From the NCBI GenBank assembly GCA_000004985.1, contig GG738860.1: 64,000 bases of DNA; one strand, written 5' to 3'. Below the pieces are notes generated by a model, which worked only from the letters and a program-made list of their open reading frames with translations, was not told the origin of the DNA and ran no database searches. Source of the stretch: Naegleria gruberi. Taxonomy: Eukaryota. Numbering within the stretch: the stretch's first letter is position 1; each line of letters begins with the position of its first letter. Made by a program: the position numbers and the translations under genes. Below are positions 1 through 64,000 of this stretch, piece after piece.

Positions 1-161
1 TACGGTTTTTTTAAAAGATTTTCTTAAACAATCCAGCTATTAATAAGAAGATTTTTATTAACAGGTTGCTTCGCCAAGTTGATATTTGTGGTTCCACATG
101 TTTTAATACAGAGCTAGAGAAAATGCAATAATTTAAGTTTTAATAATAAATATATAAATAA

Positions 162-2941
162 TTAATAAGTTCCTTGATACATTTCATCAATATATGTTCT
201 GTACTTTTGAACAATATTGTTACGTTTAAGCTTGAAAGCAGCTGTTAAGAGATCGTTTTCAGGTGACCAAACATCATCAAAGACACGAATGGCCTTAATT
301 TCTTCATATCTCTTAAGCTTGTAGGTCTTAGCCAATTCTTCCAATGATTTCAAGATGTGTTGTTGGACCTTTGGATGTTTACAAATTTCAGAGAAGGTAC
401 CAGTAATGCCATTTTCTTCAGCAAATCTCTTGGTTGGACCTGGTTGAGCGATGACAATGGCAACAGGGAATGAACCGAAGCTGTCTCCATAGACCATGAT
501 ACCATTTGGTGCAACGTATGGACAACCGTTATAGATACTCTCCAATCTTTCCAAAGCAATATATTCACCATGGGATAACTTGACTAAATTCTTAACACGA
601 TCAATAATTGAAATTGTACCATCCTCATTCCTAAAAAGTTGAATTGTTGAAAAGTAAAAGGTCAAATTAGTATTCAAAAAGAAATGTAAACCTACAATTG
701 ACCAACATCTCCTGTCAAGAAGTATCCATCTTCCATGAATGCTTCCTTTGTCTTTTCAGGTTGCTTATAGTAACCTAGGGCGACAGAGTTACCTCTGATG
801 GCAATCTCTCCTCTTGGTACTGGGCTATCTGCCAAATAATTCAAGTGTGGAACTGAGATTAATTTGATTTCAACACATGGAACAACAACACCAGCAACAT
901 TGGTTTGGAATTTAGCTTCTGGCATTAAAATGACCTAAAGAAATGTTAAATCTTCTCTCCACGATAAATCTTCTACTTACACCTGCAGCACTAGTCTCAG
1001 TAAGACCATATCCTTGGAAGGTACTGGCTCCAAAGCAAACTCTGAAGAATTCTTGACTTTGTTTTGAAAGTGGAGCACCTCCAGAAAGGCATCCTACCAA
1101 TCTTCCACCAGCCATACTCTTAATCTTTCTGAAAATCAAAAAGTTGAACAATGGTGTATCTCTTCCATTCTTAAGAGCATTAAGTTTACAATCATAAGCA
1201 GTCTTGAAAAGCCATTGAATGATTGGTGAACCTGCCTTAATCTTTTCAGAAACACCCTTCTTAATGGTGTCGTATCTGTATGAAAGATATAATAATAAGG
1301 ACATTAGTCGCATATAAAATCATTTCGCACAAACAATCGCAGATTTAAATTAACCAAAAAAAAGCTTGAAAACTTACACTCTTGGTACACCACAAAATAT
1401 TCTTCCGTAATAAATTGAAAAAAATGTACGAAAGATAGTTAAGCACAAATTGACAATATCAGCCACTACTTACTGAGGTGCTACAGCTTCAAGATCACCA
1501 ACAGGTCTGGCAGTCTAATTATTTGAAGTGAATTATGAAACATTGAAATGTTAATAATTATCAAAAAACACTACTTGCCTTAGTTGTAAGAGTTTTGGAG
1601 TTTCCGTATCCGATTTTTCCTGTTTTATGAATGTTGTGAAGTAAACGTGATTTGGTGTGGAATTTGGTAAATAATGATATTGTTGTAACATTTTACATTC
1701 TTTTGAATACTACTACTTACCTCCAAGACCCAAGATGTAATGTTCAGCAGCCATTTCCAAAATGTGAGAAAGTGGAAGATATCCCAAATAAGTCTAGTAT
1801 TACTGTAATGAGCAATCAATTTTAAAATGAGATACTTACTCTATTGTCACATTATTAATAATGGTGAAAAACTGAAATACTTACGGATTCTTGACGTGTG
1901 GCAAACCAAATTGCTCACGTGCACCCACGGAAATCGAAAGTATATTTTTTGCTGTTAGCATTACACCTTTTGGCTAATGATTAGAATACAAATAGATTAG
2001 ATCTGTAAATAATAATTCATAATTACCTTTGAAGTAGTTCCGGAAGTGTACATGACAACAGTCAAACTATCACCTCTTTGTTCTTCCTTAACTGGAATTG
2101 GATTTGTTTCTTGTTTTCCTAATTCTTCAACTTCTTCAAAGGACAAAACAGAAACACCATTCTTTTCCAATTCAGCAATATGCTTTTGAGTTTCTTCCTT
2201 CTTACCTTCCCAAGATGATGCATAGATGAGGTACTTTAAAGTTGGAGTATTTGGAGTAATTTGATAGGCAAGCTTTTTCAATGATGCTTCATTAACTAAC
2301 ATGGCTGGAAGTTCACATTCATTAACAGCCTCAATGAGTGATTCATCACCCAAAGTAGAGTAAACTGTCATTACAGTAATGTTGTATCTCATGCAAGCGT
2401 GGAGAGTCATTAACCATTCCTTACGAGTTTCTTCAAAGATACCAAAAAAGTCCTTAGAGTTCAAGCCAGTGAAACGTGCAATACCACGTGAAAGATTAAT
2501 AATTCTACTATAGATTTGATTGTAGGTTTCATACTTGACATCGTCAAAGTGGAAAACTTCCCAGTCCTTACCATCAAGCTTTTCAACAGACTTATTCTTG
2601 AAAGTACGACTACCAAGCATTGGCAAATCACCAAATTGTTTAACAACATGATCCAACAGTCCGTTGAGTGTAGTTACACCAGGAACTGGAGTGCTAATTA
2701 ATTCCTTTTCATAGCCAACTCTTCTGATTGGCTTTGTTTCTTCACCAGGTTTATAGTTTGGATCATCGACTTGAACAGTATAGGATTTCAAGTGATCAAA
2801 TCTTCCTCTCAAGTCAGCAGGTAAGAAATCCTTACCAAACAAGATTCTAAAGATGATGTAGCAGAAGCGATCCACCAAAGACAAGATGAAGGCGATAATT
2901 TTCAACAGAAGTGATTTTATCATTTTTTTTTGAAAGTTCAT
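162..2941 (-). CDS. Long-chain fatty acid-CoA ligase (acyl-CoA synthetase, ACSL/Faa family). Multi-exon: large 5' exon 1997-2941, several micro-exons between 1314 and 1996, then exons about 912-1313, 692-925 and 162-677
   Basis: The N-terminal exon ends in the AMP-binding motif YTSGTTSK, continued in the next exon as ...KGVMLTAKNILSISVGAREQFGLPHVKNP followed by a GTAAGT donor. Downstream exons carry ...GGAPLSKQSQEFFRVCFGASTFQGYGLTETSAAG..., ...GEIAIRGNSVALGYYKQPEKTKEAFMEDGYFLTGDVGQL and ...DGTISIIDRVKNLVKLSHGEYIALERLESIY..., which are typical ACSL motifs. Stop codon at 162-164. Confidence 0.85.
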
Positions 2942-3616
2942 TTACTCAATTTTCCTGTTACCCCTATGTGAAAGCAAACAAGATTTGAAAGAGAGACAAG
3001 ATTTGTCAAGTCATTGTAAAGCCTCGTCCAATGATCCTCGCCATTGATTATCCAATAAATTAGCAGCAAAGGAAAAACCTTTTTGAAAACAGATAATCCC
3101 ATGTCCAGCATGGTTCAAAAATGGTGGTACTGGAAAGATGAAAAATGCATTGGTTCAATGATTACAAACGTATTATTGAAACATCTTCATGGTTGAGAGG
3201 TTCCATCCGCAATCTTCTCTAAAACCAAATTAAGATTGGACAGGCATTTCACCAACTACAGTTTTCCCTCGATCACCAAGTTTATTAAACGACCTTAGAT
3301 TCTGTCTTGATAGTGATTGATTTCTTTTAATGAATAGATCATGAAAAATGGTTTTTCACGATTACAAATTGATTCCCACAAAAGAAAATATCATGATGCA
3401 TTTAAATAATGTACAACCCAACAATCACTACAGCATTTGAAATCCTATCACTTGTTACAACTTTCAACTCTTATTGAGAAAAGTGACAAACATTCCGATT
3501 TGGCAATATTGAATGAACACAACATTGCAAGTGATAAATTATTCAGATAGCCTTTTTTTCATCAAGGCTTGTTAAAAAGAGGCAATCTTTCATTGACTGA
3601 TTAGGACAACTCAGAG
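2942..3616. promoter_or_regulatory. Divergent (bidirectional) promoter region between the ACSL gene (-) and the acidic hypothetical protein (+)
   Basis: A 675-bp AT-rich non-coding interval flanked by head-to-head start codons. No specific motif validated. Confidence 0.4.
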
Positions 3617-4345
3617 TTGAATAATCTCGAATCAAAAAAACAACACAACACACAACATAAGATGAAAGAGAAAGGGAGAAGTGATGATCAGTCTATTGAA
3701 TCGGAATCAAGCCTTACTTTGAGTGATCGTTTTCATCCCTACAAGAAGAAACAACAGATGACCACCTCTCCTCCTATTCCTTCAAGGCAACTGAACACAA
3801 GTAACAATAGGAGAGTGGAACGATCTCTGATGAATACTCAGAGGATATTTGCATCAACAAGTGATGAGTCAACAGCCTCTTCTTCTCTTCATTTGGAGAA
3901 TTTCAAAAAGGCTATTCACACCACCTACTCTTCATCATCGAGTCAAGAAGAAGTTGTAGAAGCAAAGAATAGATGTATCGAGTTAGACATTTCAAAGGAT
4001 ATCAACCTAGTTAGAGAAGAGGATTTTGAATTTTTGGATAATATTGATTTTTCAGATTGTTTAGAATTAGAAATATTCGATTTTGACCAAAGCAGCTTTA
4101 GTATCAACAAGGCTACATCATTGGATGGTGTAAGCACGAGTTGTCAATCTTCACCAGATATCTTTCTAAAGCCTCGATGTAAAGAACCATCAATTGAGTG
4201 GGATAATCATGATGATGATGACTTGTTTCAAATCATCACACCAACTAGTACTAGTCCTTCCAATAGGGAAATAAGCACATTAGAACTCTTACTTGAAACA
4301 CCTTTGGAAAATCTATTGTATCATAATATAGATAATAACGAATGA
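3617..4345 (+). CDS. Hypothetical Ser/Asp/Glu-rich acidic protein (242 aa), no recognisable domain
   Basis: Intact ORF starting at the first ATG after the divergent promoter shared with the ACSL gene. Low-complexity and acidic. No homology recognised by eye. Confidence 0.4.
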   Translation: MNNLESKKQHNTQHKMKEKGRSDDQSIESESSLTLSDRFHPYKKKQQMTTSPPIPSRQLNTSNNRRVERSLMNTQRIFASTSDESTASSSLHLENFKKAIHTTYSSSSSQEEVVEAKNRCIELDISKDINLVREEDFEFLDNIDFSDCLELEIFDFDQSSFSINKATSLDGVSTSCQSSPDIFLKPRCKEPSIEWDNHDDDDLFQIITPTSTSPSNREISTLELLLETPLENLLYHNIDNNE

Positions 4346-4415
4346 AAATAAAGCAATTCTCTTCAATTAAATATTTTAAATAATATATTAATTCAAATTA
4401 TTTTAGAAATTAAAA

Positions 4416-4664
4416 TTGAAAATAATTCAATCAAAAAAAATGGTCACAAAAAGAGATATCCTCTCCCTCTACCGAAGGATTTTAAAAACCGGAAATGAAA
4501 CAATCAGATTTACCAACAAGGAATACTTCAAAAGAAGAGTAAGAGAAGAATTTGAAATGGCTGAAGAAATTGTCGGAGATAAGAAACAAAGAGATTTAAT
4601 TAGAGACAAAATGTATGGCAAAGGAGTTGAATTTTTGGAAAAGAAAATTGGTGGAATTATTTAA
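4416..4664 (+). CDS. LYR-motif (Complex1_LYR family) small mitochondrial protein. The true start may be the internal ATG at 4440 (MVTKRDILSLYRRILK...)
   Basis: An L-Y-R tripeptide sits in the N-terminal helix (ILSLYRRILK), followed by a conserved F (RFTNKEYFKRRVRE). The size (about 75-82 aa) fits the ISD11/LYRM family. Confidence 0.55.
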   Translation: MKIIQSKKMVTKRDILSLYRRILKTGNETIRFTNKEYFKRRVREEFEMAEEIVGDKKQRDLIRDKMYGKGVEFLEKKIGGII

Positions 4665-4722
4665 ATTATATTTGTGATGATGAGAAAATGGTTAAAACAT
4701 GTTTTACAAGTGTTTTAGATTT

Positions 4723-6489
4723 TTACTTTCTCTTTTTTGAAGATCTTTGAGAGTTATCTGAAGAATCGGAACTTCTCTTCTTGTCTTGTTTCGTTTTCAA
4801 TAAACCTTTGGTTGGTGAAAATGTTAAATCGACTGGTAAACTTGGAACAATATCCTTCTTATTGAAAGTTTTAACTTGATTCTTTTCGAGGTCAATTATA
4901 ACCTTCTTCTTTTCTTGTTTTTCTTCAGAAGAGGTAGCAGTACTTGTGATTGGCTTCTTGTCCTTGAGCAGCTTTTTCACGGATTTCACCTTACTTAACA
5001 ATTGATTACGTTTCTTTTCTTCAGCAGCAGCTTCTTCTCTTTCCTTTTGTTCCTTTTCTAATTGAACTTTCTTTTCTTGTTCCAATCTTTCTTGTTCTAA
5101 TTTTTCTTGCTTTTTCTTTTCCTCTTCTTCCTTCTTCTTTTGTTCGGTTGCCTTACTATTATCCTTCTTTTGTTTCTTTTCTTGTGGCGTTGTTTCTACT
5201 TTCTTTTCAGTTTGTTTCTTTTCAGGTTGTTGCTTCTTTTCTTGTGGTTTCTTATTTTCATTAACTTGTTGAGCTTTCTTTTCTTGTTGTTTCTTCTTCC
5301 TTTCAATCTTAGCTTGTTCTTTTTGAGATACAGTAGTTTCAACTTCTTCCAATTCAGAATATAAATCATCGAGAGTAATAATTCTAGTCTTGAATTTTTC
5401 ATAGTATTCAACACAGACATCCGAGTTTTCATATCCAGTCTTGTATTTTTCGAATTCCTTGACAATACGTTCGATATTGACAGGTAAAGGTCTATCTTTA
5501 ACAATTTGTCTGACATTACCAAATTCATCAAGTGGTAAATCTTCATCATCATCTTCATCATCTTCCATAGCATCTCCATTTTCTTCGGTTTCTTCCTCCT
5601 CTTCCTCTTCTTCAGGTTTACTTTCACCTTCAACTGATTGATATTGAGCAAGTAAATCGAACATTTCTTCCTTGTATGTCTTTTTGATACTGTTATTTTC
5701 TGTAGAGGCAAAATCTTTGATGAAGAATTGGACGAATTTCATCAATGCATCTTCATTGAGATGATAGTCAGAATCATTTTCAACTTGAGGACCACCATAT
5801 TGAACCAATTCCAAGAAGAATAATTCTGCAATGTGAATTTGCAAAGATGCTAATAATTTACGTTCCTCATTATTGAAAATACCATCTTCTAAAATGAATT
5901 CAATAAATTCCTCAACTGCTTCTAGTTTGTATTGAGCTGTCTTGTTCAAAAACACGAATGCTTGTTGCATTACTTTTCTCACTAACATTAAATATTTGTC
6001 CATTCTGTGTTTGTCAAGTCTTGGCCATGTTTCAAAGAGTTCATCAAAGAAAGCTCTCAAAAAGGCAATAGGTAATTCGTGTGGAGATGATTCGCCTCCC
6101 TTCACGTGGTGAATACATTCTGCCAAGAGTTGAGCCATTTCGTGTTGTTTAAATTCACCATCACACAGCCAAAATCCGTACAATGCACCTTTCCACAATT
6201 TTCTAAAATCAATAAAATTAGTATCAAGATCCAACTTGTTGAATTTAGTTTCCTTCAAAAATGTTGGGAATCTTTCGGCAGCTCTTGTTCTAAAACCTTC
6301 ATCGGTAGCAGCAAGATCCTTGGTGAGTTTTACTACATTTTCTCTATGGATTTTTAATTGTTCCTCTGTGAATGTATTTTCCTCAACTTTGGATTCCGAT
6401 TTGCTTATCTTCTTTTGTTTGTTGTTACCATTAGTGTTATTATTGGCTTGTTTATTGTTGTTGTTATTAGCTTTTGACTTTTTACCCAT
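4723..6489 (-). CDS. RRP1: Ribosomal RNA processing protein 1 (RRP1/Nop52) homolog with a long Lys/Glu-rich C-terminal tail
   Basis: The N-terminal Nop52 signature ...FRKLWKGALYGFWLCDGEFKQHEMAQLLAECIH... matches the LWKGLFYCMWMSDKPL motif of Nop52. The C-terminal ~250 aa are K/E/Q-rich (charged rRNA-binding tail). Confidence 0.65.
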   Translation of the reverse strand: MGKKSKANNNNNKQANNNTNGNNKQKKISKSESKVEENTFTEEQLKIHRENVVKLTKDLAATDEGFRTRAAERFPTFLKETKFNKLDLDTNFIDFRKLWKGALYGFWLCDGEFKQHEMAQLLAECIHHVKGGESSPHELPIAFLRAFFDELFETWPRLDKHRMDKYLMLVRKVMQQAFVFLNKTAQYKLEAVEEFIEFILEDGIFNNEERKLLASLQIHIAELFFLELVQYGGPQVENDSDYHLNEDALMKFVQFFIKDFASTENNSIKKTYKEEMFDLLAQYQSVEGESKPEEEEEEEETEENGDAMEDDEDDDEDLPLDEFGNVRQIVKDRPLPVNIERIVKEFEKYKTGYENSDVCVEYYEKFKTRIITLDDLYSELEEVETTVSQKEQAKIERKKKQQEKKAQQVNENKKPQEKKQQPEKKQTEKKVETTPQEKKQKKDNSKATEQKKKEEEEKKKQEKLEQERLEQEKKVQLEKEQKEREEAAAEEKKRNQLLSKVKSVKKLLKDKKPITSTATSSEEKQEKKKVIIDLEKNQVKTFNKKDIVPSLPVDLTFSPTKGLLKTKQDKKRSSDSSDNSQRSSKKRK

Positions 6490-6855
6490 TTTTTATGCTC
6501 GAACATCATCAACAAATTATTGCAATAATTTTACTTCCTCATTTTTATCAAATTACTTCATCACAATAATTCTGTATCGGAATTTGTGTACTTCAACATT
6601 CACCAAAGGAAATTAGTTGAGTCTATTTGTTATTTCAATGAAACAAAATAGTAATAATAAATACATTTGTTTTCTTGTGATTGGTAGAAGCTATTAATAT
6701 CAACCAATTAAATGTTAAAGAATTCTATTCCAAAGAACACCGCATTCAATAAGAGCTGGCAATTTGCTTGAGCGGCAAACTTTGAAAATTAGCGCCAAAA
6801 AAATTGCAAAAAAAAAATAACACAACAAATAACTTTATAACCCACGAGTAAAAAG
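6490..6855. promoter_or_regulatory. Divergent promoter region between RRP1/Nop52 (-) and importin-beta (+)
   Basis: A 366-bp AT-rich interval between head-to-head start codons. Confidence 0.4.
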
Positions 6856-9597
6856 ATGAACATTCAGGATTTCAGAAACTTGATGGATGTGCTCTCGTCC
6901 AACGATAATCAAGTTCGTCAAAACGCTGAAACCCATCTTGCCAATCTTAAGAATAATGACTTGGTATGTTTTTCATTTAATTGTTTTTATTAATCATTTT
7001 AACGTATTTTATTCTCCTCATCACCAACAATAATTTTTCTAGCCTAAATTTATGATTCTGTTAGTAACAGAACTTGCTGATGAAGCTAGACCAAACCATC
7101 TCAGACAATTGGCCGGTCTCCAACTTAAGAACCTTTTAGAATCCAAAGACTCACAAACAAAACATGCTTTAGAACAACAATGGTCCAGACAAGACGAAGA
7201 AACCAAAAATCAAATTAGAAATCAAGTTTTAGTAACACTCCACTCCACATCACAAGAAGCTAGAAAGACTGCTGCTCAAGTCCTCGCCGAATTTGCTTCT
7301 GTAGACTTGGTGCACAATCAATGGCTGAATGTTATTGAAACTGTCCTTAAAAACATTACCGAACCTTCTACACCTTTTGGTATTCAATCTAGCTTGATGG
7401 CCATTGGTTATCTGTGTGATATGTGTAGAGCCCCAGTTTTAAAGCACCAAACAAACCAAATTCTTACAGCTGTTATTCAAGGTATGAGAGAATCAGCAAA
7501 CAACGATATCAAATTTGCTGCCACACAAGCCTTGTTGAATTGTCTTGTTTTTGTTGAAGAAAACTTTTCAAGAGATGTAAGTATTATTATTATTTGAATC
7601 TTATTAATTCTAACTTTATATAGTCTGAAAGAGATTATATTATGCAAACCGTATGTGCATCAACCCAACTTCCAGACCCAAGAATTAGAGAAGTCGCTTT
7701 TGAATGTTTAGTTAAAATCGGATATTTGTACTATGATAAATTGTCACCATACATGGAAGCCATTTTTGGTGTAAGTAGTAATACTATTTTAACAAATTGA
7801 TATTAATTTATTAAAATATAGATCACAACCAAGGCTTTAACTGACCCTAATGAACAACAAGAAGTCCAATTACAAGCTATTGAATTCTGGACATCATTGG
7901 CTGAAACTGAAGCAATTATTCGTGAAGAAATTGATACTGCAATGGAAAATGATACCGAACCAATTAGACAAAGTTTCAATATTATTCTCCAAGCTCTTGC
8001 ACCATTAGTTGAACTTATGACTAAATGTCTTACAAGACAAGAAGAATATCAAGAAGATGGTGATATGTGTGTCAGTAATTATGCTTCAAATTGTATTGCT
8101 GCTATGGCCACTGTTGCTCAAGAAACAATTGTTGACCAAATTATGCCATTCGTTTCATCAAATATTAATAATCCAGATTGGCACTTTAAGGAAGCTGCTA
8201 CTTTGGCATTTTCTGCAATTTTGGATGGTCCAAGAAGAGGTGAAAGAATGAATGAACTTATCAACTCTGCCCTTCCATTCATTATGAGTCATGTTAATGA
8301 TGCAAACACTCTTGTCAAAGATACTTCAGTTTTTGCTCTTGGTAGAATTGCTGAATTCCATCCAGATCCATTGGTTGAAAATCATTTGGAAAATGTCCTC
8401 AAGACTCTTACAATTGCCTTCCAAGATGAAGCTCGTATTTGTAGTAAGGCTTGTTGGACTATTTTGCACATTGCAGAAGCTTTCTCAACTGATGATGATA
8501 GAGCTTCTTATCCACTTTCACAATACTTTAAGATTTTGGCTGAAATGCTCTTACAAGCTACTCTTAGACAAGATGCTTCTGAAAGCAATTTGAGAATCAA
8601 TGCTTATGAAGCTTTATCTGCTCTTGTTCACAGTGCTGCTAGAGATACCTATGAAATTTTGTCACACATTGTTGTTGAATTGTTGAATAGACTTGAACAA
8701 ACTCTTAACCACAGCCAAACTGAAGAAATCTGCTTGATTCAAGGTTTGATGTGTGGTGCTCTTCAAGTTTCTGCTAGAAAGCTCGAATTTAGAATTGTTC
8801 CAACTGCTGATAGAATCATGACCTTCTTGTTGAGAATCTTTGAATCTAAAAGCGCTAATGTTCATGAAGAAGCCTTCCTTGCTGTTGGTGCTGTCGCTGC
8901 TGCCCTTTCTAATGAATTCGACAGATATATGCCTCACTTTTTACCATTCTTATTGACTGGTTTGCAAACATTCCAATACGAACAAATCTGTCTTATCTGT
9001 GTCAACGTTATTGGTGATTTATGTATTGCTTTGAGAGACAAGCTTGCTTCTTATACTGATGCAATCATGGAAGTTCTTTTGAAGAATTTGCAAAACTCTG
9101 AATTGCAAAGAGATGTCAAACCAAACATTATTGCCTCTTTTGGTGATATTGCTCTTGCCATTGGTGTCAGATTTGAAAAATACATGAATTATGTTGGTAC
9201 TGTTTTGAGACAAGCTTGTGAAGCTCATGTTGATGCCACCAACGATGAAATGATTGATTATCTTAATCTTTTGAGAGAAAATATTTTCGAAGCCTATGTT
9301 GGTATTTTACTTGGCTTCAAGAAGGAAAATCCACAACTCTTTATTCCATATGTTGAATCAGTGTTAACCTTTGTCAAGATTGTCTATGAAGATCAAAATA
9401 CTGACCAACCTGTTTTCAATGCTGCTGTTTCTATCGTTAGTGACTTGGCTAATGTTTACGGTGTTGCCATCAAAGGTCCTATGCAACAAGAATTTATTAG
9501 AAATCTTGTCGAAGATGCAGTCAATTCAGCTGAATCAGAGACAAGAAAGATTGGTAATAAGGCTAAGAAGAACTTGAAGAAGATTACTCTCCTCTAA
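6856..9597 (+). CDS. KAP95: Importin subunit beta-1 (karyopherin-beta/Kap95), 4 exons: 6856-6963, 7043-7576, 7624-7770, 7822-9597
   Basis: The N-terminus MNIQDFRNLMDVLSSNDNQVRQNAETHLANL is the classic importin-beta N-terminal (IBN_N) domain. HEAT repeats run throughout. Introns are GTATGT/GTAAGT...TAG with phases consistent. Encodes about 860 aa. Confidence 0.9.
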
Positions 9598-9912
9598 ACT
9601 AGTCCATAACAGTGTTTCCACTCCACCCAAATAAGGAGGCACAACAACCTCCAAACCACTCCACCACACTTAACACAAACACATCCACAATCAAAATGGC
9701 ATACTCAATTCGGTCAGATGATGCCTCTAATCCCCCCTCGCCTTTGAATAATTTATAAGTTATACCACCATCCATGTCCCAATCCATTCCATCCACTAAA
9801 CTATCACCACCAAATAATAGTCAAATTATTAAAATAATAACTTGACAGAGCACTCAAATAAACACCACATCCACACATTAAATCATACATCAAAACCATA
9901 CTATTTACACAA

Positions 9913-10485
9913 TTATAATTTATTGACCACACAGTCAATCAATTGAGCCATAACAAGTCTCCCTACTTTGGGCTCTTTCAGTCTTGACAGAAACTCCTTG
10001 GAAAATGCAATACACAATACTAGAGGTTTTTCCAAAACTTGTGTTGGCATTGGAGGTTCCATCATTCCAAATGCTGGTTTGACTGGTTTTGGTTGATACA
10101 AATCTTCAATTAATTTTCTAGCAAATATTGTTTCAATATCAAGGTAAGTCTCTCCCATTGGATGATCCAAAGAAGGAGCTCTTTTTCCAAATAATGTTCT
10201 AATTGAATAGGTAGGTTCAGGTATGTGATCATAATCATCCAGTGGCTCTTCCATAGTGTTGGAAATTGTCATTGTTAGTGCTGATGCATCCTTTTCAGCT
10301 TTAATTACAGTTCCGATCAAGGAATCTAATTGCGAAATTAAAAATACAATTTTATCAGCAAAGACCATTCTTACTACTTCTGTTTTATAGTTAGAATCAA
10401 TACTAAAAGCCTTGTTGATCACATGAATCGGAAATAATCTTTGATCTTGTGCTGATGATATTTCGTGAAGATAATCTGTTGACAT
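9913..10485 (-). CDS. Conserved hypothetical protein (190 aa), possibly a small chaperone/assembly-factor-like protein
   Basis: Clean single ORF with an ATG start, lying convergent to importin. No domain confidently recognised. Confidence 0.35.
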   Translation of the reverse strand: MSTDYLHEISSAQDQRLFPIHVINKAFSIDSNYKTEVVRMVFADKIVFLISQLDSLIGTVIKAEKDASALTMTISNTMEEPLDDYDHIPEPTYSIRTLFGKRAPSLDHPMGETYLDIETIFARKLIEDLYQPKPVKPAFGMMEPPMPTQVLEKPLVLCIAFSKEFLSRLKEPKVGRLVMAQLIDCVVNKL

Positions 10486-10876
10486 TTTTTCAAAATAATA
10501 TTTAATTTCAAAAAAATGATTAAAAGTAAAAGTTTAATTTCTAGTGTTCGGAACTTTAACCATCAATTTAGAGTGAAGGGATTAATTAATTCATGTTTGA
10601 AAATTAATGCAAATTTTAATAGTCAACACGAATCAACCTTCCGATTTTTTTCTTCATCATCAATGAATAGAAATCGAAATGATGATTTTCTTTACATATT
10701 GAAAATTAGAGGACAAGAACAACCAAATAATTGTGATTCTTTGAGAAAGTTTCCAACTCTTTATTTGGTGGTTGCCCTTTTGGTAGCTGGCTATTCCTAT
10801 TCAATTATTTCATCCCTTCTTTCGTGTAAGTAAATCACCCATATTCTCTGAAAATTCACACAACAAATAAGCTGAT

Positions 10877-12107
10877 ATGGTTTTGGATAAGATGATTCAG
10901 GAAGAGAATGGAGAAATTAATTTACAAAAGGCCTCTATCATGCCACTCAGTTGTAAGTTATTACTTGTAATATTTTGTAATCATTTAATGGAATTTTATA
11001 GTATTTGCCCTGTTGAAAATTAAAGAAAAGTATATGGGCAATATTGAGAAAGATCTCGAGTCAAACGATGCAATTAAGAGAAGGAATGCCATTCAAATGA
11101 TTTATCAAATGTGTTTGGATAGATCATTGGCTAAATCAATAATTTTGGAAACTAATTGTCTTGAACGTTTGGTAAATCTGGTACCATACGATAAACAATC
11201 AAACGTATCAAGAGATGAGAGTGACCTAATTATTGGAGTTTTGAAAATGATGAGCTCTATTGAAAATACTCACGAATTCTTATTGGATAATCTTAGTAAA
11301 TGGGTTAAACCATATAGAATACGAAAGGAGTTGCACTCTATAGAGGCATTGGATAATAATTATATTACAATTATATACAATATTCTATCTACACAAAAAT
11401 CCAGACAATTATTAACTGACGAAAGGATTGAGAAACTAATTCAATTGACATTTGAAATATCCAAGGCAAGCACAGATAAGAGAGTGATAAACTTGGCAAA
11501 TTATTCCACTGAAATGCTTGTTAGACAATCTAAGGGAGAACCAGATGATGGTCAAGCAGATTCACTCATGAAAGATTATACTGAAAAGTATGAAATTTTC
11601 AAATTCCTTTCAAACAACATCTCACTTCCATTGCTAGCCTTTGGTTATGCCTTTTTGAGATATAAATGGAGAATTAATAGACAAGGATACAATCATTTTG
11701 GATTCAAGGCTCAAAATCTCAATACACTGTCAATTTACAACTCGTTGAAGAGTGCAGTGGTTGTAAGTGCAATGGCATGGTCTGTAACTTCTTTGGATTT
11801 TTTCGAGTATAGACAGGGGTTGAAAGATCACTCTAATTGCTCAACCAATGAGGAGCTATTTAACAGACTCAAGACTAGGGCATATAGACAGGAAGTTGAA
11901 AAGGTAGCTCAAAACTTCTTGTTCCCATTATTCTTGGCATGGGTTTTGGGTAGAGTGGAATTTATCATACTACCATACATTTTACTTCAGGCAAGCAGTT
12001 CATCTAAACCAAGTAGTTTATTAGAAAATTTAATAGATCTTCCCCCTCAGTATGTAGAATCTCAATTGAATTATATTCAAACAAGCATTGAGACTGAAAA
12101 GAAATAA
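10877..12107 (+). CDS. Hypothetical protein with a C-terminal hydrophobic segment, 2 exons (10877-10952, 11002-12107)
   Basis: ATG at 10877. A GTAAGT donor follows ...IMPLS and the acceptor is ttttatag at 11001. Frame continuity into the long ORF was verified by hand. The helical repeat-like N-terminal region is only suggestive. Confidence 0.45.
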
Positions 12108-12112
12108 ACCCT

Positions 12113-13696
12113 TTACCATTCATCATCTGAATCAGTATCAGAATCCTCTTCGTCATGGATACCAGTGTTAGAGAACTTTTTCATGAGATATGACTTGAAA
12201 CCTTCCTTTTCATTTTCTGTAAAATCAGTTACAGGTGGAGGTGTTGGATTCTTCAAATTGTCCTTAGAGAAAGTCTTGATTTCAGAAAGGAAGTCAGCAG
12301 GCTTTGATGGAAGAGGTGGCTTTGAGACTGGAGGGGAGGTTGGAGTGGCCTTTGGTTTGACCTCAACCTTAATTGGACCTCCTCCCATTGGTGGTGGTGG
12401 TGGAATAGCTCCAACAGGAGGTGGTGGTGGAATAGATCCTCCCATTGGGGGTGGTGGTGGTACAGCAAAACTTCCTCCTCCCATAGGTGGTGGTGGTGGT
12501 GGAATAGATCCCATTGAAACTGGTGGTGGAGGTGGAATACTACCTGCTCCTCCATCATAGTCATCTGAAACATATGAAGTCATTGGTGGAGGTGGTGGAA
12601 CTGATCCTCCCATTGGTGGAGGTGGAGGAACAGATCCCATAGATACAGGCATAGGTGGAGGTGGAGGAACACCACTGGATGGTGAAGAAACTCCAAAAGG
12701 TGGTGGAGGAGGTGGAACTCTTCCTGAAGATGCATCACTAGAGACTGTTCTAATCTCATCAACAATTTGATTGTCATCTTCATGTGCCTTTTGTCTTTGT
12801 TTGGCAACTTTCTTTTCATACTTGTGCATGAGTTTTTGGAGACGTTCTTGAGTCTTTGGATCATTAGCTTCAACACCCATACCTCCCAAAACGTCCAAGT
12901 ATTCAGTTGGAAGACCGCTAGCTTCAAATTGGCCAGTTTCATGATTGATACCAACGTGAGCAGTGTTTTGGAAATTCTTTACAGAGCCCATTCTAAAGTT
13001 TGATCTTGAAGGTCTATTGTCAACTGGTTCTTCGACTGGTTTGACTTCTTCCTTCTTCAAGAACTTATCCTTGACACCTCTAAAGAAACCAAAGACACCA
13101 CCTGCTGCCTTTTCTTCCTTCTTTGGTACAGGACTACTTGGAGAAGATGTTTGAGGGAGTGGATTCTTTGGCTTGTCATTGGATGGCTTACTGATTGATT
13201 CAGGAAGTGGTGGTGGATTACTTGTTGCATTTGATGATACACTAGTTGGTGGAGAAGCAGAGACAACATTAGAGAGACGGTTGTTAACAAAGCTGCTAAA
13301 CTTTGAAGCAGCAGTCTTACTATTCAAGGCAACATTGATACCAACAATTCTATCATCGCTTTCAAAGGAAATAAAATTGTCATTCAATTGTTCAAATTGG
13401 AATTGTTCATAACATTCATGAGACCAAGTAACTTGATTGGTTTCAACATTGATTAGTTTCAAACAAAAGACATTGTTCATCAAATCCTTTCCGAAATAAA
13501 GGGCTCCCCAAATACCAGTATAAGACCATTCTTCTTCACCTTGCATACTTTCATAGATTGAAACAACAGCGCTTTGTTCAACACTCTTTTAAAAATATTA
13601 AGCGAATGATAATTTTATAAATCAACCTACCAAACCCTTAGTGGCAGTGAGAACAACACTAACGTCCAAAGGATCATATAATTCCTTATTGCTCAT
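12113..13696 (-). CDS. WASP (Wiskott-Aldrich syndrome protein / Las17 homolog) with complete WH1-basic-CRIB-polyPro-WH2-central-acidic architecture. 2 exons: 13631-13696 and 12113-13585
   Basis: The WH1/EVH1 N-terminus (…LTATKG|[31 protein letters not shown]…) spans the intron. The CRIB motif is [17 protein letters not shown]. Seven reiterated (G/S)xPPPPP(M/V) proline motifs follow. The WH2-like segment is [11 protein letters not shown]...KDNLK and the acidic C-terminus is ...[15 protein letters not shown]. Confidence 0.85.
12270..12730 (-). repeat. Coding tandem repeat: seven or more poly-proline modules (G/S-x-PPPPP-M/V) inside the WASP gene
   Basis: Reiterated CCN codon blocks. They produce the spurious poly-Gly ORFs seen on the opposite strand (12165-12560 +). 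Confidence 0.8.
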
Positions 13697-14085
13697 TTTT
13701 CTATTTTTTTTAAAATTTGATATTTTTAATAACCTTGATCATCTTGGAACATGCTGATGATGACTATTAAGATATTAAACTTCGTAAGGGCATGGAACCT
13801 TGTTCACTTTTCAATCACGTCTCTTTCAATGCCAGGCAAAACTATTGTTGCACAAATAAATCTTAATATCTTTCACAACTTCCACTAGCATTTATTTTGC
13901 TGCCTGACAGACAACCTATCAACACTTTAATGATTGCCCTGACATTCATATAGCCTTAAAAAAATGAGCAACAGCCAACGAAAAAGTAAGCAATCAACAG
14001 CAGCAGCAGCTCCTCATCAGAAGCTTCTTCATCACAACAGCAACGGGATGAAAGTCTACTATTGTTAGCCTACGAGGGTGAGAAT

Positions 14086-15549
14086 ATGAAACGATATCCA
14101 ACAAGAAGAGCATCACAATTAGCAAATGAAGCCTTGGAAATTGATAAGACAGATGATGAAGGTTTGTTTTTTCATCAATTAGGAAATTAAATTGAAACTC
14201 TAATAGATTATATTGACGAGGAAGCAGCTTCATCTAGTGATTCCTTTGATGATGAGGAAACTCTTGAAGCTGACTATGAAAGTGATTCAGATTCACAGAA
14301 AGAAAAACCATCATCTAAACGTAAGTCACTCTGTCAAAATATCAATCAATATTAATTTCATTCGTTTACCTTATTAACAACAGGTTCTCAAATATCAAAA
14401 CCTGCTAGACATGTATTAATGTCATGGTTGGAGGAACACTTTGAGCATCCCTATCCTGATGATAACCAAAAAGAAGAATTGATGAAAAAGACCGGTCTCA
14501 CCATTAATCAAATTAATATTTGGTTTGTAAATTCAAGAATGAGAGTGTGGAAGCCTAGGCATCACGATTCACAAATTACCAAGACTGAACCAAATTCACC
14601 AAATGGAAATTCTGATGGTTCAGGAAGTAAGCCAAGACAAGAGAAGAAAATAGACATGTTGAATGATGAATTGAAATCATCACTTGCAGCTCGAATTAAT
14701 CCAAACAATGCCAATGTTACCAGGACAAATATTGTGGGAAGTTTGCCTAATGGTCTACCAACTCCATCCACAGTCATCTGTAGAGGAAACTTACCTAAAG
14801 AAGCTGTTGATTCATTGCTCAAGTGGTTATTCGATAACTTTAGTCATCCATATCCTTCAGATGCAGAGAAAGATGTATTGGCTGAAGAAACAAATCTTAC
14901 CTTAACACAAGTCAACAATTGGTTCATCAATGCAAGAAGGAGAATATGGAAACCAATTCTCCAAAAAATCAAATCAAAGGGAATGGATAAAGATGAACTC
15001 CTTTCTCAAGGAAAACTATCAGAAGTTGCCAAATCATTCTATAAGGACCAGAAAATTGGGGAAGAGGAACCAACAAAGAGGAAATCTAAAAGCTCCAAAG
15101 GAGGTTACAGCTCAGATCATGAAGAATCCACACCTAAAAAGCAAAAGAGGGACAACTCTCTCCTCATACCTCAAGACCTGATGACCCATACAGAGCCAAC
15201 CATTACAAGAGAATCAACGATCAAAACTAGACCAAAAATTGAAAATAACAAATTAACTCATAGAGAGCTATTCATTGATCAATACAGACTCTCAATGGAG
15301 AATCAAAAGCTTGAGGAAGATATTCATCAAGTCTATGACAGGTATGCCTCAGTTTTGGAAAATATCAGTGAAAAGAATGTGAAACTTCTCTCCCACATTA
15401 CCCTCCTCGAACAAAAGCAACAACAAATAAGATTGAATAATGAACTCTTGAAGAAAGAGGTTGATTTATTGAGAAGTAGTAAGGTGGTGAATTCTAATCC
15501 TTTCAACGTGGGTTCATTCCTCGTGGAAGAATTAGGATCTTCAATGTAA
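14086..15549 (+). CDS. TALE-class homeobox protein with two homeodomains and a C-terminal coiled coil, 3 exons (14086-14161, 14207-14320, 14384-15549)
   Basis: HD1 is ARHVLMSWLEEHFEHPYPDDNQKEELMKKTGLTINQINIWFVNSRMRVWKP. HD2 is LPKEAVDSLLKWLFDNFSHPYPSDAEKDVLAEETNLTLTQVNNWFINARRRIWKP. Both carry the TALE three-residue-insertion HPYP signature and the WFxNxR recognition helix. Splice phases were checked by hand. Confidence 0.8.
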
Positions 15550-15554
15550 ATTAT

Positions 15555-16268
15555 TTACAAATTTCTGCATGCAGTGACAACATCAGGATGATGCTCAAGG
15601 TAGTACTTTGAAGCAAAATCAATAAACTCACTTGTTGAACCAATTTCTTGATAGTTGTCACCATTTTCTAGAATGATATATGGTGACAAGAATTGTTGTG
15701 ACCATTTACTCCACACAGATTTAAATGGTTTGACAATCCACGAGCTATCAGTATCAATTTTACTCTTCAAATCTAAGACAGCATTGTAGAATTGTTCATG
15801 GTTTGGGTGTGATTGATAATTATTGGTTACTTTTGGTGAATAGTTTGGTAACTTTTCAGCAATACACTTGGCAATATTAAAGCTCTTGAAGCTATCTTGG
15901 TTTTCTGTATTTACATCTGCAATAATGTGAAAGATAGATTTACTGTTTGCCAATCTATCAGTCAGATATTTATCTTTTCCGAGATGACTATAAAATTCCT
16001 TTCTCTTGTAGAGGATAGATGGATTACTAAGTGATCGTTTGATGATGAGTTGATAAAAGATTATTTGAATAACAACGATCGCCAGAATAATCGATAGTTT
16101 AAATGTTCTGGATGAATTCCACAAATTATCCAATAAGCGGCTGAGAGGAGGAAGTGGTTTTTCCTTGTTGCTATTTGATAATGTTGCTGATTTTGAATAT
16201 GACGATTCCGAGAGGGGAATATCAGCAGAGTGAAGATGTGATCGTGAGTGTGTTTGTGGCAGAGTCAT
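15555..16268 (-). CDS. Hypothetical single-pass (type II-like) membrane protein, 237 aa
   Basis: One TM helix (LSIILAIVVIQIIFYQLII) after a short cytosolic N-terminus. Its stop codon lies 5 bp from the stop of the homeobox gene on the other strand. Confidence 0.4.
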   Translation of the reverse strand: MTLPQTHSRSHLHSADIPLSESSYSKSATLSNSNKEKPLPPLSRLLDNLWNSSRTFKLSIILAIVVIQIIFYQLIIKRSLSNPSILYKRKEFYSHLGKDKYLTDRLANSKSIFHIIADVNTENQDSFKSFNIAKCIAEKLPNYSPKVTNNYQSHPNHEQFYNAVLDLKSKIDTDSSWIVKPFKSVWSKWSQQFLSPYIILENGDNYQEIGSTSEFIDFASKYYLEHHPDVVTACRNL

Positions 16269-16428
16269 TTTATTTATTTGTTTTATTTGTCTTTCTTATT
16301 AGGAGGTCACAACTTCAGTTTACAACATCTTTTTGGAAGCCAACTTGGAGTGATGCTGCAGTTTTTCAATCAACGTTTTCAATCCAGTTCCCATTTGCTG
16401 TTCGTATTGTTGCAAAATTAAGTTGTTG

Positions 16429-18015
16429 TTAACAAATATTTAATATAAATATGTGGTTAATATAAAAGAGGTAAAAGTTATTGAAAGTATGCTTAAAAAA
16501 ACTTACAACTTGATTTTGCAAACTGGAGAGGGCTGCAGGATCACAGTAAATAGCATCATGCTTAATGAGAGAATCTATTGAGACTATGGTTGGTTCATCT
16601 ATCTTTCCAGTTGTTGAAATATTTTCGATATTTCCTACACTGGTTGGGAAAATATCCTTAATGATCTTTTTGAATGAAGGATAAATGATTGTTTCAATGT
16701 AAATTTCTGTTGGTTGCCTAACACAAACACCGGTACACATTTCAAAAAGCAAATATCCAAAAGATTCCAAAATAGTTCTTGCATTATTGTTAAATGAATT
16801 TCTAGCAAAGAGTAAAAATTGATCTTCCAATGAAGTTAGTTTGCAGTGGTAGTGAACTCCATTTTCATTGTTTGATTTTTCAATTAGAATATTCTTGGAT
16901 GAGATGTGAGTGTATTCAAATCCAATTTGTGAAAGAGACTTTAAAGCACAAAGTATTTGTCCACTAAATTGACTAATAATGTCAGGATCCATAGTATTTT
17001 CTCTCCTTAATGTTTCAATAAGTTGAGATAGGGTTCCAACTGTATTATGCGAAAGATTGAAAAGAGAGTAGCACCTTCCTTGTCCCAATGAAAAATCGAT
17101 ATGAGAAACTGGCATAATGTATGGAGATAAATTTCCAATATTTGACATCAATTGAATAAAAGACCTTCTCATTGTGGCGTCATTAATCATTACTACTGAT
17201 TGACTGGAACAATTTGTATAAACCATCAGTCCAAAGTTGACTCCCACTGCTGTATTTGATTGTGATGAATTTGATTGTGGTAATGTCACAAAATTAGTAG
17301 AACTGTTAGCACTGTTTGAGCTTGAATTATCATCAAAATGTATATTCTTTGATCCTCTATTCTTAATAGTTTGACAATAAGCTAAGGTTTTGTAAGATGA
17401 AGCATTTAAGGTAAGCAATAATTGAAAGTAACTTGTAACAAAATCTTTCAGAGATTCCTTCTTCTCAATGAGTTCATAATCTGTTGGACGTAAGACGGTT
17501 CTAACTTGATACATTAAATCAATATGACCCAGCACTTTCTTTTGATATAAGCTCACATAATCGGTAATTTGTCTATTCAAATTATTATTCTTATACTTTT
17601 GAATGAGATTTGAAAAACCTTCCTTCAAAATATTTCCACTCGAATCATCTGTTGAAGATTTGTGATGATAATAAGAATTGGACAAGGGAATTGTCTCCTC
17701 ATCATCTGCTTCATTATTAATATTTGATGATTTCACTTTTCTAGTTGAAGAAATTCCAAAAACTTGTAAAACCGATTCCGAATTAATACCCGATTCATAA
17801 TATGAAGCCTCTCTTCTTCTCCTAGTTATTATTCTATAAAGAACCAATCCAACACAGGCAAAAAACACCAACACGACCACAATCATCGAGATGATAAATT
17901 CGGGCTTTAAAATAAATAAAACTTCATCTGTTTCCGCATTAGAAGTTGCCATCGTTGAAGTGGAGTCCACCATTAAGTTATTACTGTTCATTACTTTTAG
18001 AATTTGATCTAACAT
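16429..18015 (-). CDS. Hypothetical membrane protein with a degenerate protein-kinase-like C-terminal region (possible pseudokinase)
   Basis: The N-terminal TM segment is MIVVVLVFFACVGLVLYRIITRRRRE. The C-terminal part is ...YTHISSKNILIEK...HYHCKLTSLEDQFLLF...ESFGYLLFEMCTGV, which resembles a kinase catalytic-loop and C-lobe but lacks HRD/DFG. Confidence 0.35.
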   Translation of the reverse strand: MLDQILKVMNSNNLMVDSTSTMATSNAETDEVLFILKPEFIISMIVVVLVFFACVGLVLYRIITRRRREASYYESGINSESVLQVFGISSTRKVKSSNINNEADDEETIPLSNSYYHHKSSTDDSSGNILKEGFSNLIQKYKNNNLNRQITDYVSLYQKKVLGHIDLMYQVRTVLRPTDYELIEKKESLKDFVTSYFQLLLTLNASSYKTLAYCQTIKNRGSKNIHFDDNSSSNSANSSTNFVTLPQSNSSQSNTAVGVNFGLMVYTNCSSQSVVMINDATMRRSFIQLMSNIGNLSPYIMPVSHIDFSLGQGRCYSLFNLSHNTVGTLSQLIETLRRENTMDPDIISQFSGQILCALKSLSQIGFEYTHISSKNILIEKSNNENGVHYHCKLTSLEDQFLLFARNSFNNNARTILESFGYLLFEMCTGVCVRQPTEIYIETIIYPSFKKIIKDIFPTSVGNIENISTTGKIDEPTIVSIDSLIKHDAIYCDPAALSSLQNQVVSFFKHTFNNFYLFYINHIFILNIC

Positions 18016-18270
18016 GATGATGAATTAAATGTGTAGATTTTTTTGTTGAGTTTTTTCGTAAGGTTTGATGGGGAATGTGGCTGAAAGAACCTTGGGAGTG
18101 AATTTTGGAAAGTACTCTTGGAATGGAAAGAATAATTTTCCAATAAAATTTAATATCTCGGAGTGTATTGTAATATGCAATAATCAGATGAAAAGAAGTG
18201 GCGGAAGCAGGTTGGATCTCTCTTTCAAATAATAGTAAGTGGTAGTAGAATAATTAAATTTGTTTTCATT

Positions 18271-19794
18271 TTGGCGGTAAAAGAAGATTGGCGCCAATAT
18301 TACGTACAAATAATATTCAAAAAAATGTCTCAAATAGAATTGAACATGTCTGCAACACCTTCATTCTCGGGCAACTCTCAGGTGCCACAATCCGAGTTTG
18401 ATCTGGTCAACATGACGGATGAACAACAGAGAGAGTTGGCTGTAGAATTGATTAGAAACACGCCAGAATATAAGGCAGCTTGGGAGCTGGAATTATGGAA
18501 AAAACGAGAAAAAACTGTCTACAAAAAACAACTTGAAGAGAAGGAAAAACAACACTTGAAGAATGTGGAAGCAAAATTAAGAGAGGAATTTAGTAAATAT
18601 GAAAAACAAATCTTGGAACAAAAAGAAATTCTTAAAAGTAAGGAACAACAATACAATCAAGTGTTGGAAGAGATGAATGCAAGAGAGAAACAATTGGTAG
18701 GAGTTGAACTAGAGCTGAGGAGAAGAAAAACAGAGCTAGAAACTGATTATCAAAGAAAAATCGAGCATATGGAACATGTGATTAAAATGGAGAAGGAATC
18801 TTTTCAACAGCGACTGCAATTGGAAACCATTAAAAATCAAGAGCTTCAGAAGAGAATAGACCAACAATTATCTCACGATGTGATGGAACTCAATGAGAGA
18901 ATAACAAAGCTTCAAGTAGAAAATGAATCCCTTGAATCAAAACTTCATCAAGCCACTAATTCCAAACAAAATTACAAAATCCAATGGAAAAAAGTATCTG
19001 AAGAACTGATTAGAACAAAGAAGAAACAAGAATCAGAATTGAGAAAATTACAGCAAAAGATAATTGCTCTCCAAACTTTACAGACCTCTCCATTGACTCC
19101 TTCACAACCACCTCCAATGAATCCATTCTATCCTCACCCAAATATGCCTCAAAATTACCAGTATCCAAATCAAATGAATCCTCACTCTCCATTCTATCCA
19201 TATCCTCCAATGCAATCCCCATTCGATCCGAATAATATGCAACAAAATCCTCAGAATTTCATTCCTCCAAATCAGCAGCAACAAAAGCAAGATGCCGATG
19301 AAATTGGTTCTCTCAAAAAGATGCTTGCCGATCTGATTAAGAAAGAAACAGAAGACAAGAAGGAAGATAGCAAACTCAATACTTCGACATCGAGTTCAGG
19401 ATCTACCTCTTCAACATCCTCAGGAGAGAGCAATCGTAAGGGTAGTAAGAGAACTTCTCCATCGTCTTCCCCTCCCACTGTAAAAACAGCAAACTCCACC
19501 ACAAAGAAAACCTCACCTCCTCGTCAACAACAAACTAAACAGGAAGTTTTTGCCTATCCATCGCCTCATCTCGATAACAGTAGATACGAAGAAGAACCAT
19601 CCTTAAACGAAACCCAAAACGATATTTCTGTTGAGGCTCACAATTTTGCAAATCATGACCAGAACGAGAATGATGAAAGAAGCAGAGAGTTTAAACGATT
19701 ACTCCGAGAGAAATCCAGACTTTTGAAATCTGGAATTTACGATTCAAAGAGTGATATTATTCTAGAAATTGAAAAGAAACTTCAATCTTTGTAA
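18271..19794 (+). CDS. Coiled-coil protein with a Pro/Tyr/Gln-rich and Ser-rich C-terminal half. The likely start is the ATG at 18325 (MSQIELNM...)
   Basis: Heptad-rich E/K/Q/L sequence over residues ~50-260, followed by PFYPHPNMPQNYQYPNQMNPH low complexity. No catalytic domain. Confidence 0.45.
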   Translation: MAVKEDWRQYYVQIIFKKMSQIELNMSATPSFSGNSQVPQSEFDLVNMTDEQQRELAVELIRNTPEYKAAWELELWKKREKTVYKKQLEEKEKQHLKNVEAKLREEFSKYEKQILEQKEILKSKEQQYNQVLEEMNAREKQLVGVELELRRRKTELETDYQRKIEHMEHVIKMEKESFQQRLQLETIKNQELQKRIDQQLSHDVMELNERITKLQVENESLESKLHQATNSKQNYKIQWKKVSEELIRTKKKQESELRKLQQKIIALQTLQTSPLTPSQPPPMNPFYPHPNMPQNYQYPNQMNPHSPFYPYPPMQSPFDPNNMQQNPQNFIPPNQQQQKQDADEIGSLKKMLADLIKKETEDKKEDSKLNTSTSSSGSTSSTSSGESNRKGSKRTSPSSSPPTVKTANSTTKKTSPPRQQQTKQEVFAYPSPHLDNSRYEEEPSLNETQNDISVEAHNFANHDQNENDERSREFKRLLREKSRLLKSGIYDSKSDIILEIEKKLQSL

Positions 19795-19983
19795 ATACTT
19801 ACGAATAATATTCTATCTATTAAGCGAAATAAACTCCAGGAAGTACTTGAAGAGATCATCTGCTTTACACTGTAAAGAAACTATTCATTTCTATTGGATG
19901 CGTGTTTCTCTTAATTCCATCGCTCATTGGAATAACAAGCTTCTTTAAATAAAAAGAAACCGCCAAAATTCACAAGTAAAAAA

Positions 19984-21318
19984 ATGACCCAAAACTCATC
20001 AACACCAACATCACCAATTCTCGGTTCGTCATCGTTTGATGACAACAAATCGGAGGCAAGTTCCACACCTTATGAACCATCCCCAGAGTTATTTAAAAAG
20101 CCAACAAAAACAATCATACAAACATCTGATGATGATTATGACTTTGAAGAAGAGAACGATAATAATAAGAAAGAAGAATCTTCTGATGACGATTCAGCTA
20201 ACAAATACGAAGAAGAAAGAAAAAAGAAAATAGAAAGAAACAAAATGTTACTTGCTAATTTAGGCCTTGGTAATGGTTTATTACCAAAGAATAATAACTC
20301 TACCACAACAAAGAAATCAAGAAGGTCAACCGGAAGTGAAAGTGGTGAACCAACAGAAGTCAGAAGATCTTCCAGACTTTCGTCTAAACCAAAACCAGTC
20401 TACAACTATAGAGAACTTGAAAAGGTAGAAAAAGAATCTAGAAGAGTCATTGCACAAGAGAAAAAGCTAAAGAAGGAAGAACAAAGATTAAAATACTTTT
20501 CAAAGAGAACACTGAGGAAACATCGTGGTGAAGAGGAAGAAAGTGCTGAAGAAACTGATGAAGACACTTACGTTTCCGAATATAATGAAAATAATAAGAG
20601 AAGAAGCTCAAGAAATAAGAAGAAGATTGATTATGCAGGTTTGGAACATGGAGACTCAGAAAGTGAAGGTGAATTTGAAGAATTTGACCAGGTGACAGTA
20701 GTAGTGGAAGAATCTCCAAAAAAGAAAAAGAAAGTCACCAAAAAGAGTACGATTGCTTCTCCAGTATGCTCTTTTTCAAATTTTACAATATCAGATGAAC
20801 ATGCTGTTAGCTACACTGAAATTGGTGGAACAGTTGCTGAGACACCAAGCGATGAGAATATCACTCATGTCGTTACAAAGGTCTACAAGAGAACTCTCAA
20901 ACTCATGTGTGGAATAATTAGAGGAGCTTACATAGTGTCGGAAGATTGGCTCCTGGATTCTTTAGAAAATGGATATTTTGTTGATGAGAAACCATATCTC
21001 ATTAAGGCTGATGGTGTGAGTCTATTACAAGCAAGAAAACGTGCCTTAGCCCAACCAATATTTGCAGATCTCAAATTCTTTATTTGTGATGATGTACAAG
21101 CTCGTGATATTGTAACACAAATCATTGAAACAGGTTCAGGGTCGATTATCACTGCCATTGATGAAATGTTGGAAGAGGACTATGATTTTGAGAATTGCTA
21201 TATTATATACGAAGAGGAAGAGACAAAAGACAAGTATCCAACACTACCAAACGAAGTTTTCAGGACAAAGGAATTTATCTTCACAGCTGCTGTGTCCCAA
21301 AAAATAGAAGATGTGTAG
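19984..21318 (+). CDS. BRCT domain-containing protein with an acidic/Lys-rich disordered N-terminal half
   Basis: The C-terminal region ...MCGIIRGAYIVSEDWLLDSLENGYFVDEKPYLI...FADLKFFICDDVQARDIVTQIIETGSGSII... fits the BRCT fold consensus (conserved W and the C/hydrophobic core). Confidence 0.55.
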   Translation: MTQNSSTPTSPILGSSSFDDNKSEASSTPYEPSPELFKKPTKTIIQTSDDDYDFEEENDNNKKEESSDDDSANKYEEERKKKIERNKMLLANLGLGNGLLPKNNNSTTTKKSRRSTGSESGEPTEVRRSSRLSSKPKPVYNYRELEKVEKESRRVIAQEKKLKKEEQRLKYFSKRTLRKHRGEEEESAEETDEDTYVSEYNENNKRRSSRNKKKIDYAGLEHGDSESEGEFEEFDQVTVVVEESPKKKKKVTKKSTIASPVCSFSNFTISDEHAVSYTEIGGTVAETPSDENITHVVTKVYKRTLKLMCGIIRGAYIVSEDWLLDSLENGYFVDEKPYLIKADGVSLLQARKRALAQPIFADLKFFICDDVQARDIVTQIIETGSGSIITAIDEMLEEDYDFENCYIIYEEEETKDKYPTLPNEVFRTKEFIFTAAVSQKIEDV

Positions 21319-21354
21319 ACAAGAGATGACATTTGACGACATCAAAATTAAAAA

Positions 21355-23484
21355 ATGTCTCGTTTATTTCCTCTGGTTTTGTTATTGGTTTTAGCCATTC
21401 AGCAGATTTATTGCTTTAGAATCATACCTCTCACCACTACATCACCATGTACTGAAATGCAAAAGGAAAGAGTCATTCTCTCCACAGATAGCATGATAGC
21501 ATTTTGTGTTAACAAACAAGGCTCTGAGTGTTCCACTATTAAATACCTGAATGGAAGAAAAGTGATGGTACACAGAGACCTCTCCGATTTGTTTCAATTT
21601 CAACTCGATAGGTACAATGAAATTCATCAGGAAACAATTATACCAATAGTGACACTTGTAACCTCAATCTATGTTGATGCCTTCTTTGGTCATCCAGCAC
21701 TTAATTTTGACAGTTTTGTTGTTCCTTTAAGTACACTCCAAGATGTTCTTCTTCGAATGCCCTCTTTGGAGAATAGTGAAAGACTACTTTTGTGGAGTGA
21801 CCTTAATTTCATTGATGAAATGAGCATGCCTATTCAAGTGGGCACTCTCAATGAAACTAGCAAGTTTGCACTAATTGAAGACACAATTTCTACTGAGTAT
21901 TTTGGGCCTCTTCTTGAAAAATCAAAAAGAAAAACCACAATTGGATATAGAACCTTCAATGAGTTGATACTTTCCAATAGATTTGGACTTGGAAAATTAG
22001 ATTTACTGAAACAAACATTTATCAAAAGATTATTCAATGGTTGTGATTTGAAAATTGAGGAAGTGGAAACGAGCAATTTCACAATTATCAAACAATTTGA
22101 ATCTGTGAAGAATCTCAGTATGAACAATTTAATTGACTTGAATGTATTGTATTGCTTTGAAAAGTCAACTCTTTCATTCTATTCATGCAATGACGGTGTA
22201 CCAGGTACAGTGATTGCCTATGAAATTGAGAAACTTCTCCAGATTACATTTGGATGTCTTCAGCTGTTACTATTGGCAGCAACATTTAACACCAAGTCAA
22301 TCAAGCGCAGACTTTTAGTACCTTATTTGATTCCTCTTTGTTTGATTGTGGCTAGTATATTCTTCTCGATTTTCATGCAACAAGTTTCCAATACATTGAG
22401 GTCTATAGTAACCATTGGAATTACTGCTTTTGTAATTGGGATTTATGGTTCCACTCTTGTTAGATTCTACTATTTAAGGTATTTGTATCGATTTCTTAGC
22501 AATTCAACTGATAAGCAAGTGAAAATTCACAGAATTTTGAGTTCTGAATGGTTTGGGGTTTTGGCAACATTAGTATGCGCCATTCTTCATGTACTCTTTT
22601 GGTTGGCAATCCTCATACCCTATGCAGTTGTTAATGTCTACGAAAGCAATGTATTATTTGGAGTGAATGTCATTTACCTACTGCAAGGAATCATTGGATG
22701 CATTTTGGGTATTGTTTTCATGAGTATTGATATTTTTAACAATCGAAAACTAATTAAGGAAAAGGGACTATTACACTTTTTCACATTTGAAGATCCTTAC
22801 TTCTTGAGATTGGACATCATTAGTTTTTTCATTATCCTTACAAGCCTAATTTTGATTATAATTTTCAACTTGATAGGTCAGGAATGGGCAGATTATTGTT
22901 TGGGCATATGTTCATTCATATCTTTTATTTTCATTTACTGTCTTGGAGGAATGACAGCCATCCTGATTGAATGCTGGAAATTCCTCAAAAGAAAGAGGCG
23001 GCCAATAGAATCTACCTCTCAAAAAATTCAAACAGATATTGAACTACATTTAAAGGATCAACACTTTGTTGAACTATTTAAAAGTTTCTGTGAAAAGGAA
23101 TTTTCACTGGAGAACTTTCTCCTTTACGAACACATTTCTCAACTAAGGACGAGTACTCTCTCTTCTTCAGATAATAGAAGCACCAATTCCATGAACTCAT
23201 CCTCACTAGATCGTTACATCTCAGCGGAGCAATTCTATCAGTTGTGGACTTTATTCTTCAAGCCATTAGCCAAGTATGAAGTTAATCTTCCAGGAAAAGT
23301 CAAGAAACAAATCGAAATAATTTACCACTCAAGAGATGGAACCCCACTAGAAACATTTGAGAATATCGTCCTGACCGAATTGTTATTCAATCTCAAAGAT
23401 ACCTATAGTCGACTTGTAGAGACGAGTGAATTTTCGAGATGGCAATTGGTAAATACCATTCAAACTCAACAGAATATCAAATAA
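21355..23484 (+). CDS. Seven-transmembrane receptor with a C-terminal RGS domain (7TM-RGS fusion) and a ~290-aa extracellular N-terminal domain with signal peptide
   Basis: The signal peptide is MSRLFPLVLLLVLAIQQIYC. Seven hydrophobic helices lie between residues ~290 and 540. The RGS box is QHFVELFKSFCEKEFSLENFLLYEHISQLR...QFYQLWTLFFKPLAKYEVNLPGKVKKQIE. Confidence 0.7.
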   Translation: MSRLFPLVLLLVLAIQQIYCFRIIPLTTTSPCTEMQKERVILSTDSMIAFCVNKQGSECSTIKYLNGRKVMVHRDLSDLFQFQLDRYNEIHQETIIPIVTLVTSIYVDAFFGHPALNFDSFVVPLSTLQDVLLRMPSLENSERLLLWSDLNFIDEMSMPIQVGTLNETSKFALIEDTISTEYFGPLLEKSKRKTTIGYRTFNELILSNRFGLGKLDLLKQTFIKRLFNGCDLKIEEVETSNFTIIKQFESVKNLSMNNLIDLNVLYCFEKSTLSFYSCNDGVPGTVIAYEIEKLLQITFGCLQLLLLAATFNTKSIKRRLLVPYLIPLCLIVASIFFSIFMQQVSNTLRSIVTIGITAFVIGIYGSTLVRFYYLRYLYRFLSNSTDKQVKIHRILSSEWFGVLATLVCAILHVLFWLAILIPYAVVNVYESNVLFGVNVIYLLQGIIGCILGIVFMSIDIFNNRKLIKEKGLLHFFTFEDPYFLRLDIISFFIILTSLILIIIFNLIGQEWADYCLGICSFISFIFIYCLGGMTAILIECWKFLKRKRRPIESTSQKIQTDIELHLKDQHFVELFKSFCEKEFSLENFLLYEHISQLRTSTLSSSDNRSTNSMNSSSLDRYISAEQFYQLWTLFFKPLAKYEVNLPGKVKKQIEIIYHSRDGTPLETFENIVLTELLFNLKDTYSRLVETSEFSRWQLVNTIQTQQNIK

Positions 23485-23572
23485 AATGTCCTTATTACTC
23501 CTATCCCAACACTCCATCATGAATTTTCACACAAACTTTCACACTGTTAAATAAAATTCCATTACAAAAAAA

Positions 23573-24700
23573 ATGAGCGATAAAGAATCCACACCAAGTC
23601 CATCACCATTATCATCAAATAATTCTCCACCTGTTGCCACAACAACTACCACAACAACAACATTACCAAGTGGTCCTAAACAAGATAATACCAAGAGTTT
23701 TCTTGTCCAATCATCACCACTTGTTTCCTTCATATCGGGAGCAGTTTATGGATGTACCTCCATTGCTGTAGGACAACCTCTCGATACAATTAAAACACTC
23801 ATGCAATCTAGTGCTACTATTAATCAAAATAATGCAACAACATTGGGTGTGATTAAATCAATTTATAAGAAGAATGGTTTTATGGGATTTTATCGTGGAT
23901 CTCTTCCACCTTTGTTTACTGCTTCAGTGTTGAGAAGTTTGCAATTTGGTGGATATGCAATGGCATTACAATATATTATGGAAAATAATGTGTTTTCTGA
24001 TAAGGATTTCAGAAAGGAAAATTTACATGTTTTGGAGGAGAAACCATTTAGTTTGCATCCTGAAATGTTTGCTGCTGGCTGTTTTGGAGGTGCTGCTAGA
24101 GCCATTGTTGGTATGTTTCAATTTTCATGGTCATGTGTTTATTAATAATATTCGAATTATTTCCAAAACATTTTAATAGAAACCCCTGTCGAATATATGA
24201 AAGTCAGATTCCAAACTGAACAACCTTGGAAATTTACTGAATTATATCGTGGATTTACTGCAACACTGTTACGTAACATGTTCCTTTTGGGCAGTTTCTT
24301 TGTTTTTGTTGACTTTTTCACTCAAGAATATAGAAATTTACAAGTGAGACAACATTTGAAATCTCTTGCATCTGATGAAGAAAGAGAAAAGAGCAGAGGT
24401 CAATATTTCGATTTTGCAAAATTGAGTCCATTCTTTACAGGTGGTGTTTGTGCAACTTTGGCTTGGTGGTTAGTTTTCCCATTGGATGTTATTAAGAGTC
24501 AAATTCAAGCTATGAAACCTGATGAACAATTGGGCCTTATGCAAAGAATGAAACATGTTTCAAACACTTTGGGCTTCAGAGGATTTTTCAGAGGAATTGT
24601 ACCTGCTAGTGCTAGATCCATGTTGGCAAATGGTGTTTCAATGATTGCCTTTGCTTATGTTTCATCTCATCTCATTCAAAAATTGGAAAAGAAGGAATAA
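23573..24700 (+). CDS. Mitochondrial carrier (SLC25) family protein, 2 exons (23573-24110, 24180-24700)
   Basis: Three carrier signatures PxD/ExxK/R are present: QPLDTIKTLMQ, TPVEYMKVRFQ and FPLDVIKSQIQ. The intron has a GTATGT donor and a ttttaatag acceptor. Confidence 0.8.
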
Positions 24701-24737
24701 ATTTATTCCCAATAAGTCATAAAAGAATGAATTGAAA

Positions 24738-27700
24738 TTACTGTTTGAGTTTCTTTTGAGCTGGCTGTTGTTCAAGTGTTTGCTGACAAGTACTGGAAGA
24801 ACGTTTTGTAATCTTTTGCCATTTTCTTGAAACATGATCCATGCAAAAGTATATTGTTACAATTTCATCATTGAGCTCTTCTGAGTGAATTACATATTGT
24901 TCCTGGCAGTTTCGATTTTCTCCCATGAAAAATGTAAATATCTGTTTTCTTGTTTCCTGTGTGATTTGATTGCATCCCCTTAATAAATTATCCAGATAGT
25001 TGTTGACACGAGAATAATTTTCAGTATAATCATTTGTTAATACCAATTGAGGAGGTTGATAGGTTGAAAGTGAGGCTTGTTGTAAAGTTATTTGTTGCTG
25101 AAGTGAGTTAAGATATTTCAATACCTTTTGAACGTGAGATAAATTCTTCTTTAGTTCATTTTGAGGAGAGCTAATCTTGGTGATGGTTATTTTTCTATAT
25201 TCCTTTCTAATATCAAGGAAAGAAGGGTTACAGAGCTTTTCAATATTCGAAATAACATGATCTCTCTGACCTTGTGTGTTTCTCATTTCAAAAGTTACTC
25301 TATTGGGATCTAACAAGTAGGTTCTCACAGACTCACAGGTGCTACACGGACTAGAACCGACAAACATTCCAGAATTCCTACAATTTGATTTTAAAGGTTC
25401 TATTTTCCAACTCCATGGCAACTGTTGGATATTTTGAATGTGAGTCGATACTATTCCTAATGCACCAGTTATGAGTAATGATAAAGAAGACCCATTCAAT
25501 AGAGAAGCTCTAAAATTACTAGTTTCCAACCATTTAAGTAGTGGAATGAGCACAGATTCCACTCTATCAAATGTGTCGCATCTATTCAATATACTTGAGA
25601 CTATTATGTTAAAATTATCAGGAATACACTCTCTACAAAACATGTATATAAATGAAATGCACATATTTGATGTTAGCTGTGGTTGAGAGGTAAATTCCAT
25701 CCAAATTGAATTTCTCAAAATATCATATGCATATTTGCATTCCTCATTTGTGAAATTGTTTTCACAATAGGTTGCAATGACCATAGCTTGCTCATAAAAC
25801 TTGTTGGTGAGCTCAGGAAGGCACACTTGCATCTTTTCTTGTAATAATTGCTTATTCACTTTTGAGGAGTTCTCAAAGAATATTCCATAACAATTAGTAA
25901 AACACGAAATATTATCCAATAATGATAGTAAAACATCTTCCAAATGTAGAGTATTGTGCAGTGAACAATAAGGAAGTAATAATTGAAAAACTGTCGCATC
26001 TGCCCTTTTCAAAATTGCTGAAATGGCATTTTCTGTGAATGGCATTTGTCTTTCAATCATGTATCTCAAAATGGTGTGAAGATAAGTATTAGGGAGGTGT
26101 TGAGTGGCCAATCTTTCAAAAATCTTATCAAAGAACTCTTTGATAAAAACATTTCCATTAACATCCTTGGAGAATTCATTGATAACAAACTGAACGTGGT
26201 CTATTCTGTCCTGTATTGTAGACTGGAACGCTTTTTGGACGAACTTTTCAATAAATTGATCCTTCAATTGGTTCATTGGGAAGATTCCAACAATGGCACT
26301 CCAACCAAAATCAGATAAACTTGGATGAGCATCAAGATAACATTTCAAAACCTCATAATTTCGAAGTTGAATTATATTCCTAACCATTAAATCTTCTGAA
26401 AGCTTATTTGCACATTTAGGTATAAATTGCAAAAGTTGAGTGAGTGCATTAGGTTTCAGACTTGTTGCTTCCATAAATAATTGTTGGCAAATGTAATCCA
26501 CATCCTGGGTGTGAGCGTAATTGTTGAAGAGGGATGTAGCAAACCTCCTAGAAACAATAACTATGCATCCGTTTCTATACCACTTATCTAAATTGGTTCC
26601 CTCATTACCTGTGTGCTCAATTCGAGAATTTGCAAAGTGTTGATCCTCGAGTCTTTCGTATGGAATTATATTAGAAAGCATCATATTTGATGGCAAACTG
26701 GAAAATGAAGACCCACTAGTTGTTTTCACATTTTTCAAGTTATATCGAACAGTTGGTTCACATATTAGATCACTTCTGACCTCTATTTCTGTCTCAGAAT
26801 CAGAACCACAATCATCACCATCTCCATAATAATCATAGTGATCTCCATCCAATTGTCCACTAACTTCTTTTTCAAATATTCCAATAAATAAATGGAATAA
26901 TAAATGTTCTTGATTGAGTTCAGATAAGAATGTGTACAGCATTTGATCTTTCCCTTTCAGATTCGAAGCTGATAAACCTTCCATAGTATATTTGTGTTCT
27001 AGTAACCAAACAATGAAGGGAGGTTCGGTTTTTTCCCATCTTTCAGATAGGTTTATGAATGATTTCTCCAATTTACTCCTCATATTAAATGAGGGGATGG
27101 AATCCAAAGCCCCATTATAACAAACATTATAAATTAGACATAATCTGTATCCACTCGAAACTCTATTCACCTTATGTTCACAATCACAGAAAAATCCAGT
27201 GTATGAAACCTTATAACTTGAATTCTTTGAAAAATCATAGATTTTTTCATTCCCAGAATGTTTTACAATTAGCTCTCCACCAGAATACACTGAAGGAAGA
27301 TGAATTACCAAAGTTGCAAACATACCACTCTCCTTCTCTGTATCTCTGTGATAATCAAAGTGTCCATCAGTTTCATAGAGAAGCAGTTTGTAAAGACTAT
27401 GAGTAATTCGTTTGTGTTTTGGAATACCAAGTCCATTTCGTAACTCATTTTCAACAATATTTCCCACAAAACCATTCCATTTAGGATTAGAAATAATGAA
27501 TTGGGATGGCTCAAGTTGCCAACTTTTTCTCACAGTTTCATCAATAAGTGTCAGCTCTCCCTTCCCATAAGGTGCCTTTGATGCCACTGAAATGATGTCT
27601 TGAGCTTGATTTAAATTAGTAATAGGGAGAGAGCAATGTTTCAATTCAACAGTTGCTCCACTTTCATTGGATGGTACACAAATTTGTAATCCAGGAAGTC

Positions 27701-28154
27701 CTGGAATATTCTCAACTTCGCCTCCACATGAAAATTCTCCAACACATACATCTGTTTCTGAGCTAGTCAATAAATCAGCCATTTCCTTTGTTGTTTCTGA
27801 ATATCCAATAACCAACTCATCAGGAAGTATCAATGAGTGGCGTTGATATGGTATCGTGAACATAATTGGACTTGTGGGTTTAGGCCTATGAGAATTATCA
27901 AACACAAATGATGACTCAAAAGATTCAGACATTATATTCGGAAGAGGAAATTCCATTGGTTTGAGGGTAATCAGGTTGAAGGTGTTCGTAGATGATGACC
28001 CCTGACTATTATGACTAATTAAATTGTTCAATAATTGTGATGTTGAGAGAATGTCATTGGTACTACTACCAATAGTACTACTAATACCATCACCAGAATT
28101 AATGGTAGTTATATTAGGAGTAGTGGTATTTCCGAGTAGGTTATTAAATTGCAT
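24738..28154 (-). CDS. Large (1138 aa) protein with an N-terminal 2OG-Fe(II) oxygenase (P4H-like double-stranded beta-helix) region and a ~750-aa helical C-terminal region of unknown function
   Basis: ...SLYKLLLYETDGHFDYHRDTEKESGMFATLVIHLPSVYSGGELIV...YTGFFCDCEHKVNRVSSGYRLCLIY matches the HxD...H iron triad and the basic 2OG-binding residue of 2OG oxygenases. The rest is unrecognised. Confidence 0.5.
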   Translation of the reverse strand: MQFNNLLGNTTTPNITTINSGDGISSTIGSSTNDILSTSQLLNNLISHNSQGSSSTNTFNLITLKPMEFPLPNIMSESFESSFVFDNSHRPKPTSPIMFTIPYQRHSLILPDELVIGYSETTKEMADLLTSSETDVCVGEFSCGGEVENIPGLPGLQICVPSNESGATVELKHCSLPITNLNQAQDIISVASKAPYGKGELTLIDETVRKSWQLEPSQFIISNPKWNGFVGNIVENELRNGLGIPKHKRITHSLYKLLLYETDGHFDYHRDTEKESGMFATLVIHLPSVYSGGELIVKHSGNEKIYDFSKNSSYKVSYTGFFCDCEHKVNRVSSGYRLCLIYNVCYNGALDSIPSFNMRSKLEKSFINLSERWEKTEPPFIVWLLEHKYTMEGLSASNLKGKDQMLYTFLSELNQEHLLFHLFIGIFEKEVSGQLDGDHYDYYGDGDDCGSDSETEIEVRSDLICEPTVRYNLKNVKTTSGSSFSSLPSNMMLSNIIPYERLEDQHFANSRIEHTGNEGTNLDKWYRNGCIVIVSRRFATSLFNNYAHTQDVDYICQQLFMEATSLKPNALTQLLQFIPKCANKLSEDLMVRNIIQLRNYEVLKCYLDAHPSLSDFGWSAIVGIFPMNQLKDQFIEKFVQKAFQSTIQDRIDHVQFVINEFSKDVNGNVFIKEFFDKIFERLATQHLPNTYLHTILRYMIERQMPFTENAISAILKRADATVFQLLLPYCSLHNTLHLEDVLLSLLDNISCFTNCYGIFFENSSKVNKQLLQEKMQVCLPELTNKFYEQAMVIATYCENNFTNEECKYAYDILRNSIWMEFTSQPQLTSNMCISFIYMFCRECIPDNFNIIVSSILNRCDTFDRVESVLIPLLKWLETSNFRASLLNGSSLSLLITGALGIVSTHIQNIQQLPWSWKIEPLKSNCRNSGMFVGSSPCSTCESVRTYLLDPNRVTFEMRNTQGQRDHVISNIEKLCNPSFLDIRKEYRKITITKISSPQNELKKNLSHVQKVLKYLNSLQQQITLQQASLSTYQPPQLVLTNDYTENYSRVNNYLDNLLRGCNQITQETRKQIFTFFMGENRNCQEQYVIHSEELNDEIVTIYFCMDHVSRKWQKITKRSSSTCQQTLEQQPAQKKLKQ

Positions 28155-28537
28155 AATTAATAATTAAATTATTAAATAATATTAAATCATTGGATTATGT
28201 TCTAATTTCGGAACAGTTTTTCAAATTAATTGTGTTTATAAATCATCCAATTATAATTTATTCCTCAAGAGTTTTGCTCACACCAAGAGAGAGTGCAAAC
28301 AAGAGCTATTAGTTGAATTTTTTTTGTCAAAACTATTCCACCAAATATTCGAATTTGCAAATGAAAGCCCATTTACTTCTAAAACGAGAAAAATTATGTG
28401 TGCTATCTCATCATCCCATACAGTACTTTCCCAAAATAACAACTTTCCAAATTTAATCAATTTTTAAAAAATCAAAAAAAAACTCCTCAATATAAATTCA
28501 AATCATCTCACACACAAGTGAAAAACTCTAAAGAAAA

Positions 28538-29290
28538 ATGGCCTGGAGATGTTCTGGACAAAGTAATGCCGAACTGATTGCCAATCTGTTTAAATCCAAT
28601 ATCATTTCAAGTAATAGTGTCTCGAGGGCAATGTCTCGTACCGATCGTGCACTGTTTTGCAGGAGTGATCATCGAGATTATGCCTACTTGGATCAACCTC
28701 TTCCGATCGGAAATGATGTGACAATATCTGCTCCTCATATGCATGCCTATTGTTTGGAATTGTTGGAAGATCATTTGAAACCAGGAAATAGAGCAATGGA
28801 TGTTGGAAGTGGTAGTGGCTATCTTGTTGCTACTATGGCTGAAATGATGGCTCCACAAGTTGAACATGTGGTTGAAGGAACTAAAATTGTTGGCATTGAA
28901 TATTTGCAATCAATCTATTTATTTGGAAAGGAAAATATTGAAAAGGTTTGTTTGGTAATTATTTTGAATTTTGTAAATTAATTTTGAAAACAGTATCAAA
29001 AAACAAAGGATTTAATGAATCAAGGTATTATTGAAATGATTAAAGGAGATGGATGGAAAGGCTATGCTCAAGGAGGTCCATATCATGCTATTCATGTTGG
29101 AGCAGCTGCATCCACACTTCCTCATGCACTTGTTGAGCAATTGGCAAATGGTGGCAGATTGATCATTCCTGTTGGTGATATAGATCAACACTTGATGGTA
29201 ATTGATAAGGATATCAATGGCAAAGTCACCCAAAAGAAAGTAATGGGAGTGAGATATGTTCCTCTTGTCAACCCAACAAATTGTAAATAA
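28538..29290 (+). CDS. PCMT: Protein-L-isoaspartate(D-aspartate) O-methyltransferase (PIMT/PCMT), 2 exons (28538-28945, 28994-29290)
   Basis: The SAM-binding motif is AMDVGSGSGYLVATMA. The C-terminal exon ...GWKGYAQGGPYHAIHVGAAASTLPHALVEQLANGGRLIIPVG aligns to the PIMT signature. Confidence 0.9.
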
Positions 29291-29339
29291 TTGTAAAATA
29301 TTTGTACAAAATTAAAATAATTTATAATAAATTAAAGTG

Positions 29340-31556
29340 TTATCTTCTTGGTGTTAAATCACTTAGAGCACGAGCAACAAGTGAATTTCTATTTTTACCA
29401 TAAAGAGGATGGTTTTTCATGAGTAGTAATTGTTCCAAACGTTTCACTATCGTTTCAGCCTCTATGGTTGTCCTAGCTTCATAAAATAGGTTCTCATCAT
29501 CGAATGACAAAACAAAACACTTTGGATTAGTTGAATCACATTCAATTGAACGTAAAGTGGTAATTGGTCTTGTTGGGTGTTTTGTTTTAGATGAATTCAT
29601 CCAACGAGAAGTATTGGCTGGCTTTGAATTATAAATAAATTCTGAATCAAAACTGAGAATTCTCTCTTGTCTGACTCCAAACTTATTTGTCTTGGTAACA
29701 TGGAAAACGTTATCAGTATTATCATAAGTCATGAATGGAAGGGCGTATATTTGTTTTGAAGGTGACCCAATCATATTGGGAGCGGTTGGAGATCCAGATA
29801 TTTCACCTTTAGGTGTTGATTGATCTGTATCAGACTCGTATGCTGCTGTTCTTACAAGAACAACTCTTTCAATCATTGATCCTAAAGAATAAAGTGTCTT
29901 GTCTTTGTAATTTTTGCTAATTTCTTTCAGATTCTTGTCTTTTCCAATAGTATTGATCATGTATTTTTTAGGATCCAAAGAAAAACGTTGACAAAGTACT
30001 TTCTGTAAATCTTTGAGTAATAATTCTGGAGATACTGGAACAAGTTTGAAATAAGTGAGTTGGTAATTTCTGGAATTAATTGGGGATGTGAATGAATTGG
30101 TATTTGGAATGATGGTTGGTGTAGAACATGAATTTTTTGGTGGTGGAAGGAAAACTTGAAGTCTAATATCTTCTAAATTGAATTTTGTAAAAACTTCATC
30201 TCCTCCAAACTTGATATTTAACTCTCTCCTATTTTTAAGATTGGAAGATGAATCATCTTCAGCTCCACTATTTCCACTGGACATTGGTTGAAAATTCCTA
30301 TCAAGTACAAGTGTTAATTTTACATTACCCAACTGTTCAATCATTGTCTTTTCCTTGTTGAGTGGAGGCCAACTTGTATCAGGTTGACCATCTTCTTCTG
30401 CAACTCGTAATTGATAAGCTCTATCGTCAATAGCAATAGGTTCTAGATCAGTTTCTCTTTTATACAGTTCCAGTGCTTTACGAATCAAATCTGTGGCAGT
30501 AAAGTTTAGAGATGTCATTGAACTCACAGTTGGAATGGGCACATTAACTTTGTGAACACCTCCTCGTTTGTGTGGCACAAATGTAGCAATATATCGAACA
30601 GATTGATTTGCTTGTTTAAAATTACTTGAATTATCATGTAAAAGACTACCTCCAATAGCAGGATTTCTTCTTGGTCTCAAATCCATCGACAAGGATGAAT
30701 CTACTGTCGTTTTTGTTGGTATCATCTTGTTAACACCACCAAGTGTAACTTTTTGAAAGATGGAATCTTGTACAGGTGGGTTGACTGGTTGTTGATTTGA
30801 AGAAGTATTTGATTGTTCTACCTGTCTTGTATCTTGCTCGGGTGTTATTGGATTATTTTCCTCTTCACTAACACCATCATCACCTTGATCTCCATTATTT
30901 CTTCTTGGTGTTGTTGTGCCATTGCGAGGAGTTGTTGCTCCTCTTGGTGTTGTTACATTGCCTCGAGGAGTTGTGTTACTTGATGAATTCATTGCTGGCA
31001 TGTTTTGAAGAGGAAGTTGGAGATTAAATTTACCAGGTGATGCAACACCATTCTGTTTTTGTTGTTGTTCTACATGTCTTTTGTGTTCAATAAATAATAA
31101 TTCATAATCTTTTAGATCAAAAGTATCGGGTGGTGTAAATGATGTTGATAATCCTGTATTTCTATTATATCCTCCTTGTTGTTGGGCGCCATATGGATCA
31201 TGATCTGCTCCTGTTGTTGTACTGGAGAAACTTCTTGTTCGAAAGTGTCCAGGATTATTTGAAGATGCTGATCGTTGAATGAGAGGTTGATTGGCTCCAT
31301 TTGTATTGGTTCTTACGAGAGGAAATTGTGCTCCATTTCTTGGTGGTGGTTGAGGAGGTTGAAAAGATGGATTTGTTGTTGTTGATGTAGATTGTATTTT
31401 GAAGGAAGAACTCGTTGATTTTAAAGTACTATTCATCAAACTGTTACCATTACTCACTCCACCCGAAGAGTTATTGTTCAGTAACATTTGATCGTGTATT
31501 CGAGGAAGTGTTGTCCTCTTTGTCTCCTTGAAGTTTGGCTTTTTAAAGTGGAGCAT
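29340..31556 (-). CDS. SIN1: SIN1/Avo1-family TORC2 subunit homolog: low-complexity N-terminus, CRIM domain, Ras-binding-like domain, C-terminal PH domain
   Basis: The CRIM signature is ...YQLRVAEEDGQPDTSWPPLNKEKTMIEQLG (compare YELRIAEDDGEvDtDFPpLd). It is followed by a ubiquitin-fold segment and a C-terminal PH-like module (...FHVTKTNKFGVRQERILSFDSEFIY...CFVLSFDDENLFYEARTTIEAETIVKRLEQL). Confidence 0.65.
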   Translation of the reverse strand: MLHFKKPNFKETKRTTLPRIHDQMLLNNNSSGGVSNGNSLMNSTLKSTSSSFKIQSTSTTTNPSFQPPQPPPRNGAQFPLVRTNTNGANQPLIQRSASSNNPGHFRTRSFSSTTTGADHDPYGAQQQGGYNRNTGLSTSFTPPDTFDLKDYELLFIEHKRHVEQQQKQNGVASPGKFNLQLPLQNMPAMNSSSNTTPRGNVTTPRGATTPRNGTTTPRRNNGDQGDDGVSEEENNPITPEQDTRQVEQSNTSSNQQPVNPPVQDSIFQKVTLGGVNKMIPTKTTVDSSLSMDLRPRRNPAIGGSLLHDNSSNFKQANQSVRYIATFVPHKRGGVHKVNVPIPTVSSMTSLNFTATDLIRKALELYKRETDLEPIAIDDRAYQLRVAEEDGQPDTSWPPLNKEKTMIEQLGNVKLTLVLDRNFQPMSSGNSGAEDDSSSNLKNRRELNIKFGGDEVFTKFNLEDIRLQVFLPPPKNSCSTPTIIPNTNSFTSPINSRNYQLTYFKLVPVSPELLLKDLQKVLCQRFSLDPKKYMINTIGKDKNLKEISKNYKDKTLYSLGSMIERVVLVRTAAYESDTDQSTPKGEISGSPTAPNMIGSPSKQIYALPFMTYDNTDNVFHVTKTNKFGVRQERILSFDSEFIYNSKPANTSRWMNSSKTKHPTRPITTLRSIECDSTNPKCFVLSFDDENLFYEARTTIEAETIVKRLEQLLLMKNHPLYGKNRNSLVARALSDLTPRR

Positions 31557-32231
31557 TTTATTCAGAATGTTGCTGTGATGGGATGAGAAGATTGAAGTAG
31601 TTTATTGCTGATGGAGGAAATGTTCGTCTCCTCTTGTTCTTTGCAATGATGAAGGAAATAAAATGGAAAGGTTGTAGACGTTGTTGTTGTGGCGAGAAGA
31701 TGTTATTATTATCTCTCTACAGAGTCTATTTTTTAATTATTAATAATTGTTTTAAATAATACTTTTCAATTGTCTGGAACTTGTGATTGATTTTTCTAAA
31801 TTGAAGACAACGACTAGTTACATGTCGATACTACTTTTGATGAAGAGATGCTTATTCTTTGAGTTTGGAACTTTGTTTCTTTTGTAGATTAGTTGACAAA
31901 TAGGGGAGTAGAGATACTTGATAATAGGTAAGGAAAGTTAATAGGTAAATTCAATACAATAATCGACCAAAACGAAAGCAATGCTTGATATTCCAAATTA
32001 AAATATTTTGATAAGGTGCTCAACTTAATGAACTACTTCATTCAATAAAACTCAACTGTGCAAGCAAAATTCAAATAATGACTTTTAGGTGTGCACTTTA
32101 TTCAAAAGTACAATTTCTATTCAATAATATAGTATTTGTAATGGTATTACAAAATATAAATCAAATTGAATCAAATTGGAGTTATTGCATAATGTTAATT
32201 TACAAATTCTTAGAATTATTTACAAGGAAAA

Positions 32232-32748
32232 TTAGAGAATGACACATCTGTGGTCATTCACACTCAACACTTCTATTTTACAAACAATACCAGATCTTGC
32301 AGGTACATATGGAGGAGCTCCTTTTTCATAATCTTTGAATAAATTGTATTTCTAATTTCCAATACTTTATAATAAACTTACAAGCTTCTTGATAGGGAAT
32401 AACCAGTTCGGCTGTTGTTCCTTCTTTGAGTTTTCCAGATAAAAAGGCTTTCTCCCAACCGTCTATCACTTTACGAGCTCCTGGATCAAGTTTAAATGTA
32501 TATGGCTTTTTAATTAGCCAAGTATCATCAAAATCGTGATGTTGTCCTTGTACTCGCTATTGTAGTATGAAATATCATGATCATCACACCATTCCGAAAT
32601 TAACAAAAATGTTTAATCATCTTCTTACCATTTTATAGTGTAGGGTGATATAATCGCCCTGCTTTGGTGTCTTTCCACGACCCTCCTTCATGATATTGAT
32701 TTGGGTCTCGTTATTTGGATCGGCAGCATCACTCAAAAATAGTGCCAT
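32232..32748 (-). CDS. FKBP: FKBP-type peptidyl-prolyl cis-trans isomerase (FKBP12-like), 3 exons
   Basis: Spliced product: MALFLSDAADPNNETQINIMKEGRGKTPKQGDYITLHYKM|VQGQHHDFDDTWLIKKPYTFKLDPGARKVIDGWEKAFLSGKLKEGTTAELVIPYQEA|YYEKGAPPYVPARSGIVCKIEVLSVN... It aligns with the FKBP12 consensus (HY.G.L.DG..FDSS...PF.F.LG...VI.GWE...M.VG..A.L.I....AYG). Donors are GTAAGA/GTAAGT. Confidence 0.75.
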
Positions 32749-32896
32749 TTTTTTATCTTTGAACATGAAATTTAAAAGAACCAAGTTCATAGTGCATTAA
32801 TAAAATAATTAACATTATTCAAGCAAGAACAAAGTCATACAATAATTATAGTAAATTTCCTTGTTATATAAAACTAGTTTTCATCAATAAATGTAA

Positions 32897-32977
32897 GTTG
32901 AGGTGGCCGAGTGGTTAAGGCGCCAGCCTGCTAAGTTGGTGGAGTAATCCGCGTGGGTTCGAATCCCATCCTCAACG
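32897..32977 (+). tRNA. tRNA-Ser (anticodon GCU), with an oligo-T Pol III terminator immediately downstream (32978-32984)
   Basis: Hand-folded cloverleaf. The acceptor stem is GTTGAGG/CCTCAAC. The A box is TGGCCGAGTGG. The anticodon loop CTGCTAA gives anticodon GCT. A long variable arm is present, as expected for class II Ser tRNAs. The B box is GGTTCGAATCC. The gene is followed by TTTTTTT. Confidence 0.9.
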
Positions 32978-33070
32978 TTTTTTTACCAATCCATTTTTTG
33001 TTTGTCACAGCAAAATTTTGCTTTTCCTTTAGTTCACAACCAGAGAGTTACAAAGAATGATACAATTTAT

Positions 33071-33394
33071 TTAATCATCAAAATCATTATTTACACTACT
33101 CAAGCTTCTACTAGTATTGATTGCATTATCCACTTTAGTACTATTTGAAGAATTGAGTTTTTCTTGTAGATATTCATCGTAGGTGAGTGAGGCTTTGGAT
33201 GATTGATATCTTTCAGAATCGATTATCTCAAGTAATGAATCAGTTATTTTACCTCTATAGCCAGTTTTTCTGATGAGTGAGTGAATAGTCTCTTCTTGAT
33301 TCCATTCTTGCTCCTTGGAAACTTCAGGAAGATAGGTCTAAAATCAAAATTAGGTTGACCAAAAAATCAGTTAAACTTACACCACTATAACTCA
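33071..33394 (-). CDS. AMMECR1-like protein, 3' terminal exons only (partial; the gene is interrupted by the 50-N assembly gap at 33395-33444)
   Basis: The last exon (33071-33337) encodes TYLPEVSKEQEWNQEETIHSLIRKTGYRGKITDSLLEIIDSERYQSSKASLTYDEYLQ..., which matches the AMMECR1 C-terminal consensus (VTYLPEVAkEQGWd...TIdsLlRKgGYk..IT.....). It is preceded by a ttttag acceptor and GTAAGT donor, with a micro-exon abutting the gap. Confidence 0.6.
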
Positions 33395-33444
33395 NNNNNN
33401 NNNNNNNNNNNNNNNNNNNNNNNNNNNNNNNNNNNNNNNNNNNN
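33395..33444. other. Assembly gap (50 N) inside the AMMECR1-like gene
   Basis: Run of N in the sequence. Confidence 1.
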
Positions 33445-33753
33445 TCAAAACAATGCTCACACATATCAGTGGAGGCTCTATTTTGTTCTGCCATTCTCTA
33501 TATTCCTGTTCTGTACTAGTATTATCAGCAATATATACTACAATTCTACAATCCAATCTTTGGAAAAACAATTCAAACCCTTCACTATGAAACAAAAGCC
33601 TGAAAATTTGCAATAATTAAATTCTCTCCTTGTTTTTCTAACTTGTTCTATTTTTGTTTTTTTGAAAACGTTGAGGAATTTGAAAAAGGGATGATAAACT
33701 GTTTCGGTACTAAATTCAATCAACGTATTGTTGTTTTATTCAGTTTATTGAGT

Positions 33754-34771
33754 TTATTGTTCTGTGGTGGTGGTGGTAGTAGAGGCAGACGCGTTGTTGT
33801 CATTATTCTTATTGTAAAGTTGATAATAATTGGTGTAGGATGGATAATTCATTTCAATTCTCTTTTGACAACCTTTAGCTGTTGTTTGGTGGAATTCTTT
33901 AGGGAGGAAGGTGAGTGCCCAATCATAAATAACATTGGGAATGAGGCCTCCAGGTGTAACCTGTGTGACACACCAAAATTCACATCTCTTTTTTATAATG
34001 ATTATTGTAAAATATTGTAAATTATTGTCAGCTTACATTTTCATCTATTGGGCTAACTTTCATACCCAAAAATAAAACAGTGGTTCTAACATATTCTGAT
34101 TTAGTTTCCTTTGGGAATGAATCTGCACTCTTACCAATCATCAAGTAGGTATTAGTTTTTTCATCGTATTTCTCTGCATTGACTGTCATTAAATCACGTG
34201 AGCTCACAATTAAATTCCCCTTCTTGACTAAATATTCCAAAACTTGATTTTGTGGCTAAATTATTTCCAATTATTATTATTATTAATATTATTTCACAAA
34301 ATAATTACCTTTCCAGGAATGTTAAAAATTTGTACAATTTCTCTTCCAGCTTCTCTGTTGTCCCACAAATAACGAAAATCATACGCTCTCAAAACATCAT
34401 AAAACACTTGAATTGGATAATTAACAATCATCTTGTACTTGTGTCTGACTGTTAAATGAGAATGTTCTTCACTAATGGTTTTAGATCCTCCTTCACCATT
34501 TAATTTCTTCCACATGATTCTATCCTCTTCCTCGAATAATAATTTATAGTCACCATCCTTATCCTCAATTTCACTCTCTAATTTATCAAAATCCGAAAAT
34601 TCCTATTTCCACAATTTTTCCTTGGTCAAGCATTAATTTCCATCACACAAAACATACCACAAGAGGAAATTTATATTGTTCAAATTTTTCAAAGCTATCG
34701 GAAACTATCTCTTCAAGCTTTGGTTTGATGAAGAGTGATTGTGCAGGTGTCGACGAGAACCATCCAGCCAT
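33754..34771 (-). CDS. START (StAR-related lipid-transfer, PCTP-like) domain protein, multi-exon (4 or more exons; first exon 34706-34771)
   Basis: Exon 1 (MAGWFSSTPAQSLFIKPKLEEIVSDSFEKFEQYKFPLV|GTATGT) was joined in-frame to EFSDFDKLESEIEDKDGDYKLLFEEEDRIMWKKLNGEGG...VFYDVLRAYDFRYLWDNREAG..., which fits the START-domain pattern Y.DV....YR..WD. The C-terminal exon ends ...TTTTTTEQ*. Confidence 0.5.
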
Positions 34772-34895
34772 TTTTTATTGTTGTGTGTTGCAATAATTTG
34801 GAAGGTGTTGGAGGCATAGGCGGAATACTGAACTCCGCTGTACTTACTGATTTCTCGTCCCCAAGCAGGGCAAGACAATTAGTAATAGAGAGAGC

Positions 34896-36228
34896 TTATA
34901 AATTCCACATTGGACGATGATTTGGTTCTTTGAGGGATGGTACTGCTACGAGTTCATTATTGTTTTCCTTCACTTCAACAATTACATTGGACATTTCATC
35001 CATTTCATCAAAGATTAAATGTTCGAGTGATCTGAATGGTTTAACCCAGCCCTTTATCTGGGAAGCTCTCATTCTCTCATCTTTGCATCTGTAGGTGACA
35101 ATATTGAAATTGGATCTTTTCCAATAGGGAGCTAATTTAGCTTCCTCTTCATTGTCATTCTCAAAGAACGTTTCATTAATTCTCGAGAGGAAACCCTCAT
35201 GGGAGTCATGTTGACTTGCTGATGGTGGGGGTGTAATTAATTCTCTACCAACTGTTTGATTAATCATATCAGTACTCTTCTTTTTGAAATCAGTCCACTT
35301 TTCCCATAATTCTTGCTTGTTAAGAATAACTTTGGTGTATAATTTGATGCTCGCGTATTTAGGCCACATTGTTGAGCTATTTAAAATATGAGCTATTTTC
35401 AAACCATTTGATGTCCAATAGGCACAATTTCCTCTTTCTGCAATTCCAGAAAACCATGAAAAGCCCTTAAATAAGTTATAAATTGGTCCATTAACCATAC
35501 TATATTTGGCCATATTCAAATCACCCAATTTTTGAGTTTCCACAAAATATTCATGCATTTGTTTAATGTATTCTTCTGGCCATTCCTCAAATCTGAAAGA
35601 AATCATTGTTCTCGAATAAATTCCACCTTGTTCATTACCATCATCCACTGTACATTTACTGCATGTTTAATTCACAACATGTCAACCAATATATAATTAT
35701 TCCATTAAACATACCTCGGATGTCCAAACAAATAATCATCAGCAGGTATAAAATTCACCATTCTATGACCTGGTTTTCCAACAACTATTACAAAGATGAC
35801 AAAATATTCAGAATAATATTTCAACAATTAAAATACCTACTATTCATCACTATTGATTTTCCATCTTCTGGATTAGTATATCGAATAGCAGAGTGACCAT
35901 ACGGATTCACTGATGAATCCGAACTAAATATCCTCGTCGTTAACAATGAAGGAGTCACATAAATATATTCAAAAGCAGGAGCCTTCTTCTTCCCCAGCAG
36001 AGAATCAATCTCTGTTAATGCTGTTTCTTTATTAATCACCTCCCTCATATCTTGATGCTGAATTGCTTTAGAAAAACATTGTTTCTTCATCATTGCTCTT
36101 GAAAAAGGATAATCATTATTCTTGTTGATTAATAATTTCCGAGATAAAGTAAAAGCTGTAGTAGTTGTACTAAAACGCGATAATGATCTCAACATTTTTT
36201 TGATTGAATTTCTTTCAGTAAAAGGCAA
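34896..36228 (-). CDS. Conserved hypothetical protein with a predicted N-terminal mitochondrial presequence, multi-exon (5' exon 35821-36228, internal small exons, 3' exon 34896-35648)
   Basis: The N-terminus MPFTERNSIKKMLRSLSRFSTTTTAFTLSRKLL is basic, hydroxylated and non-acidic. There are two long ORF blocks in the same orientation, linked by short exons (…VVGKPGHRMVNFIPADDYLFGHPR…). Family not recognised. Confidence 0.4.
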
Positions 36229-36359
36229 GGAATAGATTCAATCAAATTCATGTAGTTGCTACTGTGAACTTTCTATGCCATCAGATTGTTAATTGTCAGT
36301 AATTGGTGGAAATAAGTGATTACAAAATATTTTAAACCAATTCGAATATTAGAAAAAAC

Positions 36360-38042
36360 ATGTCAAAGAGACCAGCCGAATCTTCTTCCGAAGATGAAGA
36401 AGAAGATTACTCATCAGAGGAGGAGAATGTACAAGAATCGTCATCAATTAAAACTAAACCAATTCAAGTAAATCCACTCCATGCCGATAAGATTGTTCGA
36501 CAAATATTGATTAAACCCAAATGGCATGCCAAGATTGACAATAAGAGAATTATTAAAAAGTGGAGAGACGAATGTACCAAACAAGGTATATCAAACTCTA
36601 GTTTTGATGTTGGAATTGATATCTTACGTGATATCAAAGCAATTTCCCACTCTGTTCACTATTGTTGTGGATATTGTGGTGCTCAACCAAAGAAGAAACT
36701 ATTCTCTGATCCCGATAGTGATGCAGAAGAATTGAATGAAGATGAAGAACTTTTCGATGGAACTCTTGAAGATAAGAAACCGAGTAAAAAGAAGAAAAAA
36801 GTAATGAGGATTTCATATTCGGACGATGAGGAGTATAATGATGATGATGGTGAAAGAAGATCATATAGGAGGTCAACCAAGTTTTGTCTTTGTCCATGTG
36901 CTCATTGTGCATTTAAGGAACAGAAAGTTGGACCAGATGTATGTGTTGAGAAGGAAGATTGGATTCCAGAAGAGTTGACTGAAAGATTGAAGAAACATTT
37001 GAATTCTTTGGTGGAGAGTACACCTAAGGAGGAATGGGATTGGCATCCTGGTTCAAATCAACAAGTTCTCGATATTATCCATCCTTCATTGTATTGCTAT
37101 TCGAAAGAGCATAGTATTTTGAAAGGGGATACGAAAAAAAAGTTGGTAAAGAATATGAAACAGATTAACACTCAATGGCTACCAACAGATTTTGAAGTTG
37201 ACAAACAAGGAAATGTCAAACCACTTTCCTATATCAATAACATTAATCCAACATCACAGAAAGAATTACAAGATACTATTTGTGAGGTCTTGTCACATTT
37301 AACTCAACCAGTCAAGAAATTTGTCAAGTTCAAAAAGAAGGTTCAAGTAATTGTCAAGGCAGCAAATGTAATTGTCACTCCAGAACAAGGTTTCTATCCA
37401 GGTGGTACTTGGCACTCAGAAGGGGATACTGAGAATATTGTAGCTACTGCCATCTTTTATTATGAATGTCAAAATGTGAAGGAAAGTGTTTTGGAATTTA
37501 GATCTTCATTGGATGAGGAAAGTTTTTTTGGTATTGAGCAAGATAATGTAAAACAAGCTTGGGACAGATGTAATGTAAGTTACCTTAATTCAATATTCAT
37601 CAATTAATTTCTCAAATTTCTTTGAAAGATTCATGATCGTGATAAATTATTCACAATTTTGGGAAATGTCAAAACCACAGAAGGAAAATGCATCTTCTTC
37701 CCAAATACCCATCAACACAGAGTTAGACATTTCTTCCCAAAGGATCCAACTGAGGTTGCCACCAGAAAAATTCTTGTCTTTTTCTTTGTTGATCCAGAAA
37801 AGCCAATTGTTTCAACTTCAAACATTGATAATCAGAGGAGAGATGCTGCCATTTCGAATGCATTCCCTCTCGTTAAAAAGTTACCTTATCCAATTCTTAT
37901 TAAGGAGATTATTCCATTCCTTCCTTTGATGAGTAAGGCACAAGCCGAAGAGGTTCGTGAGCAATTGATGGAGAGTAGAAAGTACAAAAGGGATGAACAA
38001 AATGAATTATACGAAAGAGAATTCTCATTATGTGAACATTAA
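36360..38042 (+). CDS. DUF4246-family protein (fungal-type), 2 exons (36360-37574, 37629-38042)
   Basis: The motifs ...FYPGGTWHSEGDTENIVATAIFYYECQNV... and ...GNVKTTEGKCIFFPNTHQHRVRHFFPKDPT... are characteristic of DUF4246. The intron is GTAAGT...ctttgaaag, with phase verified. Confidence 0.55.
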
Positions 38043-38159
38043 ATTCTACCAAATTATTGAAATTTATTCCTGGTTATTATTAATATTAATATTAAAAATT
38101 ACTAGAATGAAGTTGATGAACTCAACGCAATCACAATATTAATAAAACAATTAAAAAAA

Positions 38160-39539
38160 ATGATTAGAAGAAGAGTTTCGGATCAATCTTCATCATCTTC
38201 GGGTGCTTCTCCTTCATCATCAAAAACAAGACAACACCAACTATTAAATAATATAACTCTACCAAATACTAATACTAGCAATAGTGTACTACCATCAACA
38301 TCAGCATCTGTTGGATCGACTGCGGAATCGACTGCTAAAATTAATGAAAAAACAAAATATGAATTGAGTACATTGCTACATAAACATTGCTCAAAGGATG
38401 CTGATGCCTATGTTGAGGATGCAATTTTACATAAATTTAAATCAATACTAAAGCAAGGAGATGTCTATGTTGAGACTGCTTATCATCAATTGATAAAATC
38501 GATATTGACAAAGAAGAATTCCACCATTCGATATTTTGCATTGACTTTTATTCATGAAGCAATGAGAAGTAAACGATTTAGAACACTTCTGGCTCAGGAT
38601 TTTAAGGAATTTATTATATTGACAGTGGCAGGTAGTCCAGCAAGTAGGACGGATGCTGCCACTTCGAACGTTAGTAGTGGTAAAGATAATGCATTCCTAA
38701 CGAGGAAAAATTCAAAATATAGTGCTATTTGTGTGCCTGATGTGTTGCCTCCACCTGAGAAATCTGCAATGAAATTGAGAGCAAAGGCATTGGAATATAT
38801 TGAAAATTGGAGTGAAACATATGGTCAATTGTATCCATCTTTTCAAAAAGGATATGAGTATATTGAAAAGAAATTGAGATTTCAATTTCCTAAACTGAGA
38901 GAACATCATCTCAATCAAGTTCAAATTCGAAATGAAAGACAAAGACATAGACAAACTATTTTATTGGGAAAATTTAAGAATATTAAGGATAATGATTTTG
39001 AAAAGATGGCCCACATTGAAGTGTGTCTGAGACAACTCGAGGTTTGTCTCGAACAGATTATTCCATCATTTGAAGAAATGATGAAAATTGCAATTAGAGA
39101 GGACGAATCAGTCAATCCACCTGTCACTATTGATCCAAACTTTAATTATATTGAAACTATAAATTCAACCTCTGATGAGAATATAACCGAGCAAAATAAT
39201 GTACAAAACGATAATTATAATGTAAATATGGATAACTATGAAATAACTGCGGAGGAAAATGAAGAGGATGAATGGGAAGAGGTAACAGGTTATCAAGAGG
39301 AAGAGGATGAAAACTCTGTGCCTCTAGACATTGATGACATGATGAAAGATGTTGGTATCTTCTCGAATGATTATGAGATTACAATTGATTTGAAAGATAT
39401 TTTCCAAGACCAGGAAACTATTGACAATACCACACTCTTTGAAATTTGTAAGGAAAATTTACGTACACTGAGGAAGACATACTTTCCTCAAATTAAGGAA
39501 TGGATGAGAATAATGACTGCTATTAAAAGAACCAGGTGA
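38160..39539 (+). CDS. Hypothetical protein with an N-terminal VHS/CID-like helical domain and an acidic C-terminus
   Basis: Residues ~70-200 (KYELSTLLHKHCSKDADAYVEDAILHKFKSIL...IRYFALTFIHEAMRSKRFRTLLAQDFKEFI) resemble an ENTH/VHS/CID super-helical fold. The C-terminal third is acidic and low complexity. Confidence 0.35.
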   Translation: MIRRRVSDQSSSSSGASPSSSKTRQHQLLNNITLPNTNTSNSVLPSTSASVGSTAESTAKINEKTKYELSTLLHKHCSKDADAYVEDAILHKFKSILKQGDVYVETAYHQLIKSILTKKNSTIRYFALTFIHEAMRSKRFRTLLAQDFKEFIILTVAGSPASRTDAATSNVSSGKDNAFLTRKNSKYSAICVPDVLPPPEKSAMKLRAKALEYIENWSETYGQLYPSFQKGYEYIEKKLRFQFPKLREHHLNQVQIRNERQRHRQTILLGKFKNIKDNDFEKMAHIEVCLRQLEVCLEQIIPSFEEMMKIAIREDESVNPPVTIDPNFNYIETINSTSDENITEQNNVQNDNYNVNMDNYEITAEENEEDEWEEVTGYQEEEDENSVPLDIDDMMKDVGIFSNDYEITIDLKDIFQDQETIDNTTLFEICKENLRTLRKTYFPQIKEWMRIMTAIKRTR

Positions 39540-39763
39540 TATTTTCTCAATGTATTGACATGAAAACAAGATTACTACTGTATTTGACAAGTGTGAAAAA
39601 CTCAAAATTGAAAACTTTGAGGCAATAGAAAAGACCAAATCAATGGAAAAGCAAATTGAAGCAGCAAGGAAAATTGAAGAGGAAATTATTGAGGATTTGA
39701 TTCTTAAAAGAAAACGAAACAATACTGACTCTAGTAAAAATAAAAAGCAAAAGATGAAATAAT

Positions 39764-40936
39764 TTATGATTGTTGGGTAGTTGTTTGTTGTTCAGTTGTT
39801 GTGGATGGAGTTGAAGAAACAAAGAATGATTTGATAAGGGCAGCAAAATTGTTGGCCATGTCATCACTTGGGAATTGAGCAAAACCGTGGACAACCTTTG
39901 GAGTTCTGAAATGTTTGAGTGTAGATGTACCATTAGAAGCTTCAGTAACAACACGAGCAAATTCAGCAGCTTCATCTCTCAAAATGTCATATTCAGCAGT
40001 AATGACGAAACCTCCAGGAAGCTTTGAGTAAACCTTAGCTCTAGCATCAGGATCACGAGTATCCAATGCACTCATAACTGAAAAGTATGGATTGGCAGCA
40101 GCTTCTTCATCTGAAACTTGGGTTCCAAGAAGATATCTCCAAAACTTCTCAAGAACTGGACTATCCAAAACAAATCCAAAATCTCCAAATAATTTGTAAG
40201 ATTCAAACTTGGTTCTATTAGCAGGATAATAGTGAAGAGCTGGATAGAAGAGAGCTTGTTGATGAATTTTTGGAATTTGTTCCTTCTTGACAATTTCCTG
40301 ATCTGCCATCAATAACCTAACAAGGGCATGTGAAGTAATATGACCACCAGCAGAGTCACCAGAAACAGTGAGTTGATTAAGATTGGCATTATACTTTTCA
40401 TCCCTCAAATTCTTTCCAACCCAAGTCAATGCATTCAATAAATCATTCAAACAAGCTGGGAAAACATTTTCTGGAGCTTTTCTATATCCAACACTGACAA
40501 CTACAAATCCCTTCTCTGACATTTTTCTACAGAATGAATCATAAACGTCAATATGATTTAAAACCCATCCACCACCATGAGTATAAACTAATACTGGATA
40601 TCCACCTGGACGATGTTGTTTTGGTGTGTAAATTCTCAATAAATATTGTGCCATATCACTTGTTGAATCCATCTCTTTCAAATACAATTCCGATGATGAA
40701 ATATTATATTGAATTTGATGAGTAGTTTTTTGCAATAAACTAGATTCCATAGTAGTATTTCTAACCTTGTACAATTCCTGTCTGAATTTTACAATATCTG
40801 CAAATCTAACAGATAATTTAAATACCATACTCTTATAATATAATTGGAATGATAAATCAGGAAATAAAATCAACGGATACAATGCATAGGCAACAAGCAC
40901 CAACAAGAGTGCCAAAATTCCGAATGCCACCTTCAT
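39764..40936 (-). CDS. Alpha/beta-hydrolase fold-3 esterase/lipase (arylacetamide deacetylase / HSL-like) with an N-terminal membrane anchor. Start assigned to MKVAFGILALLL... (ATG at 40934-40936); the ORF extends further upstream to 41167
   Basis: The oxyanion-hole motif is VLVYTHGGGW. The nucleophile elbow is VSGDSAGGHIT. The N-terminus is a hydrophobic signal-anchor. Confidence 0.8.
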   Translation of the reverse strand: MKVAFGILALLLVLVAYALYPLILFPDLSFQLYYKSMVFKLSVRFADIVKFRQELYKVRNTTMESSLLQKTTHQIQYNISSSELYLKEMDSTSDMAQYLLRIYTPKQHRPGGYPVLVYTHGGGWVLNHIDVYDSFCRKMSEKGFVVVSVGYRKAPENVFPACLNDLLNALTWVGKNLRDEKYNANLNQLTVSGDSAGGHITSHALVRLLMADQEIVKKEQIPKIHQQALFYPALHYYPANRTKFESYKLFGDFGFVLDSPVLEKFWRYLLGTQVSDEEAAANPYFSVMSALDTRDPDARAKVYSKLPGGFVITAEYDILRDEAAEFARVVTEASNGTSTLKHFRTPKVVHGFAQFPSDDMANNFAALIKSFFVSSTPSTTTEQQTTTQQS

Positions 40937-41967
40937 GATAATTCTAATGCTGCTGACCACTAAAACAAAAACACAAACTCCTGGTGTGCAAAGCTGCTGA
41001 TCTTTATATTTTTTTTTTAAAGCGAAAGAGCGAAAACCAAGCGAAAATTTATTATTATTCCCTTGCTCAATGCTCAATAAGAATTTCAATGGTTCAATTA
41101 TTTGGAAATAGAAGGTCAGATTTACATATTGAGGTGATTTTTGTGGAGTAAGGTGGGTGGTGTTCAATATTTTTTGAAGGTTAATTGGCGAAGTATCATC
41201 ATGATGTTGGGACTTGAGATTTTCTTGGTGGAAATTTAGTACATTAAGCGAGTTATCATTGTATCGAGATTGTTTGCAGCCTCTGTGAAATCTATCTCTT
41301 CCATTCCTTGCTGAGTGTATTGCCAGAGGTGAATCTTTCTTTTGAAATTGGAGGTGAAGATAGAATGAAAATCTTGTAATGTCTTAGTGATTGAAGCAGA
41401 GTTGACGAGGTGAGACATTTTCAAAGTGTCAGATTAGAATACTATTTGAGGGAATTGTAATTTTGTTACTATAATCGCCTCCTTTCAACTGAAGAGTTGG
41501 TCCCAATGCAGAAAGAGATCCATATGAATGAACTGACGTAAAGCATGCCTTTGGCTTCTGAATACTATCTAGAGTAGAAATTGTTTGGTTTAAATATTTC
41601 ACTTGGCAAATCATTCATCAGAGGATAGTCAAACTCTGAACATCCCATTTGAATAATGCACATCATCTGGAACTAGATTATTCCACATTTTCCTCAAATT
41701 TCCACGTGCAAATTCACCAGGAAATCGTAAAAAGCTGTTATTTTGTTCCCTAAGCCTTTTCACCAAGTTTTCATTACCAATACACCAATCTACCATCACA
41801 CTCCTCGACTTGAAACTCTGTGAATTGTCTTGATAAAAGTAAACATTCGGATCACCTTTTGGCTCATCCTCGGAGAGGGTTTGTTCTTCATAAATATTCT
41901 CGATAAAATCTCTTCCAATTCTTGTTCCTCCAATTCCATTTTGTTTTTGAAATATTTATTAATATTT

Positions 41968-43029
41968 TTACAATAATTTCAAATGTTTTGTAACAGTATC
42001 AATTAATTCTACAGGAGCTGGACCAATTCCAAGTACTGTTTTCGATCCAGCTTCAATTTGAGTTCTTCCAGCATCAACAACAAGATAACAATTCAAACGT
42101 TGTTGTAAACATTTTTGAAATAAATTATCCAATTCCTTATCACTATCTGCTTTAAGACAAATCTTAGCTTCAGCTGTTACTTCCCAGTCATGTAAATATT
42201 GTTTCCATTGTTGCATATCTTGGTTGGTGATTTGTGTTGGCTCTGAATTTGATGATGAAAATAATAATTGAGTTTGAGCAAAATAGGAGGTGTTTTCATA
42301 GAGAATATTTCTATAGAGACCGACAGCTGCATGACAACATTGAGCAGCAATCTTTCCTTTACCCATATTCAAATCATTTCTAACAACAAATACCATCTTG
42401 TAAGCCTTTGATGTCGGGAATGATTTCATCAAATATTCTTGATATTTTTGATNNNNNNNNNNNNNNNNNNNNNNNNNNNNNNNNNNNNNNNNNNNNNNNN
42501 NNNNNNNNNNNNNNNNNNNNNNNNNNNNNNNNNNNNNNNNNNNNNNNNNNNNNNNNNNNNNNNNNNNNNNNNNNNNNNNNNNNNNNNNNNNNNNNNNNNN
42601 NNNNNNNNNNNNNNNNNNNNNNNNNNNNNNNNNNNNNNNNNNNNNNNNNNNNNNNNNNNNNNNNNNNNNNNNNNNNNNNNNNNNNNNNNNNNNNNNNNNN
42701 NNNNNNNNNNNNNNNNNNNNNNNNNNNNNNNNNNNNNNNNNNNNNNNNNNNNNNNNNNNNNNNNNNNNNNNNNNNNNNNNNNNNNNNNNNNNNNNNNNNN
42801 NNNNNNNNNNNNNNNNNNNNNNNNNNNNNNNNNNNNNNNNNNNNNNNNNNNNNNNNNNNNNNNNNNNNNNNNNNNNNNNNNNNNNNNNNNNNNNNNNNNN
42901 NNNNNNNNNNNNNNNNNNNNNNNNNNNNNNNNNNNNNNNNNNNTGTGTTCTTGTGATGACATTTTTTAATGAGTTGGAATTATTTTGAAAATAATCACAT
43001 GAGGAATAAATTGCAGAATTGAACATCAA
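41968..43029 (-). CDS. PTH2: Peptidyl-tRNA hydrolase 2 (PTH2). The 5' part of the gene is interrupted by the 490-N assembly gap (42454-42943), so the N-terminus and the start are unreliable
   Basis: The C-terminal catalytic domain is KMVFVVRNDLNMGKGKIAAQCCHAAVG...CYLVVDAGRTQIEAGSKTVLGIGPAPVELIDTVTKHLKLL, a PTH2 signature. Confidence 0.8.
   Translation of the reverse strand: MMFNSAIYSSCDYFQNNSNSLKNVITRTXXXXXXXXXXXXXXXXXXXXXXXXXXXXXXXXXXXXXXXXXXXXXXXXXXXXXXXXXXXXXXXXXXXXXXXXXXXXXXXXXXXXXXXXXXXXXXXXXXXXXXXXXXXXXXXXXXXXXXXXXXXXXXXXXXXXXXXXXXXXXXXXXXXXXXXXXXXXXXXXXXXXXQKYQEYLMKSFPTSKAYKMVFVVRNDLNMGKGKIAAQCCHAAVGLYRNILYENTSYFAQTQLLFSSSNSEPTQITNQDMQQWKQYLHDWEVTAEAKICLKADSDKELDNLFQKCLQQRLNCYLVVDAGRTQIEAGSKTVLGIGPAPVELIDTVTKHLKLL
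42454..42943. other. Assembly gap (490 N) inside the PTH2 gene. The poly-X ORFs in this region are artefacts
   Basis: Run of N in the sequence. Confidence 1.
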
Positions 43030-43290
43030 TCTCGAGCCAATAAATTCACAAACAATTAAGAACTCTCCAATTAGACTTTAGATAGTTAAGGGATTGTTGA
43101 CGGAAGAGAATTTCATGTTTTATAGTTAGTATTTATAGAAATTAATAACAATAATAATTTGTACTTCACAACAGGAAAGTTGAAGAAACAATAATTTTCA
43201 AGTGGAAACTTTACAATTTCTTTCATCAAGAGGATTATCCAATCAATCAATTATTGAAATAAAAAAAAATTCAAATCACCCAGATCTTCT

Positions 43291-45741
43291 TTGAACATGG
43301 CCAGAACCAAGCAAACAGCGAGAAAATCGACGGGTGGCAAAGCTCCAAGAAAACAATTGGCTTACAAAGCTAGAAAAGCAAACAGACCTTTCCCTTCCCG
43401 TTCGTTGGCAGGTCCTTTTTCTGATGAGGAAAAAGCAATTTTTGTGAATGGTTTGAAAAGAGCCTTCGATGGAAGTGAAGAATCATCAAAATTTGATGTA
43501 AATACCTATGAAGGAGCTTCACAATTAGTCAAATTTTGGATTTTCCAAGATCAAAAAAGAAGAAAATTGAAACCAATGGTAGAGGAAGCTAAATGGAATG
43601 GCAGCTTTGAATTGCTTCACAATCTTCCTATGGATATCAAGTATGAAATTATTGATTTTATTCCAACCTTTTCCTTGAGAGATTTTTACAAAATCAAGTT
43701 AGACGAATTCACTGAACAGATGAAGCTGGCACAAGTTGAAGATATTTCTAAAATTGTATGCAAAGGACTGAATTTGTTTGAAACCTTTACAAAGAGATCT
43801 TTTCAAAATTTGTACTATTCAGATCCTCTCTATAGAAACTATTACAAGAAGAGACTAATTAACAGAGAATATGCATTAAGAATGAAACAAAGGATATTGA
43901 AGTTGGATGAGTTTGATATTACAGATATTGATTATGATATTGGTTCTGTAAAGAAAGACAAACTATTGCACTTCTTTTCGTTGGTTAAGGAGATGAATGA
44001 AATTGACACTGTTGACTTTAATGATGTGGTCATTCACAGAAATATTGAAAAAATCAAGTCATTGGTAAATGGAACCACCACAAAAAGAAATGAAGATGAT
44101 TACGAGTCACCTTGTGAAGAACCAATGGATGATACTGATTCAATTAGTAATGAGCCTAATGTAACTGTATCATTTGATGAAATGGAGCTACTTTCTGAGG
44201 AAGAAATGAAAAAGTTAGAATCAAAATCTATTGCCATACTGCAGGAATCAGAAAGAGGATATTATAATACTCGTAATTACAATAAGTTTAACAAGCAAGA
44301 TAGTAAATCTTTTAGAAAGCAAGCGATGTATTCGTATGCTATACCATTGGAACTAATAGGAACTGGTGCTATTCCACAAGAACAAAATTTTACTCGTGCC
44401 TTTTCTCACGAAGAGATTATGGAAAGGCTTAAGGAGTTTATTGGAATTAATTCATCCATTAAGAAACTTTCTGTCAGAGGTCTAGATGTCGGCTTTACAA
44501 ACACTGCCATGGACATCTGTAAAGGAATAACAGATCTTTCAATACTTTTATGTGAGTACGTGGATTATTTTGAGTGCTTTAAAGAAGTCCTACCAAATCT
44601 CAACAAGCTGACTATTAATGGAGTTTCTTCTCATTACTCAATTAGTTTTATGGAAAGCTTTATGATTGAGGAATATATTCAACCTAACTGTGTTGTTGAT
44701 TTAGGGTTTGCTACAGGCACTGACACATATTTCTCGGATTTTTTAAATCGTTATGTTGAAGATCAAAACGGTAACAAGACTCCATTGAAAATTACCTCAA
44801 AACTACTCTCAACTGAAAACGTAACCGAATATGCCGACTTTTTATTGAGGTTTATAGAAGGAGTATCTTTCGGCCAATTGTTTTCTGATTTTGATATGAA
44901 AAAGAAATTGGTAGATTACTTGGTAATTGAAGTTGGCATTCCAATTGAATGGCTTACGCTTACCACAAGTGGAGATACTATAATTACAGAATACTTAGCT
45001 TATCTTTCAAATGTTTATCAAAATGGGGCAATTAATTGTCCAAGCTCTATTATGTTACGAGCAGGCTTGATTCCAAATAATATAGCCAATGAATTGGTTT
45101 TTTCTAAATATGAATGGGATGTTGTTGAGTTATGTTTAGATTATTTAAAAAAGAGAGATGATATTGATGACTTTGTTTTGACCCTTAGAAATTTGCTCGT
45201 TTTCTATGTGTGTGATAGAAGTGATTCTCCACTCTTTGAACTATATTGTTACATTAAGAAGAATATTCCAGAAAGTCAATTCAAAGAAATTTTAAAGCCT
45301 ATCAAATGTATCATTCCAGAAGGCTACAAAGAAAAGAACAATGAAACCTTGCATACAGTTTCTATTCCCATCATTTGCTTCCCATTCTCAAATTACCAAT
45401 TCGCTAAAGCTATCGTGGATGATATGACAGACGAAGATTTGAAATTTGTTAATGAGCTTGGTGACTCATGTCTGCACATTTATTCTAGACATGACCATAG
45501 TATTTGGAGTAGAATAGTTGAAAGAGTACCAGAGGTAGTCAAACTCAGCAACCCTGAGGGAGTAACACCTTTACATATTCATACTACCAATATCCAGTCA
45601 TACATATTTGTATTAGACTTGTTGACAAGATTTGGTGCTGACCCAAATGCAAAAGATATTGAAGGAAGAAAAGCTATTGGTGAATTTTTTATATTTGAGA
45701 ATGGTATTTTGAAAGTTAACAACAGATCAATGGAATATTAG
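43291..45741 (+). CDS. F-box-like / ankyrin-repeat protein (816 aa) whose N-terminus mimics the histone H3 tail
   Basis: Residues 3-29 are [27 protein letters not shown], against H3 [28 protein letters not shown]. The F-box-like motif is [21 protein letters not shown]. The C-terminal ankyrin repeats include ...[11 protein letters not shown]...[20 protein letters not shown]. It is a single uninterrupted ORF. Confidence 0.75.
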   Translation: [816 protein letters not shown]

Positions 45742-45834
45742 TAATTTTTCAACCCAAAAAGAAGCTTCTTATAATAAACTTACCGTAACAATTCTCACGT
45801 TGAATTGGAAAGATTACAAAGTGATAACAATTTA

Positions 45835-48800
45835 TTATACAATAACAGGAGGAAGTCTCTCTCTTGAAATTGGACGAGACAGAGCTCGCTTCTCTGCCTC
45901 ATATTCTTCTATTTTCTCTCTAAGGGATTGAATCTTGTGTCGTTGCATTTCGATTTCCTTCAAAGCTTGTTCTAATGATGTAATACCACCAAGGTCCTTT
46001 AGTTCCAAAGATGATGAAGTTATATCGGTGCTCTTCTTTCCAATCTTGGACTCGAGCTCCTTGTCTTTAAGTTTTTGCTTTAGAGATCTAACTTCCTTTC
46101 TCAGGTCATTAATTTCCTTGATGAGGACAACATTTTCATTCATGATTCTCTTATTATCTGACTTGGAGGTTTCTGTTGCTTTAACAAGCTTCTTCTTGAG
46201 TGATTCGACTGTTTTTTCGAGGTAGGATCTTTGTCTTTCATATTCCTTTTGAATGTCAAAGTCCATTTCTTGAGTAGTAATCTTTTCAGAGACGTAGGTT
46301 TGGTAAAGCTTGGTAACCTCTTCTTTAAGCTCCTTTGGCTCTTGAATTAATTGTGCAACCTTGTAAATATCTGCACGAATTCTCTTCAATAGAGTGTCAT
46401 TATCTTTGACTTTAAAGTTCAGTCTTTGAATTTCCTTGACTCTTCCATCAATCTTGAGTTCGAGATCCTTGATTGAGAGAATTAATCTATCATTCTTCTC
46501 CTTAGCCTTTTCCAATTCTTTTCTCATCTTCTTGGATTGCTTTCTTAAACTGGTAATTTCTTCCTTACTTGGTTTGATTTGTTCTTGGAGAGTTGAAATC
46601 TTGTATTCTAAAACAAATCTGAATTTTTCAAGTTCTTGGTTTTGTCTCTTCAACTTGAAAATTCTCTTTTCCTTGTCAATAATGGTTTCTTCTCTTTCCT
46701 TATTTTCCTCACTCATCTTTTGAATATCCTCTTGATATTGCTTATTGAGATTTTCTGCTCTTTGCTTCTTTTCTTCCAACTTTTCAATAAGTTCTAGTTT
46801 TTGTTTCAAAGTCTTTTGTAAGGCAATAAATCTGTCATTCCACTTGTTAGCTTCACTCTTGGCTTCATTGTAGCTGTCGTTCATCTTTAACAACTTCTTT
46901 TCATACATTTCTTTCAAGATCTTGATTTCCTTATCTTGATCCTCTTCCATTTGATTTTTAATTTCGGAAAATTTCTTGTCCAACTCGACCTTCTCATCTT
47001 GTAATGTAACAATAGATCCATCTTTTCTCTTAATTTCATCTTCATATTCTTCCGTAATATCTGTGAGCTCTCTCATGTGCATTTCCTCCTTATTCTTGGA
47101 ATCATCTAGGATTTGCTTCTTCTCCTTCTCTCTGTCTCTGTTGAGTTCGGAAATTTGTTCAAGAGAATTGTGCAATCTCTCGTTAAAGTCTTGTTCCAGA
47201 GCTTTGATTTTTTCTCTGTGTTTTTCTATCAACTCATCGATTTTCTTCTCGTACTCATCTGTTACACTTTTCTTCTCTTGCAAAATACTTTGAATTTCCT
47301 CTTGTTTCTTTGTAAGTTCAAGATTGAAGCTTTTTGCTTGTTCTCTGAGAGCATTATTGAATTCAATTTCCTTTTTCTTTTGCTCGTATTCATTGTCTGA
47401 CTTTAATTCTGCAACTTTTGCTTGAAGCTCAGCAATTGTGGTATTCTTTTCTTCCCATTCTGCTCCTGAAATCAAAATTTCTTCCGAATATTTTGTTTCC
47501 TTCTTAGTTTTACCTCCATCTCTGTCTCTTATTTCCACAATACCCAGCATACCATCTTCACCTGAACTGAATAAGAAAGAATCATCCCAAGCTTTAGAAA
47601 TTCTTGTCACAGGACCTGAGTGCAAGTATAGTTTGTCTTCTATATACTCCAGATTTGGAAATGAATGCACAGTAATAGCACCAGTCTCTAGACCACCAAA
47701 TATCATCTTTAATCCTTCAGAGTACTCCATACAAACCAATGTATTATCTCCCAAATCATATTCTGTTTGTGGATTACCTTCACTGAAGCCCTTAATCTTG
47801 TTATCTGATCCAGTAACAAAAATACTCTTTCCGTCTGTGGCGACAGATGTGTATCCAACATTCTTATTAGTATGGTGAATGGTTCTCTTCTCAGTTTTTA
47901 CAACATATTCGTACACAGCACCATCCATACCAACACTCAGTACTCTAGTATCATCATCAGTCCATTGAAGAGCTCTGATTTTACCATTGTGGCCCCTGAG
48001 GGCAGATATTAATTGGAGAGTGTAGGTATTGTAAACGTTGATTACGTTACCGTGAGCTGCTGCAAAGTAATGACCACCATTACTGAACTTTACCTCACCA
48101 CAATTTCTTACCAAGAAAGATTTCTGCTCTCTAATATCATCTCCCAAAATATCCATAAATCTCAGTTTATCTTGGAAACCAACAACCAAGTGCAAACCAC
48201 TAGGGTGAATTGCTATTGAGTAGGCCTCGGCTGGGAATTGTTTTACAATATTCAGTGTATTATCCAAGTAGTTCCATACTCTGACAGTCTTATCTGTACT
48301 GCAGGTCGCAATAATTGGCTTTCTAATAGCAGTATCCATTCCCGTTATGGCCTTTGAGTGGAATGGAATTGTGAGATATTCAAATTTAATGTCATCTTCC
48401 TTTTGTAAAATATCAGAACTACTGATATTCAAAGTAAATATTTGAGCTGAACTTGTTGAAAGGACCAAGTTTTCATTTGAAGGACTCAAATTAAAATTGA
48501 GAATTTTGTGATCGAGATAGGTTTCGCTCAGTTCCTTATATTGAGTGCTATTCATAACTCGTAAAGTCTTTGATCTTGAATACATTTCCTTTTCATCGGC
48601 CGATTTTTCAAATATTGAAACAACTCCATTCTCACCTCCACATACAAACCCAGTTCCATAAGGAATGAGTGCTGTTATACTAAGTCCATCTGATGGAGAT
48701 GAGGGTAAAATAAATTTAAATTCATTCTTTTCAACGAAAAATAAATCTCCGTTAGCATTTGAAACAACTAACTTCTCTTCATCTAACCAGGTATGAGACA

Positions 48801-49467
48801 GATAAGGCTCATGATCTCTTTTGCCAATACCGTCTGTCACAACTTTGAGTTTTTCTCTATCATCTAGGGTTAATAATTTAAATACACCATTACCAGTAAC
48901 ACAAATAGTTTTGCTATCTGGACTAATTGAACATTGAAAGACTGGATCTCCATCCACTGAAGATGTACAAATCGTATCAACTATCCTAGTTTTACCTTCC
49001 ATAGACCACAAAACTAAATTATATTCTGGACCTCCTCCTTGGGCTACCAAATATTTACCATCCAATGAGAAAGCCATACAAACAAATTCATGAGATCCAA
49101 CACCTGGATGAGAAATCGTCTTTTTGACTGTGTATGTTGTTGTTTCATAGAGTTTAATAAGAGGTGGGTTTTTTTTGAGGTCAGTGATCTTTACAGTTGA
49201 TGAAAGTGGTTTTGTTTTTTCTGCAACAGCCAAATATTTTCTATTAGGTGCTAGACAAAGAGCTGATATTCCTTCCGTATTATCGGACCCTGTTTTAATC
49301 TTCCTCACTCCATTTGTTTGATGAAAAACTAGGCATCTACCTGAAGGGTAAACGACACATGTATCGTTGACATTATCTCTAATGTACCAGATATTATTTT
49401 TTACCTTTGCATTAAGACCAAACACATTTTTAAGTGAGAGGATGTGGTTTTGAAATGGTTCAGTCAT
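45835..49467 (-). CDS. WD40-repeat (N-terminal ~650 aa, likely double propeller) plus long coiled-coil (C-terminal ~550 aa) protein, with a CFAP57/WDR65-like architecture
   Basis: Multiple WD-like blades (…GHNGKIRALQWTDDDTRVLSVGMDGAVYEY…, …ATCSTDKTVRVWNY…). The C-terminal half is continuous E/K/L/Q heptads. Single 1210-aa ORF. Confidence 0.5.
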   Translation of the reverse strand: MTEPFQNHILSLKNVFGLNAKVKNNIWYIRDNVNDTCVVYPSGRCLVFHQTNGVRKIKTGSDNTEGISALCLAPNRKYLAVAEKTKPLSSTVKITDLKKNPPLIKLYETTTYTVKKTISHPGVGSHEFVCMAFSLDGKYLVAQGGGPEYNLVLWSMEGKTRIVDTICTSSVDGDPVFQCSISPDSKTICVTGNGVFKLLTLDDREKLKVVTDGIGKRDHEPYLSHTWLDEEKLVVSNANGDLFFVEKNEFKFILPSSPSDGLSITALIPYGTGFVCGGENGVVSIFEKSADEKEMYSRSKTLRVMNSTQYKELSETYLDHKILNFNLSPSNENLVLSTSSAQIFTLNISSSDILQKEDDIKFEYLTIPFHSKAITGMDTAIRKPIIATCSTDKTVRVWNYLDNTLNIVKQFPAEAYSIAIHPSGLHLVVGFQDKLRFMDILGDDIREQKSFLVRNCGEVKFSNGGHYFAAAHGNVINVYNTYTLQLISALRGHNGKIRALQWTDDDTRVLSVGMDGAVYEYVVKTEKRTIHHTNKNVGYTSVATDGKSIFVTGSDNKIKGFSEGNPQTEYDLGDNTLVCMEYSEGLKMIFGGLETGAITVHSFPNLEYIEDKLYLHSGPVTRISKAWDDSFLFSSGEDGMLGIVEIRDRDGGKTKKETKYSEEILISGAEWEEKNTTIAELQAKVAELKSDNEYEQKKKEIEFNNALREQAKSFNLELTKKQEEIQSILQEKKSVTDEYEKKIDELIEKHREKIKALEQDFNERLHNSLEQISELNRDREKEKKQILDDSKNKEEMHMRELTDITEEYEDEIKRKDGSIVTLQDEKVELDKKFSEIKNQMEEDQDKEIKILKEMYEKKLLKMNDSYNEAKSEANKWNDRFIALQKTLKQKLELIEKLEEKKQRAENLNKQYQEDIQKMSEENKEREETIIDKEKRIFKLKRQNQELEKFRFVLEYKISTLQEQIKPSKEEITSLRKQSKKMRKELEKAKEKNDRLILSIKDLELKIDGRVKEIQRLNFKVKDNDTLLKRIRADIYKVAQLIQEPKELKEEVTKLYQTYVSEKITTQEMDFDIQKEYERQRSYLEKTVESLKKKLVKATETSKSDNKRIMNENVVLIKEINDLRKEVRSLKQKLKDKELESKIGKKSTDITSSSLELKDLGGITSLEQALKEIEMQRHKIQSLREKIEEYEAEKRALSRPISRERLPPVIV

Positions 49468-50049
49468 TTTTTTTGTAGATTATTAGAGAAAAGTTTTGGC
49501 GGGAGTTCTTTAACGGTTGATGGTTTGAGGTTGAAAGATTGTAAGTTGTATCAGTTTCTGATATCACTAAAAAACAAGAAAGTGTTGAATATTACAATGA
49601 AAGTATTTAAATATACTAAAACTGAATATCAAAGTGAACTCGTTACTAACAAAAGTGGTAATGTAGTACCTCAATAGTGATTACAGTTAACTAAGAATTG
49701 GAAATACGTAAACTTGTTTTGATACTTCATCACATTGTTATTATATATAATATAATAAATAGGGATTGAAGTATCGCTCGTTTATGGAAATGTGAAATGG
49801 CACATTTATGTATTTAAACAATGATGCATTCAATTTAGAACGAGCTGCTTGTCAATGCAAATAGAAACCTGAAGCGTTGGTCACTGAATCATCTTCCTTA
49901 TTTCTTGCCAACTCCGTTTTCAGTCTGTTCTGACGCCACCTTCTAAAAGAGCTTGTTAAAAGCAGCTATTCAGGTAGTCACTATTGCAACTTTCAAGAAC
50001 CTTCACCACAGAACTGTGGGCGAAAAAAAACAATATTTAACGTTAAAAA

Positions 50050-52470
50050 ATGGATGCCCGTGTTGCAGTAACGAAAGGTACGTTAAGAGAGAGATGAATT
50101 TAAGAATATTAAGGCCTCTGTTCATACATCATCAATATAATACCATTTTAATATCGGACTTGAATAAATAGATGATTTTGAGTATGGACAAATATTGGGT
50201 GAAGGTGCTTTTGGCCAAGTTCGTTTGTGTGTCCATAAAGCAACAGAACTTCAATACGCAGCTAAAGTATTGAAGAAGGAAAAACTTATTAAGGCCAAAC
50301 AAACGAAATATGTCAAATCAGAGAAGGAAATATTATTGGAGATGGATCATCCTAACATTTCAAAATTGTGTTATACCTTCACTGATGAAAAGAAGTTGTA
50401 CTTTGTGTTGGAACTTATTTCTGGAGGAGAATTATTTGAGTGTATTATAAAGAGCAATGTAGCAAATGATAATAAGGAATTGAAAAAAGTTGCTCAATTT
50501 TACATGGCTCAAATGTTGGAAGCACTGATCTATATTCACAGTCTTAATATTTGTCACAGAGATCTTAAACCCGAAAATCTAATGCTTACAGGATCTGGTA
50601 ATTTAAAATTGGTGGATTTTGGTATTGCAAAGAAAATTGATAGACCAGGTCCGAATACATTCTGGTAAGTTAAAATATGAAAATCTTGAAAATCTTAATT
50701 TCCAATAGTGGTACTGCTGAATATTTGGCGTAAGTTTTCTTATCAACTTGATTATATTGATGATTTCTCAATAGACCCGAAGTTGTCAGTAATAATGAAT
50801 ATGGTATTATGGTAGATTGGTGGTCTTATGGTTGTATTATTTACGAATTATTTTGTGGAAAGAGTCCTTTTTACAGCTCTAGTATGGCTGTAACTTGTCA
50901 AAAGATTGTTGATAGAGACATCTATTGGCCAAAGACAATGCCACCAGATGCCAAGGATTTAATTAATGGACTTCTCACTACAGACCCAGAAAAGAGAATT
51001 GGAGGTCCTGAATTAAGAAAGCATCCATTTTTCAAAGGAATTGATTGGAAGAATTTAAACAAGGCTGACCCACCTCTGGTTCCAGATCTTTTGTTCAATG
51101 ATGAAGATAGAGGTGTTGGTATTAAAATGTCCATGTTTGAACCTAGAGTGGATCAGGAAGACGTCATGATAAATGCTCACGTTTTCAAATCGAGATCAAG
51201 CAGTAAAGGATCAACGCAAGATGCAATCAAGAGAAGCAACTTGCTCAGAAAAATGTACCCTCAATTGTGTGCTCTCCCAGAGAGACCAAGACCAATCAAT
51301 TCAAGAATTATTCAAAACTCTGAAAATGTTCCAAAATCCAATGATAAGGTAGAAGAGGAGGAGGTAGATGATAGGGGTGATACTCAATCGGAATGTACTA
51401 GTGTCAATGAGGTCAGTAAGAAGGTCGTTATGATTCAAAATGCTGTCGGTTTGAAAACTCCTGTTATCAGGATTGCATTTGGAGAAGGTGACAAGATGGC
51501 TTGTAGTAGTAGTTTCCAAGCAAAAACATTTGGAATTGGAATTGACAGTGAATCTAATGTCATTTTCAATGAATATAAGAATTTATCAACTGTATCCACA
51601 TGTAATTACTTGGAATATTCTCCAAATGGTGAAACACTTGCCTTCGACATGCAAAGACATATTGGTTTGTTGGACTTGAAGAATCCAAAGAAAAAACCAA
51701 GACAATTGGTGGGGCATTCCCTTCCAATTACAAAGGTTTCTTGGCATCCAAAGAGCCACATGTTGGCTGCCGGAGGAAGAGATAACCTGGTGTACTTGTG
51801 GAATGTTGACAGCTCCAAACCAAAGCTTGAGGCTCAAATGGATTCACACAAATCATATATTTCAGATCTTCAATTCCATGCAAAAGATCATCTACTTGCC
51901 AGTGGAAGTGGAGATTTCAAAGTTGTATTCTACGACATTCAAAGTCAGAGAATTGTACAAAAGTACAGTTACCATGAAGATGCAATTCTTGGTGTGAGGT
52001 GGAATCCTAAATTCCCTGACATTTTTGTTTCCTGGTCTTTGGATAGAAGACTAATCTTCTCCGACCGCAGAACTTTCAAACCTATTAAGGTTCTAGCTCA
52101 TAATAGACCTGTGATTCATGCTCAATGGTCACCTGATGGATCAATGCTTGCCACCTGCAGCAAAGATTCCATTAGAATTTGGTCCTATCCATCAATTACC
52201 TCCTCTTTCGTCTACACCAATTCTGAAAGTCTTCCTGGTGAACATCTCTCTTTCGAATGTAATAGCAATTATTTGGCAGTATTGAAATGCAGAGATGATA
52301 CCTCTCCTTCAGTCATTGATACCTCTTCCTTTTCTTTTGTTTCTCCAAATCCACATCCTCAAAACTCACACAAACTCCCAATTACTAGTCTGCAATGGAG
52401 TAATAACAGACCATTCCTTGCCACTGGTTCCTATGATAAGTCTGTTATTTTGTGGGGTGTTGATGAATAA
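50050..52470 (+). CDS. PDK1-like AGC-family Ser/Thr protein kinase fused to a C-terminal WD40 beta-propeller, 4 exons (50050-50077, 50172-50664, 50709-50729, 50775-52470)
   Basis: Kinase motifs are GEGAFGQV, AAKVLKK, HRDLKPEN, DFG and NTFCGTAEYLAPE, the last split across a 21-nt micro-exon. The kinase aligns closely to PDK1 (DFxxGxILGEGxF...YF.L....GEL...HRDLKPEN...DFG...F.GTA.Y..PE...D.W..GCIIY.L..G..PF). WD40 repeats follow in the same ORF (…LAAGGRDNLVYLWNV…, …LASGSGDFKVVFYDIQS…, …LATGSYDKSVILWGV…). Confidence 0.8.
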
Positions 52471-52587
52471 ATTTTAAATAATTCAGTGACTTGTTGAATG
52501 GTTTCGGAAGAAGATCCTGTGTATTAAGTTTAGACTTATTTTTTCTAATAATTTACAATGAAATATTTAGTTATTCGAATAGATACC

Positions 52588-53853
52588 TTAGAATACACCA
52601 AATTTATATTGAGGAGGTATTGGAATGTCGTAACCCAATTCCTTCGCAGCTCTGATTGGCCAATATGGATCACCCAAATCCTTTCTTCCAATAAATACTA
52701 AATCAGCTTTTCCTTCTGTCAATATTTGATTGGCTTGTACTGGTTCAGTAATTTTACCAACAGCTGCCACAGGCATTACTTGTCTAACCCTTTCTGCATA
52801 TTTCACTTGATACATTGGAAATGCCATGAGAGCTTGGGATAGTAATCTTGATGAATTACCTCCTGATGAACAGTCAATTATATCAACTCCCAAATCTTTC
52901 AAAATTTCAGCTAACCTCACACTATCCTCAATATCCCAACCATCACTCACATACTCATCACATGATATTCTTACAAATAGAGGCATTGTCTCTGGAATGC
53001 AACTTCTTACTCGACTAACAATTTCAGTTAGAATTCTTATACGATTCTCAAAAGAACCACCAAATTTGTCTTTTCTCTTATTAGATGTTGGTGATAAGAA
53101 GGAATTAATCATATAACCATGAGCTGCATGTATCTCAATCACATCAAAACCAGCCAAGACAGCTCTCTTAGCAGCAGCTACAAAGTCTTCAATCAATTCT
53201 TCCACCTCATCTTCAGTCAACTCTCTCGGAACTCTATGTGATTCATCAAATGCAATTGGAGAAGGTCCAACCACTTCCCATCCTCCTTCTTCATCACTTA
53301 ATGCAGTTCTTCCTAGGGCTTCCCACAATGCACGTGTTGAACCTTTTCTCCCAGAATGAGCCAACTGAATACCAATATGTCCACCTTGTTCATGAGCTAA
53401 ATCCGTAATCTGTTTCAACATTTCCACATGTTCGTCCTTGTAAATTCCCAAACAATGAGGAGTAATTCTTCCAATTTCAGAAACAGCAGATGCCTCCACT
53501 ATAAACAAGCCAGCACCACCTACCACTCTACTGCCAATATGTTGCACATGCCACAGATTAGCAAAACCATCCTTGCTAGAATAGGTACACATTGGAGAAA
53601 CTACAATTCTATTCTTCAAAGTCAATCCTCTAATTGTGTAAGGTTGAAATAACATTGGAGTGTCTGAGGAGGGCATGATTGCCTTTTTGGCTTCTGCCAA
53701 TCCTGTTAGAGCTTGAATAATAACACCAACCCAGTTGACCATGATGACGAAGATGTGAAGAGAATTTTTTCTAATAGTTTTTTCATGCTTGCTGAATATT
53801 TGTTGGACTTGAACAAAAGTGGTGCGAATTAATGCGAAGAACACCCCGTCCAA
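52588..53853 (-). CDS. NADH:flavin oxidoreductase / NADPH dehydrogenase, Old Yellow Enzyme family of the YqjM (bacterial/class III) type. The true start is probably an internal Met (about 53742 or 53664)
   Basis: ...LFQPYTIRGLTLKNRIVVSPMCTYSS... has the C/Y of YqjM-type OYE, against P/T in classical OYE. Other motifs are HSGRKGS and IEIHAAHGYMINSFLSP. The C-terminal region binds the FMN phosphate (GRKDLGDPYW). Confidence 0.8.
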   Translation of the reverse strand: MDGVFFALIRTTFVQVQQIFSKHEKTIRKNSLHIFVIMVNWVGVIIQALTGLAEAKKAIMPSSDTPMLFQPYTIRGLTLKNRIVVSPMCTYSSKDGFANLWHVQHIGSRVVGGAGLFIVEASAVSEIGRITPHCLGIYKDEHVEMLKQITDLAHEQGGHIGIQLAHSGRKGSTRALWEALGRTALSDEEGGWEVVGPSPIAFDESHRVPRELTEDEVEELIEDFVAAAKRAVLAGFDVIEIHAAHGYMINSFLSPTSNKRKDKFGGSFENRIRILTEIVSRVRSCIPETMPLFVRISCDEYVSDGWDIEDSVRLAEILKDLGVDIIDCSSGGNSSRLLSQALMAFPMYQVKYAERVRQVMPVAAVGKITEPVQANQILTEGKADLVFIGRKDLGDPYWPIRAAKELGYDIPIPPQYKFGVF

Positions 53854-54015
53854 TGAATCCGATCCTTAAATTGACAATTTTGTGCATTCTTCAAGCTCAA
53901 TATTTCGTATTTTGTGTTTTACAAATCCTCAAGATGCTAAACAAAGATAATAATATTTGCATTCACCTCTACTTAATAATATGGTGTTGTTGCGATCCTT
54001 TTTTAATAGAAAAAA

Positions 54016-55926
54016 ATGTTTAGACAAGCTTGTTCTTCATTGCTCTCATCATCTTTGCCAACAAAAACAACAAGAGCAAATTATTATTACAATAGGAGAT
54101 TGAATAATTCCTCTCTATTGAAATCCATCATTCAATACAATACCTTCTCTACATGTCTCTCACAAAATAATGCCTCGGAGAAGAAAACCAAATCATCAGC
54201 AGCAGCAACAACAACAGGAGGATTAATTACAACACCAATTTATTATGTAAATGGACCACCACATATTGGACATTTATTTACAACTATCCTCTCCGATTCC
54301 ATCTATTTGTACCATAAACAATTGAAGAATCGTCATGATATGATCTTTTCCACTGGTACTGATGAGCATGGTAGTAAAGTGCAAAGAACAGCCATTAAAA
54401 ATCTTCCCAATCAAAATACTTTGGATGATGAAACTATTAACAAGTCGTGTGTTGAATTTTGTGAGAAAATTTCTGAAACATTCAAGACCATGATGAAGGA
54501 TTTTAATATTCAATATACTCACTATTTAAGAACAAGTGCCACAAGGGAACATAGAGAAACAGTGGAAAGAGTTTGGAAGGAATTGGAAAAACGAGGAGAT
54601 ATTTATTTGGGAGAATATCAGGGATGGTATTGTACTACTGATGAAGCTTTCACAACAGATATTGAACAAGTTAAAATTACCAATGAAAAGGGAGAGGAAG
54701 AATTAGTGACATTGAGTAAAGCTTCAGGAAATAGATGTGAATTCGTGACTGAAAAGAATTATAAATTCAGATTGAGCAAATATATGGATAGAATTCAACA
54801 ATGGTTGGAAGAAAATCCAAATACAGTCAAACCAAAGGAAAGATACAATGAATTGATGGAATTAATTAAGAAGGAGAAGGAAAGAAGTCCAGAATCTCTC
54901 GATTTAAGTATTTCTAGAACAAGAGATCGTGTACAGTGGGGTATTCCAGTTCCAGATGATTCGGAACATACAATTTATGTTTGGCTTGATGCTTTGACAA
55001 ATTATCTTACTGCTGGTTCCACTCTCGCTAATGAATCACTCAATTGGCCACCAACTGTCCAAATTATTGGAAAAGACATTCTCAAATTCCATGGTATTTA
55101 CTGGCCTGCTTTTTTGATGGCTCTTGGAAAGGAACTTCCTGAAACCATTCTTGTTCACTCATATTGGCTTGTCAATGATGTAAAAATGTCCAAGTCTTTA
55201 GGCAATGTTGTATCACCATATGATTTGTTGAATCAAACTGGTGTTGAACATGACTTGTTACGTTACTATTTATTGAGTGAAGCTGTACTCAGTAATGATA
55301 GTAGTTTCAGTATGGTTAGATTCCCTGTTAAGGTGAATGAATTGGCTGATATTTTCGGAAATTTATTGACCAGAGCTTTTAATAAGAAATTCCATGCTGA
55401 AGAGGGAGAAATTCAATACAGAAATCTTCAATTTGATTGCCCTAATGCCGAACAAAATCCAAATCAAACTGCTCAAGAACTTATTGAATTACTCAATGAT
55501 TTACAAGAACAAGTTAGAAATGCCTATGAAGAAAGATGTGAAGTGAGATTTGCCAATCTTGCAGCCACAAAGATTTTAAAGAAGTGTAATCAATTATTTG
55601 ATGAAGTTAAACCATGGATTCTTGTTAAGGATGCAGTGGCTAATGCTCAACAAATTGAGGAGTTAATGTTTCTTGTTGCTGAAACTTTGAGAAACTGTTC
55701 TATTGCCCTTTACCCAGTTTTACCTCACAAGATGAATCAATCATTGAGCTTTTTCAATCAGTCCACACCATTGTTGGAAGATATTGGTTTCTGTAAGAAG
55801 GGTACTTCTATTCGCGTCAAATCCAATCCAGAAATCCTTTTCAAAAAGATAGAGGAAGTAAAACAACAAGAACATTCATCAAGAGGAAGAGGAAAGAACA
55901 AGGAAAAGAATGCTGAAAAGAAATAA
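54016..55926 (+). CDS. Methionyl-tRNA synthetase, mitochondrial type (single-exon, 636 aa, N-terminal presequence)
   Basis: The HIGH motif is PHIGHLFTTILSD. The KMSKS motif is VKMSKSLGNVVSP. The N-terminus MFRQACSSLLSSSLPTKTTRANYYYNRRL is presequence-like. Confidence 0.9.
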   Translation: MFRQACSSLLSSSLPTKTTRANYYYNRRLNNSSLLKSIIQYNTFSTCLSQNNASEKKTKSSAAATTTGGLITTPIYYVNGPPHIGHLFTTILSDSIYLYHKQLKNRHDMIFSTGTDEHGSKVQRTAIKNLPNQNTLDDETINKSCVEFCEKISETFKTMMKDFNIQYTHYLRTSATREHRETVERVWKELEKRGDIYLGEYQGWYCTTDEAFTTDIEQVKITNEKGEEELVTLSKASGNRCEFVTEKNYKFRLSKYMDRIQQWLEENPNTVKPKERYNELMELIKKEKERSPESLDLSISRTRDRVQWGIPVPDDSEHTIYVWLDALTNYLTAGSTLANESLNWPPTVQIIGKDILKFHGIYWPAFLMALGKELPETILVHSYWLVNDVKMSKSLGNVVSPYDLLNQTGVEHDLLRYYLLSEAVLSNDSSFSMVRFPVKVNELADIFGNLLTRAFNKKFHAEEGEIQYRNLQFDCPNAEQNPNQTAQELIELLNDLQEQVRNAYEERCEVRFANLAATKILKKCNQLFDEVKPWILVKDAVANAQQIEELMFLVAETLRNCSIALYPVLPHKMNQSLSFFNQSTPLLEDIGFCKKGTSIRVKSNPEILFKKIEEVKQQEHSSRGRGKNKEKNAEKK

Positions 55927-55945
55927 TATATCAGATTCAGTAAAT

Positions 55946-58900
55946 TTATTGGTTGTTTGAAAGAACAAAGTAGCTGTTTCTGCACTTGACAGCAGCCTTT
56001 CTGACCTTTCTCTTCTTATCGTCCAAGCATGCTTCTAAACCTTTAATAATGTCCTTCTTTAAAGGATAAATTTCATAATACTTGTATCCGTTAGTGAGCT
56101 CCAATAATGCCTCAACTGAGAGTATTCTTACTGCTTGGGATTTTTTGAATTTACAGGTATCAAGAAGGATTGGAACAATTGATGACAAGTGGACAGACAT
56201 TTCTTCCTTGGCATCTGATAATAAAGTTAAAGTAGTCTTGATTGCTGCATACAATAAATCTTCCGAATTATTGTCTTGCTCTATCAGAATTTGCCTCATT
56301 TCCAAAAACTTTAAAACAATAGGGAAAATATTCTTAACCTCACTGAGAATAACCTTTGTTGGCACATTATGAATTAAATTAGATAATGCTAAAAGAATGG
56401 AGCCAATGATATGTGGTTGGGTTACTGTGTTAATAGAGTCCATCAACTTTCTCACATTGGTGGCAAAGAAACGTTGTTTGTACAAGACTTGAATAATGGC
56501 ATGATTTTCCTTGTGGATGGATGTTTCATCCTCTCCAATAGCAATCAGAAAACCTTCAGCAACCTTCTTATTAACCTTTGAACTATTATATTCAAAGACG
56601 AGAGAACCACACAACAATGAAGAGTACCTGTCTGCGTGAGGAACATAGGCTCCTCTCATGACCAATCCTTTCAAAATCCACGATACCATCTCAATGTATC
56701 TTTCAGCACTCTCACTATCTCCATTATATACGGTAAGCATTTGTGAAAAAGCATCAAACACTGTGGCATTACAAATTGTAATCAATTGTTGGAATTCAGT
56801 AGAATCCAAAGGCAACTTGTTTAATACTGAACCAACAAGTTGGGCAATACATTTGGTGACCTGGCTAGGTTGTTCTCCCTTCAATGCCATTTGTAATAAA
56901 GAATCCGTCATTGTTATCAAATTACCCATTCCAACAGTTGGTCTGCATGCTATTACAATAGCAGATAAAACTGAAATAAAGTTTTTAAGTCCAGTGCTAG
57001 GAACTGAATTGGCATATTGTAAAACACTATCCAGTACAACTTGTTGTAATTCATTTTCCAAAGATCTACCCAATAAAAGTGTCAAGAAGGAGAAATTTCC
57101 TTGATTGTGATGAACATGTGCACATTCTGAATCACTGCAATCCATTGTATCAGAATCGTCAACCATTTGTGAGGATGAATCAGTAACTGACATTTTAACA
57201 ATTCTTTGAATATAAGAAACCTTATCATGGGCTGGTATCAGTGATACGTCCAACGAGGTAATAGTCTCAAAAACTTTCACTCTCTCGTGCTCATAATGAG
57301 ATTCAGAAATTGGAATGCTTTCAATTCTCTCGAATAGTCTATGTGTAATGGAAGGTGTCATGGATGGACATACCTTTCCAACTGCTGAAATATTAGAAAG
57401 AATACGATTAATATGTTCAGACTTATTTTCACAACCATACAATGCACCGAAAAGTGGTACCAAAATATCTTCGCTAACAATATCTGGAGCATATTTGTAA
57501 ATCCAAGCAATATCCTTAATGACTCTTTCCTTATACTCTTCCAGTGAAGTGGCATGCAGTAAACTGAAAGATTTGTTTTCTTCACCGTACGATTTGAGGA
57601 GTATCCTTGAAACATAGATATCCCTCAACAATGTAGATGGTATTCTGAAAATGGCAATTCTTGAAATAGTTTCGACCATGACTAGGATCATTTCCTTGTC
57701 ATTCTTTGAAAATTCCTCTTCATAAATGGATAAAAATACTGTCTGTACTTGGCTAATAAGATTGAATACAACTTCTGGAAGTTGATTCTCACCTTTTTGT
57801 TCTGCAACAGCTTGCAAGAGTTGTGTTATCATGAGTAAACTTCCATATAACTTATCCTTGGTATCAGATTCACTCAGAGTAGCAACCAATTCAGGCATTA
57901 CTCTATTAAATACCATCATGGAAATTTCAAATGTTGGAACAGCGCAAGCATAAATCATTCTGGCATATTGAGCTGCAAACTTTGGTTCTTTTGACTTGAG
58001 TTCCAATAGGGCAGTACGTAAAATAGCTTCAATATTTGGAATGTCAAATGGTTTGTTACTTGGATCGTTTGGAATGATAACTATTCTTGCAATCTTGGTG
58101 ATGGATTCATAGCACTTCTTCATGACATCCATAGAGTTGGTTTTGACTGATTCAGCCTTGATGTATGACCAAATTTCTGTCAAATATTCTCTACTATTTA
58201 CTTCTCCAAATTTCTCAATGCAATAACACAAATAGTCCAATGTCTCTAACTTGGTATCGACGAGATCACTAGAAAGCTTTTCCAAAAGGAATGGAAATAG
58301 TGTAGGTGCAAAGAATTTGTTGCACCCAAAACAAAGTTTCAAACTCCTAGATAAATCCTCTCTGGTTATTCCTCTTGTATCATTTGCTGGTGGTGTATAG
58401 GTAATTGGGAAATAACAACTAGTAATGTCAAACAAGTCATCAGATACTGCTGATAATATTTTAGAGCTCAGTTCAGAGTCATCAAATATAGCAATAACTT
58501 TAGGAATCAAATTGAAACAGTATAATAAATTGCCAGGATCTCTTTCACCTTCCAATGATTGAATAAAACCATTCAAAAAGTCAATTGTTCGAACAATGGA
58601 AGGAAATCTGTCTGCCAATAGAGAAAACCATTCAAAGCACAAACTTCTAGTTTTTGTTGCATGAGCCACACCTGAAGTACTTCCAATTGATTGAATATTG
58701 ACATTTTCAAAGAATTGAAGAACTACATTAATAGCTTGCTCACTTGAAATGTATGAACTCCACTTTTTAAATAAAGAAAACAAGCATGGTAATAATGTAG
58801 CTAGACAATCAAAATCATAAAATCTATCACCAATAAATCTCAAAAGACTTGCTACCAGCTTGAGTTGTGTTGTTTGTTTTGTTTCATCAGTTTCACTTCC

Positions 58901-59158
58901 TACATTATTTGGTATATTTTCTAATATCAAATCCAAGACAGCATAAGCTGCTCCTCTAATTCGATCATCAGTAGCATGATTCAAGTATTCTCCCAATAAT
59001 TTAATTCCTTCATTGATCGTTAATGTTCCATTCACTACAAATTCTATTAATTTACTTTTAAGAGACTCCTTGTTGGTGTTCGGAAGAGTTGGATTGCACA
59101 AACTATCAATCAGTGAAATCAATTCTTGTTCTCCATTGCTGTTGGATGATGTTTGCAT
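55946..59158 (-). CDS. MMS19: MMS19 (cytosolic Fe-S assembly targeting complex / nucleotide excision repair protein) homolog, 1070 aa HEAT-repeat protein
   Basis: ...FLNGFIQSLEGERDPGNLLYCFNLIP...LFDITSCYFPITYTPPANDTRGITREDLSRSLK... aligns to human MMS19 FTFGFIQVMDGEKDPRNLLVAFRIV...LFEVTSCYFPIDFTPPPNDPHGIQREDLILSLR. The C-terminus ...LDDKKRKVRKAAVKCRNSYFVL aligns to ...LDDKKRLVRKEAVSARGEWFLL. Confidence 0.9.
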   Translation of the reverse strand: MQTSSNSNGEQELISLIDSLCNPTLPNTNKESLKSKLIEFVVNGTLTINEGIKLLGEYLNHATDDRIRGAAYAVLDLILENIPNNVGSETDETKQTTQLKLVASLLRFIGDRFYDFDCLATLLPCLFSLFKKWSSYISSEQAINVVLQFFENVNIQSIGSTSGVAHATKTRSLCFEWFSLLADRFPSIVRTIDFLNGFIQSLEGERDPGNLLYCFNLIPKVIAIFDDSELSSKILSAVSDDLFDITSCYFPITYTPPANDTRGITREDLSRSLKLCFGCNKFFAPTLFPFLLEKLSSDLVDTKLETLDYLCYCIEKFGEVNSREYLTEIWSYIKAESVKTNSMDVMKKCYESITKIARIVIIPNDPSNKPFDIPNIEAILRTALLELKSKEPKFAAQYARMIYACAVPTFEISMMVFNRVMPELVATLSESDTKDKLYGSLLMITQLLQAVAEQKGENQLPEVVFNLISQVQTVFLSIYEEEFSKNDKEMILVMVETISRIAIFRIPSTLLRDIYVSRILLKSYGEENKSFSLLHATSLEEYKERVIKDIAWIYKYAPDIVSEDILVPLFGALYGCENKSEHINRILSNISAVGKVCPSMTPSITHRLFERIESIPISESHYEHERVKVFETITSLDVSLIPAHDKVSYIQRIVKMSVTDSSSQMVDDSDTMDCSDSECAHVHHNQGNFSFLTLLLGRSLENELQQVVLDSVLQYANSVPSTGLKNFISVLSAIVIACRPTVGMGNLITMTDSLLQMALKGEQPSQVTKCIAQLVGSVLNKLPLDSTEFQQLITICNATVFDAFSQMLTVYNGDSESAERYIEMVSWILKGLVMRGAYVPHADRYSSLLCGSLVFEYNSSKVNKKVAEGFLIAIGEDETSIHKENHAIIQVLYKQRFFATNVRKLMDSINTVTQPHIIGSILLALSNLIHNVPTKVILSEVKNIFPIVLKFLEMRQILIEQDNNSEDLLYAAIKTTLTLLSDAKEEMSVHLSSIVPILLDTCKFKKSQAVRILSVEALLELTNGYKYYEIYPLKKDIIKGLEACLDDKKRKVRKAAVKCRNSYFVLSNNQ

Positions 59159-59286
59159 TTTTTTGATTTTGCAAACAATGGAAGTCCGTGTTATTCTTTC
59201 ATGATTGTGCTGTACACAAGGATTTGAACAACATTTAAAGGTTGAATATTTAGGAAGCTATTGAAATATAATGTATTGAATTTTAA

Positions 59287-60600
59287 TTAAAAGGTTTTTG
59301 GAGTTAATTCTTCATCATCTTCCTCAGCACTTGCTTTCTTCTTCTTTTTCTTGGAGGCTTTCTTCTTTTTGGTGCTTGTAGATGCTGGGGGTTGAATAGC
59401 AAGAGAAGACCATTCATCACCTTGCACTTCTACAGTTTCGTGAAGTTGCTCTTGAGGTGATGTTGGAGAATCTGTAGGTGCTACAACAGGTGTTGTTATG
59501 TCTGTAGTGATGATGGCTTCACTTTCAGTGGTTATTGATTGTTCTTCTGTTGTTGTTGGAAGGGTTGGAACACTATCTGTTGGATCCATACTTGGTGCTT
59601 CTTGTTGCTCTGGAATTGTTGTGGATGTTAATAATTCATTTGTTGTGCATTGAATAGTTGGAGATGATTCCTCTGTTTTAGCTTCTTCTTGTGGAGTGAC
59701 AGGTTGTTGTGTTTCTTCTTCTTCTTGAATTGCTACTGGTTGTTCTGCTTCTACTTGTTGTTTTGGTTCATCCAGGATGAGTGGAGTAGAATTGGCCACT
59801 GTCAGAATGGTATTGTTCTTACCACTGACACTTCCATTATTACTTGATTGTCCACTCTTATTAGAGACATTGGCAACACTAGCAGTGGTACTCTTATTTG
59901 AAGCAGTGGCAACTTGTGCTTCGGAAGTTGTTGATTTTGATGAAGAAATGGCAGCTACTGTTGAATCTGTTACATTTGAAGGAGGATTTGATGTTGGTTG
60001 TACTGGGGAGGAAACAGCTGGAGTTGTTGCAGTGTGGAGTGATGAAATTGGTTGTTGAGGTTGTGTGGTAATGTTTGAAGGACGTGGTTGTTTTCTTGCT
60101 CCTTGTTGTTGAGTGTTTAGTTGTTGTACAAGTGGCACACTCACAAAATGGTTTTTCAATATCCGAATACTGTCTGAGAATATCCAAGGTGTGTTTGTGT
60201 TTATAGATTTACAGGCTAAGATCGCATAGTCGGCATCATAGATCTTTTCATTTACTTTCTTTGTTTTTAACATGTTCTGTTATTGTACAATAATATTTCC
60301 AATATTTTAATATAATATATAATTATTATTATAAAATAGATTATTGTTCAATAAAAGATTAATCCACAACAAACTTCCTACCTTTTGTTCAACCATCATT
60401 GGTACCTTTGTTCTTACGTGCTCCACAATTCTATACATTCCTACACTCGGTTCATTCATGATGTGATGAATATTCGAACTCCAAATATCACATAAATTTA
60501 AAACTGATTGTTTGGTATCAAGATCAAGAAAACGATCCGTAGAATCAGCAAGGGTTGGCACTGATCCCTTGTAGATTTCTCCTCTTGGTTGTCCTCTCAT
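59287..60600 (-). CDS. Hypothetical protein with a small N-terminal domain and a long Ser/Thr/Pro/Gln-rich disordered tail ending in a K-rich acidic segment, 2 exons (60382-60600, 59287-60279)
   Basis: Exon 1 (MRGQPRGEIYKGSVPTLADSTDRFLDLDTKQSVLNLCDIW...MMVEQK) joins through a GTAGGA...aacag intron, in phase, to NMLKTKKVNEKIYDADYAILACKSINTNTPW.... No family recognised. Confidence 0.4.
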
Positions 60601-60699
60601 TTTTTAATATGAAAGATTTTTTGAGTTTTCTTTTAAGGGTTGAAACAATAATGTGTAGTAATAATGTGTATTCATTAACTACATTTTGAATTCAGTTTA

Positions 60700-63399
60700 T
60701 TACAAGATAACACAACCACCTCCTCCACCTCCACTGCTACTGGGTCTTGGGATGTTATTAATTTGAGTTCGGAGGTCTTGATTTTGTCTGGTTAGTTCAT
60801 CGAATTTTCTTTGAAATAATTCCTCCTGATTAGAATATTTGGAATGTATTTGAGCAACTTGGGAAGAGTATTCTTTCTTAATTTCTGTTTCTTTTTTGTC
60901 CCATTCCAATTTGAAATGGTTGAGGTCTTGTTCATGAGCTTGTTGCTGCTCTATTAAGGTATGTAAATGTTTTTCATTTTGCAGTTTCATATCTTCTAGT
61001 TCTTGTAAACGAGTAAGTTGTTCTGATTCGAGTTTGGTAATTTCAAGCCTTTGTTGTTCTTGTTCTAACATTTGTATTACCTTTTCGGATTCGTAATCCT
61101 GTAATTTGGATAAATAGTTAGCACATTCGACAGTTAAATTCTCAATATCTTGCAAAAGGTAAGTTCTAACTTGCTCTCTACCTGGACCTTTGCATTGAGC
61201 TTCGAATTGTTTCATTTGTCTTTCAGCCTCTTTCTCTAAATCTTGAACTGTGGCATCGTGGGTTAAAGCTCTAATAAAGAGTGATATATTTTGTTTCATT
61301 TCGGATCGTACTTGCTCGCACAACCTAACAGATTTGTCCATATTGTTACTTTCTATTTGGGATCTCTCTTTTTTAATTAATTCAAACAACTTGTCAGAAT
61401 ATTCTCTCAATATCTTTTCATCTTTTTCAAACATGGAGTCTCTGTTGAATATGTCAAGAATTGTTGCCCATGTTTTTGTGTGTTGTTTACGGATTTCACA
61501 AATTTCATAAATACTGTTACTGTTCAAATGTTTCTTCATTTCCCTTTCGTATAAATTTACACATTTTTCAATTGTCTTATTGTAGGTATTTTCAATTACC
61601 ATTGTAAATTTGTCCTCAATATTAGGAATCATTCCATGTGTTTTAATGGTTTTCAAATATAATAATATTAAAGTAACATAGCGAGTTCCATCTAATAAAC
61701 CTCCATTCATATTTTGTTTTGGTTTAATATTGGATGGAACGAAACTGTTAACAAAAGTAGACATTTCCTTAATGAAGTTAGCATTCAGTAAATGTTCTAC
61801 GTATGGAATATCAGGAACACAACCTGTAGCAGGTGCTTCCATATGATATGTATCAAAAGTTTCAAAAGATTCAATTACTTTTTTTCTTGAATCATTGTTG
61901 CAAACCTTATTCAAAATAAAGGAGGTAAGAGTCTTAAATTCAGCTGGTATATTCAATTTGAAATCTCTGAACAACCAAATACATCTTGGTTTCATATAAC
62001 TATTGCACTCCGTATTGTTTTGATTGGATGATTTCAATTGAATGTTTTGAGTGAATCTGGTGGTAATTTCAAGTGTCTCCATACTACTTGCTGTAGGACA
62101 AGTTGTGGTATTATAAATAAACAGAGATGATAGTAATACACTTAGAATCATAATGTGATTATCATCAGAAGCGTTAGCAGATGCTGCATCAACACCTTCA
62201 GTGTCTATCAATAAAACTTTCAATTTCTGATTGCCGTAGACCATTTCAATTGGCTCTGACCATATCCAAATTCCAAATGTTTTAGCTTCTACTGTGTGTC
62301 CTAAATGAAAGCTATCTGCAGGAACATTATCACCAACTAATCTACTAAGAGAGTATGATTTACCTTCCCTTGTTCTTCCAGCAAGTACAATTGCTCCAAT
62401 AGGCTCCTTGATATTTTTGATTATGTCAAGAGCTTGTTTCTGGAAGATTAAACCCTCTCTACGTCCGTTCTCTGATAACAGAATGTATTGACCATTGGGA
62501 GTGACCACCATATTTTTAGGAAGTAAGAGAGGAATTGCTTTACCGTGGAGTTTAACAACTTGAAAAGCAGGGTTTTGGGATGAGTTGTCTCCAGCAAATA
62601 CTAAAAGACCCCAATCGCCAAAATAATCCACGTTAACAACAATATTGTTTTCCATACAGAGGTAAATACTTTGATTTGTTGTAATATTTTCTCCAACATG
62701 ACATTGTCCATAAATGGTAAAGGTAGCATAATTTTTTTGATAATAGCCATTCTCAACTTCAAATCTATTAACATTTGGTGAAAGTACTAACTTTCTATGG
62801 ACTCTTGAAGAATAGATAAATACTGTATCTCCAGATTTAACAATACCATCTTTTGATTGATCATTAGCATTTACAAAATACAGTAGATCGTTTTCAGCAG
62901 AAAAGTGAGGGAGAGCTACTAATACATTTTGCTCCTTCAATCCCACATATAGATTGGTATTTGAGTTCATGATGGCTACTGGCTCTTTGTAAAATAAATT
63001 AGTATCTTTACACTTTTCAACAAATGGATCAAATATGCTATCTGAAACTAAATCAGGGTCTGCTTCCATTTCTTTAAGAATATCCTTTGAAGAGTTTGGT
63101 ACTTTGGAATCATTATCTATGGGTTGATCAAAGTCCATGTCAAGATAACTGAATGATTCGGCCAAATCTTCGAGACTATCATTAATAGCTTTTCTTTCTG
63201 AAGTATGAATGAAAGTGTAATATTCAATGGCGTCTTCAAGATGACCCATGCTATTTTGGATGGCTTCAAACACTAAATTCAAATCCGACAAATCCATTTC
63301 TATCATTCTCCAGAATGTTGAGGTGGCTAAATCGCAAGCTTCTTTTCCATACTCCTCAAAGTGTTTCTCGATTTTATCCAATACTGTGTGGTGATCCAT
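60700..63399 (-). CDS. Guanylate-binding-protein (GBP)-like dynamin-superfamily large GTPase with a ~330-aa N-terminal extension, a helical/coiled-coil C-terminus and a C-terminal CaaX box (CVIL)
   Basis: The G1 motif is LAGRTREGKSYSLSRL (GBP: GxYRTGKSYLMN). G3 is KVLLIDTEGV. The G4/RD motif is IWLFRDFKL. A long helical domain follows, ending ...PRPSSSGGGGGGCVIL*. Confidence 0.75.
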   Translation of the reverse strand: MDHHTVLDKIEKHFEEYGKEACDLATSTFWRMIEMDLSDLNLVFEAIQNSMGHLEDAIEYYTFIHTSERKAINDSLEDLAESFSYLDMDFDQPIDNDSKVPNSSKDILKEMEADPDLVSDSIFDPFVEKCKDTNLFYKEPVAIMNSNTNLYVGLKEQNVLVALPHFSAENDLLYFVNANDQSKDGIVKSGDTVFIYSSRVHRKLVLSPNVNRFEVENGYYQKNYATFTIYGQCHVGENITTNQSIYLCMENNIVVNVDYFGDWGLLVFAGDNSSQNPAFQVVKLHGKAIPLLLPKNMVVTPNGQYILLSENGRREGLIFQKQALDIIKNIKEPIGAIVLAGRTREGKSYSLSRLVGDNVPADSFHLGHTVEAKTFGIWIWSEPIEMVYGNQKLKVLLIDTEGVDAASANASDDNHIMILSVLLSSLFIYNTTTCPTASSMETLEITTRFTQNIQLKSSNQNNTECNSYMKPRCIWLFRDFKLNIPAEFKTLTSFILNKVCNNDSRKKVIESFETFDTYHMEAPATGCVPDIPYVEHLLNANFIKEMSTFVNSFVPSNIKPKQNMNGGLLDGTRYVTLILLYLKTIKTHGMIPNIEDKFTMVIENTYNKTIEKCVNLYEREMKKHLNSNSIYEICEIRKQHTKTWATILDIFNRDSMFEKDEKILREYSDKLFELIKKERSQIESNNMDKSVRLCEQVRSEMKQNISLFIRALTHDATVQDLEKEAERQMKQFEAQCKGPGREQVRTYLLQDIENLTVECANYLSKLQDYESEKVIQMLEQEQQRLEITKLESEQLTRLQELEDMKLQNEKHLHTLIEQQQAHEQDLNHFKLEWDKKETEIKKEYSSQVAQIHSKYSNQEELFQRKFDELTRQNQDLRTQINNIPRPSSSGGGGGGCVIL

Positions 63400-63625
63400 C
63401 TAAATAGTTTTTTGTTGTTGGGTTGAAAAATTCTAAATTGTTTTCTCTTTTAAATTGCAAGCACCATCCGTTTTAATCAACAAAACGTGATTGTAGACTC
63501 AAATAAGTAACACTCATCACGTTTTACTAAACGAACAATACAACAGGGCGATCACGTTTCAGCATTTTTTAATATTTTTATTATTTTCAATTTTAAATTA
63601 AATGTGTTTAAATAATTATATTTAT

Positions 63626-64000
63626 TTACAAAATATTACAAAAACCAGATGATCTATTATTCATATTTGCAAGACTACTGGTTAGATTAGAAATTTGTCT
63701 TGAACTATCAGCAGATTGTTGTTGTAAAACATTAATCATTTGAGTCATTCTTTGTTCGGATTGAGCTTGCTGTTGAGTAAACATTTGATTCATATTTTGG
63801 AGATTTTCCTTATGTTCAAAGAGGAGTCTTTCTTGGAGTTCTTGCATTTTCTTCTTTTCATCATTTGATGCAGCAAGCATTTCTTTTTGGAATTCTTTGA
63901 TTTTGTCCATTGTTTCCTTGTATAATTCTTCTTTGGCTTTTTCAGATTGTTCGAGGTTTTCTAATTGCTGTCTGACTTTTGCAGTTTCTTGTTGGATGGC
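63626..64000 (-). CDS. Coiled-coil protein ending in a CaaX box (CNIL), 3' end only. The ORF continues beyond the window edge. Possibly the C-terminal part of a second GBP-like gene
   Basis: The frame stays open upstream to position 64000 (…AIQQETAKVRQQLENLEQSEKAKEELYKETMDKIKEFQKEM…). The terminus is ...RSSGFCNIL*, in the same orientation and style as the adjacent GBP-like gene. Confidence 0.5.
   Translation of the reverse strand, partial: AIQQETAKVRQQLENLEQSEKAKEELYKETMDKIKEFQKEMLAASNDEKKKMQELQERLLFEHKENLQNMNQMFTQQQAQSEQRMTQMINVLQQQSADSSRQISNLTSSLANMNNRSSGFCNIL

Follow-up and report, generated by a model that had tools for sequence, protein, structure and literature searches.

We report that positions 50050-52470 (plus strand) of the analysed window, a 64,000-nucleotide stretch of Naegleria gruberi NEG-M contig GG738860.1, contain a four-exon gene for a 745-aa protein in which a predicted PDK1-type kinase domain is followed by an eight-bladed WD40 propeller. 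PDK1 activates most AGC kinases upstream, and its PH domain ties it to phosphoinositide signalling. By analogy with PDK1, we propose, with a probability of about 0.6, that this protein would be a PDK1-like kinase in which docking to proteins by way of the propeller takes over from PH-mediated lipid targeting.

Structure of the kinase-WD40 gene

The spliced coding sequence of 2238 nt is in frame throughout and specifies 745 aa followed by TAA. Exon 1 (50050-50077) starts with an ATG at 50050, two codons downstream of an in-frame TAA, and encodes MDARVAVTK and the first base of the D10 codon. It is followed by intron 1 (50078-50171; 94 nt, GTACGT...TAG), whose site, after the K codon and one further base, is identical in N. 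lovaniensis (locus L001) and Willaertia (locus L002). Exon 2 (50172-50664) encodes the N-lobe, the catalytic loop and DFG and enters the activation loop, ending with NTF and the TG of the Cys174 codon; its product matches N. gruberi XP_002678752.1 with 100% identity and includes Thr172 (codon 50657-50659), the activation-loop phospho-acceptor as judged by alignment with PDK1, AKT and PKA. Intron 2 (50665-50708; 44 nt) and intron 3 (50730-50774; 45 nt) both run GTAAGT...TAG, so that all three introns follow GTA(C/A)GT...TAG; their counterparts measure 88 and 78 nt in N. lovaniensis, and 41 and 38 nt in Willaertia. Exon 4 (50775-52470) holds the remainder of the C-lobe, the linker, the entire propeller and the TAA stop (52468-52470) in one open frame of about 565 codons. 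The DNA here is 34% G+C, and such a long open frame would not be expected by chance in DNA this AT-rich. The exon 4 product aligns with its orthologues end to end.

Between introns 2 and 3 lies a micro-exon of 21 nt (50709-50729) that encodes (C)GTAEYL(A), in the activation segment and P+1 loop. The spliced sequence TG/T GGT ACT GCT GAA TAT TTG GC/A (slashes, exon junctions) reads C-G-T-A-E-Y-L-A within NTFCGTAEYLAPE. A micro-exon of the same length and position is present in N. lovaniensis (6730-6750 of L001) and Willaertia magna (6609-6629 of L002), and all differences among the three species are synonymous. The same residues are coded without interruption in Acrasis and at an intronless environmental locus (L004). 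Skipping of the micro-exon would join TG to A, creating a TGA stop. Conservation across genera and the cost of skipping thus bear out the sequence-only reading, which had placed a micro-exon at these positions and assigned part of the activation segment to it.

That reading had also seen kinase and WD40 region as one continuous ORF, and this holds for the orthologues. The fusion is found in annotated proteins of N. fowleri (XP_044560435.1, 770 aa), N. lovaniensis and Willaertia, in a complete Percolomonas transcript (MMETSP0759, sequence P0004), in an intronless ORF of 842 aa at the environmental locus and in an Acrasis gene interrupted by just one short intron. We conclude from the sequence that the four exons are one real gene of N. 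gruberi. The public model XP_002678752.1, which is marked partial and covers the kinase part only, should grow from 267 to 745 aa, and gene predictors for Naegleria could usefully be tested on the conserved micro-exon.

The kinase domain and its relation to PDK1

The protein kinase domain (50180-51033, plus strand, residues 13-267) spans introns 2 and 3 and is recognised by Pfam Pkinase with E = 1.7e-75. Its catalytic motifs GEGAFG, K41, HRDLKPEN, DFG and APE are all intact, and its top matches among solved structures are all AKT, SGK, PKA, PDK1 or PKC, which places it among the AGC kinases. The statement that the domain aligns best to PDK1 fails for pairwise scores: AKT1 ranks highest with the single sequence (235 bits, against 205 for PDK1) and yeast TPK1 with the family profile (303 bits, against 286 for PDK1).

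A PDK1-like identity is nevertheless supported by three other lines of evidence, namely a neighbour-joining (NJ) tree, group HMMs and signature residues. In the tree, a distance-based analysis of 59 AGC domains with taxa chosen from matches to the family profile and with PKC, PKG, NDR, MAST and GRK outside the sample, the kinase-WD40 family was monophyletic (98-100% bootstrap) and sister to the PH_3-bearing PDK1s (94-98% bootstrap in three column sets). This is the phylogeny against PDK1 and Pkh kinases that the sequence-only reading had called for. The PDK1-group HMM was the top-scoring model for all eight family members, by margins of 7-49 bits. By both tree and HMM, the family thus clusters with PDK1s of kinase plus PH_3 architecture, apart from other AGC families. 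The signatures of the PDK1 group, HRDLKPEN, K..K.KYV in αC, DFG[IT]AK and GTAEY, are all present; the first three are absent from the sampled AKT, PKA, SGK and RSK sequences, and GTAEY occurs in two of those. Together, these features point to an AGC kinase that is catalytically competent and belongs to the PDK1 lineage.

Within the activation loop, Thr172 aligns with PDK1 Ser241 and AKT Thr308 and stands in the context TFCGT. This motif is the T-loop consensus of PDK1 substrates, while the T-loop of PDK1 itself reads SFVGT. Among the equivalents of the PIF-pocket residues of human PDK1, K115 is matched by K, I118 by L, I119 by I, V127 by V and L155 by L, and V124 is replaced by T; at the phosphate site, R131 corresponds to K, T148 to T or S, and Q150 to T, S or A. 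The PIF-pocket appears largely conserved, its hydrophobic core being kept and V124 and Q150 substituted; a pocket of this kind is also present in other AGC kinases.

The family resembles PDK1, which employs its PIF-pocket in trans, in carrying neither its own hydrophobic motif nor an AGC tail. The pattern F-x-x-[FYW]-[STDE]-[FYW] was not found in 13 of the 14 family sequences, and its one occurrence, FEPYSY in an environmental relative (P0003), is probably a chance match. The family linkers gave no Pfam match at E <= 10, to Pkinase_C or to any other model, and among precomputed domains PF00433 occurs in the RSK and AKT matches and in none of the orthologues. We rejected MSMFEP of Naegleria as a hydrophobic motif, since it is unconserved beyond Naegleria, Willaertia and P0003 and no family member has a conserved pattern of this kind.

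The propeller, the linker and its conserved motif

Residues 397-745 (51421-52467, plus strand) are predicted to form an eight-bladed WD40 beta-propeller. Pfam WD40 repeats extend over about 440-745, with PF00400 in four stretches (E = 1.5e-32), and AF2 models, computed for the N. fowleri orthologue and for the exon 4 segment of the window, show about 32 strands with high pLDDT, that is, a closed propeller of eight blades. The top structural matches to the propeller are likewise eight-bladed WD40 proteins. These results correct an initial estimate of five to seven blades and agree with the accompanying suggestion that a WD40 propeller takes the place of the PH domain: no PH domain (PF14593) was found, residues 397-745 being propeller instead, and the arrangement is kept in the orthologues. 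Absence of a PH domain does not exclude membership in the PDK1 family, because Pkh1/2, moss PDK1 and SPARK are also PH-less. Family-specific propeller models in Pfam all scored under their cut-offs. A bacterial origin of the propeller was considered and rejected, as PkwA and a Nostoc WD40 protein match it through generic WD repeats alone.

The linker between the two domains (51034-51420, plus strand, residues 268-396) comprises about 130 residues, retains the PPxxP C-lobe tether (P281, P284) and is mostly predicted to be disordered. It contains the motif IKRSNLLRKMYPQLCALPERPRPI (51226-51297, plus strand, residues 332-355), which is present in all 14 family sequences and predicted to be helical. 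Its consensus can be written [KR][RS][SQ]xx[LM]RxMYPxLxxLPxRPxP, or RRSxMLRxMYPxLxxLPxRP, and to judge from these sequences the motif is specific to the family. The pLDDT of the helix was about 46-48 in the full-length model and 57-78 in a model of linker plus propeller. AF2 predicted no confident contact of the kinase with the propeller or the linker (pTM 0.49). The conserved helix may serve as an intramolecular regulatory or docking element.

Distribution and comparison with known systems

The orthologues found come from Heterolobosea, from a single jakobid and from a few environmental contigs only. None of them has been characterised, and database entries call them "hypothetical", "TPK1" or "PKA type 3". 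Heterolobosea and jakobids both belong to the clade Discoba. The architecture had been put forward as nonstandard; the fusion is not unique to the locus and defines a small family in Discoba. In an exhaustive search with the full-length profile, multi-propeller and bacterial kinase-WD40 proteins dominated, and end-to-end matches in one stretch were limited to about seven representatives; more divergent orthologues may lie below about 430 bits. A literature search on the Naegleria kinome, on PDK1 classification and on AGC-WD40 kinases found nothing relevant.

The similar heterolobosean and jakobid distribution of the mitochondrial T2SS "Gcp" set and the WD40 nature of Gcp1-3 had suggested a link to this gene, which we dropped. 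Gsp/Gcp proteins are common to heteroloboseans, jakobids, malawimonads and hemimastigotes (PMC8134430); XP_002678752, EFC46008 and ANDGO_05995 are not in the supplements of that paper, and its main text mentions no kinase.

Human PDK1 (PDPK1), fungal Pkh1/2 and Ksg1, and Dictyostelium PdkA/B resemble the Naegleria protein in tree position, HMM score and the HRD, KYV, DFGxAK and GTAEY signatures, as well as in the T-loop Ser/Thr, the core of the PIF-pocket and the lack of an own hydrophobic motif and AGC tail. The Naegleria protein differs from them in having an eight-bladed propeller and the family linker motif with no PH_3, in its TFCGT (not SFVGT) T-loop and in the substitutions at V124 and Q150 of the pocket. 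PDK1-like kinases that lack a PH domain include Toxoplasma SPARK, yeast Pkh and moss PDK1 (bioRxiv 10.1101/2021.09.23.461611). They provide precedents for PDK1-type catalytic domains rewired after the loss of phosphoinositide targeting, but in these proteins the PH domain is simply gone or short motifs are found (MKxGFL in SPARK), and none carries a folded propeller.

The order of domains has parallels elsewhere. LRRK2 and other ROCO proteins likewise carry a kinase and, C-terminal to it, a WD40 propeller on the same chain; however, LRRK2 has a TKL-like rather than an AGC kinase, with a ROC-COR GTPase and repeat domains ahead of it, and a seven-bladed propeller. The Naegleria protein gave no Pfam matches to Roc or COR domains, and only nine of its residues precede the kinase domain. 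Bacterial proteins of the PkwA type share the order of N-terminal kinase and C-terminal WD40 region and appear as lower-scoring matches (about 280-400 bits, where orthologues exceed 1000), but their kinases belong to the Hanks type rather than to AGC, they usually have a seven-bladed propeller or several propellers, and they are without the linker motif; the comparison gave no sign of horizontal transfer. Identity to the eight-bladed WD40 proteins Notchless/Rsa4, ODA16/DAW1, TBL1XR1, Cdc4/Fbw7 and Sif2 is just 13-21%. At this level, and with no assignment to a Pfam family, no binding partner of the propeller can be inferred from them.

Proposed function and alternative explanations

In the proposed mechanism, modelled on PDK1, the kinase would be activated by (trans-auto)phosphorylation of its T-loop. 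Because it has no hydrophobic motif itself, its free PIF-pocket would dock other AGC kinases by their hydrophobic motifs, and the kinase would then phosphorylate their T-loops. Binding of peptides or proteins by the propeller would supply localisation, or selection of substrates and scaffolds, the part that the PH domain plays through PIP3 in canonical PDK1.

The fact that the N. gruberi reference annotation contains only the 267-aa kinase fragment might suggest that adjacent kinase and WD40 genes were misjoined in our model, or that the micro-exon is spurious. Such an artefact is scarcely credible given a stop-free exon (50775-52470) that covers C-lobe, linker and propeller, a linker motif kept in all 14 relatives, the recurrence of the fusion in the complete Percolomonas transcript and the intronless ORF, and a micro-exon that has changed only synonymously and without which the frame reaches TGA. 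It is possible, if unlikely, that the protein is instead a downstream effector of PKA, AKT or SGK type, activated by a separate PDK1, with the propeller as a substrate or scaffold adaptor and the PDK1 grouping as an artefact of NJ and limited sampling. Its TFCGT T-loop matches the substrate motif phosphorylated by PDK1 and would fit such a role, as would the rank of AKT1 and yeast TPK1 as best solved-structure matches to single sequence and family profile and the names TPK1 and "cAMP-dependent protein kinase type 3" that annotators gave to orthologues. Against this stand the grouping with PDK1 at 94-98% in each of three column sets, the best score of the PDK1 HMM in eight of eight members, the HRD, KYV and DFGxAK signatures common to the family and PDK1 only, and the lack of the hydrophobic motif and AGC tail that are typical of AKT, SGK, S6K and PKA-type effectors.

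We also considered that the propeller might act mainly as an intramolecular regulator, through autoinhibition or dimerisation as for the C-terminal WD40 domain of LRRK2, and not as a targeting module. The PH domain of PDK1 is itself autoinhibitory, and the higher pLDDT of the linker helix when modelled with the propeller alone hints at contact between the two; AF2, however, predicted no confident interdomain contact (pTM 0.49). We regard this explanation as improbable when taken by itself, and it is compatible with, rather than exclusive of, a PDK1-like kinase targeted through its propeller.

Implications for Naegleria and its relatives

A lineage that has conserved a PDK1-type domain together with a propeller would be a natural experiment in how a hub kinase is targeted, and the family would add a new architecture to the PH-less relatives of PDK1 such as Pkh and SPARK. 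It is doubtful that Heterolobosea and jakobids have no PDK1 orthologue besides this fusion. Should a canonical PDK1 with kinase and PH domain exist in Naegleria as well, the kinase-WD40 gene would be a paralogue, possibly with another job. If the fusion is indeed the only orthologue, the master T-loop kinase of AGC kinases would be recruited in these organisms, including the pathogen N. fowleri, through docking of proteins or phosphopeptides on a propeller and not through PIP3; the link between PI3K and AGC signalling would then be wired differently in Heterolobosea and jakobids, by a kinase architecture with no human counterpart. Since N. fowleri carries the protein and humans have none of the same architecture, it is a conceivable selective drug target.

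Results

Joining exon 1 (window 50050-50077), exon 2 (50172-50664), a 21-nt exon 3 (50709-50729) and exon 4 (50775-52470), all on the + strand, gave a spliced coding sequence of 2238 nt that is in frame, comprises 745 codons and ends in TAA, recovering the layout over 50050-52470 described in the sequence-only reading. The three introns (94, 44 and 45 nt) each read GTA(C/A)GT...TAG. Pfam searches matched Pkinase to residues 13-267 (E = 1.7e-75) and WD40 repeats to residues ~440-745, and exon 4 is a single, uninterrupted open frame that starts in the kinase C-lobe and extends through the final blade of the propeller.

The 21-nt exon supplies the third base of Cys174, the residues G-T-A-E-Y-L and the first two bases of Ala181, and so encodes the activation-segment core NTFCGTAEYLAPE; skipping it brings TG and A together as a TGA stop. 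In Naegleria lovaniensis and Willaertia magna the position of intron 1 is identical, and exons of the same length occur at the same site: L001 6730-6750 in the N. lovaniensis locus (flanking introns of 88 and 78 nt) and L002 6609-6629 in the W. magna locus (41 and 38 nt). The three exons (TGGTACTGCTGAATATTTGGC in N. gruberi, TGGAACTGCAGAGTACTTGGC in N. lovaniensis, TGGAACTGCTGAATATTTAGC in W. magna) differ solely at synonymous third positions. In Acrasis kona no intron interrupts the codons for these residues, and the 842-aa environmental orthologue P0008 is one intronless ORF (155-2683 of metagenome locus L004). From this conservation in two relatives and the uninterrupted residues in two others, we conclude that the micro-exon is genuine; of the loci examined, only those of Naegleria and Willaertia have it.

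Two ORFs on the - strand lie to either side of the gene: a single ORF of 1210 aa (45835-49467) and one of 421 aa (52588-53853). The former has two EML-type beta-propellers (residues ~60-640) and a long, charged, coiled-coil-like C-terminal region of ~550 residues, an architecture that we take to resemble flagellar WD-repeat proteins of the CFAP57/WDR65 type. The latter matches the NADH:flavin oxidoreductase/Old Yellow Enzyme family (PF00724, E = 1e-78) and is convergent with the kinase gene; since the two stops lie ~118 nt apart, the 3' UTRs would be very short or overlapping.

Kinase, linker and propeller also occur together in a complete transcript-derived ORF of Percolomonas cosmopolitus (MMETSP0759, 869 aa), in ANDGO_05995, a 789-aa model built on mRNA from the jakobid Andalucia godoyi, and in both the Acrasis gene and the intronless L004 ORF. 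Together with the single exon 4, these indicate that kinase and propeller form one polypeptide. All 14 family sequences compared share the linker motif [KR][RS][SQ]xx[LM]RxMYPxLxxLPxRPxP, found in N. gruberi at residues 332-355 (window 51226-51297, +). The WD40 region thus does lie in the same ORF as the kinase, as had been proposed from the sequence.

The nearest full-length relative is a hypothetical protein of N. lovaniensis (77% identity), and W. magna comes next (62%). The same 90% cluster includes an N. gruberi entry, XP_002678752.1/EFC46008.1 ("predicted protein, partial", 267 aa), which equals residues 10-275 of the 745-aa model, micro-exon included, bar one residue at its artificial start. 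This match places the window in N. gruberi NEG-M. The first residue of the entry, an artificial Ile, is encoded within intron 1, and its last residues are ...GIDWKNL (window 50172-51060). This entry is kinase-only; the remaining 470 residues, linker and propeller, lie outside it in the same open exon, and no separate N. gruberi model for the propeller surfaced in protein searches. For N. fowleri, a complete model of 770 aa is available (XP_044560435.1). In N. lovaniensis, the annotated orthologue of 734 aa finishes with a C-terminal tail that is not homologous, PDLSSMLRYSRTMLTSSQ; its last blade, 87% identical to that of N. fowleri, is encoded in another frame just downstream (L001, PYSW02000015.1, ~8422-8562), which suggests that the model was shortened by a 1-nt indel or an assembly error.

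We searched for the architecture with a single protein, a full-length profile built from 13 sequences and an HMM scan run exhaustively over 1.84 billion representatives. It was recovered from the Heterolobosea Naegleria (three species), Willaertia, Acrasis and Percolomonas, from the jakobid A. godoyi and from ~9 environmental protein clusters (P0003, P0008-10, P0137, P0147, P0153, P0157 and perhaps P0282), and from no other source in these searches, which divergent members scoring below ~430 bits would escape. Other listed matches were kinase-only, multi-propeller, or bacterial Hanks-kinase-WD40 proteins, which likewise pair a kinase with WD40 repeats but lack the linker motif. P0150, a high-scoring match of 755 aa in which two PKA-like AGC kinase domains stand in tandem, is unrelated to the family. 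The P0008 gene (metagenome scaffold HAWL17-1 ... scaffold_8393) lies in 51% G+C DNA and was predicted with a gene finder for prokaryotes; related contigs are up to 34 kb long. At a guess, the P0008 gene might come from an intron-poor discoban eukaryote.

The kinase had been said to align best to PDK1, but AKT1 led the single-sequence scores (235 bits; SGK1 219, yeast TPK1 211, PDK1 205) and TPK1 led those of a profile built from the kinase domains of seven family members (303 bits; PDK1 286, AKT 281, SGK 279, PKA 278). Because such simple scoring is ambiguous, we assembled 59 AGC kinase domains from search matches, labelled by precomputed domain architecture: PDK1 by PF14593 PH_3 (Rigifila, Dentiscutata and one MMETSP sequence), AKT by PH plus Pkinase_C, and further classes comprising PX-, TH1- and C2-linked kinases, PKA-named proteins and RSK. 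Human PDK1, AKT1 and PKA-Cα sequences were added, whose accuracy is supported by scores within 0.5 bit (PDK1, AKT1) or ~3 bits (PKA-Cα) of the corresponding PDB chains under the same profile. In neighbor-joining trees (Kimura distance, 300 bootstraps) the family was monophyletic (98-100%) and sister to the PDK1 group (94-98%), whether all columns, columns 10-250 or only those with at least 95% occupancy were used. The PDK1 group HMM ranked top for 8/8 members tested, by 7-49 bits. Family and PDK1 group share HRDLKPEN (YRD in the sampled AKT, PKA, SGK and RSK), αB-αC K..K.KYV (H-T in that sample), DFG[IT]AK (absent from it) and GTAEY (also in two sampled AKT/SGK-like sequences). The family T-loop is TFCGT, the motif of PDK1 substrates, not SFVGT.

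For the N. fowleri orthologue, AlphaFold2 with a 10-sequence alignment predicted a kinase domain, a confident propeller of 32 strands (421-770) and, between the two, a linker (292-420) that is mostly disordered; its pTM of 0.49 leaves relative domain orientation undefined. A model of window residues 264-745 (pTM 0.71, pLDDT mostly 85-95) has the same eight four-stranded blades, so that eight predicted blades replace the five to seven counted earlier. By sequence the repeats are generic WD40, best matching WDR5, TBL1XR1, WDR24 and a Nostoc repeat protein; none of the Pfam models for particular propeller families reached its cut-off, and no binding partner is inferable. The linker motif is predicted to be helical (helix at residues 327-347, window ~51211-51273), with pLDDT of ~46-48 at full length versus 57-78 with the propeller and without the kinase, a weak hint that the helix may dock on the propeller.

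Discussion

Two genes joined by chance would not be expected to show a conserved interdomain motif; on comparative sequence grounds, both the gene and the fusion of kinase to propeller are genuine and conserved, and we regard an annotation artefact as scarcely credible. Neighbor-joining trees, group HMMs and signature residues concur, so the designation "PDK1-like" stands, as a placement from a distance-based tree with restricted sampling and a TFCGT T-loop. We favor, at a probability of roughly 0.6 and by analogy, a PDK1-like kinase in which PH-type recruitment by PIP3 would be replaced by protein or peptide binding through the propeller. That the protein is instead an effector AGC kinase with the propeller as adaptor seems unlikely, though raw scores are ambiguous among AKT1, TPK1 and PDK1 and the T-loop is that of PDK1 substrates. 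A propeller serving chiefly in regulation or dimerization is more doubtful still, and would be compatible with the PDK1-like reading.

PDK1 is activated at its T-loop, docks the hydrophobic motifs of AGC kinases in its PIF-pocket and is recruited by PH-PIP3 binding. The N. gruberi protein has an intact catalytic core with T-loop Thr172 present and a largely conserved hydrophobic pocket in its PDK1-type kinase domain, and it carries no hydrophobic motif of its own. By analogy with PDK1, T-loop phosphorylation would switch the kinase on, probably in trans; the unoccupied PIF-pocket would dock other AGC kinases through their hydrophobic motifs, and the T-loops of those kinases would then be phosphorylated; and the propeller would assume the recruiting, possibly autoinhibitory, role of the PH domain, binding protein or peptide instead of PIP3.

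Yeast Pkh, moss PDK1 and Toxoplasma SPARK are PDK1 relatives that, like this family, lack a PH domain, and their existence indicates that the PDK1 catalytic lineage tolerates such rewiring. Orthologues are already public, labelled "hypothetical", "TPK1" or "PKA type 3"; we found no description of a kinase-propeller family in the literature searched, and no earlier account seems to exist of a PDK1-type kinase that carries both a conserved linker motif and an eight-bladed WD40 propeller. The fusion would be of clearly greater interest if these lineages turned out to have no other PDK1 orthologue.

What the first reader, a model, noticed from the sequence alone, without database searches (positions are those of the whole stretch)
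60700..64000. GBP-like large GTPase with a novel N-terminal extension and a CaaX box, next to a second CaaX-ended coiled-coil gene (possible tandem pair)
The 60700-63399 gene has the GBP-type G1 (GRTREGKSYSL), G3 (LLIDTEG) and RD (LFRDF) motifs and a long helical C-terminal domain. It ends in GGGGGGCVIL, a geranylgeranylation CaaX box exactly as in vertebrate GBP1/2/5. About 330 residues of unrecognised sequence precede the GTPase domain. Immediately upstream, in the same orientation, the partial gene at 63626-64000 also ends in a coiled coil plus CaaX (CNIL). Prenylated GBPs are cell-autonomous immunity effectors in animals. A tandem prenylated GBP-like pair in a fungus-like genome would be notable.
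Basis: partly seen in the sequence, partly recalled or inferred. Interest (0 to 1): 0.65.

Follow-up and report, generated by a model that had tools for sequence, protein, structure and literature searches.

The report
Prenyl-tailed GBP GTPase pair in Naegleria
This is a real guanylate-binding-protein (GBP) type large GTPase gene of the amoeba Naegleria gruberi (not a fungus), with a lipid-anchor signal at its end, a lineage-specific front module of unknown fold, and a probable GBP paralog just upstream; it is an interesting variant of a family already known to occur in protists.

Summary
**Observation: confirmed.**
- 60700-63399(-) is one uninterrupted 899-codon ORF.
- It carries Pfam GBP (E 9.5e-32) and GBP_C (8e-10).
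- Its best solved relatives are human GBP1/2/5 (E~1e-30). Atlastin scores only 1e-5.
- It ends in GGGGGGCVIL.

**Organism.** The protein is 100% identical to Naegleria gruberi XP_002678885 (NAEGRDRAFT_65980, "predicted protein"). The "fungus-like" reading is wrong.

**Orthologs.** An uncultured relative and Willaertia magna each have a collinear ortholog (904 and 933 aa). Both keep the N-terminal extension and a CaaX box (CTIQ, CILM).

**Upstream gene.** The partial gene 63626-64000(-) ends in CNIL. It aligns end to end with the C-terminus of a GBP+GBP_C protein in the relative's cluster (52 bits; shuffled maximum 27). It is therefore very probably a second, "type B" GBP. Its GTPase domain lies beyond the window and could not be read.

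**Lineage context.** Types A, B and C form a heterolobosean clade (bootstrap 94). A and B lie within 7 kb of each other in all three species.

**N-terminal extension.** It is about 285 aa, not 330. It has no Pfam or PDB match and no homolog among 1.84 billion representatives. It consists of a confident helical bundle and a beta-rich domain whose fold is unresolved; beta-trefoil is only a lead.

**Verdict.** GBPs and GBP clusters in protists are already known. This is a new variant of a known kind, of moderate interest.

The parts
60700..63399 (-). Complete single-exon CDS of the 'type A' heterolobosean GBP. It is 899 aa plus the stop codon and equals N. gruberi XP_002678885.1 / D2VAU4 / NAEGRDRAFT_65980.
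   Evidence: ORF. 100% identity over 100% coverage to P0001; accessions. Collinear orthologs of 904 aa (33% identity, E 1e-177) and 933 aa.
63145..63399 (-). N-terminal helical bundle, aa 1-85. Helices at 3-17, 19-34, 40-50 and 54-84.
   Evidence: AF2 model m62d6cb028a2b has pLDDT 79-92 for aa 1-60. The region is conserved in both orthologs. No Pfam or PDB sequence match. The UBA-like appearance (W. magna 'LRMMGY...GDINLCIEFL') is a visual lead only and was not tested.
63016..63144 (-). Acidic, low-confidence linker, aa 86-128.
   Evidence: pLDDT below 35. Length varies and alignment is poor between orthologs.
62542..63015 (-). Beta-rich domain of unresolved fold, aa 129-286, lineage-restricted.
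61630..62541 (-). GBP large-GTPase (LG) domain, aa 287-590.
   Evidence: Pfam PF02263, E 9.5e-32, aa 317-493. Aligned to human GBP1 residues 18-313.
62356..62379 (-). G1/P-loop GRTREGKS. R344 aligns with the GBP1 arginine finger R48.
   Evidence: R344, G346, K347 and S348 are invariant in the three orthologs.
62275..62292 (-). Switch I, VEAKTF. T374 aligns with GBP1 T75. A372 takes the place of GBP1 S73.
   Evidence: Alignment. A372 and T374 are invariant in type A. Types B and C have S or T at that position (sequences).
62194..62205 (-). G3 motif DTEG.
   Evidence: invariant in the orthologs.
61963..61971 (-). G4 motif FRD, the GBP-type (T/A)(L/V)RD that replaces NKxD.
   Evidence: F477, R478 and D479 are invariant.
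60760..61629 (-). GBP C-terminal helical domain, aa 591-880.
   Evidence: Pfam PF02841, E 8.3e-10, aa 568-860. The phmmer alignment to full-length human GBP1 runs to aa 880, matching GBP1 residue 583.
60700..60759 (-). Flexible tail NNIPRPSSSGGGGGG, then the CaaX box CVIL (60703-60714), then the stop codon.
   Evidence: P884, R885, G890, G891, G894 and C896 are invariant in the orthologs, which end in CTIQ and CILM.
63400..63625 (.). 226-bp AT-rich spacer (GC 0.25) between the stop of the upstream gene and the ATG of the 899-aa gene.
63626..64000 (-). The 3' end (last 124 codons plus stop) of the upstream same-strand gene. It is a coiled-coil-like Q/E/K-rich tail ending in CaaX CNIL (63629-63640). 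Probable 'type B' GBP paralog.
   Evidence: The frame is open to the window edge. BLASTP to the last 120 aa of L001 gene 3 (868 aa, GBP+GBP_C, ends CIIL) gives 52.4 bits and E 5e-13. The maximum of 200 shuffles was 27.3 bits. W. magna P0063 has the same kind of tail.

Best explanation
**What it is (shown).** The 899-aa gene is a guanylate-binding protein of Naegleria gruberi. Residues 287-899 form a complete GBP1-like core:
- an LG GTPase domain with the in-cis arginine finger, DTEG and the RD guanine-specificity motif;
- the GBP helical domain;
- a glycine linker and a CaaX box.

**How it probably works (inferred from the family).**
- The cysteine of CVIL is prenylated. Because X is Leu, the lipid is most likely geranylgeranyl.
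- GTP binding drives LG-domain dimerisation and higher-order assembly.
- The lipid tail anchors the assemblies on a target membrane.

**The extra module (shown to exist, role inferred).** A lineage-specific module of about 285 aa precedes the core. It is a confident helical bundle followed by a beta-rich domain. I take it to be a targeting or regulatory add-on.

**Genomic context (shown, except the GTPase domain of the upstream gene).**
- The gene sits 226 bp downstream of a second CaaX-ended gene that is almost certainly a 'type B' GBP.
- Types A and B, and a third type C that has a hydrophobic tail and no CaaX, arose by duplication within Heterolobosea.
- A and B have stayed linked in three species.

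**Most likely biological role (inferred, not shown).** Membrane-directed, cell-autonomous action on phagosomes or pathogen vacuoles of a bacterivorous amoeba, analogous to animal GBP1/2/5 and to the Dictyostelium GBP.
For: **Family assignment**
- Pfam GBP E 9.5e-32 and GBP_C E 8.3e-10.
- PDB GBP1/2/5 E~1e-30, aligned over aa 311-880; atlastin scores about 2e-5.
- Catalytic and specificity motifs are present and invariant in the orthologs.

**CaaX**
- Present in 3 of 3 type A proteins (CVIL, CTIQ, CILM) and in 3 of 3 type B proteins (CNIL, CIIL, CTIL), although the flanking sequence is poorly conserved.
- 10 of 65 retrieved GBP homologs have Cys at position -4, against a 1% overall Cys frequency. 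They include Phytophthora palmivora (CVIQ).
- A protein farnesyltransferase gene exists in N. fowleri (PMC7560193).

**Paralogy and linkage**
- The fragment matches the type B C-terminus with 52.4 bits; shuffled sequences reached at most 27.3.
- In an NJ tree the A+B+C clade has bootstrap 94, A has 100 and B+C has 100.
- A and B lie 226 bp apart here, about 2.5 kb apart in L001 and about 7 kb apart in W. magna L003.

**N-terminal module is real**
- It is a continuous ORF in three species.
- It is 27% identical between the N. gruberi protein and the metagenome ortholog.
- AF2 gives pLDDT 79-92 for aa 1-60.

**Functional precedent**
- The Dictyostelium GBP is described as antimicrobial and involved in Legionella growth (PMC12040241).
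- W. magna eliminates Legionella, and Naegleria species host Legionella (abstracts listed).
Against: - There are no expression, localisation, GTPase or prenylation data for this protein or for any heterolobosean GBP.
- A372 replaces the Ser73 that, from my own knowledge, positions the catalytic water in human GBP1. Hydrolysis may therefore be slower or work differently in type A.
- The X residue of the CaaX box differs among orthologs (L, Q, M), so the type of lipid is not conserved.
- There is no polybasic patch next to the CaaX like the one in GBP1.
- The GTPase domain of the upstream gene was not seen. No annotated protein contains its C-terminal 124 aa.
- The fragment's match to W. magna B alone is not significant (21.6 bits).
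- The fold and function of the N-terminal module are unresolved.
- An immune role is by analogy only. GBP relatives also have housekeeping membrane roles.
Confidence: 0.8

Rival explanations
1. It is a housekeeping membrane-remodelling GTPase. The prenylated GBP paralogs would act in ordinary endomembrane, phagosome or contractile-vacuole dynamics, in an atlastin- or dynamin-like way, with no specific role in defence.
For: GBPs are the closest relatives of atlastins (weak atlastin hits). The Dictyostelium GBP is found on macropinosomes and was proposed to have tethering or trafficking functions (PMC8565484). Nothing in the sequence is specifically 'immune'.
Against: The family shows a lineage-specific three-way expansion with accretion of new terminal modules (Q/N-rich, helical plus beta, hydrophobic tail), clustering, and only about 30-35% identity between orthologs. 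That pattern fits a fast-evolving accessory family better than a core trafficking factor, but this is indirect. The Dictyostelium GBP does affect Legionella infection.
Confidence: 0.3
2. The upstream fragment is an unrelated CaaX-ended coiled-coil protein, so there is no tandem GBP pair in this genome.
For: Only 124 residues of low-complexity, Q/E/K-rich sequence are visible. There was no database hit with the fragment. No significant similarity to the type A C-terminus. The match to W. magna B alone is not significant.
Against: The match to the GBP+GBP_C protein of L001 runs end to end, including the SS(L/I)(A/S)NM...C-a-a-L tail. It scores 52.4 bits (E 5e-13), far above the 200 composition-matched shuffles (maximum 27.3). 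That gene type lies next to type A in two other species.
Confidence: 0.08
3. The terminal Cys-x-x-x is not a functional prenylation signal and the protein is soluble. The similarity to CaaX would be incidental, or the cysteine would serve another purpose.
For: No experimental data exist. X differs between orthologs (L, Q, M). GGTase-I was not verified in Naegleria here.
Against: Cys is at exactly position -4, followed by two aliphatic residues, in 6 of 6 type A and B proteins. It sits after a variable Gly-rich linker. Such tails are enriched among GBPs generally (10 of 65 against 1% Cys). Type C has lost the CaaX and instead carries a hydrophobic tail, as expected if a membrane anchor is the selected property.
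Confidence: 0.1

Closest known systems
Vertebrate CaaX-bearing GBPs (human GBP1 CTIS, GBP2 CNIL, GBP5 CVLL)
   Same: The whole core architecture matches: LG domain, helical domain and terminal CaaX. Residues 287-899 (613 aa) align along essentially all of GBP1 (592 aa). The arginine finger, the DTEG motif and the RD motif are all present. The upstream gene even ends in the same four residues as human GBP2, CNIL (the GBP2 tail is from my own knowledge).
   Different: - Only about 25-28% identity, in a separate clade.
- An extra N-terminal module of about 285 aa.
- A Gly6 linker in place of the polybasic patch.
- Ala at the Ser73-equivalent position.
- No interferon system in this organism.
- Prenylation and function are untested.
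Dictyostelium discoideum GBP (Gnbp, DDB_G0281639)
   Same: It is an amoebal GBP-family GTPase that is membrane-anchored and implicated in the interaction with Legionella (PMC12040241, PMC8565484).
   Different: DdGBP is a single gene. [quoted passage not shown] It resembles heterolobosean type C rather than types A and B. No sequence comparison with it was run here.
Heterolobosean GBP types B and C (L001 genes 3 and 2; W. magna P0063 and P0064)
   Same: They belong to the same lineage-specific clade (bootstrap 94). They share the conserved K(A/S)IPLLL first strand. They are chromosomally linked to type A. Type B also ends in a CaaX box.
   Different: Type B has a Q/N-rich low-complexity N-terminus instead of the helical plus beta module. 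Type C has no GBP_C hit and no CaaX, but has a hydrophobic C-terminal segment.
Atlastin / Sey1 (RHD3) GTPases
   Same: They belong to the same GB1/RHD3-type G-domain superfamily. The weak matches cover only the G1-G3 region (aa 355-450, E about 2e-5).
   Different: The scores are 25 orders of magnitude weaker than for GBPs. There are no transmembrane hairpins and no three-helix-bundle middle domain. The GBP_C helical domain is present instead.

Membership tests
Guanylate-binding protein (GBP) family, dynamin superfamily | GBP-type large GTPase domain (Pfam PF02263) above the curated cut-off | tested here: met
   110.6 bits against a cut-off of 21.1, E 9.5e-32, aa 317-493.
Guanylate-binding protein (GBP) family, dynamin superfamily | GBP C-terminal helical domain (Pfam PF02841) | tested here: met
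   39 bits against a cut-off of 24.3, E 8.3e-10, aa 568-860. The alignment to full-length GBP1 runs to aa 880.
Guanylate-binding protein (GBP) family, dynamin superfamily | P-loop GxxRxGKS with the internal arginine finger (GBP1 R48) | tested here: met
   GRTREGKS; R344 aligns with R48 and is invariant in three orthologs.
Guanylate-binding protein (GBP) family, dynamin superfamily | G3 DxxG as DTEG, and the unusual G4 (T/A)(L/V)RD in place of NKxD | tested here: met
   DTEG at aa 399-402 and FRD at aa 477-479, aligned to GBP1 DTEG and TLRD.
Guanylate-binding protein (GBP) family, dynamin superfamily | Closer to GBPs than to the sister atlastin/Sey1 family | tested here: met
   GBP1/2/5 chains score E 5e-31 to 1e-21; the best atlastin chain scores 2.2e-5 over 95 residues.
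Guanylate-binding protein (GBP) family, dynamin superfamily | Switch I catalytic Ser (GBP1 S73) and Thr (T75) | tested here: inconclusive
   T374 is conserved. The S73-equivalent residue is Ala372 in all three type A orthologs. The role of S73 is from my own knowledge. It is a catalytic detail, not a criterion for family membership.
Guanylate-binding protein (GBP) family, dynamin superfamily | Nucleotide-dependent dimerisation and cooperative hydrolysis of GTP to GDP or GMP | not testable with these tools
   Needs purified protein.
Prenylated (CaaX) GBP subgroup | C-terminal Cys-aliphatic-aliphatic-X motif | tested here: met
   CVIL here, and CTIQ and CILM in the orthologs. The neighbouring gene ends in CNIL, and its group in CIIL and CTIL.
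Prenylated (CaaX) GBP subgroup | Actual isoprenylation and prenyl-dependent membrane binding | not testable with these tools
   There is only indirect support: an FTase gene is reported in N. fowleri (PMC7560193). GGTase-I in Naegleria was not checked.
Prenylated (CaaX) GBP subgroup | Common descent with the vertebrate CaaX GBPs, as opposed to convergent gain of the motif | tested here: inconclusive
   The heterolobosean and animal GBPs form separate clades. CaaX tails also occur in an oomycete GBP and in environmental GBPs. The tree cannot separate an ancestral motif from repeated gains.
Tandem GBP gene cluster | The adjacent gene carries a GBP GTPase domain | tested here: inconclusive
   Only the last 124 codons lie in the window. 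They match the C-terminus of a GBP+GBP_C protein (E 5e-13; shuffles reach at most 27 bits against 52 observed). DNA beyond base 64000 could not be obtained.
Beta-trefoil domains (MIR, fascin, FGF, ricin-B type) - considered for aa 129-286 | Three-fold repeat of four strands forming a trefoil, with a significant structural or profile match | tested here: inconclusive
UBA-like helical domains - considered for aa 1-60 | Three-helix bundle with an MGF/Y loop and a significant profile or fold match | not tested
   This is a visual resemblance only (W. magna 'LRMMGYLMDDSDLFPIVASASGDINLCIEFL'). There was no Pfam UBA hit at E<=10 and no PDB hit. No fold search of the isolated bundle was possible.

The most novel reading that the evidence does not exclude
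The type A heterolobosean GBP could be a self-contained sensor and effector. In this reading, its private N-terminal module (a UBA-like helical bundle plus a beta-trefoil-like, possibly lectin- or lipid-binding domain) directly recognises marked or damaged pathogen-containing vacuoles. It would do in cis what ubiquitin and galectin adaptors do in trans for mammalian GBPs. The prenyl anchor would be an ancient, possibly ancestral, eukaryotic feature of GBPs rather than a vertebrate innovation, given the CaaX tails seen in Discoba, oomycete and other protist GBPs.
Probability: 0.12. Interest if true: 0.75.

Novelty: new variant of a known kind. Interest (0 to 1): 0.42.

Why it matters
Prenylated GBPs are central effectors of cell-autonomous immunity in mammals. 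The only amoebal GBP studied so far, that of Dictyostelium, is anchored by a transmembrane segment and lacks a CaaX box.

This locus shows that a distant eukaryotic lineage (Discoba) has GBP1-like, CaaX-ended GBPs. They have duplicated, stayed linked and acquired new end modules. That gives three things:
- A data point that lipid-anchored GBPs are much older or more widespread than vertebrates.
- A natural experiment in how targeting modules are bolted onto the GBP engine.
- Candidate defence genes in amoebae that host, or in the case of Willaertia kill, Legionella.

All of this is hypothesis-generating. The family, its presence in protists and its clustering are already known.

Tried and rejected
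**Extending past base 64000 failed.**
- The exact protein is not in the gene-position index.
- The 124-aa fragment found no protein.
- A search with the metagenome type B protein returned no N. gruberi protein. The word-indexed search also missed P0001, so absence from it is weak evidence.

**Other GBP copies in the window.** tblastn found none in 1-60700.

**Searches with the N-terminal extension found nothing usable.**
- A profile against 1.84e9 representatives found only itself, a 103-aa fragment of the metagenome ortholog, and two spurious repeat proteins (P0067, P0068), which I rejected on inspection.
- Pfam at E<=10 gave only a sub-threshold MksE hit.
- PDB profile searches with the whole beta domain, the helical bundle and a stacked nine-repeat profile gave nothing meaningful.
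- A metagenome scan with the N-terminal alignment found no relative.
- A scan with the full-length alignment found three intron-bearing GBP loci (L005-L007) that lack the extension. I did not pursue them.

**Structure prediction was inconclusive.**
- Two AF2 runs, limited to two-sequence alignments, gave pLDDT of about 43-45.
- The afdb50 library was unavailable.

**Rejected readings.**
- Atlastin/Sey1 membership was considered and rejected.
- The 'fungus-like genome' reading was rejected.

**Literature.** No paper mentions this gene's accessions or GBPs in Naegleria, Willaertia or Heterolobosea.


Full report
**1. What is in the sequence**

Coordinates 60700-63399 on the minus strand hold one ORF of 899 codons with no stop. 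I re-derived their coordinates:
- GRTREGKS at 62356-62379.
- DTEG at 62194-62205.
- FRD at 61963-61971.
- The tail NNIPRPSSSGGGGGGCVIL*, with CVIL at 60703-60714.

Upstream on the same strand, after a 226-bp spacer with GC 0.25, a frame stays open from the window edge at 64000 down to a stop at 63626-63628. It ends in ...NMNNRSSGFCNIL.

**2. Family**

- Pfam gives GBP (PF02263, E 9.5e-32, aa 317-493) and GBP_C (PF02841, E 8.3e-10, aa 568-860). Both are above their curated cut-offs.
- Against PDB sequences the best hits are human GBP1, GBP2 and GBP5 (E 5e-31 to 1e-21). The alignments run from aa 311 to aa 880 and cover GBP1 residues 18-583.
- Atlastins reach only about 2e-5, over 95 residues around G1-G3. 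The refutation condition 'atlastin/Sey1 rather than GBP' is not met.
- In the GBP1 alignment, R344 matches the arginine finger R48, K347 and S348 match K51 and S52, T374 matches T75, DTEG matches DTEG, and FRD matches the TLRD guanine-specificity motif.
- The one notable departure is Ala372 where GBP1 has Ser73. This Ala is invariant in the three type A orthologs. Types B and C keep Ser or Thr there.
- Residues 287-899 (613 aa) are a complete GBP1-sized core. The true extension is therefore about 285 aa, not about 330. The first GBP strand, KAIPLLLP, is shared with all related GBPs.

**3. Organism and annotation**

The protein is 100% identical over its full length to 'predicted protein [Naegleria gruberi]'. 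Its accessions are XP_002678885.1, EFC46141.1, UniProt D2VAU4 and NAEGRDRAFT_65980, on a 536,960-bp scaffold. The genome is that of a heterolobosean amoeboflagellate, not a fungus. No paper in the searchable library mentions these accessions.

**4. Relatives and the gene cluster**

The closest homolog is P0002 (904 aa, 33% identity, 99% coverage, BLASTP E 1e-177). It comes from a 10-kb metagenome contig, L001, and is also seen on the JGI contig L002. That contig carries three GBP genes:
- Gene 1, type A: it has the N-terminal extension and ends in CTIQ.
- Gene 2, type C: 715 aa, GBP domain only, with a hydrophobic C-terminal segment and no CaaX.
- Gene 3, type B: 868 aa, with a Q/N-rich N-terminus, GBP plus GBP_C, ending in CIIL.

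Willaertia magna has the same three types:
- A 933-aa type A gene at L003:353-3154(-). It has GBP E 1.5e-42 and GBP_C E 3.7e-13 and ends in GGGGGRRGCILM.
- The type B protein P0063 (821 aa, ending in GGFCTIL), about 7 kb from the type A gene.
- The type C protein P0064 (771 aa) on another contig.

A BLAST matrix gives these identities:

| Comparison | Identity |
|---|---|
| Within type A orthologs | 31-36% |
| Within type B | 34-35% |
| Within type C | 30% |
| A against B or C | 22-33% (HSP lengths not shown) |

In an NJ tree of the LG domain (291 columns, 100 bootstraps):
- The A+B+C clade has support 94, the A clade 100 and the B+C clade 100.
- Animal, plant/algal and other protist GBPs fall outside this clade.
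- A divergent N. fowleri GBP (P0065) also falls outside.

This is therefore a heterolobosean expansion that predates the Naegleria-Willaertia split.

**5. The upstream fragment**

- Its 124 residues align end to end with the last 120 residues of L001 gene 3, right up to the CaaX. The match has 32% identity, 67% positives, 52.4 bits and E 5e-13.
- Two hundred shuffles of the fragment scored at most 27.3 bits against the same protein set (mean 20.2, sd 1.8).
- The match to W. magna B also runs end to end, but it is not significant alone (21.6 bits).
- The fragment shows no detectable similarity to type A.

I conclude that the upstream gene is very probably the N. gruberi type B GBP. Its GTPase domain was not seen, and I could not obtain DNA beyond base 64000.

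**6. The CaaX boxes**

- Cys at position -4 followed by two aliphatic residues is found in 6 of 6 type A and B proteins. It sits behind a variable Gly-rich linker.
- Among the 65 GBP homologs retrieved, 10 have Cys at -4, against a 1.06% overall Cys content. They include Phytophthora palmivora (CVIQ) and an environmental family ending in FC(S/I/N)IF.
- By the usual rules (my own knowledge), X = L directs geranylgeranylation, which applies to CVIL and to all three type B tails. X = Q or M directs farnesylation, which applies to the two type A orthologs.
- Type C lacks the CaaX and instead carries a hydrophobic tail. That fits a picture in which membrane anchoring is the conserved requirement.
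- A farnesyltransferase gene is reported for N. fowleri (PMC7560193). GGTase-I was not checked. Actual modification is untested.

**7. The N-terminal extension**

It is part of the same ORF in three species and 27% identical between the two closest of them. Sequence searches gave nothing:
- A two-sequence profile searched against 1.84 billion cluster representatives found only itself, a 103-aa fragment of the metagenome ortholog, and two repeat proteins that are clearly spurious.
- Pfam at E<=10 and PDB profile searches gave nothing.

- AF2 gave a confident helical bundle for aa 1-60 (pLDDT 79-92).
- The isolated domain reached pLDDT 42.8 and pTM 0.45.

Tests of the fold were mixed:
- hhalign self-comparison shows a 52-residue offset repeat, P 0.005.
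- Foldseek lists from both models are dominated by beta-trefoil proteins: FGF1, IL-37, clostridial neurotoxin Hc and NTNH, RyR and IP3R N-termini, SDF2-like MIR, the CSL beta-trefoil domain and Symfoil. None is significant (E>=0.04, TM about 0.25).

The fold is therefore unresolved. 'Beta-trefoil-like' is a lead at roughly even odds. The UBA-like look of the helical bundle is an untested visual impression.

**8. Mechanism**

*Shown:* the family, the motifs, the domain order, the conserved CaaX, and the paralogy and linkage.

*Inferred from the GBP family:*
- GTP-dependent LG dimerisation with the in-cis arginine finger.
- Prenylation of Cys896.
- Assembly on a target membrane.

*Further inferred:* the N-terminal module targets or regulates the protein, and the biological role is cell-autonomous action on phagosomes or pathogen vacuoles. 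The precedents are:
- Mammalian GBP1/2/5.
- The Dictyostelium GBP, which is transmembrane-anchored, lacks a CaaX, is found on Legionella vacuoles, and is described as antimicrobial (PMC12040241 and PMC8565484).
- The ecology of Naegleria and Willaertia with Legionella.

A housekeeping membrane-remodelling role cannot be excluded.

**9. Comparison with what is known, and novelty**

The JEM review states that GBPs arose early in eukaryotes. It reports bona fide orthologues in protists, amoebae, plants and algae, and notes typical expansion into chromosomally clustered families (PMC6400534). A GBP cluster in a protist is therefore not new in kind.

I did not find the following described in the searchable literature:
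- CaaX-ended GBPs outside animals.
- The heterolobosean A/B/C subfamilies.
- The type A N-terminal module, which has no detectable homolog anywhere else.

I rate this a new variant of a known kind, with moderate interest (0.42).

Noticed in passing
window 59287-60600 (-): Immediately downstream of the GBP gene lies a BORCS8 (BLOC-one-related complex subunit 8) homolog. It appears to be split by a short intron. ORF 60307-60600 hits Pfam BORCS8 positions 2-49 (E 2.7e-13). ORF 59287-60273 hits positions 55-107 weakly (E 0.0047) and continues into a long S/T/Q/P-rich tail.
   Followed up: partly
L001 3196-5343 (-); W. magna P0064: There is a third heterolobosean GBP type ('C', 715-771 aa). It has no GBP_C Pfam hit and no CaaX box. 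It has a conserved hydrophobic C-terminal segment (...TLLTCG(V/A)(S/Q)A...SP.L...P(I/V)(L/V)G(Q/K)F...) that looks like a tail anchor. This is reminiscent of the transmembrane-anchored Dictyostelium GBP.
   Followed up: partly
P0049 (Phytophthora palmivora); P0057-P0060 (environmental): CaaX-like C-termini also occur in an oomycete GBP (GGEECVIQ) and in a family of AT-rich environmental GBPs ending in CGCE(L/I)G(E/Q/D)FC(S/I/N)IF. Lipid-anchored GBPs may therefore be widespread among protists.
   Followed up: partly
L001 8494-10074 (+): The metagenome GBP cluster is flanked by a gene with VWA, Vwaint and Vint/Hint (Hedgehog-type intein-like) domains. Vwaint scores E 4.7e-23.
   Followed up: no
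L004 10001-12240 (N. fowleri P0065): N. fowleri has a divergent 726-aa GBP with the GBP domain only. It carries an acidic insertion and a C-terminal S/G/K-rich tail and has no CaaX box. It falls outside the A/B/C clade. Whether N. fowleri has types A and B at all was not determined.
   Followed up: no
window 42001-44000: There is a pronounced low-GC stretch (GC 0.242, against about 0.34 for the rest of the window).
   Followed up: no
L005-L007 (WLWD01006260.1, WLWD01002919.1): An intron-bearing eukaryote in the metagenome collection carries several near-identical GBP gene copies on long contigs, two of them on the same 179-kb contig. This is another clustered GBP family. They have no N-terminal extension.
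   Followed up: no
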